Below, piece by piece: positions 1 to 64,000 of a stretch of DNA of 64,000 nucleotides. Positions within the stretch are counted from its first letter, which is position 1, and every line of letters begins with the position of its first letter. The stretch comes from Alphaproteobacteria bacterium (lineage in GTDB: Bacteria; Pseudomonadota; Alphaproteobacteria; MPNO01; UBA830), in the NCBI GenBank assembly GCA_964291215.2, contig OZ219791.1:1760001-1824000 (forward strand), written 5' to 3'. The notes under the pieces were generated by a model, which did not search any database, was not told the origin of the DNA, and saw only the letters and a list, made by a program, of their open reading frames with translations. A program made the translations under genes and the position numbers.

Positions 1-360
1 CAACCGTTGAAGTACCTGTTGCGATTCCCGATTCCGATGTCCGCTGACCGGTTGGAGATTACGCACTTCGGTGCCATATGGAGCTCGATGGTAGAAGCGG
101 CTCAGGACTTCATCCAGCACTTGCCGTCCGAGCAAGTTCTGGATGTGCGATTTGAAGATTTGCAGCAAAATGCGGAGCAGGAGCTGCGTCGTATAATCCG
201 ATTTGTTTCTTGCGACCTGGAAAACGAGGACTGGGTGCGGAACGCAGCTTGGATACCGAAGCCGTCCCGGTCCAAGTTTGCGCGGCTCGATCCGCAGGAG
301 CGGGCCGCATTGACAGAGGCCTGCCGGCCGGGGCTGGAGCAGCTCGGCTACGCCGTGTAG
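1..360 (+). CDS. sulfotransferase family protein, C-terminal part (starts before window)
   Basis: W..M..AA..F....P...VLDVRFEDL......ELRRI..F and a terminal LEQLGY, typical of sulfotransferase C-termini; frame is open from the window edge. Confidence 0.75.
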   Translation, partial: QPLKYLLRFPIPMSADRLEITHFGAIWSSMVEAAQDFIQHLPSEQVLDVRFEDLQQNAEQELRRIIRFVSCDLENEDWVRNAAWIPKPSRSKFARLDPQERAALTEACRPGLEQLGYAV

Positions 361-363
361 AGC

Positions 364-1914
364 GTGGCGCAGCAACGGCAGAACCGGAGCGCGGAACGGG
401 AGTCCGATGTCGACGGACCGGCGATGCCAAAAAACCGGCACTTATGTGGACGAAGGAAGCCAGGAGTCCGCAACCGGAGCAGTCGGATGACCAACCGCAC
501 GACGCCGTCGTGTCCGGCCGGGGTCTCCACGGCGCGGAACGCGGCGGATGGCGTCTACACGACCGATCCGATCGGGCGCCACCTGCTCCGCATGGCTGCC
601 CCCGCTTCGACGGCTTTGCTGTTCATCTTCCTTGCCGATCTGGTGACCCTTTTCTATGTCTCTCTGTTGCGCGACGAGCGATTGATCGCTGCTGTCGGAC
701 TCGCGCGATTTATCGAGTATCTCGTTATTGCTATCGGGCTTGCCTTCGCGTCTGCGGCGACCGTGCAGGTCAGCCAGTCGCTCGGTGCAGGCGACAAGGC
801 GCTGGCCGCGCGACAAGCAACCTCATGCTTGGTCGTCAGCCTAGTGGTTCTGTGCGCTGCCGTCGGGTTGGTGCAGGTTTTTCGCGGCGCGGCTCTTGCC
901 TCTTTCGTGGAGCTCGGCGCGGTTTTTGACGCTGCAGACCTCTATCTGGAGATCGCTCTGTATTCCGTACCTCTAGCAGCGGTGAGCTTGGCGATGGGCG
1001 CGATATTGCGCGGCGCTGGTGAGGTGCGCCGGTCCGTGGTGGTGACTGTTTCGGGCAGCCTAGCGGCTCTGGTGGTCAGCCCTGCACTGATTTTCTGGGC
1101 CGGGCTGGGCCTGGAGGGAGCCGCTTGGGCGTTGCTTGCGGACCGCGCGATCAGCGCGGCACTCGGCATCGGGTTCGTCATCCGCAAGTGCCGCCTGCTG
1201 AAGCTTCCCGACGTTTTCGAGACGGTGCGCGATGCCAGGGCCGTTCTGGCAATCGCGGGACCAGCCGTCCTGTCGGAACTCGCGACGCCTGCAATTTGGT
1301 TGCTGACAACTTGGTGGGTCGCGGCGTTCGGAGACAGCGCCCTTGCCGCATGGGCTCTGCTCGCTCGGCTCACTCTGATGGCCGGGTGCGGGATTATGGC
1401 ACTGAGCATCGCGCTCAACCCGGTTCTGGGGCAGAACTACGGCGCTGGCAACACTGCCCGGACCGCCGCCAGTCTTCGCACCGCGGTGATGTTCTCCGTC
1501 TGCTACGTCATTGCCGTCTGGGCGCTGTTCGTGTTGACATCCGGTCAGATCTCCCGAATGTTCGATCTGACGGCGGAAGCGTCGGGCATAGTGCATATTT
1601 ATGTCCTGTACGGTTTCGCCGCCATGATCCCGGCAAGCATGGGGGCGCTCTGCAGGCCGGTATTCTACCATTTCAGACGTTCCTTCTGGACGACAGCTTT
1701 GGATTGGATGGCAAACGCCCTGTCGCTGCTGGCGTTGATCCTGCTTGTGGGAATGCCGGACGGGGAGCCGGTAGTTTTCGCGCTTGGCGCGGCGGCGGCG
1801 GTGTGCGCCGTGCCGATCGGCAAAGCTCTCGCCGGTTCTCTTTCGCTCGGGCTTGCTTGGCGCCTTGTTGCGCAAATGCGAGCCCCGGAACCATCACCGA
1901 AGGATGCGCCATGA
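364..1914 (+). CDS. MATE family efflux transporter (true start probably ATG 487)
   Basis: About 12 hydrophobic segments; VSQSLGAG and LGQNYGAG repeats; ILRGAGE motif. Confidence 0.9.
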   Translation: MAQQRQNRSAERESDVDGPAMPKNRHLCGRRKPGVRNRSSRMTNRTTPSCPAGVSTARNAADGVYTTDPIGRHLLRMAAPASTALLFIFLADLVTLFYVSLLRDERLIAAVGLARFIEYLVIAIGLAFASAATVQVSQSLGAGDKALAARQATSCLVVSLVVLCAAVGLVQVFRGAALASFVELGAVFDAADLYLEIALYSVPLAAVSLAMGAILRGAGEVRRSVVVTVSGSLAALVVSPALIFWAGLGLEGAAWALLADRAISAALGIGFVIRKCRLLKLPDVFETVRDARAVLAIAGPAVLSELATPAIWLLTTWWVAAFGDSALAAWALLARLTLMAGCGIMALSIALNPVLGQNYGAGNTARTAASLRTAVMFSVCYVIAVWALFVLTSGQISRMFDLTAEASGIVHIYVLYGFAAMIPASMGALCRPVFYHFRRSFWTTALDWMANALSLLALILLVGMPDGEPVVFALGAAAAVCAVPIGKALAGSLSLGLAWRLVAQMRAPEPSPKDAP

Positions 1915-4337
1915 GACGGAGGACGAGACTGTGGATGACTTTACCGGCGGCGTTCGTCGTCGCGGTCCTCCTCGCAGGCGCAGCGAGCTGGCTCTGGCTG
2001 CGCACATCGCTGCCGCGGATCGACGGTGAGATCCGGCTTCCGGGCCTCCAGCAACGGGGAGAAGTGATCTACGATGTCAACGGCATTCCCCATATTCGGG
2101 CAGCGACGGTTAACGATGCCTATTTCCTTCTCGGATACGTGCATGCGCGCGACCGGATGTTCCAGATGGACTTCGCGCGCCGAATCGGCAGCGGAACACT
2201 CTCGGAAGTCGTCGGCGAACGAACGCTTTCCATAGACCGCATGGCGCGAACGCTCGGGACAGCGCGGAGCGCGGAGCAGATACTCTCTCGTCTGCCGGAG
2301 GATGCGGTCGGGGTTCTGAATGCCTATTCCGCCGGCATCAATGCCTGGCTGACAACGCGGTCTGGAGCGCTACCGCCCGAATTCGTCTTGCTCGGTTACG
2401 AACCGGAACCGTGGCGGCCGAAGGATTCGCTGGCGCGGAGCGGCGTCAAACTAGCCAACCTGGTCTGGGAGTGGGAGAATGAAGCCCTTCGCGGCGCGCT
2501 TGCAGCAAAGTTGTCTCCCGAACAACTCTCTGATCTTTTCCCCGAGGACATTGATGGCGCCTTGGCCAGCGCCGGTCGTGCCCGAACGATGGCGGGACAC
2601 GCGCCCCTTGCCACCCAGTGGAGTTCACTGTGGAGGGCCATGTCTGGTGGCTCGCAATCGGAGTTGCAGGCGTCCAATGCGTGGGCGGTAGCGGGCGGTT
2701 GGACGGCAAGCGGCCTCCCTGTACTGGCCAGCGATCCCCATCTCGCGCTGACATCGCCAGGACTCTGGTATCTCGCGCGCATGGAAGCGCCGGGACTCAG
2801 TCTGGCGGGTGCAACGGTTCCAGGAGGACCGGTTTTCGTTCTGGGCCACAACGGCACCATTGCGTGGGGCGTGACCAATGCAGGCAGCGATTTTCAGGAT
2901 TTCTTCATAGAGCGAATAAGCGAAGGCGAGCCGGAGCGGTACGACGCGCCTGGCGGGTCACGCCCGTTCGACGTGCGGACCGAGAGCATTGCCGTGAAGG
3001 GACAGGAACCCGTGGAATTGGTCGTCCGGGAAACGCGCCACGGCCCGGTGGTTTCTGACCTCGCGCCCGACTTCGCCGACCTCAATGGGCATTATCCCGG
3101 AAAGCGGGACCATGTCATCGCATTCTCCTCCACGCTCCTGCGCGACGACGACATGACCATTCTCGCCTTTCTCAGGCTGAACCGGGCGCGCAACTGGTCG
3201 GGGTTCACGACCGCTCTAGAGAGTTTCCACTCTCCTCATGTCAGCATTACCTATGCCGATATAGTTGGGAATATCGGTTCCCTGTCGCCGGGGCGGATTC
3301 CGATACGAAACGCCGGTGATGGCTGGCTCCCCTCCACCGGCTGGACCGGCGAAGGGGACTGGTCCGGGTTCGTGCCGTACGATGCCCTTCCGCGCGCCTT
3401 CAACCCGCCGTCGGGCCTCATCGTGCACGCCAATCAACGCATCGTCCCTACCGACCATCCGTGGTTCCTCGCCCGCCATTGGCCGCCGCCATACCGGGCA
3501 GAGCGGATCAAGACGCACGTTGAGCAGGTCGTACCGCGCACGGTTGCAACGGAAACGGCGCTGCAGCACGACGAGTTCTCCGGTGCCGCGGCTGACCTCA
3601 TCCCCCTGTTGCTGACGCTCGCCGAACCCGACCGGATGGACGAAAAGGCGAAACGCGCATTGTCCCTGATTCGTGGCTGGGACTTCCGTATGGTGCGCGC
3701 ATCGGCGACGCCGCTGATATTTGCGGCCTGGCTTGCGGAAGTAAACCGCGGTCTCTACGCCGACGAGCTCGGCGACCTCTTCCAGCCCTTCTACGGCCTC
3801 CGGCCGGGCACGGTTGTCCACATGCTGACGAGCCGTCGGGCATGGTGCGACGATGTGACGACGACCGCTGTCGAAACCTGCGGTCAGACCGTCACTGTTG
3901 CTCTCTCACGTGCTATCGACGATCTGGCGCGCCGCTATGGAGACGATATGAAGGACTGGCGTTGGGGTGAGGCGCACCGGGCCGTATTCGACCATATCCT
4001 GCTTGGCCGCATTCCGGTCCTGAAGCGGTTGGCGAACGTCAGCATAGAGACGGGAGGCGGCAGCTTCACTGTCAATCGCGGGCGGCACAACATCGCCAAT
4101 GAAGAGGCGCCCTTCGCCGCCAACCACGGCTCCGGCTATCGCGCGGTTTACGATCTGTCTGATCTCTCGAACTCTGTGTTCTCCGTCGGAACCGGTGCCA
4201 GCGGGAATTTCCTGTCCTGGCGCTACGACAACACGACCCGCCGGTGGCGGGACGGCGATTACGTGCGCATTCCTCGAACCCGCGCCGAGGCCCTGCATGC
4301 GGCGACAGGGGTGCTGACGCTCCTGCCAGAGCAGTAG
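1911..4337 (+). CDS. penicillin acylase / Ntn-hydrolase family acylase with N-terminal membrane anchor
   Basis: GIPHIRA, GYVHARDRMFQMD, catalytic SNAWAV, LASDPHL, GHNGTIAWGVTN; ATGA overlap with the MATE stop at 1911-1914. Confidence 0.92.
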   Translation: MRRRTRLWMTLPAAFVVAVLLAGAASWLWLRTSLPRIDGEIRLPGLQQRGEVIYDVNGIPHIRAATVNDAYFLLGYVHARDRMFQMDFARRIGSGTLSEVVGERTLSIDRMARTLGTARSAEQILSRLPEDAVGVLNAYSAGINAWLTTRSGALPPEFVLLGYEPEPWRPKDSLARSGVKLANLVWEWENEALRGALAAKLSPEQLSDLFPEDIDGALASAGRARTMAGHAPLATQWSSLWRAMSGGSQSELQASNAWAVAGGWTASGLPVLASDPHLALTSPGLWYLARMEAPGLSLAGATVPGGPVFVLGHNGTIAWGVTNAGSDFQDFFIERISEGEPERYDAPGGSRPFDVRTESIAVKGQEPVELVVRETRHGPVVSDLAPDFADLNGHYPGKRDHVIAFSSTLLRDDDMTILAFLRLNRARNWSGFTTALESFHSPHVSITYADIVGNIGSLSPGRIPIRNAGDGWLPSTGWTGEGDWSGFVPYDALPRAFNPPSGLIVHANQRIVPTDHPWFLARHWPPPYRAERIKTHVEQVVPRTVATETALQHDEFSGAAADLIPLLLTLAEPDRMDEKAKRALSLIRGWDFRMVRASATPLIFAAWLAEVNRGLYADELGDLFQPFYGLRPGTVVHMLTSRRAWCDDVTTTAVETCGQTVTVALSRAIDDLARRYGDDMKDWRWGEAHRAVFDHILLGRIPVLKRLANVSIETGGGSFTVNRGRHNIANEEAPFAANHGSGYRAVYDLSDLSNSVFSVGTGASGNFLSWRYDNTTRRWRDGDYVRIPRTRAEALHAATGVLTLLPEQ

Positions 4338-4513
4338 AGCCCTTGCCCGGCGCCGTCCGCGGTGTGCCAGTGCAATACGCTCGAACCCAAGCCCCCCTCT
4401 CTGCAGGGCTCTAGCATTGAGCGTCTGCACACTATCTGATGCGGATTCCGTCGGTTCTGTTCGAATTGTTTGGGTGAGTAGATATGTAGGGTTACAAGAT
4501 GCTAGTTACTCTC

Positions 4514-4563
4514 GTCGAACATCACAGAAAATGCGGAAACTCGATATACTGAATAGATGGGTT
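4514..4563 (+). mobile_element. right-end remnant of an IS4/Tn5-like element (resumes at 6868-6897 after the IS66-like insertion)
   Basis: Similar to 14765-14837; the terminal GTGTCCGGTTGAAAGG resumes at about 6882. Confidence 0.7.
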
Positions 4564-6867
4564 GTAAGCGTTCGTTCATGCGGTGATGACGATCTGCGCT
4601 GAGATTTGTTTTGGTGATTCGGAGAAGGGGGCCGGTAAACTTTTTTGGCGGTGCCATCAGGTCGTGCATGGTCATGTGCATCGAGGATTTCGTGTCATCA
4701 TCGGGTGCGGACGCCGCTGGCGACGTGCCGCAGTCGTCGTGTCGTGATTCGGCCACCTGGAAGTCTCTGTACGATCGCGGGCGTATTCGAGCCGAGGCGG
4801 CGGAGGGTCGCTGTGAGGAGCTGCGCTTGCAGGAGGTGGAGGGGCGCAGCCGCGCGAATTCCCTGAAGGCGATTTTCGAGAGCAATCGCGAGAAGCTGTC
4901 AGCTGCCCGTGCGGAGGTCAGGGAAGTTCGGCGGACGGCGAAGCAGTCTACTTGCGCTGAAGCAGGAGGTTGCGCGTCCGGGCGGGCTTCTTGTCGAGGC
5001 CGGCGTTGATGCGCGGAAGCGGTCGACGGTGGTGTCGCTGCGCATGGAGAATGCCGGCCTGAAGACCGCGATGAAGGTTCTGAAGGGTCGGGGCGGAGAA
5101 CGACAAGCTTCGTTCGAACAGGTCGTACGGGCGCAAGAGTGAGAAGAGGCAGCGGGCGCCATCGAAGCGCGGCCAGCAGTGCGGCACTCCTGGCCGCGGC
5201 CGGCGCTCGAGGAGGTGGAGGAGCGGCTGAAGGTGGCGGAGGACGCCTGCTCGTGCTGCGTTGCCAACGGTTCGCGCCAGGATCATCGAGATCAAAAGCG
5301 GCGGATTGTCCGCCGGGGCTGTGACTGCCCCGGTTCACCGGTGGCGGCTGTTTCCCGGCACCGCATTCGGGTGTGGACGCATGTGCTGCACGAGCGCGTG
5401 CATGCGGCCCTTGCGCCGCGTCCAGGGGCTTTCGCCGGGAACGCTGGCCAGCGAGCCGGATGCTGCCCCTGTTCGAGCCGCTTCGGGACGCGATCCTCGC
5501 GCACCGGGGTCTGCGCCATGCCGATGCATCCGGGCCCTGAGGAAGGTCCGGAAGTCGCGCCTGGCTCCGGACATCGGTCAGCCGTGACGCGGTCTCTTCC
5601 ACCCCTTGCGCAGCGCCGAGGTCGCGGCGAAGCTGTTCGCGGACGCCCCCATGTATCCGGTCTGCGGCCGCTACGGCGCCTGCAAGAAGCTGGCGCGCTT
5701 GTGGCCCTTCATCATCCTGTGCTGTTGCCGGGCGCATTGTCGGCGCGACTTTCCGGACTGCACCGGCCGCAGCTGGAGGGGTGGGAATGGATCGATCGCG
5801 GAGATCTGCCGCCTGAACACGGCTCGACTGCCTTGCTTCCGGCGGCGTTCGAGGCCGCGCAGGCGGCGCCGGAGACTGCGGTCGCTGTTTGCGGAAGCGC
5901 CGAGGCTTCCGAAAGCGGCGCCGGAAGGCAGGCCGCTGCGCTCAACCATCGCGTGTTCGTCGACCATGGACAACAATTTCGGGGAAAGGGCTGTCAGGGG
6001 CCCGGCCAACGGGCGGAAGCCCGGCTTCGGTTCCGACAGCATGGACGGCTGTCATGTACACGGCACGGTCGCGAGGAGCGGCCTCGACGTTCTGCGCTGG
6101 CGCCTGCGCGGAGAACGGCGGCCCGGCGATCTGTCGCCCTGGTTGCCGTGAGCCCGGAGAGGCGGCGGAGATTCGCGGCGCCGCCGTGAGGTCGAGGGCG
6201 CGACTTCATGGTTGCGCAGTGCTGCGACGATCACGGAGCGGACCCCATCGCCCGCGCCTTCTGCCGCCGCCAGCCCCGAAGCTGATCATGTCGGACACCG
6301 CCGCCCCGAAGACCCTCGACGAGCTCCGCCCGCCGACTTCCGAGTCGTGGGCACCCGGGAAGGTCGGTTGTGGAACGAGTTCGTCGCCCGCTGACACTTC
6401 CTCGGATACACGCGCCTGGCGGCGCTGCAGATGCGCTACGCGGTCCATGACCGGAACGGCGAGCCGCTGCTTCTCGACCGCCGCATGGACCGCGCGCTGC
6501 AACACCGCGCCCGCGCCCTGCGAAACCCTGGTCGAGGTCCCGCGCCGCGGCGTCTGCCGGCCGCGTCGAAACAACCCGCGGCCGCTACGACCGACATGAC
6601 AGAAGCCGAAGAAGGACATCTGGCCCGCTCCGCAAGGACTGGAAGCGGACCCTCAGACCCCTGCAACCGGCACAGGATGGCGCTCAGCTCCTCCTCCGCA
6701 GCGCCGGGACAAAACCGCAACCAATGCGGAAAACACGGCATCGCGCCAGTGCCCCTCACCGCGTATCCCGGCGCACGAAACCGCTCCGGGTGACGCTGGA
6801 ACTCCCTGACAAAAGCCCGTCAAACGGACGAAAACAACAACACCTCACCCCACGAACGAACGCTTAC
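4564..6867 (+). mobile_element. degenerate IS66-like element type A, copy 1, with a 3' DUF4338-like ORF
   Basis: Ends GTAAGCGTTCGTTC...GAACGAACGCTTAC; flanks GATGGGTT/GATGGATT (7/8 TSD); remnants C.AH.RRDF and MDNNFGERA.RGPA.GRK..FGS; second copy at 33172-35468. Confidence 0.8.
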
Positions 6868-7017
6868 GATGGATTTATGAGTGTCCGGTTGAAAGGACTG
6901 TCGTTATCCGTTGAAGACATTCTCAAACGGTCTAGCAGGAAGGACCGTCGAACAGCGCACACGCTTCAATGGCGTTTGCCAAATCTTCTTGCGTCCTTCG
7001 AGGCTGGACTTTCTGCC

Positions 7018-10000
7018 CTATTCATGCCTGCCGTCGGCGATCATCACCATCGCCGGCAGAAGGAATAGGATGAATATGCCTGCCAGCACGAGCCCGCCTA
7101 GCATGCTGGCGACGAACGGCACCAGGAAGAGCAGGGCATCGCTGCGCTCGTAGAGCAGAGGCGAGAGGCCGAGCACCGTTGTCAGGCTGGTGAGCAGCAC
7201 GGCGCGGAAACGGTGGCGCGTAGCGGCTGCCGCGGCGGCAATCGCCGGCAGGGCGTCGTTCTCCCGGCGGATGATGTTGTAGCGGTCGAGCAGCACCAGC
7301 GCATCGTTTACGACGACGCCCGAGACGGCCACGATCCCGAAGATTGACATGAAGTTGAAGTCCCAGCCGAGTATCCAGTGCATCAGCACGGCGCCAGCGA
7401 AGGCGGCCGGGATTCCGGCCGCAGCGACCAGCGGCTTCCAATAGCTGCGCAGGAACGCCGCCATGACTGCATACATGGCGATCAGCGCAAGGGGTGCCAG
7501 CGTGGCTAGCGTTTGCAGCACCCGCCTTTCGTTTCGTGCTCCGCCGTCCCGTTCCACGGCTATTCCAGGATGCGCGGCGCGCAGCTCCTGCACGATGCCG
7601 TCTTCGATCAGCCGGCGGGCTTGGATCGGCGTGATGACCGCCGCGTCGGCTCTCGCCTCGACGAAGACCGCCGGCTTGCCGTCGATCCGCGTCAGCTTGG
7701 CCAGTTCCTGTTTTTCGGTAAGCGTGGCTACCAAGAAGAGCGGAATCTCGCCGCCGCCGGGGCGCTCAATGCGCATCCCGGCGAGTTCCTTCAGGCTCCG
7801 GCGGCGTTCGGCGGGATATCTGACAACGACCTCGATTTCCTCGCGGCCACGCTGGATGCGCTGCGCTTCAGCGCCATGAAGCCGGGCGCGCAATTGCGCT
7901 CCCAGCAGCGCCGGTGAAAGCCCGGCCGCCTTGCCGGCCTGTGTCAATTCTATATCGAGCTGCCGCTTGCCGGGCGAGAGATTGTCGTAAACACCGTACA
8001 CACCGGGTATCGCAGCGAGCGCCGAGCGCAGTTTCTGCGCGGCCCCCTGCAACAGCTCCCGATCATTATGTCGGATCGAATAGGCCAAGTTCGGCCTGAT
8101 CTTGCCTCGGGTCAACACATATTCCACATGTTCCAGACTCGAAACATCCCCGATACGGGCCCGCCATGCGCGCTCCACTTCGCCGGGCGCCGCTTCGCGG
8201 ACGGGACGGCGGTAAAGGTGCGCCTTGACCGTCGCCACATGTTCGCCCCTGACCGCGTCATCCCTGGGCCAGGTGGGCAGGATATTCCCGACAACCATGC
8301 TGACAGACTTGATTGCTGACCCTCCCAGATCATTGTTCACACCTTTGGCCGCATCCCTGAAGCGCTCGGCGGCGGCAAGCGTGGCCTCGAACGGCGATCC
8401 GGCAGGCAGGCGTAACTCCGCTTGGATCGAGTTGCTGATGTCCGTCCTCTCCTCCGCAAACAGGACCCGTACCTCGTGGTAGCGTACAAGCAGCACTGCA
8501 CAGACAACGACGAGGATCCCGATTCCAACCGCCATCCAGACATGACGCACCGACCAAGAAACGGTTGCAGCCACCACGCTGTCGCGGACATTGTCGAGCC
8601 AGCCGCGCACCCCGCCTTGCCAACCGCTCAGTGGCGGTGCGCTCCAAGGTTTGTCATGCGCCAGGTGCGCCGGCAGGATGAGGAACGCCTCCACCAGCGA
8701 TATGGCGAGCACGAACAGCGCTACATAGGGAATCATGCGCATGATCTGCCATCCGCCCTCGGTGACGAACAGCAAGGGGACCAGCGCGATCAGCGTCGTG
8801 GCTGCGCCGACGACCAGCGGCCCGACCACAGCTCTCGCGCCCGAAATCGCCGCGGCCAGCGCCGAGCCGGCCCGAGCCCGTTCCGTGGCGATGCTCTCCC
8901 CGACGACAACGGCATCATCCACCACAATGCCGATCATCAGGAAGAACGCGAACAGGGTGCCCATATTCAGCGTCAGGCCGGCCGGAGCGAAAAAGATAAG
9001 CGACCCGATAAAGGCGAGCGGAATGCCGAAAGTCGTCCAGAACGCCACCCGGAGGTCGAACACTGCGACCAAGCAGATGAACACCAGCGCCGCTCCGATC
9101 GCGGAATTGGCAAAGATTCGTGTCAACCGCTCGACGGTCGCCTCGACCTTGTCGTCCCAGATACCGACCGAAACGTGCGCGGGCGGGCTATAACCGCCAA
9201 GGAATTCCACGACAGCGTTCCTCATCTCCTTGGTCGATTGCTTGCCGGTCGCGGTTATCCGCAGGAATACTGCCGGTACGCCGGCCGTTTCCGTCAGAAC
9301 ATTTTCATCGACGAAACCGTCGCGAATTCTGGCGACATCGCCGAGCGTTACCACCGTTCCGTCGAGCCGTGTAATGAGCGGTATATCCTTGAACTCTGCA
9401 CTATGCTCCCGCTTCGCGACCACCTGCAGTACAACGCCGCCTGCGTCGGTCCGCAGCTCTCCGAAGGTCAGGTTGAGAGAATCCCGACTGATTGCCTGCC
9501 TGATGTCGTCTATCTTGAGCCGGTGTCGTCGCAACTCCTCTTCGCTTAGTTCTATAGTGATCTCCCGGTCCCGCGTGCCTTCCATCCTTATGTGGGACAC
9601 GGTCGGCAGGGCCAGCAACGCGTCGCGCAAGCTTTCCGCTGCAAGCCGAAGCTGGTTTTCGGTCACCGCACCGGAAGACACCGCGATAGTTACGACATCG
9701 TTTCTCCACCGGACCAGCTTGATTTCCGGCGGTTCGGCGTTTGGCGGCGGAAAATTCTCTAAGGCGTCGATCGCACGCGTGACGTCGTTCAGCACCGTTG
9801 TGTTGTCGGCAAAGACTTCAAGTTCGACATCAATCAGACCGGTGCCTTCCTGCGCGGTGCTTACGACCCGGCTGACGCCGGATATGCCGATAATCGCTTC
9901 CTCGACCCGGCGGTTTATGTCCTCCTGCACTTCTGTTGGCGAGGCGCCGGGCACTGGAATCATGACGGAGACGCGCCGCAGGTCGAACTCCGGGAGGTCC

Positions 10001-10149
10001 TGGACTGCGAGCCGCGAACCGGCGATTGCGCCGGCGACGATCAGGAAGACCATCAGCAGGTTTGCGGCGACGGGGTTTGCCGCAAACCAGGCGATCGGAC
10101 CCCGCTGCACAGGCGTTCCGGTCCCGCCTCCATCGTCCACGTTACTCAT
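7018..10149 (-). CDS. RND efflux transporter permease (AcrB/AcrD/AcrF family)
   Basis: 1043 aa; NPVAANLLM, GIVVDDAVVVGE, GVVVNDALVL, RFRAVLLTSLTT. Confidence 0.95.
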   Translation of the reverse strand: MSNVDDGGGTGTPVQRGPIAWFAANPVAANLLMVFLIVAGAIAGSRLAVQDLPEFDLRRVSVMIPVPGASPTEVQEDINRRVEEAIIGISGVSRVVSTAQEGTGLIDVELEVFADNTTVLNDVTRAIDALENFPPPNAEPPEIKLVRWRNDVVTIAVSSGAVTENQLRLAAESLRDALLALPTVSHIRMEGTRDREITIELSEEELRRHRLKIDDIRQAISRDSLNLTFGELRTDAGGVVLQVVAKREHSAEFKDIPLITRLDGTVVTLGDVARIRDGFVDENVLTETAGVPAVFLRITATGKQSTKEMRNAVVEFLGGYSPPAHVSVGIWDDKVEATVERLTRIFANSAIGAALVFICLVAVFDLRVAFWTTFGIPLAFIGSLIFFAPAGLTLNMGTLFAFFLMIGIVVDDAVVVGESIATERARAGSALAAAISGARAVVGPLVVGAATTLIALVPLLFVTEGGWQIMRMIPYVALFVLAISLVEAFLILPAHLAHDKPWSAPPLSGWQGGVRGWLDNVRDSVVAATVSWSVRHVWMAVGIGILVVVCAVLLVRYHEVRVLFAEERTDISNSIQAELRLPAGSPFEATLAAAERFRDAAKGVNNDLGGSAIKSVSMVVGNILPTWPRDDAVRGEHVATVKAHLYRRPVREAAPGEVERAWRARIGDVSSLEHVEYVLTRGKIRPNLAYSIRHNDRELLQGAAQKLRSALAAIPGVYGVYDNLSPGKRQLDIELTQAGKAAGLSPALLGAQLRARLHGAEAQRIQRGREEIEVVVRYPAERRRSLKELAGMRIERPGGGEIPLFLVATLTEKQELAKLTRIDGKPAVFVEARADAAVITPIQARRLIEDGIVQELRAAHPGIAVERDGGARNERRVLQTLATLAPLALIAMYAVMAAFLRSYWKPLVAAAGIPAAFAGAVLMHWILGWDFNFMSIFGIVAVSGVVVNDALVLLDRYNIIRRENDALPAIAAAAAATRHRFRAVLLTSLTTVLGLSPLLYERSDALLFLVPFVASMLGGLVLAGIFILFLLPAMVMIADGRHE

Positions 10150-10159
10150 GCGCCGTCCC

Positions 10160-11278
10160 CTATGCCCGCGGTTTCGCGACGGTTACGGCAAGGCCCTCGC
10201 GGGCTGCCGGCAATGTGCCGACAACGACGCCGTCGCCCGCGTCGAAGGCCTCCACTACCCATCCGCCGTCGATTCGGCCCAGCCCTCGCGGTTTGATCGA
10301 GTTCAGCACGCCGCCCCTGATAACCCAGACACGGTCGTTCGCCTGTGCGGCGGCTTCGGGCAGCACATAGACATTCCGATGCACCGGGCCCTCAATGGAG
10401 ATTTCGGCGAAGGTGTGGGGCAGCGGTCGGCGCGCGATCGGCAGGTCGTCCGAAAACTTCAGGAAAACCGATGCAAGCCGGCTTGTCGGCGCCACGACCG
10501 GGGAAACCCCCGCGACATTCGCCCGGTAGACCCCCGTCCTGGTGTGGACCATGGCGGACCGTCCGGCGATAGGCGAGAGATGCCTCAGGTCCCGTTGTTC
10601 GATGGGAGCGGTCGCGCGAATGGCTTCGGGCCGATAAACCACGCCTAGCACCGCAGCCTCGCCGACCTTTTCTGCCGGTCCTGCAAGTTCGCCGACCTCG
10701 ACGCTCGAAGAGATCACACGGGCATCGAAGGGAAGGGAAATCTTCGTCCTGCGAAGTTGCAATTCTGCCAGTCGCAGTGCCACGAGCGCCTGTTCCAGCT
10801 TCAGGGCCGTGCCCGCCGTATTTTCGTTCCGGGCCTCCTGCGCGCTTATTTCGTGTTCAAGACCCGCAACCTCCAATCGGGCCTGTTCGACTTTGAGCTC
10901 ATATTCTTCGGGATCGATCCTGATAAAGACTTCATCTTCCGCTATCGATCCGCCGGGCGCGAAGTTCGGCGAGACCCAGACAACGCGCCCGACGACTTCA
11001 GACATGACGGTTGCCCGCTCCTTCAGCACGACAGAGCCGGTCAGACGGAGGGTAAGCGCCCGTTCGGTCAATTCCGGTCGAACGATGTTGACGATCGGTC
11101 TTCTTTCCTCAGTCGCCAGCGCCGACCGGTCAACACGCTCAACCCGTTCCGGCGCCCGGGCGAGATAGAGCGCGACGGCGACCGCGCTGAGAATGACGGC
11201 AAGTTGCAGATAGCCGAGCCATTTCGGCCCGGCGGGCCCTGCTGTGTTCTGCGGCATCGTCTTTATCCAGATTCGCAT
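10160..11278 (-). CDS. RND periplasmic adaptor (membrane fusion protein)
   Basis: N-terminal TM; lipoyl-like halves (SEVVGRV...IDPEEY; ISLPFDARV); immediately upstream of the RND gene. Confidence 0.9.
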   Translation of the reverse strand: MRIWIKTMPQNTAGPAGPKWLGYLQLAVILSAVAVALYLARAPERVERVDRSALATEERRPIVNIVRPELTERALTLRLTGSVVLKERATVMSEVVGRVVWVSPNFAPGGSIAEDEVFIRIDPEEYELKVEQARLEVAGLEHEISAQEARNENTAGTALKLEQALVALRLAELQLRRTKISLPFDARVISSSVEVGELAGPAEKVGEAAVLGVVYRPEAIRATAPIEQRDLRHLSPIAGRSAMVHTRTGVYRANVAGVSPVVAPTSRLASVFLKFSDDLPIARRPLPHTFAEISIEGPVHRNVYVLPEAAAQANDRVWVIRGGVLNSIKPRGLGRIDGGWVVEAFDAGDGVVVGTLPAAREGLAVTVAKPRA

Positions 11279-11437
11279 CGCGTCGAGTTTAAGATACCGA
11301 AAGAGCCACCCAACTTCAACCGCACCTAAGTTGCAAAAATGAGGCAGGTACGTTGTGCGTTTTCGGAGCCGTATGAGGTGGCGTGGCGGTACTATGAGGC
11401 TGTATCCGCCTAGCCTGCCCGGCGCCCGCCCGGGCAG

Positions 11438-11873
11438 GTGCCATGGCCATCATGTTCGTCAGGGATAGGCGACGCGCAGAACGGTTTCGACGAGCCGAAG
11501 AACCGATGGGTTTGGTGCGTCTTCACCACGCGCGACTTGAAGCGCTGCCGGCACATGGCCCGGCCTGCCCATCGGATACATCTCCCGCTCAACTCGCTGA
11601 TTTGTTCGCGCTATCGTGGCGCGCATGGATGGCCTTGTTTCGATTCCGAGTGCGCTTTCCTCGGCGGAAGGTATGAAGAAGCTATTGCGGATTTTGGCGC
11701 AGCCGGAAGTCTCACGGGCCGAAAGCGGATACCTGAGTTGCGGTAATGACGGGCCGCCCGGCGCGGAGATCACCTGGGACGGCCAGGCCGCACTGTCGTT
11801 CACTGCGTGGATACTTGGCCACAGTGTTGATGCCGGTGGGGACGACAGCGCCGTGCGGAAACACATCAGCTAG
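11438..11873 (+). pseudogene. degenerate host ORF remnant with a TPR-like fragment, interrupted by the IS pile
   Basis: GRYEEAIADF TPR-like segment, frameshifted; host sequence resumes at 16203-16214 and after 19322. Confidence 0.3.
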
Positions 11874-12717
11874 TGTTGTGTCCCGCAAATACGAGCAGAT
11901 AACCTTTCAAGCTTGTCGAGGATCGAATCTGCGGTTGCGACCCATACGAAAGGGGATTTATTGTGGTGTGGGATGAAGTGTTCAATCGTTCTGATGAGTT
12001 GAGGAACACTGTCGAACGACCCGCGCTTGTTGGCTGATGAGACCGAACCAGCGTTCCTGAGCCAGGAGGTGGAAGTGGAGATGGTAACGCGGTCGTTTGG
12101 CGACCGGACCTTGGGATGCTTGTGGGTGGCGTAGTTGTCCAGGACAAGATGGATATCGAGCTCGGCTCACGGTCAATCAGCCGCAGGAAGGCGAGAAACT
12201 CCTAGTGTCGATGCCGCCTGGAGCATCACCCGTCGCCACGTCCAGAGCAGCAAACAATGTCGTGGTTCCGTGCCGGATGTAGTCATAGCCTTCGACATAG
12301 CCCATGGGCTGGAGCGCCTGGCTCTTCTCGTCCACGCACAAGACCACGTCTGGAGGGTCAGGCCCGTGCCGAACCTTCTCGACGAAAAACGGATCGCTGG
12401 AGAGCTTGAAGGTGTCGCTCGAGTGTGGCTTGATCCCGAACAGGGCAAACCAGCGCTGCACGGTACTTTTCGACACGGCTTCGGCCATCCGTCGCACACT
12501 CCAGGCACCCGCATGGCTTTTGCTGCAGGGTCCGGTTGATCAGCTTCGCGACCTTACCATTAGGTGCGGGGTCGTCCCGGGCGCAACTCGCAGCCCCTCA
12601 AGACCACGCTCCAGGAATTGTCACCGCCATTTGCCCACTGCCGACAGCGAAACGTTGAGCTGCCGAATTGGTCTGTCCCCGGGCGCAGCACGATGCGTGC
12701 ACGCCAAGGCGTGGGGC

Positions 12718-14837
12718 CTTTCAACCGGACATGCTTAACTCGTTGTTCATGAGGCCGTACATGATGGCCCATGAGGATCGGCTTTCGACATCTGTCCGCG
12801 ACGACGGTTGACTGGGCGGCGTCGGCTGCCGAGGGCAGCACCCGCTCGTCCCTGGCGCGGGGATTGTGCGAGCGCGAGGGGTGGCGCAACGCGAAGGGAG
12901 AGCTGTGCCTTGCCTCGGCACGCGCGGGTCTGCCTGATCTTGCTGCGTCGCTCGACCTCGTCCTTCCTGCGCCCAGACCTCATGCCTTCGACACCCTTGA
13001 GCGGGACTATCCCGACCGAGCACTGGCCGGTACCCTGGAGGACCTTGGAGAGGTCACCGTAGAGCCGGTCGGCGAGGACAAGCGCCCGTTCGATGATGGC
13101 GACTTGGCATCCCGAGGCGTGTGCACCCGGGGCCCGTGTGAGCTATTGGATCACCTCGTCGCGCCTCGGCGGCTTGGTGTTCGGTGCGGCGAGTTGGCAC
13201 CAGAAGGCGCGCGACGACTTCTGGTCCCAGGGAGCCCGTGTCCTCGGCGAGATCGTCAACAACGATCGCTTTCTGATTCTTCCGTCGGTACATGTGCAGG
13301 AGTTGGCCTCCCATGCCTTGGCCTGCCGGCGTCTGGCTGCGGACTGAGAAGTACGGAGTGAGGCCGGTTCTGGCGTACACGTATGTGGGTCCCGAGCACA
13401 GCGGCGTGAGCTACCGGGCGGCGGGCTGGGAGCGCTGTGAGGAGACGATCTCCCGGGGCCACGGGCCCGGGCGTGCAGCGCGCGGTGTGGATGAAGCCCC
13501 TGGCGCGCCGTGCTGTGCCGGGAGCGTGTCTTGGGCCAGGCGGCGCCCCTGGTCGGTGATGACCGCTGGGCGATGCGGGAGTACGCCCGCAGCCGCCACA
13601 GTGACGTGCGCATCCGCGAGCGCCTGATCACCATGGGCGTGGAACGATCGTCCCGGAGAGATCCTGCCGACGATCTTCCCCGGCGAGGCGGAGCAGAAGG
13701 CGGCCCTGTTGTCGAATCCGAGGGTGATCATATCCTCGAGGGGCACCAGGAAGCGATGGTGGAACGCTGCCGTTCGCAGCGCCTGATCCTTGCCATCCAA
13801 GACACGACGTTCTTGAATTACAATGGCTTGGAGGCGGGTCTTGTCGACATCGGCGGCTCGGGCACCCCGGGCATGGCGGTCCATGCCGGGGTTGCCTTCA
13901 GCGAAGGCGGCTCATCCCTCGGCCTGTTCCATCTCGACGCCGACTTCCGTCTCAAGCCAGAAGAAGGACGAGGCGGACGACAAGGAGAGCCGGCGGATAC
14001 GACAAGGAACTGGCCTGTCCTTCGACAAGGGTGCTGGTGATCTGTGACCGTGAAGGCGACATCTGGGACCTGCTGGCCCGGAGCACAGTGCACGAGTGCT
14101 GGTGCGTGTCAGGCCACGGCGCCCACCGCAACGGGCGCATGCCGGGACCTTTGGGACTACATGGCCGATGAGCCGTGCATCGCAACGAAGCTGATCAACA
14201 TCGAAGCCTGCGGAGGGCCGCGTTGCCGCAAGGAGCGCAAGGGCCTCGAAGTCCGCGCGGCAAGGGTCGACCCGCCGGACAAGAAGCCTCAGGTAACGCC
14301 GCCGCTCTCCATGATGGCGAGTCACGGAACCCGCCCCACCGCCAGATCCTCTCGACTGGATGCTGCTCACCACCGAATGCGACGTCACCACAGCCGATGC
14401 TCTCAAGACCGTCTCCTTCTACGAGAGGCGATGGTGGATCGAAGAGTACTTCAAGGCCTTGAAGGTCGGCACACGGATCGAAGACCGGCCAGGCTGACGA
14501 TCTGAGGAAGTGCCTGGCCTTCGACGCCATCACCGCATGCCGCGTCATGAGCGTCTCGCACGCCCGACACCCCGGCCCGTCACATCGTCCACCGCGACGA
14601 GATCACGGTCCTTGCCCTCCACAAGACCGGCCGACAGCACACGCCGCGTGGACCTCCCGAACCGACCAGCCTTCGCCGTCGCACGCGGGCTTCATTTCCA
14701 GAAAACGCCAACCCTTGCCGGGGACCGAGAAACTCTGGCAGGGATACAAACTCCTTCTCAACTTCGTCGAACATCACCGAAAGATGCGGAAACTCGATAT
14801 GCTGAAATAAATGGCTTCAACAGTGTCCGGTTGAAAG
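12718..14837 (+). mobile_element. degenerate IS4-family (IS50/Tn5-like) element with an N-terminal DUF4338-like domain
   Basis: IRs CTTTCAACCGGACA / TGTCCGGTTGAAAG; perfect 9-bp TSD GCGTGGGGC (12709-17, 14838-46); LAIQDTTFLNY, RWWIEEYFKALK.GTRIE, PLPGTEKLWQG. Confidence 0.88.
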
Positions 14838-14977
14838 GCGTGGGGCATTGAGGTGGAGCGGGAGAGAGCGGTCAGGTGTTCATGTTGCTCATCGGTGAGC
14901 ACCAGAGGGGGAAGTTGGCGGCCGCGGGGCATCTCGCAAGGTCTCCTGTTACGAGTGAGACCGAGAATATATCACAC

Positions 14978-16176
14978 CCCCACTTCCAGTCTGAAGTGCA
15001 ACACCCGGCCCTCATCGCAGTGAGGGCGTAGCCCGAACGGAGATGAGGGCCGGGTGTTGCGCAAATTTTTCCCCTCTGCCCCTCTCGATTCCGCCTGGGA
15101 ATAGCTTCAGTTCCTTCAACATCGAGCTTATGCAACGCCTTTGTCGGCTTCAAGCCACTATTCCGCCGTCGCGCGGCATGGACCCTGCTGCACGTTGCGG
15201 CTTTGGAACGCAGATGGTCAGGGCGGTTTCACTTCAAGATTACCTCCGTCGGCGATCCCAGGACTTTCCGAGTGTTGAGCCGCACCTTCTGAACATCTTC
15301 GTTGCATGTCGCGCGAAAGTCCGTGCCCTTCGGGAAGTACTCCCGCACCAGGCCGTTGGTGTGCTCATTCAAGCCGCGCTCCCAAGAATGGAAAGGCGAA
15401 GAAGAAATCTGCGTCAAGTGCGACACGCCTGTGGTCTGCGAACTCCTTGCCGTTGTGATTGTGTGGACCAATAGCGCACCAGAGCCGAGCAGGCGGATCA
15501 TACCGACCGTGTCTTTCTGTCCACCCAGCAAGGTGTATTTCGTGGCACGAGCGACACGACAGCTCCACTGTGAGCTTTGCCGATGATGGCTCCCAGTCGC
15601 CGACCCGTTCCTTTGCCTCCGCAGGGCGCTCGGAAATGTCCACCCGGCCGGAATAGCATCCGCCCTTCCAGTTCGGCTTCTTGCCGCGCCGCCGAAGCTT
15701 CTTCCACAAGACGCCCCCGGCTCTCCGATCTTCATGAATGCGATCATAGATCCGTTGCCGACCCACTGGGCGGCCCTCCAGTCGAAAACGGCCGCTGATC
15801 TGCTCGGGGCCCTCCCGCAGCTTTTTCTGAGCCTCAACCCGAGGCGTCAACCGCCAGGAAACAGACGAGGCGGCCCTGCGTTTCTGCCATCCTTTGCGCC
15901 TGCTTGTGACGGTAACCCCGTCCCCCGGTGTTGCGCTTGATCTCCCGGAAAATTGTTGATCGGCCCAGCTGCCGAGCAATCGCACCTTGTGAAAGACCGC
16001 TTTTCTGCCTCAATCTGGCATCGCTCTTCGTAGGTGACGGTAGCCTTTGGACATGAACAAGCTCCCTCCATCTTGTACAGGAACTTTCGCCGCTGCTGGA
16101 CAGCTCCGCAACATCATGCGTCTAAAAACACATGGCCACAGCCCATCATGTGTTGCACTTCACTATGGAACGGGGG
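14978..16176 (-). mobile_element. degenerate IS30-family element, copy 1
   Basis: About 26-bp IRs ending TGAAGTGCAACA; 3-bp TSD CAC; TYEERCQI, WERGLNEHTNGLVREYFPKGTDF, NGKEFA. Confidence 0.85.
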
Positions 16177-17487
16177 CACTTATTTGCGGGACGCTACACT
16201 AGCCAGACAATCATCACGGCGATCCCACGCTAGGTTTGTTGGAAGGGTCGGTTTTGCTTGTTCAGGATGATTCGCATTTTCGCTGGCTTTTTGTGAAGCG
16301 GCGTAGTATCCGTTGTCGTGGGGGCAGCGGATTTTTTTGAGACGACTCCGGAGGGTTTTGAGCTCCGGGATGTGGTTGTGCGCCTTGCGCGGCCTGATGT
16401 CGCTGGAATCGTGTCGTTGACCGTCATCCTTGGTTTCAAGCAGTTTGCCGGTCGAGGTCTGCGTGTTCACCTGGCGCGGGCGGTGGATTGGCACTGCAGG
16501 CTGGCAGACGGGCGCCCTCAGCTGCGCACCCGTTGGATTGGCTGGCGCCGCGAGGAACAGTTCAGGCGGTTGCCGGGAACAACACGAGGTTTGTTGTTCT
16601 TGGTGGTCGTTTCCGGGCCTTGCCTCGTTTGCGTTGTCGCGGATGGTGCGGCGGCGACTGGGAGGCTGCCGTTGCTTGTTGCGGAGTCGTTTGTCTTGCC
16701 GACGAAGTTCAGCGGCACCATGTACAAGGCGGCGAACTGGGAGTGCGTTGGCAGGAGCTATGCGCGCGCCAGCGGGCGCTATACCGACCGGGGAGGCGAA
16801 GGATCCTTACGTGTTTCCGCTGCGTCGCGACGCGGGATCGTTCGCCGCTTCCTGTGGCGTGGGAGTTGCGGGCGCCGCTGGTCGGCGCAGGAGTTGCGCT
16901 CGATTTATCAGCGGCGCTTTCCGGCGTGCGCAGGGGCACCGCATCGCCTCGGTGCTGTGCGTGATGGCGCGGCTTGCGAACCGGCGCGGCGGCGCACTAC
17001 GACGCAGAAGGAGCTGGAGCAGCGTGGAAGAACAGGGACAAGCCGGTCTCCACCGTGCACCGGGTGCTGCAGAACACCGACCCGGGATGGATCGAGGATG
17101 CGGCGCGCAGCCGCAGGTCGGCAACGCGGTCGACGGCAAGCGCACCGGCGAGGATCATTACGAGACGGTCTCGCTGGCCGGTATTCGATCCTCAACTGTC
17201 ACGACGGGGAGATCGCTGCCGTCCACGCCGCGACGGCCGTCTGCTCATCCTCGACGCGCTCCACACCACCCGCGAGGCTGATCGTCGAGACCCATCGCGC
17301 GGACTGATGGTCAAGGGCAACGCACCTTCGAGAGCATCAACTGGAAGACCGCGAGCGCTACAGCGAAAAGCCCGCGCATGGCCGCCAGCGCATCATCTTC
17401 ACCCCGCTGGCGAAGATGATCAACTAGCAGATCTTCCGCGTCACCCGGCGCGTCGAATTCAGGAAATCCGGAAAACCGAACACGCCA

Positions 17488-18851
17488 TATGACCAGGTTT
17501 TGTCCCCTTGATGATGAAATCATCCACAGCAGTTGGGGGCGGGAAAATGTGGATCTGTGGGAAAGCTATGGTTGCAGAGAGATTCCGCTCCCCTGAGCGA
17601 ACACGCACAGGGGAGCAAACGATCTCCGCGGAGGTTGCCGTTTTGACCTTGACAGAGCCGCGACCGAGTGTGGCAACCTCCCTTGACGTTCCTCGCTGGA
17701 TGCTTGGGTTTGAACCCGTATCATCGTAAGGCGAGGAGCAAGGGACGATGGTCAAGATAGTAGCAGGGGTCAGCAAGGCCAGTCTGGACATCTGGCGCAT
17801 TGTTTTGCGAACGACGCCACGGGCAAGTGGCTTCGCGGCCTCGGGGTGAGCCGGGTGGTAATGGAGGCGACAGGCCGCTATCACCGCAAGGTTCACCAGT
17901 GTCTTCATGACCGGGGCTTCGAGGTTATTCTCGTCAACCCGTTGCGGGCTTCGCCGAGGCGATGGGCCATCTGGCCAAAACCGACCGCGTCGACGCGTTG
18001 ATGTTGGCCAAGATCGGCTGGGCGATCTCGAGCCTGTGGCTCCGCCTTCCTCAAGAGCTTGGAGGATCTCTTGGTGCCGCGCTTGTCGACGCCAAGCAGG
18101 TGGCAGATGAGGTAGATGGCGAAGGCGAGACCGTCACAAGGGCCTCAGCGGCCGATCTCGATGACCGCATTGCCGGCGCGGCGATCAAAGCGGTGATCGC
18201 CGGTGATCCCGAGCAGAGGTACGCCATCCTGACCTCGATCCGGTGACCGCCGCGGCCCTTCTTTGCTGGATGCCCGAACTCGGCAGCGTCGGCAGCCTTG
18301 ATCGGGGTGGCGCCAACGACCACGGTGCTCGGCACATCCGTGGCGGGCGCCGAAGGCCACGTGATCTCCTGTTCATGGCCGCAACCGGCACGCTTCAACG
18401 CGGACCTGGTGCGCCACAAGGCCCACAAAGTCGCTATTGTCGCCGTGATGCGCAAGCTCTGGCGAACACCTTGCTGCGACAGCAGCGTTGCCTGAAGCAC
18501 CGGTGAGTGAGCGAAGGAGACACGGCCCTGCCGAGAGCGCGATCGGGACTGTATCGACAGTCTCCCTCTACGACACGACTTGGGGAGAATGTCTGCAGAT
18601 CATCGTCGAGGTCGACATCAAGGAGATCGAACCGCCGCGCGCCTTGTGGACGGGACACCTGGAACCCGGACGGTCACGTGCCCGGGGACGGCAAGGTAGC
18701 CGCGTTCACGTGACCAATGGACGGCAACCCGCCGCCGGGACCACAAGCTTCATGTCGCCTCGCTCGCAGAGCAAATCCCACACCGCTTGTGGACAACCAC
18801 AGAAAACATCACCACAGACACCCGCAAAAACCTTGCCAAGAAACATGGATG
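17488..18851 (+). mobile_element. degenerate IS110-family (bridge recombinase) element, copy 1; ORF from ATG 17748
   Basis: GV-SKASLD, MEATGRYHR, KTDRVDA, IGVAP, RHIRGGR; long non-coding ends; CT core at 18852-53; no IRs seen. Confidence 0.85.
17587..17745 (+). ncRNA. putative IS110 bridge RNA (5' stem-loop, target-binding loop, donor-binding loop)
   Basis: Hairpin GCTCCCCTG/CAGGGGAGC; stem GGAGGTTGCC (17630-39)/GGCAACCTCC (17672-81) encloses TGACCT and CGACCGAG; stem CCTCGC/GCGAGG encloses TGGATGCT and TCATCGTAAG; these segments match the insertion site and the element ends. Confidence 0.8.
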
Positions 18852-19825
18852 CTCGGTCAAGCGCGCCTCGCCGCAACAGCTGCTCGCATGGAATCGCGGA
18901 CACCGGGTAGTCGAGAGCCACCATCATGTCCGCGATGCCACCTTCCGCGAAGACGACTCCATGCTCCGAACGCGCCCGCAAACAACGCGATCACCCTCGC
19001 AATCATCATCCGCAACAAACGCAAGCTGCGCAAACCCTTCAACAGCTTCGTCGACACCACTATGCCGACAAGCGCAAGCAAGTCCTGCACGCAATCACAA
19101 GACCAGGCTGACCGCGCCTCTCTCCCCGACAGAAACTGCAAGCTTTCGAGCCCGGCAACCAAGGCCTCTCGCTCGCCCCGGATACGCCGACCAATCGCGC
19201 CCCGCGCCGTAACAGCGCGTCAGCAAATCTCAAAATCGCAGCCTCGAACGCGTCGACCCGCGCCGCGATCAGGACTCCGATCACATCACATCAACAAGCA
19301 TGGGATCACCTTGGACAATCATGCTTCTGCACAAGGACACTTGGCTGACTCGCACCGACAACGGCCCGGCGAGGCGAGCCAAGCCTCAACAACATTGCGC
19401 TCCGCGGTGATCTTCGCCAACCGCCGCGAGGCTATCGACTCCCTGACCCGGCCCCGTCAGGAATCGAAAACGAGTTATTCGGGTCGGAAACGCTGCCCGT
19501 GTTGGCATGCGGGCGGCCCCGAAGCCACGGAATCCAGCCAGAACATGCCGAATTTGGCCTCCGTTTTTTTCAACCTCCCGAAAGATCAGTTGCGGAATGG
19601 GGTAGTCCTGCTACACCGTCACACTGCGCTGGACAAGACGGAGCATATGCATAACGAAACATCATTCGGCCGGAATCCCGGCCCCTGTGCCTGATGTTAC
19701 CACTAATGGCCCAACTTGCCGCATAGAACTGCGACGGAGTGGTACCTGCGGCCCATTTCGCCTATTGTGTCGCGTGCACGGCCGTCACGCTGATTGGCCG
19801 CAACTTCGGGGAAGCCAGCGCTCTA

Positions 19826-21211
19826 ATGGTTGTCGAAGTGCATAGCGACGGTTCTTCGGTGCTTCCGCCTCCGGACGAGGGGACGGCCGTGGCGCCTGCG
19901 CACCCGGCCGGCAGGGGCGGCCCGTCCCGTGCGCCCGGACGTATCGTGCCCCTGTTGTTCAAGGCGGCCGTCCCGCTGGTCGTGCTTGGCGGTGCCGTCA
20001 CGGTCTATCAGTACATGCTTACGACGAAGCCGCCTGTCGTCCGCAAGCCGGTGGCGGAAAAGGTTTTCTTCGTCGATACCGTGACGGCGCGGAAAAGCGC
20101 GGTCACGCCGCAGCTGGTGCTCTACGGCACCATCGTCGCCCGGCGGCAGGTCGATCTGCGCCCCCTGGTCTCTGGTCGGGTCGTTCGCGTTGCCGAGACA
20201 TTTGCCGACGGTGGCATCGTGCGCAAGGACGACCTGTTGGTCGAGATTGATTCGTTCGACTACCGGATCGCGGTGACTGAAGGCAAGGCCCGGCTCGCCG
20301 AGGCCCGGGCCCGCCTGACCGAGATTGAGGCTGATTTGAAGGGTGAGAAGGCCCTGATTGAGCAGGAGCGGGCACAGACCGTGTTGCGCCGGCGTGACCT
20401 TGTCCGGCGCCAGTCTTTGCTCGACCGCGGCGCCGGCACCGAGAAACTTCTTGACGACGCTAAGCTGGCATTGAACAGCCAGCAGCAAAGGTTGGACGAG
20501 CGGGTCCGTCGGGCCGCGATCTTGGAAGCGCGTCTCGCCCAGCAGCAGGCCGTGATCGCACGGGCGGAATGGGCACTCACCCGCGCCGAGAGAAACTTGC
20601 GCGATACCCGCCTGCTGGCGCCGTTCGACGGCTTCCTGGGCGACATTTCCACCGGGATCGGCAAGAAGGTCGGCGGCAATGACAAAATCGCCCGCCTGAC
20701 TGACGCCGGCAGTTTCGAAGCGGAATTCCAGGTCAGTGACGCTCAGTACGGCCGTCTCGTCCGCGAAGGCGGGGTGATAGGCCGGCCAGTCTCCGTCGTC
20801 TGGCGGACCGGCGGGCAGAGCTTCGCCTTTCCGGCGGCCATCGCCCGGGTCTCAGACCTGGTGTCGAGCACGAGCGGCGGCGTGAACCTGTTCGCCCGGC
20901 TGCGGGCTACCGACACGTCGACACTGCTGCGGCCGGGTCTGTTCGTCGAGATCGAAATGGTGGACACGACCTACCGGGACGTCTACCGGCTGCCGGACGA
21001 CGCCCTGCACGAGGATCGCTTCGTCTATGTCGTGGACGGCGGCCAGCGTTTGGTCCGCCGCGAAGTGACTGTAGCGGGCCGCGTTGGCAACGATATCCTG
21101 ATGCGCGGGCCTGTTGCGGACGGCGAGCGGATCGTGGCGCGCATCTTTCCCGAAATCGGCCATGGCCTGAAGGTGGACGTTCCGACCGGGTCCGTCCAGA
21201 ACCACCGCTAG
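19826..21211 (+). CDS. RND periplasmic adaptor (MFP) with a long coiled coil
   Basis: TM segment; LRPLVSGRV...EIDSFDY; LLAPFDG; LRPGLFVEI. Confidence 0.9.
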   Translation: MVVEVHSDGSSVLPPPDEGTAVAPAHPAGRGGPSRAPGRIVPLLFKAAVPLVVLGGAVTVYQYMLTTKPPVVRKPVAEKVFFVDTVTARKSAVTPQLVLYGTIVARRQVDLRPLVSGRVVRVAETFADGGIVRKDDLLVEIDSFDYRIAVTEGKARLAEARARLTEIEADLKGEKALIEQERAQTVLRRRDLVRRQSLLDRGAGTEKLLDDAKLALNSQQQRLDERVRRAAILEARLAQQQAVIARAEWALTRAERNLRDTRLLAPFDGFLGDISTGIGKKVGGNDKIARLTDAGSFEAEFQVSDAQYGRLVREGGVIGRPVSVVWRTGGQSFAFPAAIARVSDLVSSTSGGVNLFARLRATDTSTLLRPGLFVEIEMVDTTYRDVYRLPDDALHEDRFVYVVDGGQRLVRREVTVAGRVGNDILMRGPVADGERIVARIFPEIGHGLKVDVPTGSVQNHR

Positions 21212-21221
21212 CGCAGCTGCC

Positions 21222-24200
21222 GTGACGCCGCCGCAAGACCGCCCGGCCATGCCTGCCCCCCGACGCCCCACTGTCGGCTTCGGCCCGAGCAAGATGCACA
21301 GCAAGCGCGATTCGATCGGCCTGTTCGCGCGTCACCGAACGGCGGCGAACCTGCTCATGGTGCTCATGCTCGTCGCCGGGGCATTCGGCCTGAACCGGAT
21401 GACCACCCAGTTCTTTCCCGATTTCGGTATCGATATGGTACTGGTGACCGTTGTCTGGCCCGGTGCCAGCGCTGGCGATGTCGACGGCAGCATCGTCCAG
21501 GCCGTCGAGCGGGAAGTCCGCTTCATCGACAGTGTGAAGGCGGTGAAATCCTCGGCGTTCGAAGGGCGGGCGCTGATTACGGTGGAGTTCGAGGCGGGTT
21601 CGGACATGCAGAGCGCGCTCGCGAATGTCGAAACCGCCGTTGGCCAGGTGACCACCCTCCCGCAGGATGCCGAGACCCCGACGGTTCGGCGGATCGTCCG
21701 ATACGATACGTTGTCGCGTATCCTAGTGTCCGGGCCGTATTCGGAATCGGCCCTCAAGGTATACGCCAAGCAGATTCGCGACGGTCTGCTCCGGCGGGGA
21801 ATCGACAAAATCGACCTCGGCGGAGGGCGCGACGAGGAGATTCTGGTTGAAATCAAGCCGGAAACACTGCGCCGCATGAACCTGACTCTGAATGAAGTTG
21901 CGCAGAAAATCCACCAGGTCACGCAGGACGTTCCGTCCGGCGATGTCGCGGGCCGGGCGGAACGCCAACTGCGCAGCGTCGGTGACGTCAAATCGGCTCG
22001 GGAACTCGGCAGGATCGAGATCAAGTCGTTTGCCAGCGGCGAGAAAATCTGGCTGCGCGATATTGCGACAGTGCGCGAGACCTTCGACAGAAACGGAAAA
22101 ACCTACTGGCGGGGCGGCAACCGCGCAATCGAACTGCATGCCAAACGCGCGCCTGCCGACGATGCCCTGATCCTGGCGGACGAGGTCGACAAGTATCTTG
22201 CAGAAGTTGGTCCGACCTTGCCGCAGAATCTGAAACTGGAGCAGTTCGACGTTCAGGCGGACCTGGTGCGCAGCCGCATCAACCTGCTGCTCGAGAACGG
22301 TGCGACCGGACTGCTCATTGTCCTGGTCGTGCTGTTCCTGTTCCTGAACGGCTGGGTGGCGTTCTGGGTGGCCGCCGGCATCCCGATCTCGCTGGCCGCG
22401 ACGATGCTGGTGATGTGGGTGTCCGGCCAGTCCGTGAACATGGTCAGCCTGTTCAGCATTATCATGGCGATCGGCATTATCGTCGACGACGCCATTGTCG
22501 TCGGCGAGCATTCCGAAGCGCTGCACCGGCAGGGCTACGATAATGCGTTGGCGGCCGAAGTCGGCGCCCGGCGCATGGCGATGCCGGTATTCTGTGCGGC
22601 GCTGACAACGATCGCGGCATTTCTGCCGCTGCTGCTGATAACCGATGTCATCGGCTCGATCATCCGGACCATTCCGCTTGTGGTGATCGCCGTGATCGTC
22701 GCCAGCTTGATCGAGTGCTTCCTAGTACTGCCTGGCCATATGCGCCATGCGCTGGCGATCACAGAACGCCGTCGCGGCCGCCTGAGGCGCTGGTTCGCGC
22801 CGCTGTTCGGCATTCCTCTCGTCTGGCTCTGGCCCGTGATCCCCCCGGTTCTCGCTCTCCGCCTGCTCATCCGAATCCTGATGGTGTTCAAGCGCGGGTT
22901 CGGTCGCGCGTTCGATTTTTTCCGCGACCGGATTTTCTTCCCGCTCGTTCGCCTCACGATACGCTGGCGCTATACGACTGTCGCACTTGCGCTTGCCGCC
23001 TTGATCGGTGCGGCATCTATCGTCGCAGGCGGGCGCGTAAGCTTCGTTTTCTTCGCCAATCCGGAGCTGGACAATATTTTCGCCACCGCAGAGTTTTCCG
23101 CCGGGACGCCGCGGGAGCGCACCCGTGCCATGGTCGAAGAGATGGAACAGGCCATGCGTGCCACGGAACAGGATCTGACCGGCGACAAGAACGGCCTGGT
23201 CCGCTTTAGCCACCGCGTGATCGGCTTTCCCATCGGTACCCGGTCGGCCGCCGAATCGCCGATCCAGGGCGGCCATGTCGGCAGCTTGTTCGTGCAGCTC
23301 GTTCCAGCCGACCAGCGTACGATCCAGGCGGACCGGTTCATTGCGGCTTGGAAACAACGGATCCGCAACATGCCCGGTCTGCGACAGCTGAATATCGAGT
23401 CGGCGACCGGCGGGCCGCCGGGCCGGGATGTCGATGTCCGCCTGACCGGCGCGTCGACCATCGAGTTGAAGAAGGCGGCTGAGGAACTGAAGCTCGTTCT
23501 CAAGACGATCCCGGGCGTCCTGACGATGGAAGACAATCTGCCCTACGGCAAGATCGAAACGATCCTTGAGCTGACCCCGCGCGGCCGGGCGCTCGGCTTC
23601 ACGACGGAAAACGTCGGCCGCCAAGTCCGCAACACCTTCGAAGGCGCAATCGCCAAACGGTTTGCGCGCGGCGACGAGGAGGTCGTCGTCCGGGTGCGCT
23701 TCCCAAAAGACCGGCTGACCTCCGAAGCGCTGCACAACCTGCATCTTCGCGCACCCAATGGCAGTTTCGTGCCGCTGGGCGCGGTCGTCAGCATTCGGGA
23801 GAAACAGGGCTTCGCCCGGATCAAGAGCGAGGACGGGCTGCGTGAGGTCGCGGTGACGGCGGATCTGAATACCCGCGTGATGACGACCCAGCAGGCAGTC
23901 GCCGAAATGAGAAAGTCCGGACTGGACGACATCGCCCGGAAGTACGGCGTCGACTACCGCTTTGAAGGGCGCGACAAGGAACAGAGGCGCATCTTCAAGG
24001 ACGCACAGATCGGCGCCGGCATCGGCCTCGCCCTGGTCTTCATCATCCTCTCCTGGGTGTTTGCCGGCTATCTGCGGCCGCTTGTCGTCATGTCGGTCAT
24101 CCCGATGGGTTTCATCGGCGCGGTGCTGGGCCATTACCTGATGGGCTTCGACTTGAGCAGCCTCAGCATCATCGGGCTGATCGGCCTGTCGGGCATCGTG

Positions 24201-24539
24201 GTCAACAATTCGATCATCCTGGTCATGGTGGTAAAGGAGCGGATGGAGGCTGGCGAACCGGCCTACGAGGCTATCGCCAACGGTTCGCGCGACAGGCTGC
24301 GCGCCATCATCCTGACCACGGCGACGACCGTCGGCGGTCTGACCCCCCTCCTGTTCGAGACCGACCTCCAGGCGCAGTTCCTGATCCCGATGGCGATTAC
24401 CCTAGTCTTCGGTCTTATGGTCGCGACCTTTCTGGTCCTGTTCGTCGTGCCGTCTCTGATCGCCATCCAGGTCGATTTCGAGCGCCTTTTCCTGGGCCGC
24501 GACGCGCCCGTCGCCGACGTGCCGACACCCGCCGAATGA
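21222..24539 (+). CDS. RND efflux transporter permease (start may be ~21250 or 21293)
   Basis: HRTAANLLM, GIIVDDAIVVGE, GIVVNNSII, RLRAIILTTATT. Confidence 0.95.
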   Translation: MTPPQDRPAMPAPRRPTVGFGPSKMHSKRDSIGLFARHRTAANLLMVLMLVAGAFGLNRMTTQFFPDFGIDMVLVTVVWPGASAGDVDGSIVQAVEREVRFIDSVKAVKSSAFEGRALITVEFEAGSDMQSALANVETAVGQVTTLPQDAETPTVRRIVRYDTLSRILVSGPYSESALKVYAKQIRDGLLRRGIDKIDLGGGRDEEILVEIKPETLRRMNLTLNEVAQKIHQVTQDVPSGDVAGRAERQLRSVGDVKSARELGRIEIKSFASGEKIWLRDIATVRETFDRNGKTYWRGGNRAIELHAKRAPADDALILADEVDKYLAEVGPTLPQNLKLEQFDVQADLVRSRINLLLENGATGLLIVLVVLFLFLNGWVAFWVAAGIPISLAATMLVMWVSGQSVNMVSLFSIIMAIGIIVDDAIVVGEHSEALHRQGYDNALAAEVGARRMAMPVFCAALTTIAAFLPLLLITDVIGSIIRTIPLVVIAVIVASLIECFLVLPGHMRHALAITERRRGRLRRWFAPLFGIPLVWLWPVIPPVLALRLLIRILMVFKRGFGRAFDFFRDRIFFPLVRLTIRWRYTTVALALAALIGAASIVAGGRVSFVFFANPELDNIFATAEFSAGTPRERTRAMVEEMEQAMRATEQDLTGDKNGLVRFSHRVIGFPIGTRSAAESPIQGGHVGSLFVQLVPADQRTIQADRFIAAWKQRIRNMPGLRQLNIESATGGPPGRDVDVRLTGASTIELKKAAEELKLVLKTIPGVLTMEDNLPYGKIETILELTPRGRALGFTTENVGRQVRNTFEGAIAKRFARGDEEVVVRVRFPKDRLTSEALHNLHLRAPNGSFVPLGAVVSIREKQGFARIKSEDGLREVAVTADLNTRVMTTQQAVAEMRKSGLDDIARKYGVDYRFEGRDKEQRRIFKDAQIGAGIGLALVFIILSWVFAGYLRPLVVMSVIPMGFIGAVLGHYLMGFDLSSLSIIGLIGLSGIVVNNSIILVMVVKERMEAGEPAYEAIANGSRDRLRAIILTTATTVGGLTPLLFETDLQAQFLIPMAITLVFGLMVATFLVLFVVPSLIAIQVDFERLFLGRDAPVADVPTPAE

Positions 24540-24739
24540 AGGCCTTCGAGGCCATCCTCTCCGACCTATCAATCTAGCGAGGCTTCGTCTCGGACCGACG
24601 AGAGGTCTGCGGACTCCGTTCGCTGTTCTGCTCTGGGCAGTGATTCGCCTGATTGTTGTCGTTGGGCGTTGGTAGCAATGTACCATGTGGGGAACTGACC
24701 GAACGAGATCTTGACGATGACTATAAGGCGGAGCGCCGG

Positions 24740-25692
24740 TGAGGTTGTTTGCGAGCACGTCACGCTGGAGCTTGAATGTCTCGACAGGCTGTTTCTCAAC
24801 GGCTACGTGCCGATGCTTCAGACGCCGGGTGGCGTGGCCCACTTGTCGGAATGTTCGCGGCATGCCGGTTGCCGTCTTCGGCTCTGATGGCGTCGATGAC
24901 GCGGGCCTTTGTCGCGGTGCTCGAGCGGTTTGTGAGGGGCGGAGGGGGTCGATCTGATCACGTTCGGGCGAGGCTGGCACAAGGACGACCGGATGTTGAA
25001 GCACCTTCGGGACTGGTACGGCAGGGAAGGCGTTTTCTATATCGGTAAGGCTCGGGAGGGCACCCGGGTGCTGCGCACCGAGCGTTGCACCGATCCGCAG
25101 ACGGGCCGCTCGGAGCGGTCACAGGGCTCGGGCACGGCGATGGTGAACCTACTATCTTTACGCCATCGACGATGAGTTCGGCCCTTTCTTCATCAAGTTC
25201 TGTTTCTGTTTCCTCTACAACGCCAAGCTGTGCCTGAACGGCGACGAATAGGTGAAGCGGCAGTTGGCGAAGCGAGGCATCCCGTTCGAGTCTCTAGACA
25301 ACGGCATCCTGAGCTGAGCCCGGCCCGAGCTGACGCAGGAGATTGCTGGCGAGATGACGGCCGAACGCATCGGCGCCTTGTTTCGCAAGCGGCTGGCGCG
25401 CCTGCGGCACACGTTCACGCTCAAGGCATCCATTATGAGCTGTCGATCCTGCAGGTCGAGTGCGCGCTGACCCAAGTCTTCGACCGCCCGCTTCACGGCC
25501 GCCTGTTCTTCGAGAAGGTGATGCGCGACAATCTCGATCTTGGCCGTTTTGACAACGTGCAGTTGATTTTTTGAGTGTTTCGTCTCCAAACGCATGCTAA
25601 CGCGGTACCGCACCCGCGTCATTGCCGACGGCGTTACGTCGTCGCTGCACATCGGTTATAAGCGTTCGCGCATCAAGCAGTACCATAAGGGC
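24740..25692 (+). pseudogene. degenerate unclassified transposase-like ORF (resumes at 31497-31527)
   Basis: HVTLELECLDRLFLNGYVPMLQTPGG, DDEFGPFFIKFC..F.YNAKLCLNG, LSILQVECALTQVFDRP, IKQYHKG; continues as GALRTE after the ISAs1-like insertion. Confidence 0.6.
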
Positions 25693-27049
25693 CACGGTGA
25701 TCCCACGCCAGGTTTGTTGGAAGGGTCGGTTTCGCTTGTTCAGGATGATTCGCATTTTCGCCGATTTTTTGTGAAGCGGCGTAGTATCCGTTGTCGTGGA
25801 GGCAGCGGATTTTTTGAGACGACTCTGGAGGGTTTTGCGCTCCGGGATGTGGTTGTGCGCCTTGCGCGGCCTGATGTCGCTGGAATCGTGCGGTTGACGG
25901 TATCCTGGTTTCAAGCAGTTTGCCGGTCGAGGTCTGCGTGTTCACCTGGCGCGGGCGGTGGATTGGCGCTGCGGGCTGGCAGACGGGCGCCCTCGGCTGC
26001 GGGACCGTTGGATTGGCTGGCGCCGCGAGGAACAGTTCAGGCGACCACCAGGAACAACACGAGGTTTGTTGTTCCTGGTGGTCGCCGAGTGTTTCCGGGC
26101 CTCGTTTGCGTTGTCGCGGATGGTGCGGCGGCGGCCGGGAGGCTGGCGTTGCTTGTTGCGGAGTCGTTTGTCTCGCCGACGAAGTTCAGCAGCACCATGT
26201 ACAAGGCGGCGAACCGGGAGTGTGTTGGCAGGAGCCATGCGCGCGCCAGCGGGCGCCATAGCGACCGGCACGGGGAGGCGAAGGATCCTTACGTGTTTCC
26301 GCTGCGTCGTGACGCGGGATCGTTCGCCGCTTCCTGCGGCGTGGGAGTTGCGGGCGCCGCTGGTCGGCGCAGGAGTTGCGCTCGATTTATCAGCGGCGCT
26401 TTCCGGCGCGGGGCACCGCATCGCCTCGGTGCTGTGCGTGATTTTGCTGGCGTGGCTTGCGAACCGGCGTGGTTGCGGCGGCGCACTACGCGATGACGCA
26501 GAAGGAGCTGGAGCAGCGTGGAAGAACAGGGACAAGCCGGTCTCCACCGTGCACCGGGTGCTGCAGAACACCGACCCGGGATGGATCGAGGATGCGGCGC
26601 GCAGCCGCAGGTCGGCAACGCGGTCGACGGCAAGCGCGGCCGCACCGGCGAGGATCATTACGAGACAGTCTCGCTGGCACGGGACCGGTATGCCGGTTTC
26701 GATCCTCAACTATCACGACGGGGAGATCGCTGCCGTCCACGCCGCGACGGCACCGGTTGCTGGCCGTCTGCTCACCCTCGACGCGCTCCACACCACCCGC
26801 GCAGCTGATCGTCGAGACCCATCGCGCGGACTGATGGTCAAGGACAACGCATCTTCGAGAGCATCAACTGGAAGACCGCGAGCACGGGACGCTACAGCGA
26901 AAAGCCCGCGCATGGCCGCCAGCGCACCATCGAGGTCTTCACCCCGCTGGCGAAGATGATCAACTAGTCAAGCAGATCTTCCGCGTCACCCGGCGCGTCG
27001 AATTCAGGAAATCCGGAAAACCGAACACGCCATGACCTTATATGACTAG

Positions 27050-29715
27050 TGTTATGTCAGCAATGATATGTCGTACATTTGGTGCTAGACTGTCCGTCCA
27101 TTCGGGATGGAGGTCGGAGTATGAAACGCTACGTGGTGACCCTGGACGAACGGGCAGAACTTTCGGAGATCACGACCAAGGGCTCGCATCTGTCGCAAAA
27201 GGTAATCAACGCCCTGCTCAACTGCGACGAGGGCGCGTTCAATGAATGCCAGATGACCGGGAAGGTCATTGCCGAGATTCTGCGCATCAGCATGCGCAAA
27301 GTAGATCGGGTGAAAAAGCGTTTCGTTGAAGAGGGGCTGGAGGCGGCATTGGGTGGCCGGCAAGGACGCCGTCCTACCTACATGCGAAAAGCCGACGGCG
27401 CCTTCGAGGCGCGTGGCCCTGAGTTGTGGTGAACCGCCTGAGGGTTACGCGCAATGGTCGTTGCGGCTGCTGGCCGACCGCGTTGTTGAGCTTGGTTACG
27501 CCGTGTCACACGAGACGGTGCGGCGTGTGCTAAAAAAACTGCCTCAAGCCATGGCAGCGGGTGGGTGATTCCTCCTCAAGGGAACGCCGACTTCGCCGCA
27601 GCGAAGGTGCTCGATGTCTATCGCCGCCCCGCCGCTTTCCCCGTGGTCTGCATGGACGAAACGCCCCGACCGGCGAGACACGGCAACCGATCGCCATGGC
27701 GCCGGGACGGGCGTAACGACTACGAGTATCGACGTTGCGGTACCTGCAACGTCTTCACGGAACCCCTGGCCGGCAAGCGCATGACCAAGGTAACCGAGCG
27801 CAAGATCGACTGGGCGCAGTTCCTGGCCGACATCGCCGGGCGCTACCAAGATGCCATCACCATCACCCTGGTGATGGACAATCTCAACACTCCCCGGCGC
27901 CCTCTACGAGGCCTACCCGCCGGACGAGGCCAAGGCCCTGTGGGACCGCTTCGAGTTCGTCTACACCCCCAAGCATGGCAGTTGGCTGAACGTGGTGGAA
28001 CTCAACGTCATGATCCGCCTGAACCGCCGCATCGACTGCATCGAGGTGCTACGCCGGGAAGTTGCCGCTTGGCAGGCGACCGCATCCAGGCCAAGGTGGA
28101 TTGGCAGTTCACCACCGACGATGCCCGCGTGAAACTCAAACGCCTTTATTCGATATTTTACGGTAACTGCTCACCCCCTGGTTCCGGCTTGATGTCGGGG
28201 TAGAGTAACGAACGGGTTTTCGTGGAGATTTGACACTGCATGCCGATTCGCTTAGTGGTGGTCATCGAGAACGACGGGGACCGCCAGTGGGCTACTTTGG
28301 ATCGAAGGCGACGAGCGGGCTGTGCCAGCTGCTTCCGGGGCTCCAGCCCCCGCATGATCTGTATGTGGAAACGCATCTCGGAGGCGGCGCGCTGATGAAG
28401 CGCAAGGCCGGGTGATGGCGACGGTCAACGCAGCGTCGCTGCGCGAGGAGTTCGAAGCGGCCAAGACCGCGGCGCTGCCGGCAAGGTGGCGGAAGAGGCC
28501 GTGATCCGCGTCTTCGTCATCCTGCTCGACATCCTCATCGTCGTCCTTCTGGAGAAGACCACGCACGAGCCGGAACTCCGGTCTGCCGCCGTCACAGACG
28601 GACAAGAGCGTGCCGGGAGCAACGGCCCGAAGCCGAACCGGCAGATGGGCGACAACCTGCGCAAGACCATCGTCGAGGAGACGGTCGCGGCCTGCGACGC
28701 CTGCGGCGCCGACGGCCCCGTCGATCGGGAGCGCCGCACGACATCGTGTTCGAGGTCGTCGAGCGCCGCGCCGAGATCAAGGAATGCCCGAAGTGCAAGG
28801 CCCGGGGCCGGTTCCCCGACAACATCCCGTGCAGTACGGCATCGGCATCCAAGCCCTCGTCATCAACCTGCTGGTCGCCCAAATGCTGTCCCTGCGCCGT
28901 GCCGTTGCGTTCGTGCAGGCGATCTCCGGCATCAAGCTCTCCGAGGCCTCGGCTATGCTTTCACGATGCGTCATGGGAGGAGGCCGCCGTGGCGCACCTC
29001 CTGCAACGCCCGGCCCTGCATGTCGATGAGACCGGCTTTCGGATCAACAGTAAGTGGCTTCATGTCGTGGGACCCTGACGTGCAAGTTCCCGCACCGCAA
29101 GCGCGGCCGGGAGGCAAGAGATCGGCCCGTGTTACAAGGGCGTCCTGGGCCTCGTACATGGGCCAGTGTAGCCACCAGCTGTGCGGCAGCCACCTGCTGC
29201 GCGAACTGACCTTTGTCGTCGAGGCTACCGCGCGACTGATGAAGAGCCTGCTCCGCGAGGTCTGCCACAAGGTCAACAAGAGCGCATCCAAAACCCTGAA
29301 CGACGCCGGGCGCAAGCGCTACCGCACCATCCTCACGCAGGGCGCCAGGGAACTGCCCGACATCCCGCCGCCGCCGAAAGGAAAACGCATAGCAAACGCG
29401 CACAACCTGCACGAACGTCTCGTGAAACACGAAAACCTGCGCTTCACAGACGACCCCAACGTCAGCTTCACCAACAATGCCGGAGAACAGAAGATCAGGA
29501 TGGCAAAGGTCAAGGTGTCCGGATGCTTCCGCTCCACGCAAAAGCATGGTGCCGGAGCTCAAGCTACCTCACCTCCATGGCGGCACTCGGCTACAACCCA
29601 CTCGTCGCCACCCAGATCGCCCTCGACGGAAAAGCCGCAGACATCATCAACGAGCACTATGGCCAATCAGAACCCAACAAGGGGTGAGTAGATACATTTT
29701 ACGAATGACAAGACA
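27050..29715 (+). mobile_element. degenerate IS630-family element (second type)
   Basis: CTAG at 27046-49 and 29716-19; PEGYAQWSLRLLA, A-run at ~27532, VVCMDETP, DYEYRRCGTCNVF, MDNLNT, VDWQFTTDDARVKLKRLY. Confidence 0.85.
28163..29695 (+). mobile_element. degenerate IS66-like element type B, copy 1 (methylase ORF largely deleted)
   Basis: Ends GTAACTGCTCACCCC / GGGGTGAGTAGATAC; perfect 8-bp TSD ATTTTACG; LHVDETGFR, HQLCGSHLLREL, SFTNNAGEQKIRMAKVKVSGCFRS. Confidence 0.88.
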
Positions 29716-31526
29716 CTAGGTTTTGTCCCCTTGATGATGAAATCATCCACAGCAGTTGGGGGCGGGAAAATGTGGGTAACCCCGACTGTGGGAGAGCATC
29801 CGGTTTATGGTTGCAGAGAGATTTCGCTCCCCTGAGCGAACACGCACAGGGGATCAAACGATCTCCGCGGAGGTTGCCGTTTCGACCTTGACAGAGCCGC
29901 GTCCGAGTTTGGCAACCTCCCTTGACGTCCCTCGCTGGATGCCTGGGTTTGAACCCATCGTAAGGCGAGGAGCAAGGGACGATGGTCAAGGTAGTAGCAG
30001 GGGTCAGCCAGTCTGGACATCTGGCGCATTGTTTTGCGAACGACGCCACGAGCTGGCGGGCAGGCGGCCTCGGGGTGAGCCGGGTGGTGGGCGACAGGCC
30101 GCTATCACCGCAAGGTTCACCAGTGTCTTCATGACCGGGGCTTCGAGGTTATTCTCGTCAACCCGTTGCGGGCGCTTCGCCGAGGCGATGGGCCAACCGC
30201 GTCGACGCCAAGATCGGCTGGGCGATCTTGAGCCTGTGGCTCCGCCTTCCTCAAGAGCCTGGAGGATCTCTTGGTGCCGCGCTTGTCGACGCCAAGCAGG
30301 TGGCAGATGAGGTGGATGGCGAGACCGTCACAAGGGCCTCGGCGGCCGATCTCGATGATTGCATTGCCGGCGCGGCGATCAAAGCGGTGATCACCGGTGA
30401 TCCCGAGCAGAGGTACGCCATCCTGACCTCGATCCGGTGACCGCCGCGGCCCTTCTTTGCTGGATGCCCGAACTCGGCAGCGTCGGCAGCCTTGATCGGG
30501 GTGGCGCCAACGACTACGGTGCTCGGCACATCCGTGGCGGGCGCCGAAGGCCACGCGATCTCCTGGCCGCAACCGGCACGCTTCAACGCGGACCTGGTGT
30601 GCCTCAAGACTGCCGGCAAGCAAGGTCGCGATTGTCGCCGTGATGCGCAAGCTCTGGCGAACACCTTGCTGCGACAGCAGCGTTGCCTGAAGCACCGGTG
30701 AGTGAGCGAAGGAGAGACGGCCCTCACCCCTGCCGAGAGCGCGACCGGGACTGTCTCGACAGTCTCCCTCTACGACACGACTTGGGGAGAATGTCTGCAG
30801 ATCATCGTCGAGGCCGACATCGAGGAGATCGAACCGCCTTGGGACACCTGGAACCCGGACGGTCACGTTACCATGCCCGGGGACGGCAAGGTAGCCGCGT
30901 TCACGTGACCAATGGACGGCAACCCGCCGCCGGGACCACAAGCTTCATGTCGCCTCGCTCGCAGAGCAAACCCCACACCGCTTGTGGACAACCACAGAAA
31001 ACATCACCACAGACACCCGCAAAAAACCTTGCCAAGAAACATGGATGCTCGGTCGAACACGCCTCGCCGCAACAGTTGCTCGCATGGGATCGCGGACACC
31101 GGGTGGTCGAGAGCCATCACCACATATCCACCTTCCGCGAAGACGACCCCATGCTCCGAACGCGCCCGCAAACAACGCGATCACCCTCGCAATCATCATC
31201 CACAACAAGCGCAAGCTGCGCAAACCCTTCAACAGCTTCCCACCATGCCGACAAGCGCAAGCAGGTCCTGCACGCAATCACAAGACCAGGCTGACCGCGC
31301 CTCTCTCCCCGGCAGAAACCGCAAGCTTTCGAGCCCGGCAACCAAGGCCTCTCGCTCGCCCCGGATACGCCGACCAATCGCGCCCCGCGCCGCAACAGCG
31401 CGTCAGCAAATCTCAAAATCGCAGCCTCGAACGCGTCGACCCGCGCCGCGATCAGGACTCCGATCACATCACATCAACAAGCATGGGATCACCTTGCCAT
31501 AAGGGGGGCGCTCTGCGCACCGAGTA

Positions 31527-31554
31527 GTCGGCGGCGACTTAAAACGCCGCCGAC
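31527..31554. terminator. perfect 10-bp stem hairpin (terminator-like or element end)
   Basis: GTCGGCGGCG-ACTTAAAA-CGCCGCCGAC, located where the unclassified transposase-like ORF breaks off. Confidence 0.4.
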
Positions 31555-31944
31555 AGCCGTGGCCGCTCCTGCTGGGTTACTGACCCCGCTTATTCCTCGT
31601 GCTTTCCTTCTTCTGCTTCTCGCTCTTCGACCCGAAGCGTGCCTTTGCATATTTGGCACGGATCCCGCGCAGCTTCGCTGCCTCGGCCTCCAGTTCAGCG
31701 TTCCTGCTCTTCAGGGAGGCCACCTCCTATTCCAGCGCCTCCGCCCCGGCCTTGTTTTTTTACCCCGGGCCTCCTTCAGTTCTTGCTTCAGCTGCTTCGC
31801 CGTCACCTCCGCACGGGCTGCCTCGAGATAGTGCTCCAGCGCCTTCGCCCGGATCCGCTCGGCCTCATCGAGCGCACATCAGCGGCGCCGCTACTCCCAC
31901 CTCGACACGTGTCATCGCTGGAAAGGGGGGCTGGCAGGCACTAG

Positions 31945-33165
31945 TAGTCCACCGGCATTGTATTGATGGTTTTTGGTGGGTAGTATTCCTGTGTCGGCAT
32001 CCGTTGGAATCCGGACAGTGTCGATATCCACACGGGCAGATGCGGAACAGGCAGGCAGCCGCAGCCCCATGTGCAGGTCCGGACAACGGGAGCGGCGCAA
32101 TGACAGGAGCAGCGTATATGGCCAACTCTCGGGGCAGGAAGCTCTACCGCGTGACCCTTTCAGCGCAGGAGCGCCGGGATCTGAAGGCGATCGTCGACGG
32201 CACCGGGGCCGCCTGGCACAGGTCCTGATGCTGAGGGGCGCTTGTCGATGCCGACATTGCGCAAGGGCTGGGCATCGGCACGGCGACGGTCGAGCGTTTG
32301 CGCAAGCGCTGCGTCCTGGAGGGGCTGGACGCCGCCCTCAGCCGCAAGGAGCAGGTGAACCGTCGGCCGAAACGGCTGGACGGGGCGATGGAGGCGAAAC
32401 TGGTCGCCTTGCTTGTCCCCGCCCGAGGGCTGTGGATGCTGGAGCTGCTTGCCGGCCGTCTGGTGGAGATCGTCGAGCGCATTTCGGAAGAGACGGTCAG
32501 GAAGACGCTAAAAAAAGAGATCAAGCGGTGGCTGAAGCAGTACTGGTGCATTCCACCGCACCGGAGCGCACAGTTCGTGGCGGCGGATGTGCTTGACATT
32601 TGTCAGCGGGACTTTGCCGGGGACGAGGTGCTGGTGTGCGAGACCAGCCGGCAGCAGACGAAGGAAACCCGCATCCCCCGTTCAGCCGGAGGTGGTCGAC
32701 CATGAATATGAGCGCAACGGTACGGCCAACCTCTTCCTGGCCTTCGCGCCCAACGAGAACTGGCGCACGGTGAAAGTCACCGACCGCCGCGGGACCGGGC
32801 GCACTTCATCCGGGAGCTTGCCGACGACCATTCCCCCGACAGGAAGATCGTGCTGGACAACCTGAACACGCACAGTCGCTGTATGAAGCCTTCGAGCCCG
32901 AGGAGGCGGGTGCGAAAGCGGTTCGAGTTTCGCTACACGCCGAAGCATGGAAGCTGGCTCAACATGGCCGAGATCGAGATCGGCGCGCTGTCGCGGCAAT
33001 GCCTTCGGCGACGCATTCCCGACCGCGACACTATGCTGCGGGAGACGGTAGCATGGGTGGAACGGCGCAATGCGGTCGATGTCACCGTCGACTGGCGTTT
33101 CACGACGAAGGATGCTCGGACGAAACTGAAGTCACTCTATCCCTCAATCTAATAATGCCAGACTA
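31945..33165 (+). mobile_element. IS630-family element type C, copy 1 (degenerate)
   Basis: CTAG flanks at 31941-44 and 33166-69; A7 slippery run; EYERNGTANLF, LDNLNTH, YTPKHGSWLNMAEIE, WRFTTKDARTKLKSLYP. Confidence 0.88.
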
Positions 33166-33171
33166 CTAGTT

Positions 33172-35468
33172 GTAAGCGTTCGTTCATGCGGTGATGACGA
33201 TCTGCGCCGAGATTTGTTTTGGTGATTCGGAGAAGGGGGCCGTAAATTTTTTGACGGTGCCATCAGATGGTCATGTGCATTGAGGATTTCATGCCATCAT
33301 CGGGTGCGGACGCCGCTGGCGACATGCTGCAGTCGTCGTGTCGTGATTCGGTCACCTGGAAGTCCCTGTACGATCGCGAGCGTATTCGAGCCGAGGCGGC
33401 GGAAGCCCGCACGGCGGCTGCGGAGGGTCGCTGCGAGGAGCTGCGCTTGCAGGAGGTGGAGGAGCGCAGCCGCACGAATTCCCTGAAGGCGATTTTCGAG
33501 AGCAATCGCGAGAAGCTGTCAGCTGCCCGTGCGGAGGTCAGGGAAGTTCGGCGGACGGCGAAGCAGTCTCTTGCGCTGAAGCAGGAGGTTGCGCGTCCGG
33601 GCGGGCTTCTTGCCGAGGCCGGCGCGCGGAAGCGGTCGACGGTAGTGTCGCTGTGCATGGAGAATGCCGGCCTGAAGACCGCGATGAAGGTTCTGAAGGG
33701 TCGGGGCGCTCGAGGCGGAGAACGACAAGCTTCGTTTGAACAGGTCGTCGATGTACGGACGCAAGAGCGAGAAGAGGCAGCGGGCGTCATCGAAGCGCGG
33801 CCAGCAGCGCGGCACATGGCCGCGGCCGGCGCTCGAGGAGGTGGAGGAGCGGCTGAAGGTGGCGGAGGACGCCTGCTCGTGCTGCGTTGCCAACGGTTCG
33901 CACCAGGATCATCGAGATCAAAAGCGGCGGATTGTCCGCCCGCGCCGGGGCTGTGACTGCCCCGGTTCACCGAGCGAGGTGGCGGCTGTTTCCCGGCACC
34001 GCATTCGGGTGTGGACGCATGTGCTGCACGAGCGCGTGCATGCGGCCCTTGCGCCGCGTCTAGGGGCTTTCGCCGGGAACGCCGGCCAGCGAGCCGGATT
34101 CTGCCCCTGTTCGAGCCGCTTCGGGACGCGATCCTCGCGCACCGGGGTCTGCGCCATGCCGATGCATCCAGGCCCCGAGGGAGGTCCGGAAGTCGCGCCT
34201 GGCTCCGGACATCGGTCAGCCGTGACGCGGTTCTCTCCCTCGCGCAGCGCCGAGGTCGCGGCGAAGCTGTTCGCGGACGCCCCCATGTCTGCGACCGCTA
34301 CGGTGCCTGCAAGAAGCTGGCGCGCCTGTGGTCCTTCATCATCCTGTGCTGTTGTCGGGCGCATTGTCGGCGCGACTGTCCGTACTGCGCCGGCCGCAGC
34401 TGGAGGGGTGGAAATGGATCGATCGCGGAGATCTGCCGCCTGAACACGGCTCGACTGCCTTGCTTCCGGCGGCGTTCGAGGCTGCGCAGGCGGCGCTGGA
34501 GACTGCGGTCGCCGCGCTGTTTGCAGAAGCGTCGAGGCTTCCGAAAGCGGTGCCGGAAGGCAGGCCGCTGCGCTCAACCATCGCGTGTTCGTCGACCATG
34601 GACAACAATTTCGGGGAAAGGGCTCTCAGGGGCCCGGCCAACGGGCGGAAGCCCGGCTTCGGTTCCGACAGCATGGACGGCTGTCATGTACACGGCACGG
34701 TCGCGAGGAGCGGCCTCGACGTTCTGCGCTGGCGCCTGCGCGGAGAACGGCGGCCCGGCGATCTGTCGCCCTAGTTGCCGTGAGCCCGGAGAGGCGGCGG
34801 AGATTGGCGGCGCCGCCGTGAGTGGCGAGGTCGAGTGCCGCTGCCATGGGCGCGACTTCATGGTCGCGCAGTGCTGCGACGATTACGGAGCGGACCCTAT
34901 CGCCCGCGCCTTCTGCCGCCGCCAGCCCCGAAGCTGATCACGTCGGACACCGAGCCGCCGCCCCGAAGACCCTCGACGAGCTCCACCCGCTGATACTACC
35001 TCGGATACACGCGCCTGGTCGGCGCGCAGATGCGCTACGCGGTCCATGACCGGAACAGCGAGCCGCTGCTTCTCGACCGTCGCATGGACCGCGCGCTGCA
35101 ACACCCCGCCCGTGCCCTGCGAAACCCTGGTCCCGCGCTGCGGCGTCTGCCGGATCCGCGTCGAAACAACCAGCGGCCGCTACGACCGACATGACAGAAG
35201 CCGAAGAAGGACATCTGGCCCGCTCCGCAAGGACTGGAAGCGGACCCTCAATCGCTGAACCCTGCAACCGGCACAGGATGGCGCTCAGCTCCTCCTCCGC
35301 AGCGCCGGGACAAAACCGCAACCAATGCGGAAAACACGGCATGGCGCCAGTGCCCCTCACCGCGCATCCCGGTGCACGAAACCGCTCCGGGTGACGCTGG
35401 AACTCCCTGACAAAAGCCCGTCAAACGGACGAAAATAACAACACCTCACCGCACGAACAAACGCTTAC
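33172..35468 (+). mobile_element. degenerate IS66-like element type A, copy 2
   Basis: Colinear with 4564-6867; same GTAAGCG...CGCTTAC ends; no TSD visible. Confidence 0.8.
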
Positions 35469-35714
35469 GCACCCGAATAACTTGTCTGCCGCCGTAGCCC
35501 ACAGGTTCCTTCCACGCGCGAAACCGTCCCGGTATCTCTCGACAGTTCCAAACGAAACCGGGCTCAGCGCTTGTCAGGGAATCGAGGCCGGTATTCGAAG
35601 CCGACCCGCAACCGGAGCAACATGCCAGCAGCCTGCGCTGACCGCGCTGTTCAGGACGCCAAAGTCAATGGTCATGTCGCGCGCGCCACGCAAGTGTGTG
35701 TCGGCCGCGCCGGT

Positions 35715-36740
35715 TCAGCGCCCGGGTCCGGCGGTCAGCACCTCATCAAGGCTCGCCGCCACCAGAACCGCCTCCGCCCAGGCCTCCAGATCGGCGGCCG
35801 ACGCGTTGCGAACCCGCTCGCGAGCCGCATCCGGCACATCACCGAAGCGCAACGCCAGTTGACGAAGAAGAAGTTCCGCCAGGGTCTGTATTCGGCCCCG
35901 TTCGATTCCCTTCTCAATTCCTTCGGCTCTTCCCTTCTCGATTCCTTCGGCTCTTCCCGTCTCGATTCCTTCGGCTCTTCCCTGTTCGATCCAGGCTTGT
36001 GCGACCGTTCCCATCAGCGCCTCCCAGCGGTCCGGCTTCGTCCGGCGCAGCGACGCCTCCAGCAAAAACGGCGTCAGGTTCATGCGCTCGGCAATGTAGC
36101 GCACAATATGACGCTCGAACGCGCTTCCCGCAACCGGCCCGCCCGTCATCTCGTCGAGAAGATCGGGCGGTATCTCCTCGGCATGAACGACCCTGAGCGC
36201 CAGAAGCCCGGCCCGCACCTCGGGCGAGGCCGACAGCCGGTCTGGCGCAATCTCGCCAAGGTCGTGCACCACATAGGCGAACTCCTTGACAAGCGGCTCC
36301 AGCGCCTCGGGCGCGTCGATCATCCCCGGCACCGAGCGCGCCGCCGTCCAGCGGCCCCGGCCGTGGTAGAAGACCAGCGGGACGATCGCCGGCAGCCTGT
36401 CCCCGGCGCCGCCGCCCTCGATCTCGCGGCGCCAGATGTTGACCATGTATTTCAGGAGCTGGAGCGGCGTGTCGGCATCGACGCGGCTCTTGTGTTCGAG
36501 CAACACATAGAGGCGCGCCTCGTGGCCGCTCCTCAGCCTGACCCGGAAGAGCGCGTCGCACTGGGTCCGCGCGGCGTCCTCGTCGACGAAGCTGCCCTCG
36601 ACCGCCTCGGGCGGGGCCTCGGGGTCGAGGAGGGCGGCCACCTCCGGCGGCAGGTATTGCGCGAGCAGCGAAGCAGCGCGGGCCGGCTCGGAGACCAGCG
36701 CTCGGAACAGCGCATCGTGCGGCGTCGCCGGAAGGCTCAC
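35715..36740 (-). CDS. Rpn (recombination-promoting nuclease / transposase_31) family protein with EG-rich repeats and a DUF4351-like tail
   Basis: PHDALFR, SFVD, D.LFRV, YVLLEHKS, P.IVPLVFYHG; C-terminal LRFGDVP...DLEAWAEAVL.AASLDEV. Confidence 0.9.
   Translation of the reverse strand: MSLPATPHDALFRALVSEPARAASLLAQYLPPEVAALLDPEAPPEAVEGSFVDEDAARTQCDALFRVRLRSGHEARLYVLLEHKSRVDADTPLQLLKYMVNIWRREIEGGGAGDRLPAIVPLVFYHGRGRWTAARSVPGMIDAPEALEPLVKEFAYVVHDLGEIAPDRLSASPEVRAGLLALRVVHAEEIPPDLLDEMTGGPVAGSAFERHIVRYIAERMNLTPFLLEASLRRTKPDRWEALMGTVAQAWIEQGRAEGIETGRAEGIEKGRAEGIEKGIERGRIQTLAELLLRQLALRFGDVPDAARERVRNASAADLEAWAEAVLVAASLDEVLTAGPGR
35902..35985 (-). repeat. ~3 x 24-bp coding tandem repeat (GRAEGIEK)
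   Basis: Repeated TCGATTCCTTCGGCTCTTCCC units inside the Rpn gene. Confidence 0.85.
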
Positions 36741-37208
36741 CGGACAGGTTCTCCGGCGTCTCCGGGAGGCTCCCGAAGGACAGCTCGCTCACGGACTGGA
36801 AGAGGGTCGGCATTCGGCATGGCGGCACCCTACACTGGGCAACATCGGCTCCGCAATCGCCGGACCCTGTGGCGGGGATATGCCAGAGCCGTCATGACGG
36901 GCGGTAGTCCCCGAGGATATCGGCAGCAATGCTGTCGGAGACGCAGACGGCAAACCCGCGCACCGGGCCTTGCGCCAGATGCGCATAGCGCGCGGTAGTG
37001 GAAGGACTCCATGCCGCATTCGGCTGATTTCCCGCATCGCGGGCGGCAATTGGCCGGGTCGAGCCAACGGGTGCACAGCGGGCATCAAGTGGATTACTCG
37101 ATTCCGGGAAGGCGCCCTGGTGAACAGGCATACAGCGGTTGAGGCGGCGAGGAGGGCGGCCGCGCTGGCAGGCATCCGGTTCGGGAAGTCCATGCGGGGG
37201 ACCGCAAC

Positions 37209-37789
37209 ATGACCGCCGGAAACGATACCGGACGAACGGCAGGTTCGGCCTCCGGCCTGGCGTCGGGGTGCCAGCGAGGGGATGCCGGAGGGGTGCTGGA
37301 GCCGGGCGCGGCGCCGCTGCTCGGGCTGATGGGAGGCGCGGTCGAGGGGCTGCGCCTGCTCGGCGGCGGTCTGGTGCTCAAGATCAAACATGGCGGCGCG
37401 GCGGTCCGGATCGACCTCGGGAATGCGGTGCGGTTCCCCGACGACGGCGGCATTTCGATCAGGCATCCGTTCGGGCTGCGAATGCCGCTGTCGGTTCGGC
37501 GCCTCCTCGACTTCTGGAACGTGGCGGGTCTTCCGGTCCCTTGGAACGGGCAGGGTCGGGGGGCACGGTTCGCGAGATCGACGGGCTGATGACGGTGCTG
37601 GCCGGGCTCGGGGCCGGCAAGACGCCGCGCGGGATCGCGGAAGACATCTGGGACGAGGAGGATGTGGCAGCGACATGGACCTCCGACAGCTGGATGCGCT
37701 CGCAGGTGCGGCGCTGGGTCCCGAAGGCAGAGGCGCTTGCCGACGGCGGCTGGCGCGAGTTCGTGCCGCGCGGCCTGGCCGGGGAGTGA
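37209..37789 (+). pseudogene. DUF2285-like putative transcriptional activator, split by a frameshift at a G6 tract
   Basis: C-terminal LAGL.AGKTPRGIAEDIW.EEDVAATWTSDSWMRSQVRRW...A.AL..GGWR; the two frames join at GGGGGG 37558-63. Confidence 0.6.
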
Positions 37790-37849
37790 TCGGGAGGCGC
37801 GAAGCGCGGGTGGAGGAAACCGGCGCTCGCGCTACAGCCCATGACCTGC

Positions 37850-38030
37850 TTGAGGGACGCGGCGGTTCGCCCGGAAGCGCCATGCTGCAGATCGTCGGCG
37901 AGTTGCACATATACTTGGCGGTTATCCGGGTCCGGGCAGGGCTTGCCGCGCATCCCGTGGTGCAACGCCGCCACGTCGTCGCGCGCCAGCGCCGTTACCT
38001 TGAGCGCAGAAAGATCGTTTGCGTCTCCCC
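37850..38030 (-). pseudogene. possible tyrosine-integrase central-domain remnant
   Basis: LKVTALARDDVAALHHGMRGKP resembles the SAM-like domain of P4-type integrases; very degenerate. Confidence 0.35.
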
Positions 38031-38118
38031 TTGCCCTACCCGCCGATGGCGTGGCCGGACGCCGCGTTCCCTGATCTCCTGCGCAGGCTCGACAGTTCCA
38101 CGGCTTCATAAAACAAAC

Positions 38119-41100
38119 GTAACTGCTCACCCCCTGGTTCCGGCTTGATGTCGGGGTAGAGTAACGAACGGGTTTTCGTGGAGATTTGACACTGCAGGCC
38201 GATTCGTTTAGTGGTGGTCATCGAGAACGACGGGGACCGCCAGTGGGCTACTTTGGATCGAAGGCGACGAGCGGGCTGTGCCAGCTGCTTCCGGGGCTCC
38301 AGCCTCCGCATGATCTGTATGTGGAAACGCATCCGGGAGGCGGCGCGCTGATGAAGCGCAAGGCGCTGCGCTCGATCGGGATCGACCGGCGAGTGCTGGA
38401 CGGGTTCGGGTGCGACTATCCGGTGGAACTGATCCACGGCTGCGCCCACGCGTTCCTGGCCGGCCTTGCGTTCCGGGGCACGGAACTGGTCTGCAGCGAC
38501 CCCTGCAGGCGACCCGCCGGTCGAAGCGGCGATACCGCCACGACTACACCGAAGCCGACCATGTCGAACTCCTTGAACTGCTCAAGGGGCTGCCGTGTCA
38601 GGCGATGGTCTTGGGCCGCCCCTCGGCGTTGTACGACGACCTGCTGCGAGACTGGCGCCGCATCGTCGTGCAGGTGACGCCCCGGGTCCGCACCGAGGTG
38701 GTGTGGCTCGACTTCGAACCCGGGCGGATGCACTCGGCCGGCGATGTCGGGCGGAACCGCACGGACCGTCAGCGCATCAAGCGCAAGGCGGGGTACCGGA
38801 AGATGCCGCCGGGTGAGCGCCAGGCGATGCTCGCGGCGATCATGACCGTCGAGGCCGGGTGATGGCGACGGGCGGCGCGCGAGGAGTTCGAAGCGGCCAA
38901 GACCGCGGCGCTGCCGGCAAGGTGCCGAAAGAGGCCGTGATCCGCGTCTTCGTCATCCTGCTCGACATCCTCATCGTCGTCCTTCTGGAGAAGACCACGC
39001 ACGAGCCGGAACTCCGGTCTGCCGCCGTCACAGACGGACAAGAGCGTGCTGGGAGCAACGGCCCGAAGCCGAACCAGCAGATGGGCGACAACCTGCGCAA
39101 GACCATCGTCGAGGAGACGGTCGCGGCCTGCGACGCCTGCGGCGCCGACGGCCCCGTCGATCGGGAGCGCCGCACGACATCGTGTTCGAGGTCGTCGAGC
39201 GCCGCGTCGACGCCGAGGAATGCCCGAAGTGCAAGGGCCGGTTCCCCGACAACATCCCGTGCAGTACGGCATCCAGGCCCTCGTCATCAACCTGCTGGTC
39301 GCCCAGATGCTGTCCCTGCGCCGTCGCGCTCGTGCAGGCGATCTCCGGCATCAAGCTCTCCGAGGACTCGGCTATGCTTTCACGATGCGTCATGGGAGGA
39401 GGCCGCCGTGGCGCACCTCCTGCAACGCCCGATGTCGATGATTTCGGATCAACGGCAAGTGGCTCCATGTCGTCGGGACGTGCAAGTTCCCGCACCGCAA
39501 GCAAGAGATCGGCCCGTGCTACAAGGGCGTCCTGGGCCTCGTACATGGCAGTGTAGCCACCAGCGGCAGCCACCTGCTGCGCGAACTGACCTTTGTCGTC
39601 GAGGCTACCGCGCGACTGATGAAGAGCCTGCTCCGCGAGGTCTGTCACAAGATCAACAAGAGCGCATCCAGGACCCTGAACGAGGCCGGGCGCAAGCGCA
39701 CCATCAGGGCGCCAGGGAACTGCCCGACATCCCGACGAAAGGAAAACGCATAGCAAACGCGCACAACCTGCACGAACGTCTCGTGAAACACGAAAACCTG
39801 CGCTTCACAGACGACCCCGATGTCAGCTTCACCAACAATGCCGAAGAACAGAAGATCAGGATGGCAAAGGTCAAGGTGTCCGGATGCTTCCGCTCCACGC
39901 AAAAGCATGGTGCCGGGGCTCAAGCTACCTCACCTCCATGGCCGCACTCGGCTACAATCATCACGTCGCCACCCGGATCGCCCTCAACGGAAAAGCCGCA
40001 GACATCATCAACGAGCACTACGACCAATCAGAACCCAACTAGTAGTCCACCGGCATTGTATTGATGGTTTTTGTGGGTAGTATTCCTGTGTCGGCATCCG
40101 TTGGAATCCGGACAGTACCGATATCCAACGGGCAGATGCCGAACAGGCAGGCAGCCCCATGCGCAGGTCCGGACAACGGGCATGCCCGCAGGTCTTCGGC
40201 GCAATGACAGGAGCGTGGCCAACTCTCGGGGCAGGAAGCTCTACCGGGTGACCCTTTCAACGCAGGAGCGCCAGGATTTGAAGGCGATCGTCGACGGCAC
40301 CGGGGCCACCTGGCGCCGGGCACAGGTCCTGATGCTGAAGGGGCGCTTGTCGATGCCGACATTGCGCAAGGGCTGGGCATCGGCACGGCGACGATTGAGC
40401 GCTTGCGCAAGCGCTGCGTCCTGGAGGGGCTGGACGCCGCCCTCAGCCGCAAGGAGCAGGTGAACCGCCGGCCGAAACGGGGGCGATGGAGGCGAAGCTG
40501 ATCGCCCTGTTCGTCCCCGCCCGAGGGCTGTGCCCGCTGAAGCTGCTCGCCGGCCGTCTGGTGGAGATGGAGATTGTCGAGCGCATTTCGGAAGAGACGG
40601 TCAGGAAGACGCTAAAAAAAGAGATCAAACCGTGGCTGAAGCAGTACTGGTGCATTCCACCGCACCGGAGCGCACAGTTCGTAGTGGCAGACGTACTTGA
40701 CATTTATCAGCGGGACTTTGCCAGGGACGAGGTGCTGGAGACCAGCCGGCAGCAGGAAACCCGCATCCCCCGGTCAGCCGGAGGTGGTCGACTATGAATA
40801 TGAGCGCAACGGCACGGCCAACCTCTTCATGGCCTTTGCGCCCAACGAGAACTGGCGCACGGTGAAAGTCACCGACCGCCGCGGGACTGGGCGCACTTCA
40901 TCCGGGAGCTTGCCGACGACCATTTCCCCGACAGGAAGATCGTGCTGGACAATCTGAACACGCACAGTCCCGCATCACTATATGAAGCTTTCGAGCCCGA
41001 GGAGGCGAGGCGGGTGCGAAAGCGGTTCGAGTTTCGCTATACGCCGAAGCACGGAAGCTGGCTCAACATGGCCGAGATCGAGATCGGCGCGCTGTCGCGG

Positions 41101-41287
41101 CAATGCCTTCGGCGACGCATTCCCGACCGCGACACCATGCTGCGGGAGACCGTGGCGTGGGTCGAGCGCCGCAATGCGGCCGATGTCACTGTCGACTGGC
41201 GTTTCACGACGAAGGATGCCCGGACGAAACTGAAGTCACTATATCCCTCAATCCAATAATGTTAGACTACTAGGGGTGAGTAGATAC
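38119..41287 (+). mobile_element. degenerate IS66-like element type B, copy 2, with an adenine-methylase-like ORF (~38243-38862) and IS630 inserted in its right end
   Basis: Same termini as 28163-29695; GYFGSKATSGLCQ..PHDLYVETH.GGGALM, SIGID, YRHDYTEADHVELL, RTEVVW. Confidence 0.85.
40043..41269 (+). mobile_element. IS630-family element type C, copy 2
   Basis: CTAG flanks at 40039-42 and 41270-73; homologous to 31945-33165. Confidence 0.88.
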
Positions 41288-41516
41288 CAAAAATTTATGC
41301 CATCATTACACTCGAACCACTTGGAAGGCATGGGTAGAGCTGGTATGAAATCAGCGATGGAATCTTCTATGGTCCCATCCTAGGAGCGGCTTGCATCCTC
41401 GTGGGAGTAACCGGTTTCTGCGAGGGCGGAAGTGATCTAGTTGGACCATTCTATAGGGCTGGTCGACTGGTCGAACAGACTCCGACGATGCCTTCACACT
41501 TGACGAGGTGGGTTTC

Positions 41517-42419
41517 ATGTCGCGGTTGGGTAGCTTGGATCGTCTGGAATCGGAAAGTATTCATATCATTCGGGAGGTGGCCGCGGAATTTCGCAGTCCC
41601 GTGATGCTGTATTCAATTGGGAAGGATTCGAGCGTCATGCTTCATCTGGCGCTCAAGGCGTTCGCCCCCGGCAGACTTCCGTTTCCGTTGCTGCATATCG
41701 ATACCGGATGGAAATTTCGCGAAATGATCCGGTTCCGAGACGAAACCGCTGCCCGGTTTGGCCTTGATCTCATCGTGCATGTCAACAGGGAAGGCATCGA
41801 GCGCGGTATCGGTCCGATAAGCCACGGTTCCCGGGTTCATACGGAGGTGATGAAGACGGAGGCGCTCAAGCAGGCGCTGGAGGCGTACGGTTTCGACGCA
41901 GCCCTTGGCGGAGCCCGTCGCGATGAGGAGAAATCCCGCGCCAAGGAACGGATATTTTCCTTTCGTAACGAAGCGCATCGCTGGGACCCCAGGAATCAGC
42001 GCCCGGAATTGTGGAATCTCTACAACACGCGCATCCGGCCAGGACAAAGTGTGCGCGTGTTCCCGTTGTCCAATTGGACCGAGCTCGATGTCTGGCAATA
42101 CATCCACCGCGAGGACATTCCGATTGTTCCGCTCTATTTCTCCGCTCGGCGTCCCGTCGTGGCGCGCGACGGCATGCTGATCGTGGTCGATGATGACCGT
42201 CTGCCGGTTGAACCGGCCGAGAAGCCGGTAGAAACCCGTGTGCGTTTCCGCACGCTCGGCTGCTATCCGCTGACGGGCGCGGTCGAGTCCGGAGCAATCA
42301 CGGTTCGGGATATCATCGTGGAACTCATGAAAAGCAGCGAGTCCGAACGAAAAGACCGGGCCGTCGACAACGATCAGGTGGGCTCCATGGAGAAGAAAAA
42401 GCAAGAGGGATACTTCTGA
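41517..42419 (+). CDS. cysD: sulfate adenylyltransferase subunit 2
   Basis: [64 protein letters not shown]. Confidence 0.97.
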
Positions 42420-44329
42420 TGCCAGGCCACGCGGGTTCCGCGACCGCGTCGCCGTATGTCGAAGACTTTCTCGACAATCGGGGCAACAAGACCGAGCTGC
42501 GTTTCATCGTCTGCGGTTCCGTGGATGACGGCAAATCGACGCTGCTTGGCCGGCTGCTGCACGATTCGAGGAACGTCTTCGACGACCAGCTTTCGACCGC
42601 CGAGGCGGAAAGCCGGACTTACGGCACCCAGGGTGATGCGGTCGACCTCGCCCTCCTGATCGACGGTCTGCAGGCCGAGCGCGAGCAGGGGATCACCATC
42701 GATGTCGCCTATCGCTATTTTGAAACCGACCAGCGCAGGTTCGTTGCGATTGATGCGCCAGGCCATGAGCAATATACGCGAAACATGGCGTCTGGCGCGT
42801 CGAACGCCGACGCCGCCCTGATTCTGGTCGATGCGCGGAAGGGCATCCTACCCCAGGCTCGCCGTCACAGCTGCATTGTCTCGCTGATGGGCATTTCCCA
42901 AGCTGTTCTTGCCGTCAACAAGATGGATCTGGTCGACTACGATTCCGGGATTTTCACGTCCATTGCCGATACATACCGGTCGTTCGCGAGCGGGTTGGGA
43001 ATCGAAGAGGTCACCGCGATACCGATATCCGCGCTGACGGGCGAGAATGTCGTCGGTGCGCGAGGCGGGACTCCTTGGTACGACGGCCCGACATTGATGC
43101 AGTTTCTTGAAACTCTCAGCACGGAGGAGAAAGAACAAACGGGTGCATTTCGCCTGCCAGTTCAGTGGGTTAACCGCCCCAATTCGGAATTTCGCGGCTT
43201 CAGCGGCACTGTGGCTTCGGGCACAGTCGAACGGGGAACATCCATCGTCGTCAGCCCATCGGGCGAAACATCTGCCGTCGCGCGCATTCTTGGGCCGTCG
43301 GGCGATCTGGAACGCGCAGTGGCGGGTCAGTCGATCACGCTCGCGCTGGTCGACGATATCGACGTGAGCCGCCACGACATGATCGCGGATGGCGAGCAGC
43401 CGCCACAACTTGCTGATCAGTTCGCTGCGCATCTGATTTGGATGGATGCCCACCCCATGTTGCCGGAGCGGGCCTATCTGGCGCGTTTCGCGAGCGCGTC
43501 CGCTGTTGCCCAAATCACCGACCTTTCCCACCGGCTCAATGTCGACGGTCTGGGTCGGCTTGCTGCTCAGACGCTCGAACTCAACGAAATCGGCTATTGC
43601 AAGATATCTCTCGACCGTCCTGTGCCGTTTGATCCTTTTGACGAGAATCGGAGAACCGGCTCCTTCGTGCTTATCGATCGCTTCACCGACGCGACGGTCG
43701 GCGCGGGCATGATCCGTTTCGCACTCCGCCGGGCGAGCAATGTCGTTTGGCAGGATCTGAAGGTTGATAAAGCGACGCGCTCGCACGCTATCGGCCAGCG
43801 CCCATGCATTCTGTGGTTCACCGGACTGTCCGGTGCTGGCAAATCCACGATTGCTGACCGAGTGGAACAGAAACTCCACGCGCTCGGCAGGCACACCTAT
43901 CTGCTTGACGGCGACAACGTTCGACACGGGCTGAACAGGGATCTCGGTTTCACCGAGGGGGACCGGGTAGAGAACATCCGCCGGATTTCCGAGGTCGCCA
44001 AGCTGATGGTCGATGCCGGGTTGATCGTAATCGTTTCCTTCATATCGCCACTTCAATCCGAGCGTGAGATGGCCCGGATGAAGGTGGAAGAGACTGAATT
44101 CGTCGAAATCTTCGTCGATACGCCCGTCGAGGTTTGCGAAGCGCGTGATCCGAAGGGGCTGTACGCAAAGGCCCGCAAGGGAGACCTCGTGAATTTCACA
44201 GGCATCGACTCGCCATACGAACCACCGGAGAAACCGGAACTTCGCATCGAAACCACGAAGGTCTCCGTGGAGGAAGCGGCGGAGCAGGTGGTGGAGCTTC
44301 TGCGGAAAACACAGTCTGACGCTGGATAG
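42419..44329 (+). CDS. cysNC: bifunctional sulfate adenylyltransferase subunit 1 / APS kinase
   Basis: [42 protein letters not shown]; C-terminal [27 protein letters not shown]. Confidence 0.96.
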
Positions 44330-44332
44330 GCT

Positions 44333-44540
44333 TGGCCAGTCCCCATCGACTGGTCCAGTGCGAATGTTGGTGCATGGGCGGCTTCTCCGTCAGACTGGCC
44401 GGCGGAGTCGGCCAGTCTGACATGATCGTTTCCGGGACTGAGGGTCGGTATCCCAAGCTGTTGTGCGGACGCACGACGTTGTAGTAGCGGCGCCAGGATT
44501 CGATGAGAGCCCGGGCTTCCTTCAGAGTGGAGAACATCTC
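44333..44540 (-). mobile_element. IS3-family 3' fragment
   Basis: FSTLKEARALIESWRRYYNVVRPHNSLGYRP, the end of an integrase core domain. Confidence 0.75.
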
Positions 44541-44790
44541 TTTGTTCGGGTGTTCGGCTCGGCGGCGCGGGGGACGGACTTCGATCCAGACTTCAGCGAC
44601 GCGGACTTTCTGGTAGAGTTCGATCACAGGAGCGCCCTCGTAACTCTGAACCATTATTTTGACTTCGGGGACGCTTTGCGTGGCACGCTCGGCCGATCTG
44701 GTCGAAATCGGGGCGGTCCACAACCCGTGTCTGCGCGCGACCATCGACCGGTCGCGCAAACCCATCTATGCATTGTGGCGCTCGCGTACT
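44541..44790 (+). pseudogene. minimal nucleotidyltransferase (MNT antitoxin), 5'-truncated and frameshifted
   Basis: FGSAARGTDFDPDFSDADFLVEF (GS...DxD motif). Confidence 0.75.
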
Positions 44791-45124
44791 GCTGGCCGAC
44801 ATTGAGCAGGCCAGTGCGGATATCGCGCACTTCATAGAAGGCGTGAGTCGCGAAGCCGATCTGCAGGACGGGTTGATCCAGGCTACAGTTGGACGCAAGT
44901 TCGAGATTATCGGTGAGGTGCTCAACCGCCTGGATGAAGACCATCGTGAAATTGTCCAACGCATTCAGCGTTTACGCCGAAACGCGGATTTCCGCAGTCT
45001 TCCAAGCCACGGCTACGATCGCGTGACCCCAGAGCGCGTATAGTCCTACGCCAGACACGATCTGCCGGAAATCCTTCGAGTCGTGCAGGTACTACTTACC
45101 GAGTTGGGGCCGCCCGAAGCATGA
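44768..45124 (+). pseudogene. HEPN/DUF86 toxin with an internal TAG stop (45041-43)
   Basis: LLADI..A...I, RKFEIIGEVL, degenerate FRSLPSHGYD (Rx4H), V*..ARHDLP. Confidence 0.75.
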
Positions 45125-45220
45125 ACGGACGGTGCCTGCTCGTCCTCTGCAACCGGGTAGGAAAGCCCCGATTATGAGTGCAGGCTCGTCTCGAGACCTG
45201 CAGATCCATGCTGCAAGACG

Positions 45221-45790
45221 TCAGCGCTCACGCACGAAATGGGCGCAGATGTTGCCAAGTTCTGCCGGGCCGATTGTTTCGCCTATGACGGCGCACAGGT
45301 TGCGGGAACGGTCTGCCGGGTTATCTGCGTCCGGCGTCAGGTGCTGGCAGTCCGGGCAGGGGCCGAATTCGGCAATGCTGTGGCGCGTCTGGACGATGTC
45401 GAGCAGATGCTCGAGGTCGCGAACGAAGGATGCCCGTTCGGTTTCCGTGCACGGCGATACGGCCTCGGAAATCATGCTTAACGGATCCCGTCTAAGAACT
45501 TCGTAACCGCGTATGGTAAGGACGATCCGAACTCCGCGCCGGTCCCCGGACCGTCGCCGCCTTTCGATGAGGCCCTTGTCCTGGAGCGTCTTCAGGGTCT
45601 GCGATACCGTTCCCTTGGTGCAGTTCATGAAGTCTGCGAGGGCGCTCGGCGAGCAGCTGTGACGATTGGCTCGGGAAATGTAGCGCAACGCGATCCACTG
45701 CGCGGGATTCAGACCTTCGGCGAACTGAAGCGAGTGAGTGATCCGGCCCAGCCGGTCCACCAATTCGACAATCCTCGTATGTTCGGTCAT
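45221..45790 (-). CDS. MarR family regulator with a Cys-rich C-terminus
   Basis: GLNPAQW.ALRY, TKGTVSQTLKTL..KGLI, DRRGV.I.LT..G; CPDCQH...C...C. Confidence 0.9.
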   Translation of the reverse strand: MTEHTRIVELVDRLGRITHSLQFAEGLNPAQWIALRYISRANRHSCSPSALADFMNCTKGTVSQTLKTLQDKGLIERRRRSGDRRGVRIVLTIRGYEVLRRDPLSMISEAVSPCTETERASFVRDLEHLLDIVQTRHSIAEFGPCPDCQHLTPDADNPADRSRNLCAVIGETIGPAELGNICAHFVRER

Positions 45791-46179
45791 ATGAGCCCGC
45801 CTTGATGTGGTTCCGGTCCGCGCGGGCCAAGGGCCCTGATCGTGCCGTCGCACCGGATGGTATCAGACCATATCGACTGGAGACAGAGCACGAAGACAGT
45901 TGCCTCCTGTAACCTTTACACATCCTGCGACCAGCCTGCGCCCACGGGTCTGGTTCCGGCAACTTCATTCTGACCGATGCCGGATTACGCCACGCCAACC
46001 GGATCGAGCGGGCCGCAACCTAGGAGTTTTTCACTACCTGCCTTGCGCGGGCCGTCGTCCGGGGCAGGGCTGAAACGGCGGGTAACGTGATACCGCCCTG
46101 GCTCCGTGCGTCGGTGCGCATGTCCGAACATGATATAGTTGCATACCGGAACCGGACAAGGCTGGCGGGAGAACACGGT

Positions 46180-47079
46180 ATGACCCTGAAGACTGTAGCG
46201 GTGATGAGCCCGGGGGACATGGGCGAGGGCATCGGGGCTTCCATTCGGGGCCAGGGGATTGACGTGATTACGGTCCTGTCCGGGCGTAGCGAAGTCACGA
46301 AAAGGCGGGCAGAACGTGCGGGCTTCCGGGAGGTTCCGGATCTCGCAACGTTGATCGTCGAAGCCGAGTTGATTCTGTCCATCATGCCGCCTGAGCAGGC
46401 GGAGCAGTTTGCCGGCGAAATTGCGGAGGCTGCGAGGGGCGTCGATTCATTGCCGGTCTTTGCAGAGATGAATGCGATTTCTCCGATGACCAGCCGGCGC
46501 ATTGCCGAACGGATGGCCACGGCTGGCGTCTCGTATATTGACGGCGGCATCATCGGTTGGGCGCCGTTCAAGGGGGAGAGCCCGACGAGACTCTATGTCT
46601 CGGGACCTCGGGCCGGATTCATGGATGCGCTGGACGGGAACGGCAAGAAGGTGATGCAGGTCGGCGACGAAATCGGTTGCGCCTCGGCGGTAAAGATGGT
46701 CTATGCGTCGATCACCAAGGGTACCGACACGCTGTTGACCGCGGCCTGCATGACCGCCGAACAGTTGGGGGTGCGGCATATTCTTGAAAAGGAATGGGCC
46801 TCGAGCCAGGCGGACGCGCTGGCGCGCATGGAACGGCGCGTACCCGCTCTTCCGGCAGACTCGGGGCGCTGGATCGGCGAGATGGAGGAAATCGCGGCGA
46901 CATATGCCGAGAGTGGGGTCACGCCGCACTTCCACAAGGGGGCAGCCGATGTCTACCGGGTGCTGGCCGCCACGCCGTTTGCCGCCGAAACTCGTGAAAC
47001 GATGGACAGAAGCCGGACGATGCGGGAGTCCGTCGAGATGTATGTTGCCCATCTTCCGGGTGCCGAAAACAGGAAATAG
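46180..47079 (+). CDS. NAD(P)-dependent oxidoreductase (6PGD/HIBADH-like, DUF1932-type C-terminus)
   Basis: SPGDMGEGIG Rossmann motif; NAISP, DGGIIG, ASAVKMVYASITKG, RWIGEMEEIA. Confidence 0.85.
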   Translation: MTLKTVAVMSPGDMGEGIGASIRGQGIDVITVLSGRSEVTKRRAERAGFREVPDLATLIVEAELILSIMPPEQAEQFAGEIAEAARGVDSLPVFAEMNAISPMTSRRIAERMATAGVSYIDGGIIGWAPFKGESPTRLYVSGPRAGFMDALDGNGKKVMQVGDEIGCASAVKMVYASITKGTDTLLTAACMTAEQLGVRHILEKEWASSQADALARMERRVPALPADSGRWIGEMEEIAATYAESGVTPHFHKGAADVYRVLAATPFAAETRETMDRSRTMRESVEMYVAHLPGAENRK

Positions 47080-47206
47080 CTGGCAGGCAGCCGGGCCAAT
47101 ATCTGGTCCGGTTCTCGTGGCCCGCTCCGCGGCACCCCGCCTTCAGCCCCGGCACCTGGGCCCGTCTGGACGTGTCATCGGGCAGGCACTATGGTGGAAT
47201 ACCGTC

Positions 47207-47545
47207 ATGACCGAACCTCGCGTCAAGACAACACTGTGGGTTGCCGCTCAGGTCAGGCTCTGCGACATCGTGCAGGTTCCGGTGGCGGTTGTCCGGCGTG
47301 GCGACGAGGATTCCGGTCAGGTGGTGATCAAACGGAATCGGCTCGACGGAACATTCGAGGTGTTCGTGCGAACCCTGGCCCTTTCTGGCGCTGCCGCCTG
47401 GCGCTGCGCGACCGGTGTGGAGCCTGCCGACGAAGAAACAGCGGATAGGGTTATTGGCCGGGAATCCGGCATTGATCCGGATATCTGGGTTCTTGAGATC
47501 GAAGATCCTGCTGAGCGATACGAATTCGATGCGCCCGTGATCTGA
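47207..47545 (+). CDS. DUF1491 family protein
   Basis: RVKTTLWVAA, VVRRGDEDSG, DPDIWVLEIED. Confidence 0.8.
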   Translation: MTEPRVKTTLWVAAQVRLCDIVQVPVAVVRRGDEDSGQVVIKRNRLDGTFEVFVRTLALSGAAAWRCATGVEPADEETADRVIGRESGIDPDIWVLEIEDPAERYEFDAPVI

Positions 47546-47561
47546 GGACATCCTCTGTTCC

Positions 47562-49347
47562 CACGGCGATCCCACGCCAGGTTTGTTGGAAGGGTCGGTT
47601 TTGCTTGTTCAGGATGATTCGCATTTTCGCTGGCTTTTTGTGAAGCGGCGTAGTATCCGTTGTCGTGGGGGCAGCGGATTTTTTTGAGACGACTCCGGAG
47701 GGTTTTGAGCTCCGGGATGTGGTTGTGCGCCTTGCGCGGCCTGATGTCGCTGGAACCGTGTTGTTGACCGTATCTTGGTTTCAAGCAGTTTGCCGGTCGA
47801 GGTCTGCGTGTTCACCTGGCGCGGGCGGTGGATTGGTGCTGCGGGCTGGCAGACGGGCGCCCTCAGCTGCGCACCCGTTGGATTGGCTGGCGCCGCGAGG
47901 AACAGTTCAGGCGGTTGCCGGGAACAACACGAGGTTTGTTGTTCCTGGTGGTCGTTTCCGGGCCTTGCCTCGTTTGCGTTGTCGCGGATGGTGCGGCGGC
48001 GACTGGGAGGCTGCGTACGGCCATCCGTTGCTTGTTGCGGAGTCGTTTGTCTCGCCGACGAAGTTCAGCGGCACCATGTACAAGGCGGCGAGCTGGGAGT
48101 GCGTTGGCAGGAGCCATGCGCGCGCCAGCGGGCGCCATAGCGACCGGGGAGGCGAAGGCTCTTTACGTGTTTCCGCTGCGTCGTGACGTCGGCTGCGGGA
48201 TCGTTCGCCGCTTGCTGTGGCGTGGGAGTTGCGGGCGCCGCTGGTCGGCGCAGGAGTTGCGCTCGATTTATCAGCGGCGCTTTCCGGCGCGCGCAGGGGC
48301 ACCGCATCGCCTCGGTGCTGTGCGTGATGGCGCGGCTTGCGAACCGGCACGGTTGCGGCGGCGCACTACGCGATGACGCAGAAGGAGCTGGAGCAGCATG
48401 GAAGAACAGGGACAAGCCGGTCTCCACCGTGCACCGGGTGCTGCAGAACACCGACCCGGGATGGATCGAGGATGCGGCGCGCAGCCGCAGGTCGGCAACG
48501 CGGTCGACGGCAAGCGCGGCCGCACCGGCGAGGATCATTACGAGACGGTCTCGCTGGCCGGTATTCGATCCTCAACTATCACGACGGGGAGATCGCTGCC
48601 GTCCACGCCGCGACGGCGCTGGCCGTCTGCTCACCCTCGACGCGCTCCACACCACCCGCGAGGCTGATCATCGAGACCCATCGCGCGGACTGATGGTCAA
48701 GGGCAACGCACCTTCGAGAGAGCATCAACTGGAAGACCGCCAGCGCTACAACGAAAAGCCCGCGCATGGCCGCAGCGCACCATCTTCACCCCGCTGGCGA
48801 AGATGATCAACTAGCAGATCTTCCGCGTCACCCGGCGCGTCGAATTCAAGAAATCCGGAAAACGGACAACCGAATACGCCATGACCTCGGCCGAACGCGC
48901 CTCGCCGCAACAGCTGCTCGCATGGAATCGCGGACACTGGGTAGTCGAGAGCCACCATCATGTCCGCGATGCCACCTTCCGCGAAGACGACTCCATGCTC
49001 CGAACGCGCCCGCAAACAACGCGATCACCCTCGCAATCATCATCCGCAACAAACGCAAGCTGCCCAAACCCTTCAACAGCTTCGTCGACACCACTATGCC
49101 AACAAGCGCAAGCAGGTCCTGCACGCAATCACAAGACCAGGCTGACCGCGCCTCTCTCCCCGACAGAAACTGCAAGCTTTCGAGCCCGGCAACCAAGGCC
49201 TCTCGCTCGCCCCGGATACGCCGACCAATCGCGCCCCGCGCCGTAACAGCACGTCAGCAAATCTCAAAATCGCAGCCTCGAACGCGTCGACCCGCGCCGC
49301 GATCAGGACTCAGATCACATCACATCAACAAGCATGGGATCACCTTG
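47562..49347 (+). mobile_element. degenerate ISAs1-like element, copy 3 (IS110 site empty at 48881-93)
   Basis: Same IRs as copies 1 and 2; perfect 10-bp TSD CCTCTGTTCC (47552-61, 49348-57). Confidence 0.9.
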
Positions 49348-49496
49348 CCTCTGTTCCGGACCGGGGCTGTAAACGTACCGGCTTCGCGATATAGTTGCGT
49401 GTGCTGGCCCACCTTTCCCCTTGGCCGGCTGCTGGAAGGCGCGGGGACGGAGTATCGGTCCCGTCTGTGATCGTCGATTTGGCCGGGAGATTGACA

Positions 49497-51695
49497 ATGC
49501 TGCTTTACCACGCATCCAAGGACAGGCCGGCCCATCTCGGTACCTACCCGCTCGAAGTGCTGGATCGGGACGAATCTCTCATTGAGGTCGAAGCAGCCCG
49601 CCCGCGGGTACCGCCGCCGCCCGCCTTCCGCGTTAACGGCGCGCTCGGGGCTGCCGCCGTTGGTTACCGAGATCTGTTCGGCACCTTCATTGCCGGCGGA
49701 CCGGTGGAGCAGGAAGCGCCGGTACCAAGAAGTCTCGACCGCCGGACTGTCGACATCAAGGGCTGCGCATATTTCATGGATGCGGGTCAGGTCGGGATTT
49801 GCCGTATTCCGGACAATGCGTGGCTTGAAGGGGCGGAGCCGATCGACGGACATGGTCATGCGGTGGTGGTGCTGGTCGAGCATGCGCGCCGGCCCGGGCC
49901 GGACAATCTCGCTCACGGCTGGACAGAGGGCGCGGTCGAGGCGTGCGCCGAGATGCGTGTCCTCGAAATCGCTGCCTGCCTGGCCGGCCATATTCGCCAG
50001 ATGGGTTTCGACACCCGGATCCACGTTGCGAGAGACGAGGAGCTCGACCGAGAACGGCTGGCAGTGCTCGGCGGGCTGTGCGTGCGCAGTGGCGACGGTC
50101 TCGTCAATCCTTATGTCGAGGATGGATTCACGCTGGCGGCGATTTCGACCAGCTACGAACTAGCCTGCGATCTCCCGCTGGCCGCAAGCGCCGCCGACGG
50201 GCGCAACAGGGCGTACTGGAAGGGCATCAACGGAGCTACCTCCGGTCGGGAACGCGCCTGCCGCGCAGGGCGGAAAGCCCATCAGAGCCGCTATCCGATG
50301 GAGCAGGTCAAGCGCGTGGACCGGCCGACAACGCTGATCCTCGACGACGAGGTTCCCCGGGTCCCGAAACGCGGCGCGTTCTTTGAGCGCGCGCTGCAGG
50401 GTGACCTCGGAGAGAAATCGAAGCGGGAACGCCGGCGCTTTTCGTTCAAGCACCCGCTTTCGATGAGCCAGCTTCAGGTAATCCGGTCAATGGTGCCGCA
50501 TCAGGACGGCGACACGGCCCGTGATGTCGACCAGACCGCTTATGGCGATCCCGCAGTCAACGCGCGGGCGGTCAAGGCGCTGTCTTACTTCCTCGGCTCG
50601 GATTTGACGGGAATCTGCGAGATTCCGCGTTATGCTTGGCATTCTCACAAGGAAGACGGGCGTCCAATCGAAATGTATCACCGCTATGCCGTCGTGATGC
50701 TGGTCGATCAGGGTTACGACACCATGGAAGGCGCCAGCGGCGACGACTGGATTTCGGGGGCGCAGTCAATGCGCGGTTATCTGCGCGGTGCGGAAATCGC
50801 GGGGGTTATGGGGGAGATGCTGAGAAGCCTCGGCTTTTCTTCCCGCGCGCAGACCAACGCCGACAGCGACGTGCTCCACATTCCGCTCGTTCTCTGGGCC
50901 GGCCTCGGAGAGTTGAGTCGAATCGGGGAGCTGGTTCTCAATCCGTTCGTCGGACCACGTTTCAAGTCGGTAGTGCTGACCACCGACATGCCGCTCGAGA
51001 TCGACAAGCCGATCGACTTCGGCCTTCAGTATTTCTGCAACCACTGCCACAAGTGCGATCGCGAATGCCCTTGTGATGCCATTCCGCACGGCGACAAGGT
51101 TATGTTCAACGGATACGAGATCTGGAAGCCCGATGTCGAGCGTTGCACACGCTACCGGCTCACCAACTCGAAAGGCTCAGCCTGCGGCCGTTGCATGAAG
51201 ACCTGTCCGCTGAACAAGGTCGTTGACATGGACGGCGGGCTTCTGCCGCGCATGGCGAGCTGGATGGGCGTCAACGCCATGTTCCTGAAGCCGGCACTTG
51301 TTCCGGTCGCGACGTGGCTGGACGACAGGCTCGGCAACGGCAAGAGGAACCCGGTCAAGAAATGGTGGTTCGATCACGAAATCGTCGATGGCGTCGCCAT
51401 CAACGCGCGGGCCACGAACGAGCGCGATATCGATCCTTCCAAAAAGGTCGACAAGACCGGTCAGAAGATAGCTTACTATCATGCCGACATGATGCCGGCA
51501 CCGGACCAGCCCGGGCCGTTAATGGTCGACCGCAAGGCGGCGCTCGCGGCCGGCTGCCTGGTCGAAACTCCGGACGAGGCGCGGGCGCGCGCCGCCCGTG
51601 GAGAACCGGCGCCGGCGCATTACATTCCTACCGCACCCGTTGGCGAGAATATGATCGAGGACCGGGTCGCGAGTCCCTACGCCGAGGAGGAATAG
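49497..51695 (+). CDS. rdhA: reductive dehalogenase, catabolic (non-respiratory, NpRdhA-like) type
   Basis: 732 aa; N-terminal DRPAHLGTYPLE; duplicated B12-domain architecture; AGLGELSRIGE, GPRFKSVVLTTDMPL..DKPIDFG, CxxCxxCxxxCP and C...CGRCMKTCP Fe-S motifs; no Tat signal and no rdhB seen. Confidence 0.9.
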   Translation: MLLYHASKDRPAHLGTYPLEVLDRDESLIEVEAARPRVPPPPAFRVNGALGAAAVGYRDLFGTFIAGGPVEQEAPVPRSLDRRTVDIKGCAYFMDAGQVGICRIPDNAWLEGAEPIDGHGHAVVVLVEHARRPGPDNLAHGWTEGAVEACAEMRVLEIAACLAGHIRQMGFDTRIHVARDEELDRERLAVLGGLCVRSGDGLVNPYVEDGFTLAAISTSYELACDLPLAASAADGRNRAYWKGINGATSGRERACRAGRKAHQSRYPMEQVKRVDRPTTLILDDEVPRVPKRGAFFERALQGDLGEKSKRERRRFSFKHPLSMSQLQVIRSMVPHQDGDTARDVDQTAYGDPAVNARAVKALSYFLGSDLTGICEIPRYAWHSHKEDGRPIEMYHRYAVVMLVDQGYDTMEGASGDDWISGAQSMRGYLRGAEIAGVMGEMLRSLGFSSRAQTNADSDVLHIPLVLWAGLGELSRIGELVLNPFVGPRFKSVVLTTDMPLEIDKPIDFGLQYFCNHCHKCDRECPCDAIPHGDKVMFNGYEIWKPDVERCTRYRLTNSKGSACGRCMKTCPLNKVVDMDGGLLPRMASWMGVNAMFLKPALVPVATWLDDRLGNGKRNPVKKWWFDHEIVDGVAINARATNERDIDPSKKVDKTGQKIAYYHADMMPAPDQPGPLMVDRKAALAAGCLVETPDEARARAARGEPAPAHYIPTAPVGENMIEDRVASPYAEEE

Positions 51696-51977
51696 TGCGG
51701 GTGGCGGCGCAGTTTGCCGCGAAGCGGTCAGATCGCCCGCTTTGCGTCCCGCCGGGCAATGTATGCCGCAGGGCTGACGGCCGTGGCGGCATCCCTCCGC
51801 AACCCTCCCGACCGGGGTCACGGTCGAACCGATGATCCGCGCCCGTCGGCGGCGCCAAGCCGTTGGTGCGGGTGAAAGCGGAGATTTCGGAACGCCGGTT
51901 GCTGGCTGCGAGGCCGTGACACACGCCGCCAGCCTCCGGTCGGCCCCTCGGGAGGCGGACGGAAAAAGACGTTCCGA

Positions 51978-53024
51978 TTACCTGTCGAGCGTGCTCGCGG
52001 CGAAGATCTCTTCGAGTTCCAGCCGATGTGGCGTAAGGCCCTGCTCGTGCGAATAGGCCGCGATCGTCTCCAGCACCTTGCGGTTGGCGGCGATCCCGTG
52101 GCGGACCAGCGGGGTCGCGAGCGTGTCGTCGGCATCGGGCGGCAGCAACCCGGCGTCGATATGGTAGCGGGCGTGCTCCAGTCTCTGCCGGTCGGCAAGC
52201 TGCGCGGCCTCGTCGAATGCCTTGAGGAGGCTCAGCATGACCCACGGGTGCTTTTCCGCGATTTCCCGCTTGACCACCATGCCGTGATTTATCGGATACA
52301 GCCCCGTTTTTTCGAAATAGCGCTTTCCTTCGGCGTACGGGTCGGGAAATAGCGGCCTGAAGTCTGGATGATTGTGAAGATCGGCCGTGCTGCGGTCGAT
52401 CATCGTGCCGCCAGGGATATAGAGAAGCGTGGCATCGAGATCCTCGTCGAGCAACATCTTGCCGATATTGTTCTCCTCGGGGATTCCATGAACGGTCACG
52501 CCTTCCGGCGGCTTGAACCCGGTCGATCCGCCATGGCTGGATTCCGGCGTTCTCTCCATCCAGAATTCCATGTCGCGCGGTGTTACGCCGAACTCGTGCT
52601 CCAGGATGCCGCGGGACCACAGCGCTGCCGTCTGCTGATATTCCGGCACGCCGACGCGCTTGCCCTTGAGGTCCTGCGGCCTCTCGATGCCGGTGGTCTT
52701 GCGGATGAGGATCCAGTTCTGGAAGAAAAACCGGGTCGTGAAGACGGGCAGGCCTACGAAACGATCATCGCCGCGTGCGGTAGCCATCAGCAGCGACGAG
52801 ACGGACATCTCGGCGACATCGAATTCAGCAAACTTGAGCTGGCGCCAGAACAGTTCGGAGGGATGCAGTTCAAGCAGGGTCATATCGATCCCCTCGGCGC
52901 CAACGAAACCGTCGAGGATCGGACGGGTCCGCAGGTTGGGCGTCAGGGCAACGCTCAGGCTCAACCCCCCTCTGGTTTCCTGCCGTCCAGACGCGGCGTC
53001 AGGACCGAGCTGCGGCATTCTCAT
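51978..53024 (-). CDS. 4,5-dihydroxyphthalate decarboxylase-like (PhtD/OphC; periplasmic-binding-protein fold) protein
   Basis: RTRPILDG, ELFWRQLKFAEFDVAEMS, LPVF, DLKGKRVGVPEYQQTAALWSRGIL, TGLYPINH; GGAG RBS. Confidence 0.78.
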   Translation of the reverse strand: MRMPQLGPDAASGRQETRGGLSLSVALTPNLRTRPILDGFVGAEGIDMTLLELHPSELFWRQLKFAEFDVAEMSVSSLLMATARGDDRFVGLPVFTTRFFFQNWILIRKTTGIERPQDLKGKRVGVPEYQQTAALWSRGILEHEFGVTPRDMEFWMERTPESSHGGSTGFKPPEGVTVHGIPEENNIGKMLLDEDLDATLLYIPGGTMIDRSTADLHNHPDFRPLFPDPYAEGKRYFEKTGLYPINHGMVVKREIAEKHPWVMLSLLKAFDEAAQLADRQRLEHARYHIDAGLLPPDADDTLATPLVRHGIAANRKVLETIAAYSHEQGLTPHRLELEEIFAASTLDR

Positions 53025-53084
53025 GCGTATCTCCCTGTGTCGAAGGGCTGTCGGCCTCAATTGCAGCTATGAAGTGGTGGACAA

Positions 53085-53777
53085 TCAGACGGTTGCCACT
53101 GCGACTTCTGCCTCGATCGCCTCCAGCCAGAGCTCGGGATCGAAGCCCTGCGGGCCCGGAGCGCCGTTGAACGTCATCCGTCCTTGCCGGTCGATCACGA
53201 ACAGCCGTATCGGCGCCGAGATGTAGTGGCTCTCAATCTGGTTGTCGATGCCGTCGAGCAGCATCGGCAGGCGGATGTCCTGGTTGACCTGGCAAGCCGA
53301 TGCTATTGCCGCCCGCTCGTCTTCGTTGGACGGCGTCGCGTAGATGATGTCGTCGTAGAGGTTCTGCGGTGTTTGCCAGCCATCGGACGGATGGGCCTCG
53401 CGGATATAAATTAGGAAGAACTCGACATGGTCCTGATGGAGATCGTGAATTTCATTCAGACGCACGGTCTGGTCACGAAACGGCGGTCACGTATAGGAGC
53501 CGAAGGCGAGCGCGACAGGGCGCCCCCTGAGTTTGGATAGTGTGACGAACTCTCCGGTGCGCCGCCGCTGCCGGTCAAGGCGTTCGGCGGTGAAATCCGG
53601 CGCCATGTCGCCGACCGCGGGCACTTGCGGCTCGCGACCCTTCTCGCGCGCCATCATGGTATCGAATTCGTCCTCGATCATGTCCGAGATCTCGAGCCAT
53701 GTCTTCTTGCGTTCTGCGAAGGAAATGTCACGACGGGAAGAGAAATTGCTGAAATGGGCGTATTTCTCGTTGGGCAT
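53085..53777 (-). CDS. iodothyronine deiodinase-like selenoprotein (Sec at TGA 53487-89), 230 aa
   Basis: Two annotated ORFs join in frame: GRPVALAFGSYT-U-PPFR...FFLIYIREAHPSDGW...RLFVID..G...F.GAPGP.GF, matching the deiodinase FGSxTUPPF and YIxEAHxxDGW motifs. Confidence 0.9.
53443..53478 (-). promoter_or_regulatory. putative bacterial SECIS element (deiodinase-like gene)
   Basis: TCGTGA-C-CAGAC-[CGTGC]-GTCTG-...-TCACGA; loop at +21..+25 from the UGA. Confidence 0.75.
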
Positions 53778-53881
53778 GCAATTGCTCCATCGTCGTTTTC
53801 GCCAAGCCCGGATGCGGTCGCGCCCGAGGAGGAGGCAGGCCGCCTTTCCCTCGGGCGTCGTGATCCGCGGTTCGCTGCCGG

Positions 53882-54349
53882 CTATCGCGACTCGTAGAAA
53901 TTCACCAGCCTGACGACATCGGCGGCTTCGATTCTGCCCAGCGGACCGTCGGCATAACTCGATATCACGACCTTGTTGTCTGGTCCGAGAACGAATTCCG
54001 ACGGCTGGATGATCTGGCGACGGTCTTCCCACCACGAACCGAGAGCGTCGGCAATGTCGCGGGTTACCCCGTAGCCTACGGGAAATCCGACCTCATCGGC
54101 GACTTCGCGGGCTTTGTCGATGGGGTCAACGCTTGCCGCGACTACCGAGGCGCCAAGCTTATCCAATTCAGCCTTCTGTTCCGAGAAACCGACCAACTGT
54201 CGGCGGCAGAACGGTCACCAGTGGCCACGGTAGAACAGAACGATCTTGTATTTGCTGTCGAGACCGCCCGGCAGATCCAGTGTTCCACCGTCGACAAGAT
54301 TTACGGTCACATCCGGAAAGGACGCGCCAATACCAAGTTTCTCCGACAT
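53882..54349 (-). CDS. peroxiredoxin-like (AhpC/TSA, thioredoxin fold) selenoprotein with UxxC (Sec at TGA 54215-17), 155 aa
   Basis: AAGGAG RBS; MSEKLGIGASFPD...IVLFYRGHW-U-PFCRRQL...VVAASVD. Confidence 0.9.
54178..54212 (-). promoter_or_regulatory. putative bacterial SECIS element (Prx-like gene)
   Basis: GTTCTG-CC-GCCGAC-[AGTTG]-GTCGGT-TTCT-CGGAAC; loop at +17..+21. Confidence 0.75.
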
Positions 54350-54508
54350 GTGCACTCCTTGATTGGGAACCCGGCGACCCTACCCGCGCACTGCCACTAA
54401 TGCAAACCGCTCTGACGGCCGGGCGGCTTTGAATCTGCGCGGAAAAACGCCTGTCGCCCTGCTTCCCGAAAGGTCCTTCCGCGCGGTGTTGGCGACGGCG
54501 GGGCCCGT

Positions 54509-55639
54509 TCAGGAGGCGGCCGCAGTCGCTTCGACATCCATCTTGGCGTTTCCGAAAGCACCGATACCAAGCGCGTCGCGAAGGTCGGCCGTCTGTTCCG
54601 CCTTCCAGTCCTCGAGCGGAGCGCCGGTCGCGTCGGCAATCCTGTCGATGGCATTGAACAGGCCTACCACACCGGCCGAATCGACCAGCGCGTCGCTCCC
54701 GAGGGCGTCGACAATCGCAATCCGCGCGGCGTCAAGCCGGCTTTCGTCGGTGTCGAGCACGGCCTCGGCAAACTCGATCAACAGGTTGCCGTGGGGTATA
54801 CCGGTATCACCGGCCGCAACGCCGTCCATGATCGCCTGGTAGTCCAGTTCTGAACCAGCATGTTCTGCGCTCGCACGGAGCACTGCCACATGGCTGGTGG
54901 TTCAGTACGTACACTGGTTCAGCGCCGAGACCCTTGCCGCCAGAAGCTCGATCTGCGCGTGGGTGATGGCGCGGAACTCGCGCGTGAAATCGCGCATCTC
55001 GGAGCCCGCCAGGTACTGGGCGGCAACGACGGCGAAGAAGCTCCGCGCCTCGTCCGGGACCAGGGTAAGTGCCCGCCGTATATTGGCCTCCGGCCCGACA
55101 AAGTAGTCCGCTTCATTGGGCCCGTGCTCGTTCCACGCGATATTCGGCGCCCATGCCTGGTGCTGGCGCGCCTCCTTCGGGCGATATCGCGACGGCTCTC
55201 CGCCGCCCGGTTCGGGCAGCGTCCGCAACGGAATTCCGAGTCCTCTGGCGAAGGTGTCGATCGCCGTGGTGTGGGCCACGACGCTGACAATTTCGACGAA
55301 TTCGGTGTCGGCAATGCCGCTCGCAAGCGTGCGTTCGTACCAGCCATGGGTAAGACGGCCGGGGTCGGCCACGATCAGGTGAATCATGTCGACGCGGTTC
55401 GCAGCAAGCTCGCCCAAGCTGTCATGGACACCGCGCACTGCGAAGGGCGACAGCGCCGCCCTGATCTCCGCGCAGAACGCGCACCCGCGCGCATGCCGTG
55501 TTTCCGCCATGATCTGCACGCGTTCTTCGTCCGTGAGCCATGTTCCGGCCTTCGAGAGCCGGTCCCAGGCCTGTCGGTGGGCGTCGGCAAGGTCACCGCG
55601 TACCGGGTGCGGCGAACCCGCGTAATCCAATGTTGTCAT
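54509..55639 (-). CDS. AhpD/carboxymuconolactone-decarboxylase-like selenoprotein with CxxU (Sec at TGA 54902-04), 376 aa
   Basis: QIELLAARVSALNQCTY-U-TTSHVAVL reads in frame into the 54509-54889 ORF, restoring the AhpD E...CxxCxxxH motif; N-terminal CAFC. Confidence 0.85.
54854..54898 (-). promoter_or_regulatory. putative bacterial SECIS element (AhpD-like gene)
   Basis: ACCAG-C-CATGT...GTGCTC-[CGTGC]-GAGCGC...ACATG-CTGGT; loop at +25..+29. Confidence 0.75.
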
Positions 55640-55736
55640 TGCTCCGTCCCTGCTGTTCCGGATCCTGTCCGGGCCATCATGCAACGCCGGGTACCATCCA
55701 TCAAGCCCGAAATCCCGACCGCGGCCGACGGGCCGA

Positions 55737-56468
55737 TCATCCCGCTCGCGACGACATCACGAGTGCCAGCAGATTGGCGGCGTAGTCGGAGGCCTTGTCG
55801 GTTTCCATCAGGCGCGCGTTGGCGAGGTAGGTCTTGCAGGTGACAAGCGCCGTCCGGTCGCGTCCGGACAGCGTCTCCAAAACGACCTCGGTCGCGTCGC
55901 GCAACTGGTTGGCGGGAACGACATCGCTCACGAAACCAGCCTCGCGCGCCCTTGCGGCGTCGATCTCGCGGGTGGAATAGACCATCCATGCCGCCGCCTT
56001 TGGTTGGGTTCGGTCCATATGGGCGGAAATTGCCGCCGTCGGCGGCAGATTGTTCTTCATTTCGGGAAGCGAGAAGGTGGAATCGTCAGCCGCGATCGTG
56101 ATGTCACACACCGCTGCGGCCGCACAGCCAAAACCCGCCGCCCGGCCCTGCACCGACGCGACCACGGGAATCTCCGCGCCGCGCACTGCCTCGTAGAACC
56201 CGATGATCGGCGCAGCCAGGGCTCCGCGCATTTCGACGCCCGTCTTCGGCGTATGCTCGGGTGCGCTCTCGGGATCGCGCCCGAGGCAGAAATCGGGACC
56301 GGCAGTGCGAATCGAGATCGCATGAAGTGCGTTGTCCCGGCCAAGATCGGCGACTGTCGAGGACAACTCGTCCAGCATGTCCAGCGTCAGCATGTTGCCG
56401 CGTTCGGCGCGATAGATCGATATGCGCGCGATCTTGTCGTCTCTCGTGATGCTCAGGGTGTCGGTCAA
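55737..56468 (-). CDS. enoyl-CoA hydratase/isomerase (crotonase) family protein
   Basis: TTG start after GAGGAG; DFCLGRD, PVVASVQGRAAGFG, CDITIA, FSLPEM, IDAARAREAGFVSDVV. Confidence 0.9.
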   Translation of the reverse strand: MTDTLSITRDDKIARISIYRAERGNMLTLDMLDELSSTVADLGRDNALHAISIRTAGPDFCLGRDPESAPEHTPKTGVEMRGALAAPIIGFYEAVRGAEIPVVASVQGRAAGFGCAAAAVCDITIAADDSTFSLPEMKNNLPPTAAISAHMDRTQPKAAAWMVYSTREIDAARAREAGFVSDVVPANQLRDATEVVLETLSGRDRTALVTCKTYLANARLMETDKASDYAANLLALVMSSRAG

Positions 56469-56651
56469 TTTCGTTCTCCTCTCACCGGCTGTAACAAGTC
56501 GCGCCGTTCCTGTCGGTATCCGCATGAAACTCCTGAAGGAGAACAACCTGCCAGTATCCGTGCCGAGCGGCGACGCTGCTGGAATTCTGCCTGTGCCGGC
56601 TGTTGCGGACGTGCGACTGGCGGGTAAGCGTTTCCTGACGCCTTCAGCAGA

Positions 56652-56747
56652 TGGCGGAAAAGAGTGGGAGTCGAACCCACCAGGGACGTCTCACGCCCCT
56701 CACCGGTTTTGAAGACCGGGCGCCCCACCGGGGAACGATTCTCTTCC
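56652..56747 (-). tRNA. selC: tRNA-Sec (anticodon UCA)
   Basis: 96 nt, GGAAGAG...CTTTTCCGCCA; anticodon arm CCGGT-CTTCAAA-ACCGG; long variable arm; GGTTCGACTCC. Confidence 0.97.
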
Positions 56748-56770
56748 GTGGCCCGAAACTAACCCAGAAA

Positions 56771-58696
56771 TCAGTCTTCGCCAAAGGCGTCGGCCACCGG
56801 GCGGATGACTTCGTGGGCGTCGCCGACGCGGCGTGTGAACTTGATCTTGTCGAAGAATTCGAGGACCTCGATGGCCAGGTTGCGCCCGATATTGGACGCA
56901 TCGCGAAATGCGGCGGCCGAGACCATCCCGCGTTCGTTGTCTGCGGCGACCTCCTCCGCGATTGCGCCGAGCCGGCGAAGCGTCTCGGGCAGGAAAAACC
57001 GGTTCTTGGAGATGCGGACGACAAGCCCGTGGCGCGCTGTCCGGACAAGCAGGGATCCCACCTTGCGCGAATCGCCCCCCATGTCGTGCACGATGTCGCT
57101 GAGCGGTGGTGGTCGGAGGCCGGCGGCGCTCAGGATCGTCCTGACCCTTTCCCAGTCTCTGACGTCATTGCCCTCAAGCCGCGGGCGGTGGGACGGAAGG
57201 CGCACGCCCATTCCTTCCCTGACGACATCGCCGTCGCGTGCAAGCTTCGCGCTGATCGCGGACGCGGCGTCCGCGGGCAACCGGATTCCGGTGTCAATCA
57301 GTATCCGGTTTTCGCCCGGACCGACCGTGTCCGGGGACTTTCGGTGCCAGGCAGCCAAGCGCTCGGTTACCGCCTCGCGGACGCGGCCCCATCCGGTCTC
57401 AGAAAACCCCAGCCTGCCCGTCTCGGTGGCGATCGTCACCATCTGAATTGCAGCCTCCAGCGACACCGTCTCCTCCGCGGTCAGATTGCGGGCCGCGGCA
57501 AATCGATCGAGATTGAGGCCGCTTGATGCCGCTTCGAGAAGGCCTTCGAGGGCCGCGGCATGTTCGGCGGAATCCATGATCTCCAGGAACTCCAGCCGTT
57601 CCCGCCGCGCGCGGCCGCGTGTCGGGGGATACACGTCGATGACGCGCCCGCCGCCGATCGTGCGTCGCGCCGACTGGTCGCGGATGATGAGGCCGTCGCC
57701 GCACACCGCGCCGACGGGATGATCGAGAACCAGTTGCGCCAGTGCGGTATCGCCGGGCGCGATGCCGTTCCGACCGAGCACGGCGACCCTGCCGGTGGTT
57801 TCGCTGGCGCCGATATGGGCATGGATCGGGGTCCAGTGGGCGAGGGACCGTTTTTCCGTGCCGAGCACGCTGAGCCGCATGTCGATCTTGCGAACCGCCG
57901 GAGGGACGTCTCCGGCCACGATCCAGTCGCCGCGCGCGATGCGATCCTTTCTGAGTGCGGCGCCGGCGAGATTGAGCGCGCAGCGTTGTCCGGCCCGGCC
58001 GGACGGCGCCTGGGCGTTCTGGGCGTGGATGCCGCGAATGCGCACCTCCACGCCGGCGCCTAGCACTCGCGCTTTTTCGCCGGTTGCGATGGCACCGGAA
58101 AACGCGGTTCCGGTGACCACCAGCCCGGCACCGACGACCTCGAAACTGCGGTCGACAGCGAGCCGGAAGTTGCCGTCGGCCGGTCGCGGCGGCGTGGCCC
58201 GGGCAGCCTCGACGAGGTGGGACTTCAGTTCCGGAACGCCTGAACCTGTAATCGCCGACACCGGAAACACCGCGATGCCTTCGAGAGCCGTGCCGGCGAG
58301 CAGTATCTCGATCTCCTCGAGAGCGTCATCCACCCGTTCCGGGGGCACGCGATCGATCTTGGTCAGCGCGACCGCGCCGCGGTTCACGCCGAGGAGGTCG
58401 AGAATCGCCAGATGCTCCTCGGTCTGCGGCATCGGACCGTCGTCTGCCGCCACGATCAGGAGAACGAAGTCGATTCCTGTCACGCCGCAGAGCATGTTGC
58501 GAATGAAGCGCTCATGTCCCGGAACGTCGATGAATCCGACGGTTTCGGCCCCGTCGAGCGGCAGGTACGCGAAGCCCAGATCTATGGTCAGGCTCCGCTT
58601 CTTCTCCTCGGGCAGGCGATCGGTATCGACGCCGGTCAGCGCCTTGATCAGGAGAGTCTTGCCATGATCCACATGCCCGGCCGTGGCGATGATCAC
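56771..58696 (-). CDS. selB: selenocysteine-specific translation elongation factor
   Basis: IATAGHVDHGKT, DTDRLPEEKKR..TIDLGFAY, DVPGHERFIRNM, TKID; C-terminal winged helix FRD...GRNLAIEVLEFFD; GTG start overlaps the selA stop. Confidence 0.96.
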   Translation of the reverse strand: MIIATAGHVDHGKTLLIKALTGVDTDRLPEEKKRSLTIDLGFAYLPLDGAETVGFIDVPGHERFIRNMLCGVTGIDFVLLIVAADDGPMPQTEEHLAILDLLGVNRGAVALTKIDRVPPERVDDALEEIEILLAGTALEGIAVFPVSAITGSGVPELKSHLVEAARATPPRPADGNFRLAVDRSFEVVGAGLVVTGTAFSGAIATGEKARVLGAGVEVRIRGIHAQNAQAPSGRAGQRCALNLAGAALRKDRIARGDWIVAGDVPPAVRKIDMRLSVLGTEKRSLAHWTPIHAHIGASETTGRVAVLGRNGIAPGDTALAQLVLDHPVGAVCGDGLIIRDQSARRTIGGGRVIDVYPPTRGRARRERLEFLEIMDSAEHAAALEGLLEAASSGLNLDRFAAARNLTAEETVSLEAAIQMVTIATETGRLGFSETGWGRVREAVTERLAAWHRKSPDTVGPGENRILIDTGIRLPADAASAISAKLARDGDVVREGMGVRLPSHRPRLEGNDVRDWERVRTILSAAGLRPPPLSDIVHDMGGDSRKVGSLLVRTARHGLVVRISKNRFFLPETLRRLGAIAEEVAADNERGMVSAAAFRDASNIGRNLAIEVLEFFDKIKFTRRVGDAHEVIRPVADAFGED

Positions 58697-60123
58697 GGCT
58701 TCGTCTCCAGCCGCGCAAGTTGCGCCGCGAACGCGGCCTCGTCCTCGAGGCAGCGGAGGTCGAGCACGAATTCGTCGTTCCGTATCCGCCCGATGACCGG
58801 TACCGGCAGCTCGCGAAAAGCCGCAGCCAAGCGGCGGAGCGCGGAGCTGCGGCCGCGTTTTCCGGTTGTTGGCGAAATCGCAAGGCCAAGGCTGGGCACG
58901 CGCTGTTGCGGCAGCGCTCCCGAGCCGAACTGGCTCTGGCACTCCGTCACGGCGACATCAGCGCGGCCGGACAGGGCGGACGCAACCAGCGGCACCAGCC
59001 GATCGGCCAAACCGCCAAGCTCCTCGACCGGGCGCGCCAGCGCACGCAGGGTCGGCAGGCGTGCCGCGAGACGATCCGGATCGGCGTAGAGGCGAAGCGT
59101 TGCTGCGAGAGCGGCGATGGTCATCTTGTCGCAGCGCAGTGCACGTTTCATGGGGTTTCTGCGGATCTTGGCAAGCATCTCCTTCGAGCCGACGATCAGT
59201 CCGCATTGCGGTCCACCGAGAAGCTTGTCGCCGGAGAAGGTCACCACGTCGACACCCTGTTCGAGCGCCTTCGTCGGCGTGGGTTCGCGGGGCAGGCCGA
59301 ACTGCGCGAGATCGATCAGGGCGCCGCTTCCGAGGTCGGTTGCAAACGGTATTCCGGAGCGATGACAGAGTTCGGCCAGTGGTTCTTCGGGCACGCTTGC
59401 GGTGAAGCCCTCGACCACATAGTTGCTGGTGTGAACCTTCATGACGAGCCCGGTCCTGGGTCCGATCGCTGCTGCATAGTCGTCAAGATGGGTCCGGTTG
59501 GTGGTGCCGACTTCGACCAGCCGACAGCCGGCGCGAGCCATGATTTGCGGCATGCGAAAGGATCCGCCGATCTCGATAAGTTCGCCGCGCGACACCGGGA
59601 CCTCGCGACGGAGCGCAAGGCTGTTGAGAACCAGCATCACGGCCGCCGCGTTGTTGTTGACGATCGTGGCCGCTTCGGCTCCGGTGATGCGGCAGAGTTC
59701 GTCCTCGATATGCTCGTCGCGGTCGCCGCGCTTTCCCTTGTCGATCCGGTATTCGAGATTGCTGGCGCCGCGTGCTGCTGCTGCAACGGCCTCGACGGCT
59801 TCCTCGGCCAGCGCGGCGCGGCCGAGATTGGTGTGGAGAACCGTGCCGGTGAGGTTGAAGACGGGACGCAGCGACGGTACGGCGCGTTCCCGCAGGCTCT
59901 CCTCGACCTGGCGCAGGAGCGTCGCCTGGACCGGGGCCTTGCTGCCGGGTTCTGCCAGCGCGGTTCGCCACGCCCCGAGCACGTCGCGCACCGCCCGGGT
60001 GGTTTCCTGGCGTCCGAACTCTCCGACTAGTGTGTGCCCCAGGGCAAGAAGTCTGTCGACAGACGGCAGCGCCGCCATTGGTGATGGAGGATCATCTGGC
60101 ATGCCGTCAGGATAGACCCTCAT
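58693..60123 (-). CDS. selA: L-seryl-tRNA(Sec) selenium transferase
   Basis: VFNLTGTVLHTNLGRA, VNNNAAAV, SRGELIEIGGSFRMP, EVGTTNRT, FSGDKLLGGPQ. Confidence 0.97.
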   Translation of the reverse strand: MRVYPDGMPDDPPSPMAALPSVDRLLALGHTLVGEFGRQETTRAVRDVLGAWRTALAEPGSKAPVQATLLRQVEESLRERAVPSLRPVFNLTGTVLHTNLGRAALAEEAVEAVAAAARGASNLEYRIDKGKRGDRDEHIEDELCRITGAEAATIVNNNAAAVMLVLNSLALRREVPVSRGELIEIGGSFRMPQIMARAGCRLVEVGTTNRTHLDDYAAAIGPRTGLVMKVHTSNYVVEGFTASVPEEPLAELCHRSGIPFATDLGSGALIDLAQFGLPREPTPTKALEQGVDVVTFSGDKLLGGPQCGLIVGSKEMLAKIRRNPMKRALRCDKMTIAALAATLRLYADPDRLAARLPTLRALARPVEELGGLADRLVPLVASALSGRADVAVTECQSQFGSGALPQQRVPSLGLAISPTTGKRGRSSALRRLAAAFRELPVPVIGRIRNDEFVLDLRCLEDEAAFAAQLARLETKP

Positions 60124-60406
60124 GACAGGAACGGGAATACAACTCGCTTCCGCGCACCGGCACGTATCTCGGCGGCGACGAGCAGAATGCCGGAAGCAGC
60201 GCGCGCCGAGACTCGGGTCGCGGAAACGATGCGTTGATGCGCCGCGGCGACTCCTGGCATCTGTTCAGTCGGGCATGGTGGATCCTAGTGGAGGGATATA
60301 AGAATTTAGCCGGAACTTCGCGGAGGGTTCAGAAGGTTTTCGACTGACGTTGGCCTCTTTCGGATGTGTCGGAAGGTGCAGGATATCCCAACTTGGAGCA
60401 TATAGA

Positions 60407-61094
60407 CCCCACTTCCAGTCTGAAGTGCAACACCCGGCCCTCATCGCAGTGAGGGCGTAGCCCGAACGGAGAGGGCCGGGTGTTACGCAAATTTTTCCCC
60501 TCTGCCCCTCTCGATTCCGCCTAGGAACAGCTTCAGTTCCTTCAACATCGAGCTTATGCAACGCCTTTGTCGGCTTCAAGCCACTATTACGCCGTCGCGC
60601 GGCATGGATCCTGCTGCACGTTGCGGCTTTGGAACGCAGATGGTCAGGGCGGTTTCACTTCAAGATTACCTCCGTCGGCGATCCCAGGACTTTCCGAGTG
60701 TTGAGCCGCACCTTCTGAACATCTTCGTTGCATGTCGCGCGAAAGTCCGTGCCCTTCGGGAAGTACTCCCGCACCAGGCCGTTGGTGTGCTCATTCAAGC
60801 CGCGCTCCCAGGAATGGAAAGGCGAAGAAGAAATCTGCGTCAAGTGCGACACGCCTGTGGTCTGCGAACTCCTTGCCGTTGTGATTGTGTGGACCAATAG
60901 CGCACCAGAGCCGAGCAGGCGGATCATGACCGAACCGACCGTGTCTTTCTGTCCACCCAGCAAGGTGTATTTCGTGGCACGAGCGACACGACAGCTCCAC
61001 TGTGAGCTTTGCCGATGATGGCTCCCAGTCGCCGATCCGTTCCTTTGCCTCCGCAGGGCGCTCGGAAATGTCCACTCGGCCAGGAATATGGCCC
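60407..61094 (-). mobile_element. IS30-family element, copy 2 (3' half only)
   Basis: Near-identical to 14978-15650; truncated by the IS1634-like element. Confidence 0.85.
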
Positions 61095-62575
61095 CGGCCA
61101 GAATGGCATCCGCCCAAATCACACCCCGGCACTGGCCGCATGAGATGAACAAATGGTACTGAGCCTGCAACTGTGCCATACGAAACTCTCACCCTGTTCA
61201 TCAGGGCAACCAAAACCCACAGCACCGCAGACGGCAAACCCGTCCACCGGCTCGTGCTTTCTCAACGCATCGGCCGACAAGGTCAGGCAGCGCACGCTGC
61301 CTCGGCACCAACTATCCGGTGGCGCGCAAGAACTGGAAGGAGGTTGCCGCCGAAGCGCTGGCCGCCCGCCGCTGTTCGAAGCCGCGTGCAGGCCGCAGCC
61401 GAGGACATCGTCAACAGGGGCCCGGAGGTTCCGCGCCGACGCTCCGGAGGAAGACGCACGCAAATTGCGACCGTCAACCTCGACAGCCTCGAGAACCCGC
61501 GCTCGGTCGGCTGGCCTGTACCTCGAGGCGCGGTCTCGGCTTCACGACCTCGGCATCACGGGCCGCGAGTGCGCTGATCGTCGCTAGGATGATCCGCCAG
61601 CGAGCGCTGGCTGCGCGATGACAGCGTGACCGCGGAGCTTCGATCTGGAGGGCAAGGCGCGCAAGACGCTGTACCGCATCGGCGACCTGCGTCACCGGAC
61701 CGCCATCCGGAAAGAACTGTTCAACCACGAGCGCGCGCTGCATCCCCGACACCATCGCCTTTTACGACCTCACCAATGTTCACGGCCGCGCCGACGGCAA
61801 GCTGCCCCGCTTCGGGCGCTCGAAGCGCAATGATTGCCCCACGCTTGCGCGGCGCGGGCTTTCGGCGCAGTTGCGAGGTCTTGCGGGGCAACGTGAGCGA
61901 ACCCGGTACGCTGGAGGACGCGCTGTCGAGGCTGGAGGCGGCCCGGCGGCGAAGCCGACGGCAGTCATGGACGCCGGCACCGAGGCGAACATCGCGTGGC
62001 GAGCACGGCTGGATCGCGGGCGGCGCCGCCCGAGGGTGGGCCCGAGGCTGATCACCAACCACGAGGTGCAGGCGCCTTGCCAGCAAGGATGGCGCGGCTC
62101 TACGTGGTCAGCGAGAGCAGGAAGAGGGCGAGGACGCCATTCCTGACCGCAGGGCTTCGAGGCGGCAAAGCTCCACCTCCAAGGGCCGGCGCCACGACAA
62201 GGTGCTGGAGAGCGGTCTCAGGCAGCGCTTCTCCACCGTCGTCCGGCACTACGAGATCACCGTCGAGAAGGCCGGCGCCAACGCAACGGCCGTGCGCTTC
62301 AGCCACAGACGACAAGACAACGCGGGCGCCTGCGCACCAGCGACCGGGATATCGAGACCGTCCTCAGGACATGGATCACGGATATCGAGGCCACCTTCCG
62401 TTCATTGAAATCCGAGCTCGGATTGCGCCCGGCCAGCGCATCGCCGCCCACCTGTTGATCGCCGTGCTCGCCGCGGTGCATCTGATCCCCGCGCGGGGCA
62501 TCGACAAGTGCCGGACATCAATCCGCGAGAGCATGCGGAACCAGGGTCACCACGCGCCTGCGCGCATTTTTTGAT
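61095..62575 (+). mobile_element. degenerate IS1634-like element
   Basis: FIRATKT...HRLV.SQRI..KVRQRTL, YDLTN, RFGRSK, GNVSEPGTL, VMDAG, DIEATFRSLKSELGLRP. Confidence 0.7.
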
Positions 62576-62576
62576 C

Positions 62577-63806
62577 GGTACTGTAACTTGATGTCTGGAA
62601 ATTTGTCTGAGGTTTGCGCTTTGAGGCGTTTCACTGGGGGGCTAGCCCCCCAGTGAAACGCGGCGCCATCGTGCTATCCCATGGAGTTGTAAAACCTTCA
62701 TGGAGGAAGCGAATGGACCTGCGACACACTACGACGATTGAGGCCGTTTTGGAACATCTGATCGCAAACGGAGCAACGGATCTGGGGCGGATCTTTGGTC
62801 AACTCTTCGAGCTTGCGATGCAAATCGAGCGCGAGCAGCACTTGAAAGCGGGCCACCGGACACCGGAACGACAGGGCTATGCCAACGGCTACAAACGGAT
62901 CGACACCCCCACTGTTACCGTTCAGGTGCCAAACGGTCACGGGGACGACCCCCCCAGTCGCTTGAACGCGGCCAGCGATCTTCTCGCGCCGTAGCCGAGA
63001 TGTACATCAAGGGTGTTTCCACGCGGCAGGATGTAATGCGCGAGTTCGGGAGCCTGTCCTCTTCTCAGGTCAGCCGGGCCACCAGGTTGCTCGATGAAGA
63101 ACTCGCCGCGCAACCGGCCCCTTGGGCTGATGAAATACCTGATCCTGGATGCGCGCTACGAAAAAGCCCGCCATGACGGCGTTGTGCGCGATGTCGCGGT
63201 ACTCTCGGCCATTGGAATAGGGGCTGCAGGCACGTTCTGGGGCTCTCTGTGGCGCTCTCCGAGGCCGAGGTCCATTGGAGAGCCTTCCTGGAAAGCTTGC
63301 TAGCCCTGCATGGTACGACCTTCATCGTCTCGGATGCCGGGCTGAAAGCGGCACGACGCGCGGTGCTGGGCGCGGCGACATGGCAGCGCTGCCAATTCCA
63401 CCTGGCACAAAACGCCGTGCACCGAACAACGACATCAGGAAACGTATTGGAAAACAGCTCAGAGCCATGCGTCCTTACTCCAAACCGCCGAGGCTGAACT
63501 GGGCACCCTCGTGGCCAGCGACAAGCATCCGGGCTTCCTGGCTGGAAAAGAATGCGGGGCTCGCTGTCTTCACCTTGCCCGATGCTTACCACAAGCGTAT
63601 GCGAACCTCAAACGGCATCGAGCGACCGATCCAGCAAGAGCTCAAGCGGCGCACCTCCAAAGTCAGGGTCTTTCCGAACCTCGCCTCGTCGGAGCGCCTC
63701 TCAACCGCGGTCCTCATCGACGAAAAATGGGAAACCGAAACCAAGATCAAATGGGAACAGCTCGATCAGCTTCACGACAATTTCCAGACATCAGGTTGCG
63801 TAATCC
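62577..63806 (+). mobile_element. degenerate IS256-family element
   Basis: IRs ...AACTTGATGTCTGGAAATT / AATTTCCAGACATCAGGTT; EMYIKGVSTR, LDARYEK, WQRCQFHLAQNA, RTSNGIERPIQQELKRRT. Confidence 0.85.
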
Positions 63807-63810
63807 ATTG

Positions 63811-64000
63811 GTAACTGCTCACCCCCTGGTTTCGGCTTGATGTCGGGGTAGAGCAACGAACGGGTTTTCGTGGAGATTTGACACTGCAGGCCGATTCGTT
63901 TAGTGGTGGTAATCGAGAACGATGGGGACCGCCAGTGGGCTACTTTGGATCGAAGGCGACGAGCGGGCTGTGCCAGCTGCTTCCGGGGCTCCAGCCCCCG
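63811..64000 (+). mobile_element. IS66-like element type B, copy 3 (left end; runs off the window)
   Basis: GTAACTGCTCACCCC... near-identical to the starts at 28163 and 38119. Confidence 0.9.

Follow-up and report, generated by a model that had tools for sequence, protein, structure and literature searches.

The 64,000-nucleotide stretch of DNA analysed here (the window) carries a dead element of the IS110 group whose left end, we conclude with high confidence, encodes a bridge RNA predicted to guide insertion at ATGAC-CT-CGGTCG in an ISAs1 transposase gene. The element has 78 loci in the genome, with at least seven guide variants whose loop letters vary with the flanks, and the family has at least five repeated targets in this genome, of which ISAs1 is one. 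Sister copies have altered loops that fit sites in other jumping genes, and the family therefore probably spread by insertion into other mobile elements. The mechanism is already established; what this genome adds is a fossil record, in a single genome, of how guides were retargeted.

A decayed IS110-family element and its ends

Two copies of the element lie in the window (Table 1), and both are pseudogenes, as the initial annotation had proposed. The N-terminal DEDD/RuvC-like domain (PF01548) is recognisable in one fragment of copy 1 at E 2.9e-5 and 24.4 bits, below the cut-off of 29, and reaches 33.4 and 31.4 bits, above the cut-off, in sister copies. The C-terminal domain (PF02371, Transposase_20) exceeds its cut-off of 21.3 in 16 sister-copy fragments, with a maximum of 43.7 bits; the profile search did not detect it in window copy 1 itself. 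Fragments of the copies are 80-83% identical to intact 315-aa proteins with both domains, and one such relative matches the IS621 transposase (8wt6, residues 6-297) at E 2.6e-28.

The ends are those of the IS110 group: they lack terminal inverted repeats, and the insertions are scarless with a CT core flanking both ends. Across dozens of copies the junctions read LT-CT-TATATGAC...CATGGATG-CT-RT, and empty sites have a single CT. Contrary to what is expected of the group, the left end is not longer than the right one (about 261 nt and 350 nt in copy 1, about 317 nt and 580-700 nt in close relatives), and the RNA nonetheless lies in the left end.

The left junction of copy 1 runs from ACGCCA straight into TATGACC, where ACGCCATGAC-CT-TA followed by TATGACC is expected. 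Eight nucleotides are gone: four that end the left target, the CT core, and two that begin the element; without left target and core, precise excision of copy 1 is impossible. The filled site previously described for copy 2 is real and its CT core is duplicated (left junction CATGAC-CT-TATATGACTAG, 27031-27049), but the copy is split by a foreign element, which sits at CTAG in the left end and has the identical insertion point in other copies.

Table 1. Positions in the window of the two IS110-family copies, the parts of the predicted bridge RNA and the ISAs1-family hosts.
Feature	Position	Strand	Details
Left part of the ISAs1-family host carrying copy 1	16215..17479	+	HSP C2:1776215-1777479; right part after 18853
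Copy 1, IS110-family, decayed	17488..18853	+	PF01548 fragment at 17846-17998
Left-end region	17575..17745	+	Fold, alignment with relatives, RNAalifold on 15 sequences
Target-binding loop and stem	17630..17681	+	LTG TTTTGACCT 17641-17649; RTG CGACCGAG 17661-17668
Donor-binding loop and stem	17691..17736	+	LDG TGGATGCT 17697-17704; RDG TAAG 17727-17730
Recombinase pseudogene (DEDD_Tnp_IS110 / Transposase_20 type)	17749..18500	+	Many small deletions
Copy 1 right end CATGGATG, CT core (18852-18853) and right target CGGTCA	18844-18859	+	
Copy 2, first 11 nt	27039..27049	+	5' of these, left target ATGAC (27032-27036) and CT core (27037-27038)
Unrelated element inside copy 2, about 2.66 kb	27050..29716	+	TAG repeated at both sides
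Copy 2, body and right end	29717..31049	+	Ends CATGGATG-CT-CGGTCG (right target CGGTCG)
Uninterrupted ISAs1-family host, decayed	47561..49348	+	Unoccupied ATGAC-CT-CGGCCG, 48881-48893

A predicted bridge RNA with two guide loops

The initial annotation had read an IS110 bridge RNA from the left non-coding end, and this reading is borne out by the domains, the ends, the two-loop layout and the covariation of loops with flanks. A stable fold is predicted: a 191-nt stretch of the left end folds at -87.9 kcal/mol (z = -5.48) and none of 200 shuffles folds as well. Covariation, suggested earlier as a check on this region, is present too, since 12 of the 40 pairs in the RNAalifold consensus of 15 sequences have changes on both sides (compensatory).

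The first loop is closed by a stem pairing GGAGGTTGCC (17630-17639) with GGCAACCTCC (17672-17681). It contains TGAC-CT as well as CT-CGGTCG in reverse complement, and the two combine into the site ATGAC-CT-CGGTCG. The second, closed by CCTCGC (17691-17696) and GCGAGG (17731-17736), contains the element's own right end with the core (TGGATG-CT; TGGATGCT is identical to the right end with CT added); its other guide, TAAG, is the core with two left-end bases in reverse complement. In each loop the 5' half reads as left target or left donor on the top strand, core included, and the 3' half is the reverse complement of the core plus right target or right donor.

The motif positions reported earlier are exact (TGACCT at 17644-17649, CGACCGAG at 17661-17668, TGGATGCT at 17697-17704, TCATCGTAAG at 17721-17730), and the agreement between loops and flanks among copies and relatives upholds their assignment as LTG, RTG, LDG and RDG. 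Of TCATCGTAAG, which had been taken whole as a donor guide, the last 4 nt (TAAG) keep this role, but the preceding ATCATC is constant in 15/15 aligned elements. A guide of all ten letters is thus ruled out, because only TAAG covaries with the left end. The last 4 nt of the RDG are the reverse complement of the core plus 2 nt in 13/14 relatives, and all four in-genome copies with a left end starting TG carry CAAG.

By analogy with IS621, the element would have been excised as a circle whose joined ends would form a promoter (TTGCCA, 17 nt, TATGAC) driving the RNA, and a DEDD/Ser recombinase with this RNA would swap donor and target strands at the CT core. Recombination of the window element would, on the same analogy, presumably be RNA-dependent. 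A sigma-70 promoter scan of the integrated copy gave 0 sites, and none of the listed public runs that carry the sequence is recorded as RNA. At gathering score, tRNA-Sec is the sole Rfam match in the whole window; the left end, searched at E up to 10, gives chance snoRNA-like matches (best E 0.56) and no family.

Guides vary with the occupied sites

If the loops are guides, their letters should follow the flanks. At 16 distinct sites in the genome, loop and site agree at 136/176 positions, when permutations give 103.0 (sd 6.3), and in 14 intact relatives from other genomes they agree at 118/154 positions, when permutations give 50.3 (sd 7.4). In neither set did any of 100,000 permutations reach the observed value. 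These tests oppose the idea that the motifs are not guides and arose by chance resemblance or as sequence copied from the flanks. The shortness of the window copy's matches (6 and 8 nt) would be in its favour, but the compensatory changes in stem pairs also contradict it, as does the location of the motifs 150-180 nt inside the element, at the positions of the IS621 layout as set out in the consulted part of PMC11208160; we regard it as extremely improbable.

The initial annotation had expected a single consensus target. Other copies do occupy different targets, yet the loops differ accordingly, so that this check, named there as a possible refutation, favours the bridge-RNA reading. The main classes pair ATGAC-CT-CGGTCG with TTTTGACCT / CGACCGAG, CCGTC-CT-CGGGA(C/A) with TTCCGTCCT / TTCCCGAG, TCGAC-CT-CGGACA with TTTCGACCT / TGTCCGAG, ATCAC-CT-CGCTCG with TTTTCACCT / CGAGCGAG and ATGAC-CT-CGATCA with CGATCGAG, and there are further single sites besides these five. 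Young guide variants differ by one to three letters. The fit is imperfect: the 26 distinct site-guide pairs have a mean of 8.6/11 matches, guide and own flank sometimes disagree, and several ISAs1-resident copies carry a guide fitting another class. The LTG of the window family matches 4-5 nt plus core only; the consensus match for the family given in the consulted part of PMC11208160 is 8-9 nt.

Targets in transposase genes and their occupancy

Of the five multi-copy targets, four are located within transposase genes that belong to other IS families, with the sense orientation in every case. The hosts are two ISAs1 paralogues, struck at homologous codons, one IS1634-like and one ISNCY-like element. 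The second ISAs1 paralogue is 49% identical and is struck at the aligned codons (MTSVE and ITSLD), and the IS1634-like and ISNCY-like sites lie within the reading frames of those hosts. The ISAs1 site falls at codon 490 of 579, before a conserved HxxRDxTFxEDxS stretch, so that the host transposase is split. The attribution of this target to ISAs1, made in the initial annotation, is confirmed by the 579-aa frame of the best-kept copy, which scores 102.7 bits against NF033564 (cut-off 70). The same frame has 44.2 bits for PF13808 and 23.8 bits for PF01609, which identifies a DDE transposase; the empty ISAs1 copy of the window retains PF01609 alone (E 0.024).

This empty copy has the site ATGACCTCGGCCG at 48881-48893, as previously reported, with C in place of the T expected from the guide. 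Among 44 ISAs1 right halves, 21 are filled, each of them with T at +4, and 20 sites are unoccupied, of which 13 carry C at +4 and one a mutated core. A Fisher test of this letter against occupancy gives p = 4e-6, for copies that are not independent. Unoccupied sites thus mostly have a mismatch with the guide, and matched sites are now mostly filled. Beyond ISAs1, the IS110 family occupies four other families of repeats and no fewer than four single sites, again with guides that match.

These patterns could in part reflect the multiplication of the host. The IS110 element may have entered ISAs1 once or a few times, with the composites then multiplying through the ISAs1 transposase in trans or by segmental duplication. 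Nine ISAs1-resident copies, window copy 1 included, share the identical 8-nt junction deletion, where microhomology amounts to 2 nt only, which shows that these copies multiplied with the host IS. Divergence of the IS110 copies also correlates with that of the adjacent host (Spearman 0.49), and T or C at +4 could merely mark two host lineages. When IS110 was compared with the host flanks, averaged over the two sides, a Mantel test was not significant (rho 0.11, 519/2000 permutations as high); other insertions had misaligned the left flanks. Yet divergence in the host flanks is about double that of the adjoining IS110 (medians of 4.0% and 2.1%, and also 7.6% and 3.2%), filled and unfilled host copies are intermixed on a poorly resolved host tree, and hitch-hiking cannot yield the insertions with matching guides in the four other repeat families and the single sites. 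We thus consider it unlikely as the general explanation. The copy tree and the tree of host right halves are too shallow or mosaic for the number of insertions to be read from them.

Guided insertion accordingly remains our preferred reading, and the name of RNA-guided hyperparasite given to the family in the initial annotation is plausible: the guides fit transposase genes, although some of the copies were gained by riding along with the host IS.

Loss of the recombinase

None of the 78 loci encodes an intact recombinase, which implies that the system is extinct in this genome. A scripted fill-in majority sequence of the copies, once translated, gave no full-length frame. Six deletions are common to 57/57 full-length copies, and one of them removes I8-D9 of the invariant GIDVSK motif. 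That all 57 share them suggests that the copies spread while defective, or that the lesions were exchanged by gene conversion. The broken frames could instead be assembly errors in repeats, with the elements really intact. The copies do differ chiefly by indels, with few substitutions, but these indels are multi-base and structured in their sharing, 60-113-nt pieces of copy 1 have the same letters in short contigs assembled independently from three public runs, marker-gene completeness is 99.3% and long ordinary ORFs flank the IS. Errors of this kind are very improbable.

A non-autonomous family, in which recombinase-dead copies were served in trans by a master copy since lost, is possible rather than probable. 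One donor sequence is common to all copies, so that any copy's bridge RNA could place any circle, and the IS621 bridge RNA works in trans according to the consulted part of PMC11208160. The shared lesions span three clades and the consensus frame could not be rebuilt. The mismatches between guide and site within the young clade are what trans-guiding predicts. On the other hand, the lesions could have spread after insertion, either by gene conversion within a set of about 80 copies or by deletion recurring at hotspots. The copies that lack the 8 nt at the junction are dispersed across the IS110 tree, which points to conversion or to poor resolution. Searches for a master copy in this genome and in 60 related genomes found none; at the DNA level those 60 genomes gave three weak matches only (E 3.9e-5 to 8.7e-4). 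The two intact IS110-family genes of the genome (429 and 431 aa) were considered as a source in trans and rejected, tblastn against the copies giving nothing at E 1e-3. Genomes of the same genus are 64-70% identical in DNA, which makes them unusable as an outgroup for the indel spectrum, in which deletions of 5-8 nt form a signature.

A broader scenario is doubtful. The family would have radiated within one genome from transposase gene to transposase gene, altering the target loop by 1-3 letters per step, with nearly all matching sites filled and mainly mismatched "escape" copies left. This would amount to an RNA-guided transposon arms race, possibly waged by recombinase-dead copies sharing guides and enzyme in trans.

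Comparison with known systems

The closest parallel is IS621 of E. coli, a member of the IS110 group with a bridge RNA (Durrant et al. 2024, PMC11208160, consulted in part; structures 8wt6-8wt9). Both elements have a DEDD and Ser recombinase, lack terminal inverted repeats, are flanked on each side by the CT core and encode the RNA upstream of the gene, within the left end. Both RNAs have two internal loops, of which the 5' half pairs with the bottom strand and the 3' half with the top strand, the core in all four guides and a right donor guide of 4 nt, and both elements have a multi-copy target. The target of the window element differs in lying inside transposase genes of other IS families, whereas that of IS621 is REP elements. 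The short LTG and the long right end of close relatives also set the window family apart, as do the death of all its copies and the coexistence of several guide variants in one genome.

IS4321 and IS5075 belong to the IS1111 group, in which the guide RNA lies downstream of the gene and the inverted repeats are subterminal. Their target is a transposon end, unlike the transposase reading frame of the window element; they were reportedly treated by Partridge and Hall in 2003. ISPpu9, ISPpu10 and the IS1111-attC group (PMC11187229 for the latter) are site-specific members of the IS110 family that exploit repeated sequences, namely REP, a conserved intergenic repeat or integron attC. They thus target host repeats or integron sites, and the consulted passages on them describe no within-genome set of retargeted guides. 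In the literature searched, which covered sources outside subscription journals, we found no IS110-group guide aimed at another IS.

The copies record which letters of the target loop change, in how many steps, and which near-cognate sites are reached. They suggest that a bridge-RNA element may live almost entirely inside mobile elements, where its insertion costs the cell nothing and disables a competitor. In this genome, from which mobile elements are being lost, one IS family has helped to inactivate several others. For users of bridge recombinases, the unoccupied sites amount to a natural test of specificity, in which replacement of T by C at +4 alone, or alteration of the CG just past the core, goes with an empty site.

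A decayed IS110 family with constant ends

In its own genome (6.15 Mb, 64% G+C), the IS110-family element of copy 1 (~1.35-1.6 kb) matches 78 loci (blastn, chained HSPs), 57 of which are full length. The ends are constant: a left flank ending in CT is followed by TATATGAC[C/T]AGGTTTTGTCCCC ... AACATGGATG and then by a second CT before the right flank, and the ends of the copies carry no terminal inverted repeats. No open recombinase frame occurs among the 78 loci, and the majority sequence with its gaps filled in still lacks a full one. PF01548 stays under the cut-off in copy 1, sister copies exceed it, and PF02371 was found in 16 sister-copy fragments. A translated fragment used as query returned intact 315-aa proteins (80-83% identical, both IS110-family domains), one of which matched the IS621 transposase structure 8wt6 over residues 6-297 (E 2.6e-28). 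Two intact IS110-family genes of a distant lineage, also present in this genome, have no similarity to the decayed family detectable by tblastn.

All motifs of the initial annotation were recovered in place. Its site and junctions for copy 2, the sister copy, are correct, but this copy is split by a foreign element of ~2.66 kb. Copy 1 lacks the left target and core because 8 nt are deleted at its left junction. The ~2.66-kb element is inserted at CTAG within the first 11 nt of copy 2, giving a three-level nest (ISAs1, IS110 copy 2, foreign element), and the same CTAG was struck in several other IS110 copies by this element or others.

Coordinates of features (window positions unless prefixed)
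Feature	Position	Strand	Details
IS110 copy 1	17488-18853	+	left junction ACGCCA/TATGACC, 8 nt missing
Recombinase pseudogene, ATG	17749		downstream of both loops
PF01548 match in copy 1	17846-17998		E 2.9e-5, 24.4 bits
Copy 2, left junction	27031-27049		CATGAC-CT-TATATGACTAG
Foreign element in copy 2	27050-29716		unrelated to IS110
Copy 2, body	29717-31049		right end CATGGATG-CT-CGGTCG, right flank beyond 31049
Uninterrupted host ISAs1 copy	47561-49348		
Selenocysteine tRNA gene	56656-56747	-	Rfam RF01852, 75.6 bits
IS1634-like host copy	61195-62568 (C2:1821195-1822568)		class-B site unoccupied
ISAs1-family transposase with DruA-like fusion	L009:345-2081 = C2:356544-358280		
ISAs1-family transposase with DruA-like fusion	L015:48-2057 = C2:460688-462697		
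Intact distant IS110-family genes	C1:480856-481836; C1:883760-884740		429 and 431 aa
IS110 copy with mixed-class flanks	C2:3385615-3387052		

Two loops in the non-coding left end

The target-binding loop is enclosed by the stem GGAGGTTGCC / GGCAACCTCC around TTTTGACCT ... CGACCGAG, and the donor-binding loop by CCTCGC / GCGAGG around TGGATGCT ... TAAG. This is the same layout as that described for the IS621 bridge RNA by Durrant et al. 2024 (PMC11208160). The predicted fold of the non-coding left-end stretch has an energy of -87.9 kcal/mol (z = -5.48), matched by 0/200 shuffles. The covariation check proposed by the initial annotation bore out the structure: RNAalifold on 15 sequences gave 40 pairs, 12 of them changed on both sides, spanning both enclosing stems and small hairpins within each loop. 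The 10-nt donor-guide match that had been read earlier is only partly a guide. Its last four letters are the reverse complement of the core plus the first two left-end bases in 13/14 relatives; the preceding ATCATC is invariant regardless of the left-end sequence, and the guide is thus only 4 nt long. The IS621 study (PMC11208160) varied no more than 2 bp of the right donor past the core.

Guides change with the occupied sites

Sister copies occupy other sites, and their loop letters differ to match. Older single copies fit as well (CT-CATGA(A/G) with CTCATGAG; CT-CGTCCA with GGACGAG).

Target guides of copies at different sites
Site	Left guide	Right guide
ATGAC-CT-CGGTCG	TTTTGACCT	CGACCGAG
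CCGTC-CT-CGGGA(C/A)	TTCCGTCCT	TTCCCGAG
TCGAC-CT-CGGACA	TTTCGACCT	TGTCCGAG
ATCAC-CT-CGCTCG	TTTTCACCT	CGAGCGAG
ATGAC-CT-CGATCA	TTTTGACCT	CGATCGAG

Both loop halves are readable at standard length in 61/78 loci, which yielded 16 distinct sites with both flanks; five left and six right positions per site were compared with the commonest resident guide. Guide and site agree at 136/176 positions, against a mean of 103.0 (sd 6.3) when guides are permuted among sites, and 0/100,000 permutations reach 136. Copies at unrelated targets had been named beforehand as evidence against guided insertion; other targets are used, yet the loop letters change accordingly.

Many young-clade copies carry a guide that departs from their own flank by 1-3 letters (mean match 8.6/11 over 26 site-guide pairs). 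Mismatch-tolerant insertion, guides acting in trans from sister copies, or gene conversion are possible explanations, trans-guiding being conceivable because all copies have one donor sequence. Copy-and-paste behaviour and half-match off-target insertion, reported for IS621 in the abstract of a 2026 preprint (10.64898/2026.08.31.748434), would be in keeping with so high a copy number and with hops between near-cognate sites. In some copies the left and right flanks belong to different target classes, which suggests recombination between copies, hence genome rearrangements.

Multi-copy targets lie mostly in transposase genes of other elements

The host element of copies 1 and 2 has ~50 genomic copies. 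In the best preserved of these, a 579-aa frame matches NF033564 (ISAs1 family transposase) at 102.7 bits (cut-off 70) as well as PF13808 and PF01609, and has a DruA-like domain at its N-terminus, in agreement with the proposed target in an ISAs1-like transposase gene. The site falls at codon 490/579 (..AY/GMTSVEADRASPQQLLGWNRGHRGVESHHHVRDATFHEDDS..), so an insertion removes the conserved catalytic stretch at the C-terminus. The remaining guide classes are likewise directed at repeats, namely a second ISAs1-family element, an IS1634-like one, an ISNCY-like one and a repeat of ~430 bp. The second ISAs1 has a 670-aa frame (90.8 bits); fragments from the IS1634-like element (56.8 and 51.7 bits) and from the ISNCY-like element (at most 114.7 bits) stay under the cut-off. 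Sites in the first three repeats lie within transposase frames in sense orientation, as in the first ISAs1. The transposases of both ISAs1 elements share 49% identity, and their sites align (MTSVE vs ITSLD), so one retargeting step tracked the homologous site in a paralogous IS. In both, a conserved DruA-like N-terminal domain (PF14236, 73.7 bits) is fused to DDE_Tnp_1_assoc and DDE_Tnp_1.

The IS110 right end precedes 21/44 ISAs1 right halves, with T at +4 in 21/21. The 20 unoccupied contiguous ISAs1 sites comprise 13 with a guide mismatch (C at +4), one with a mutated core and six that match; the +4 base is associated with occupancy (Fisher p = 4e-6, for copies that are not independent). Perfect matches make up 1/13 unoccupied sites in the IS1634-like element, 4/19 in the 430-bp repeat, 1/9 in the ISNCY-like element and 16/32 in the second ISAs1, for which matched guides are rare. 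Such occupancy is consistent with near-saturation of matching sites and, equally, with lineage structure among the host elements. At precisely the IS110 position, 6 nt are missing from 13/19 unoccupied ~430-bp repeats, and 7 nt from 9/32 unoccupied sites of the second ISAs1. One 430-bp repeat retains CATATGA with a CT core on either side, possibly an excision scar.

Multiplication and decay of the copies

The IS110 copies bear traces of both hitch-hiking and independent insertion. Hitch-hiking is indicated by an identical 8-nt junction deletion common to nine ISAs1-resident copies, copy 1 included, and by the correlation of IS110 divergence with adjacent host divergence (rho 0.49). Independent insertion is indicated by host flanks about twice as diverged as the adjoining IS110 (medians 4.0% vs 2.1%) and by fitting guides at the occupied sites, which span five repeat families plus several single sites. 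The trees are too shallow or mosaic for counting insertion events.

Compared with the intact element of a close relative (L031; 1968 nt, 315 codons), the 57 full-length copies show 154 distinct deletion events, 95 of 5-8 nt and 12 of 1 nt. Six deletions are common to 57/57 copies, one of them (ATTGAT) removing Ile-Asp from the invariant GIDVSK motif. The frame-breaking lesions are no assembly artefact, since short contigs from three public runs have letters identical to copy 1. Either a master copy, since lost, supported the whole expansion in trans, or the shared lesions spread among the copies later. Dead IS copies genome-wide (e.g., 17749-18853 and 47561-49348) decay almost only via 5-8-nt deletions; in 15 uninterrupted ISAs1 copies, 53/80 distinct deletions are 5-7 nt. 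Microhomology at IS deletions is hardly above random (1.47 vs 0.75 nt), and we know of no process with a 5-8-nt deletion size mode.

Relatives and known systems

IS4321/IS5075 reportedly home into the ends of Tn21, i.e., another transposon. A literature search, its coverage mostly outside subscription journals, returned no IS110-group guide aimed at the transposase gene of another IS. Homing of IS110-family elements into repeats (REP, attC) is established (PMC11208160, PMC11187229). The element of copy 1 probably worked like IS621 and has the family-defining sequence and structure features save "left end longer than right end". The mechanism is already known; the added value is a within-genome series of retargeted guides.

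A scan of species-representative genomes returned 80 loci. In 14 relatives with the same architecture, 118/154 guide-site positions agree, against 50.3 (sd 7.4) in permutations (0/100,000), some low scores being register shifts from fixed columns. Among five close relatives from other genomes with scanned flanks, two adjoin other transposase genes (a DDE_Tnp_1_4 frame left of L029, an IS66 frame right of L031) and three adjoin ordinary genes. If the ends were joined (18826-18853 + 17488-17495), TTGCCA would fall 17 nt upstream of TATGAC. The left-end TATGA and, in joined form, TTGMC 17 nt upstream are kept in 14/14 relatives, which suggests a candidate promoter present only in the excised circle; PMC11208160 mentions a promoter at the IS621 junction.
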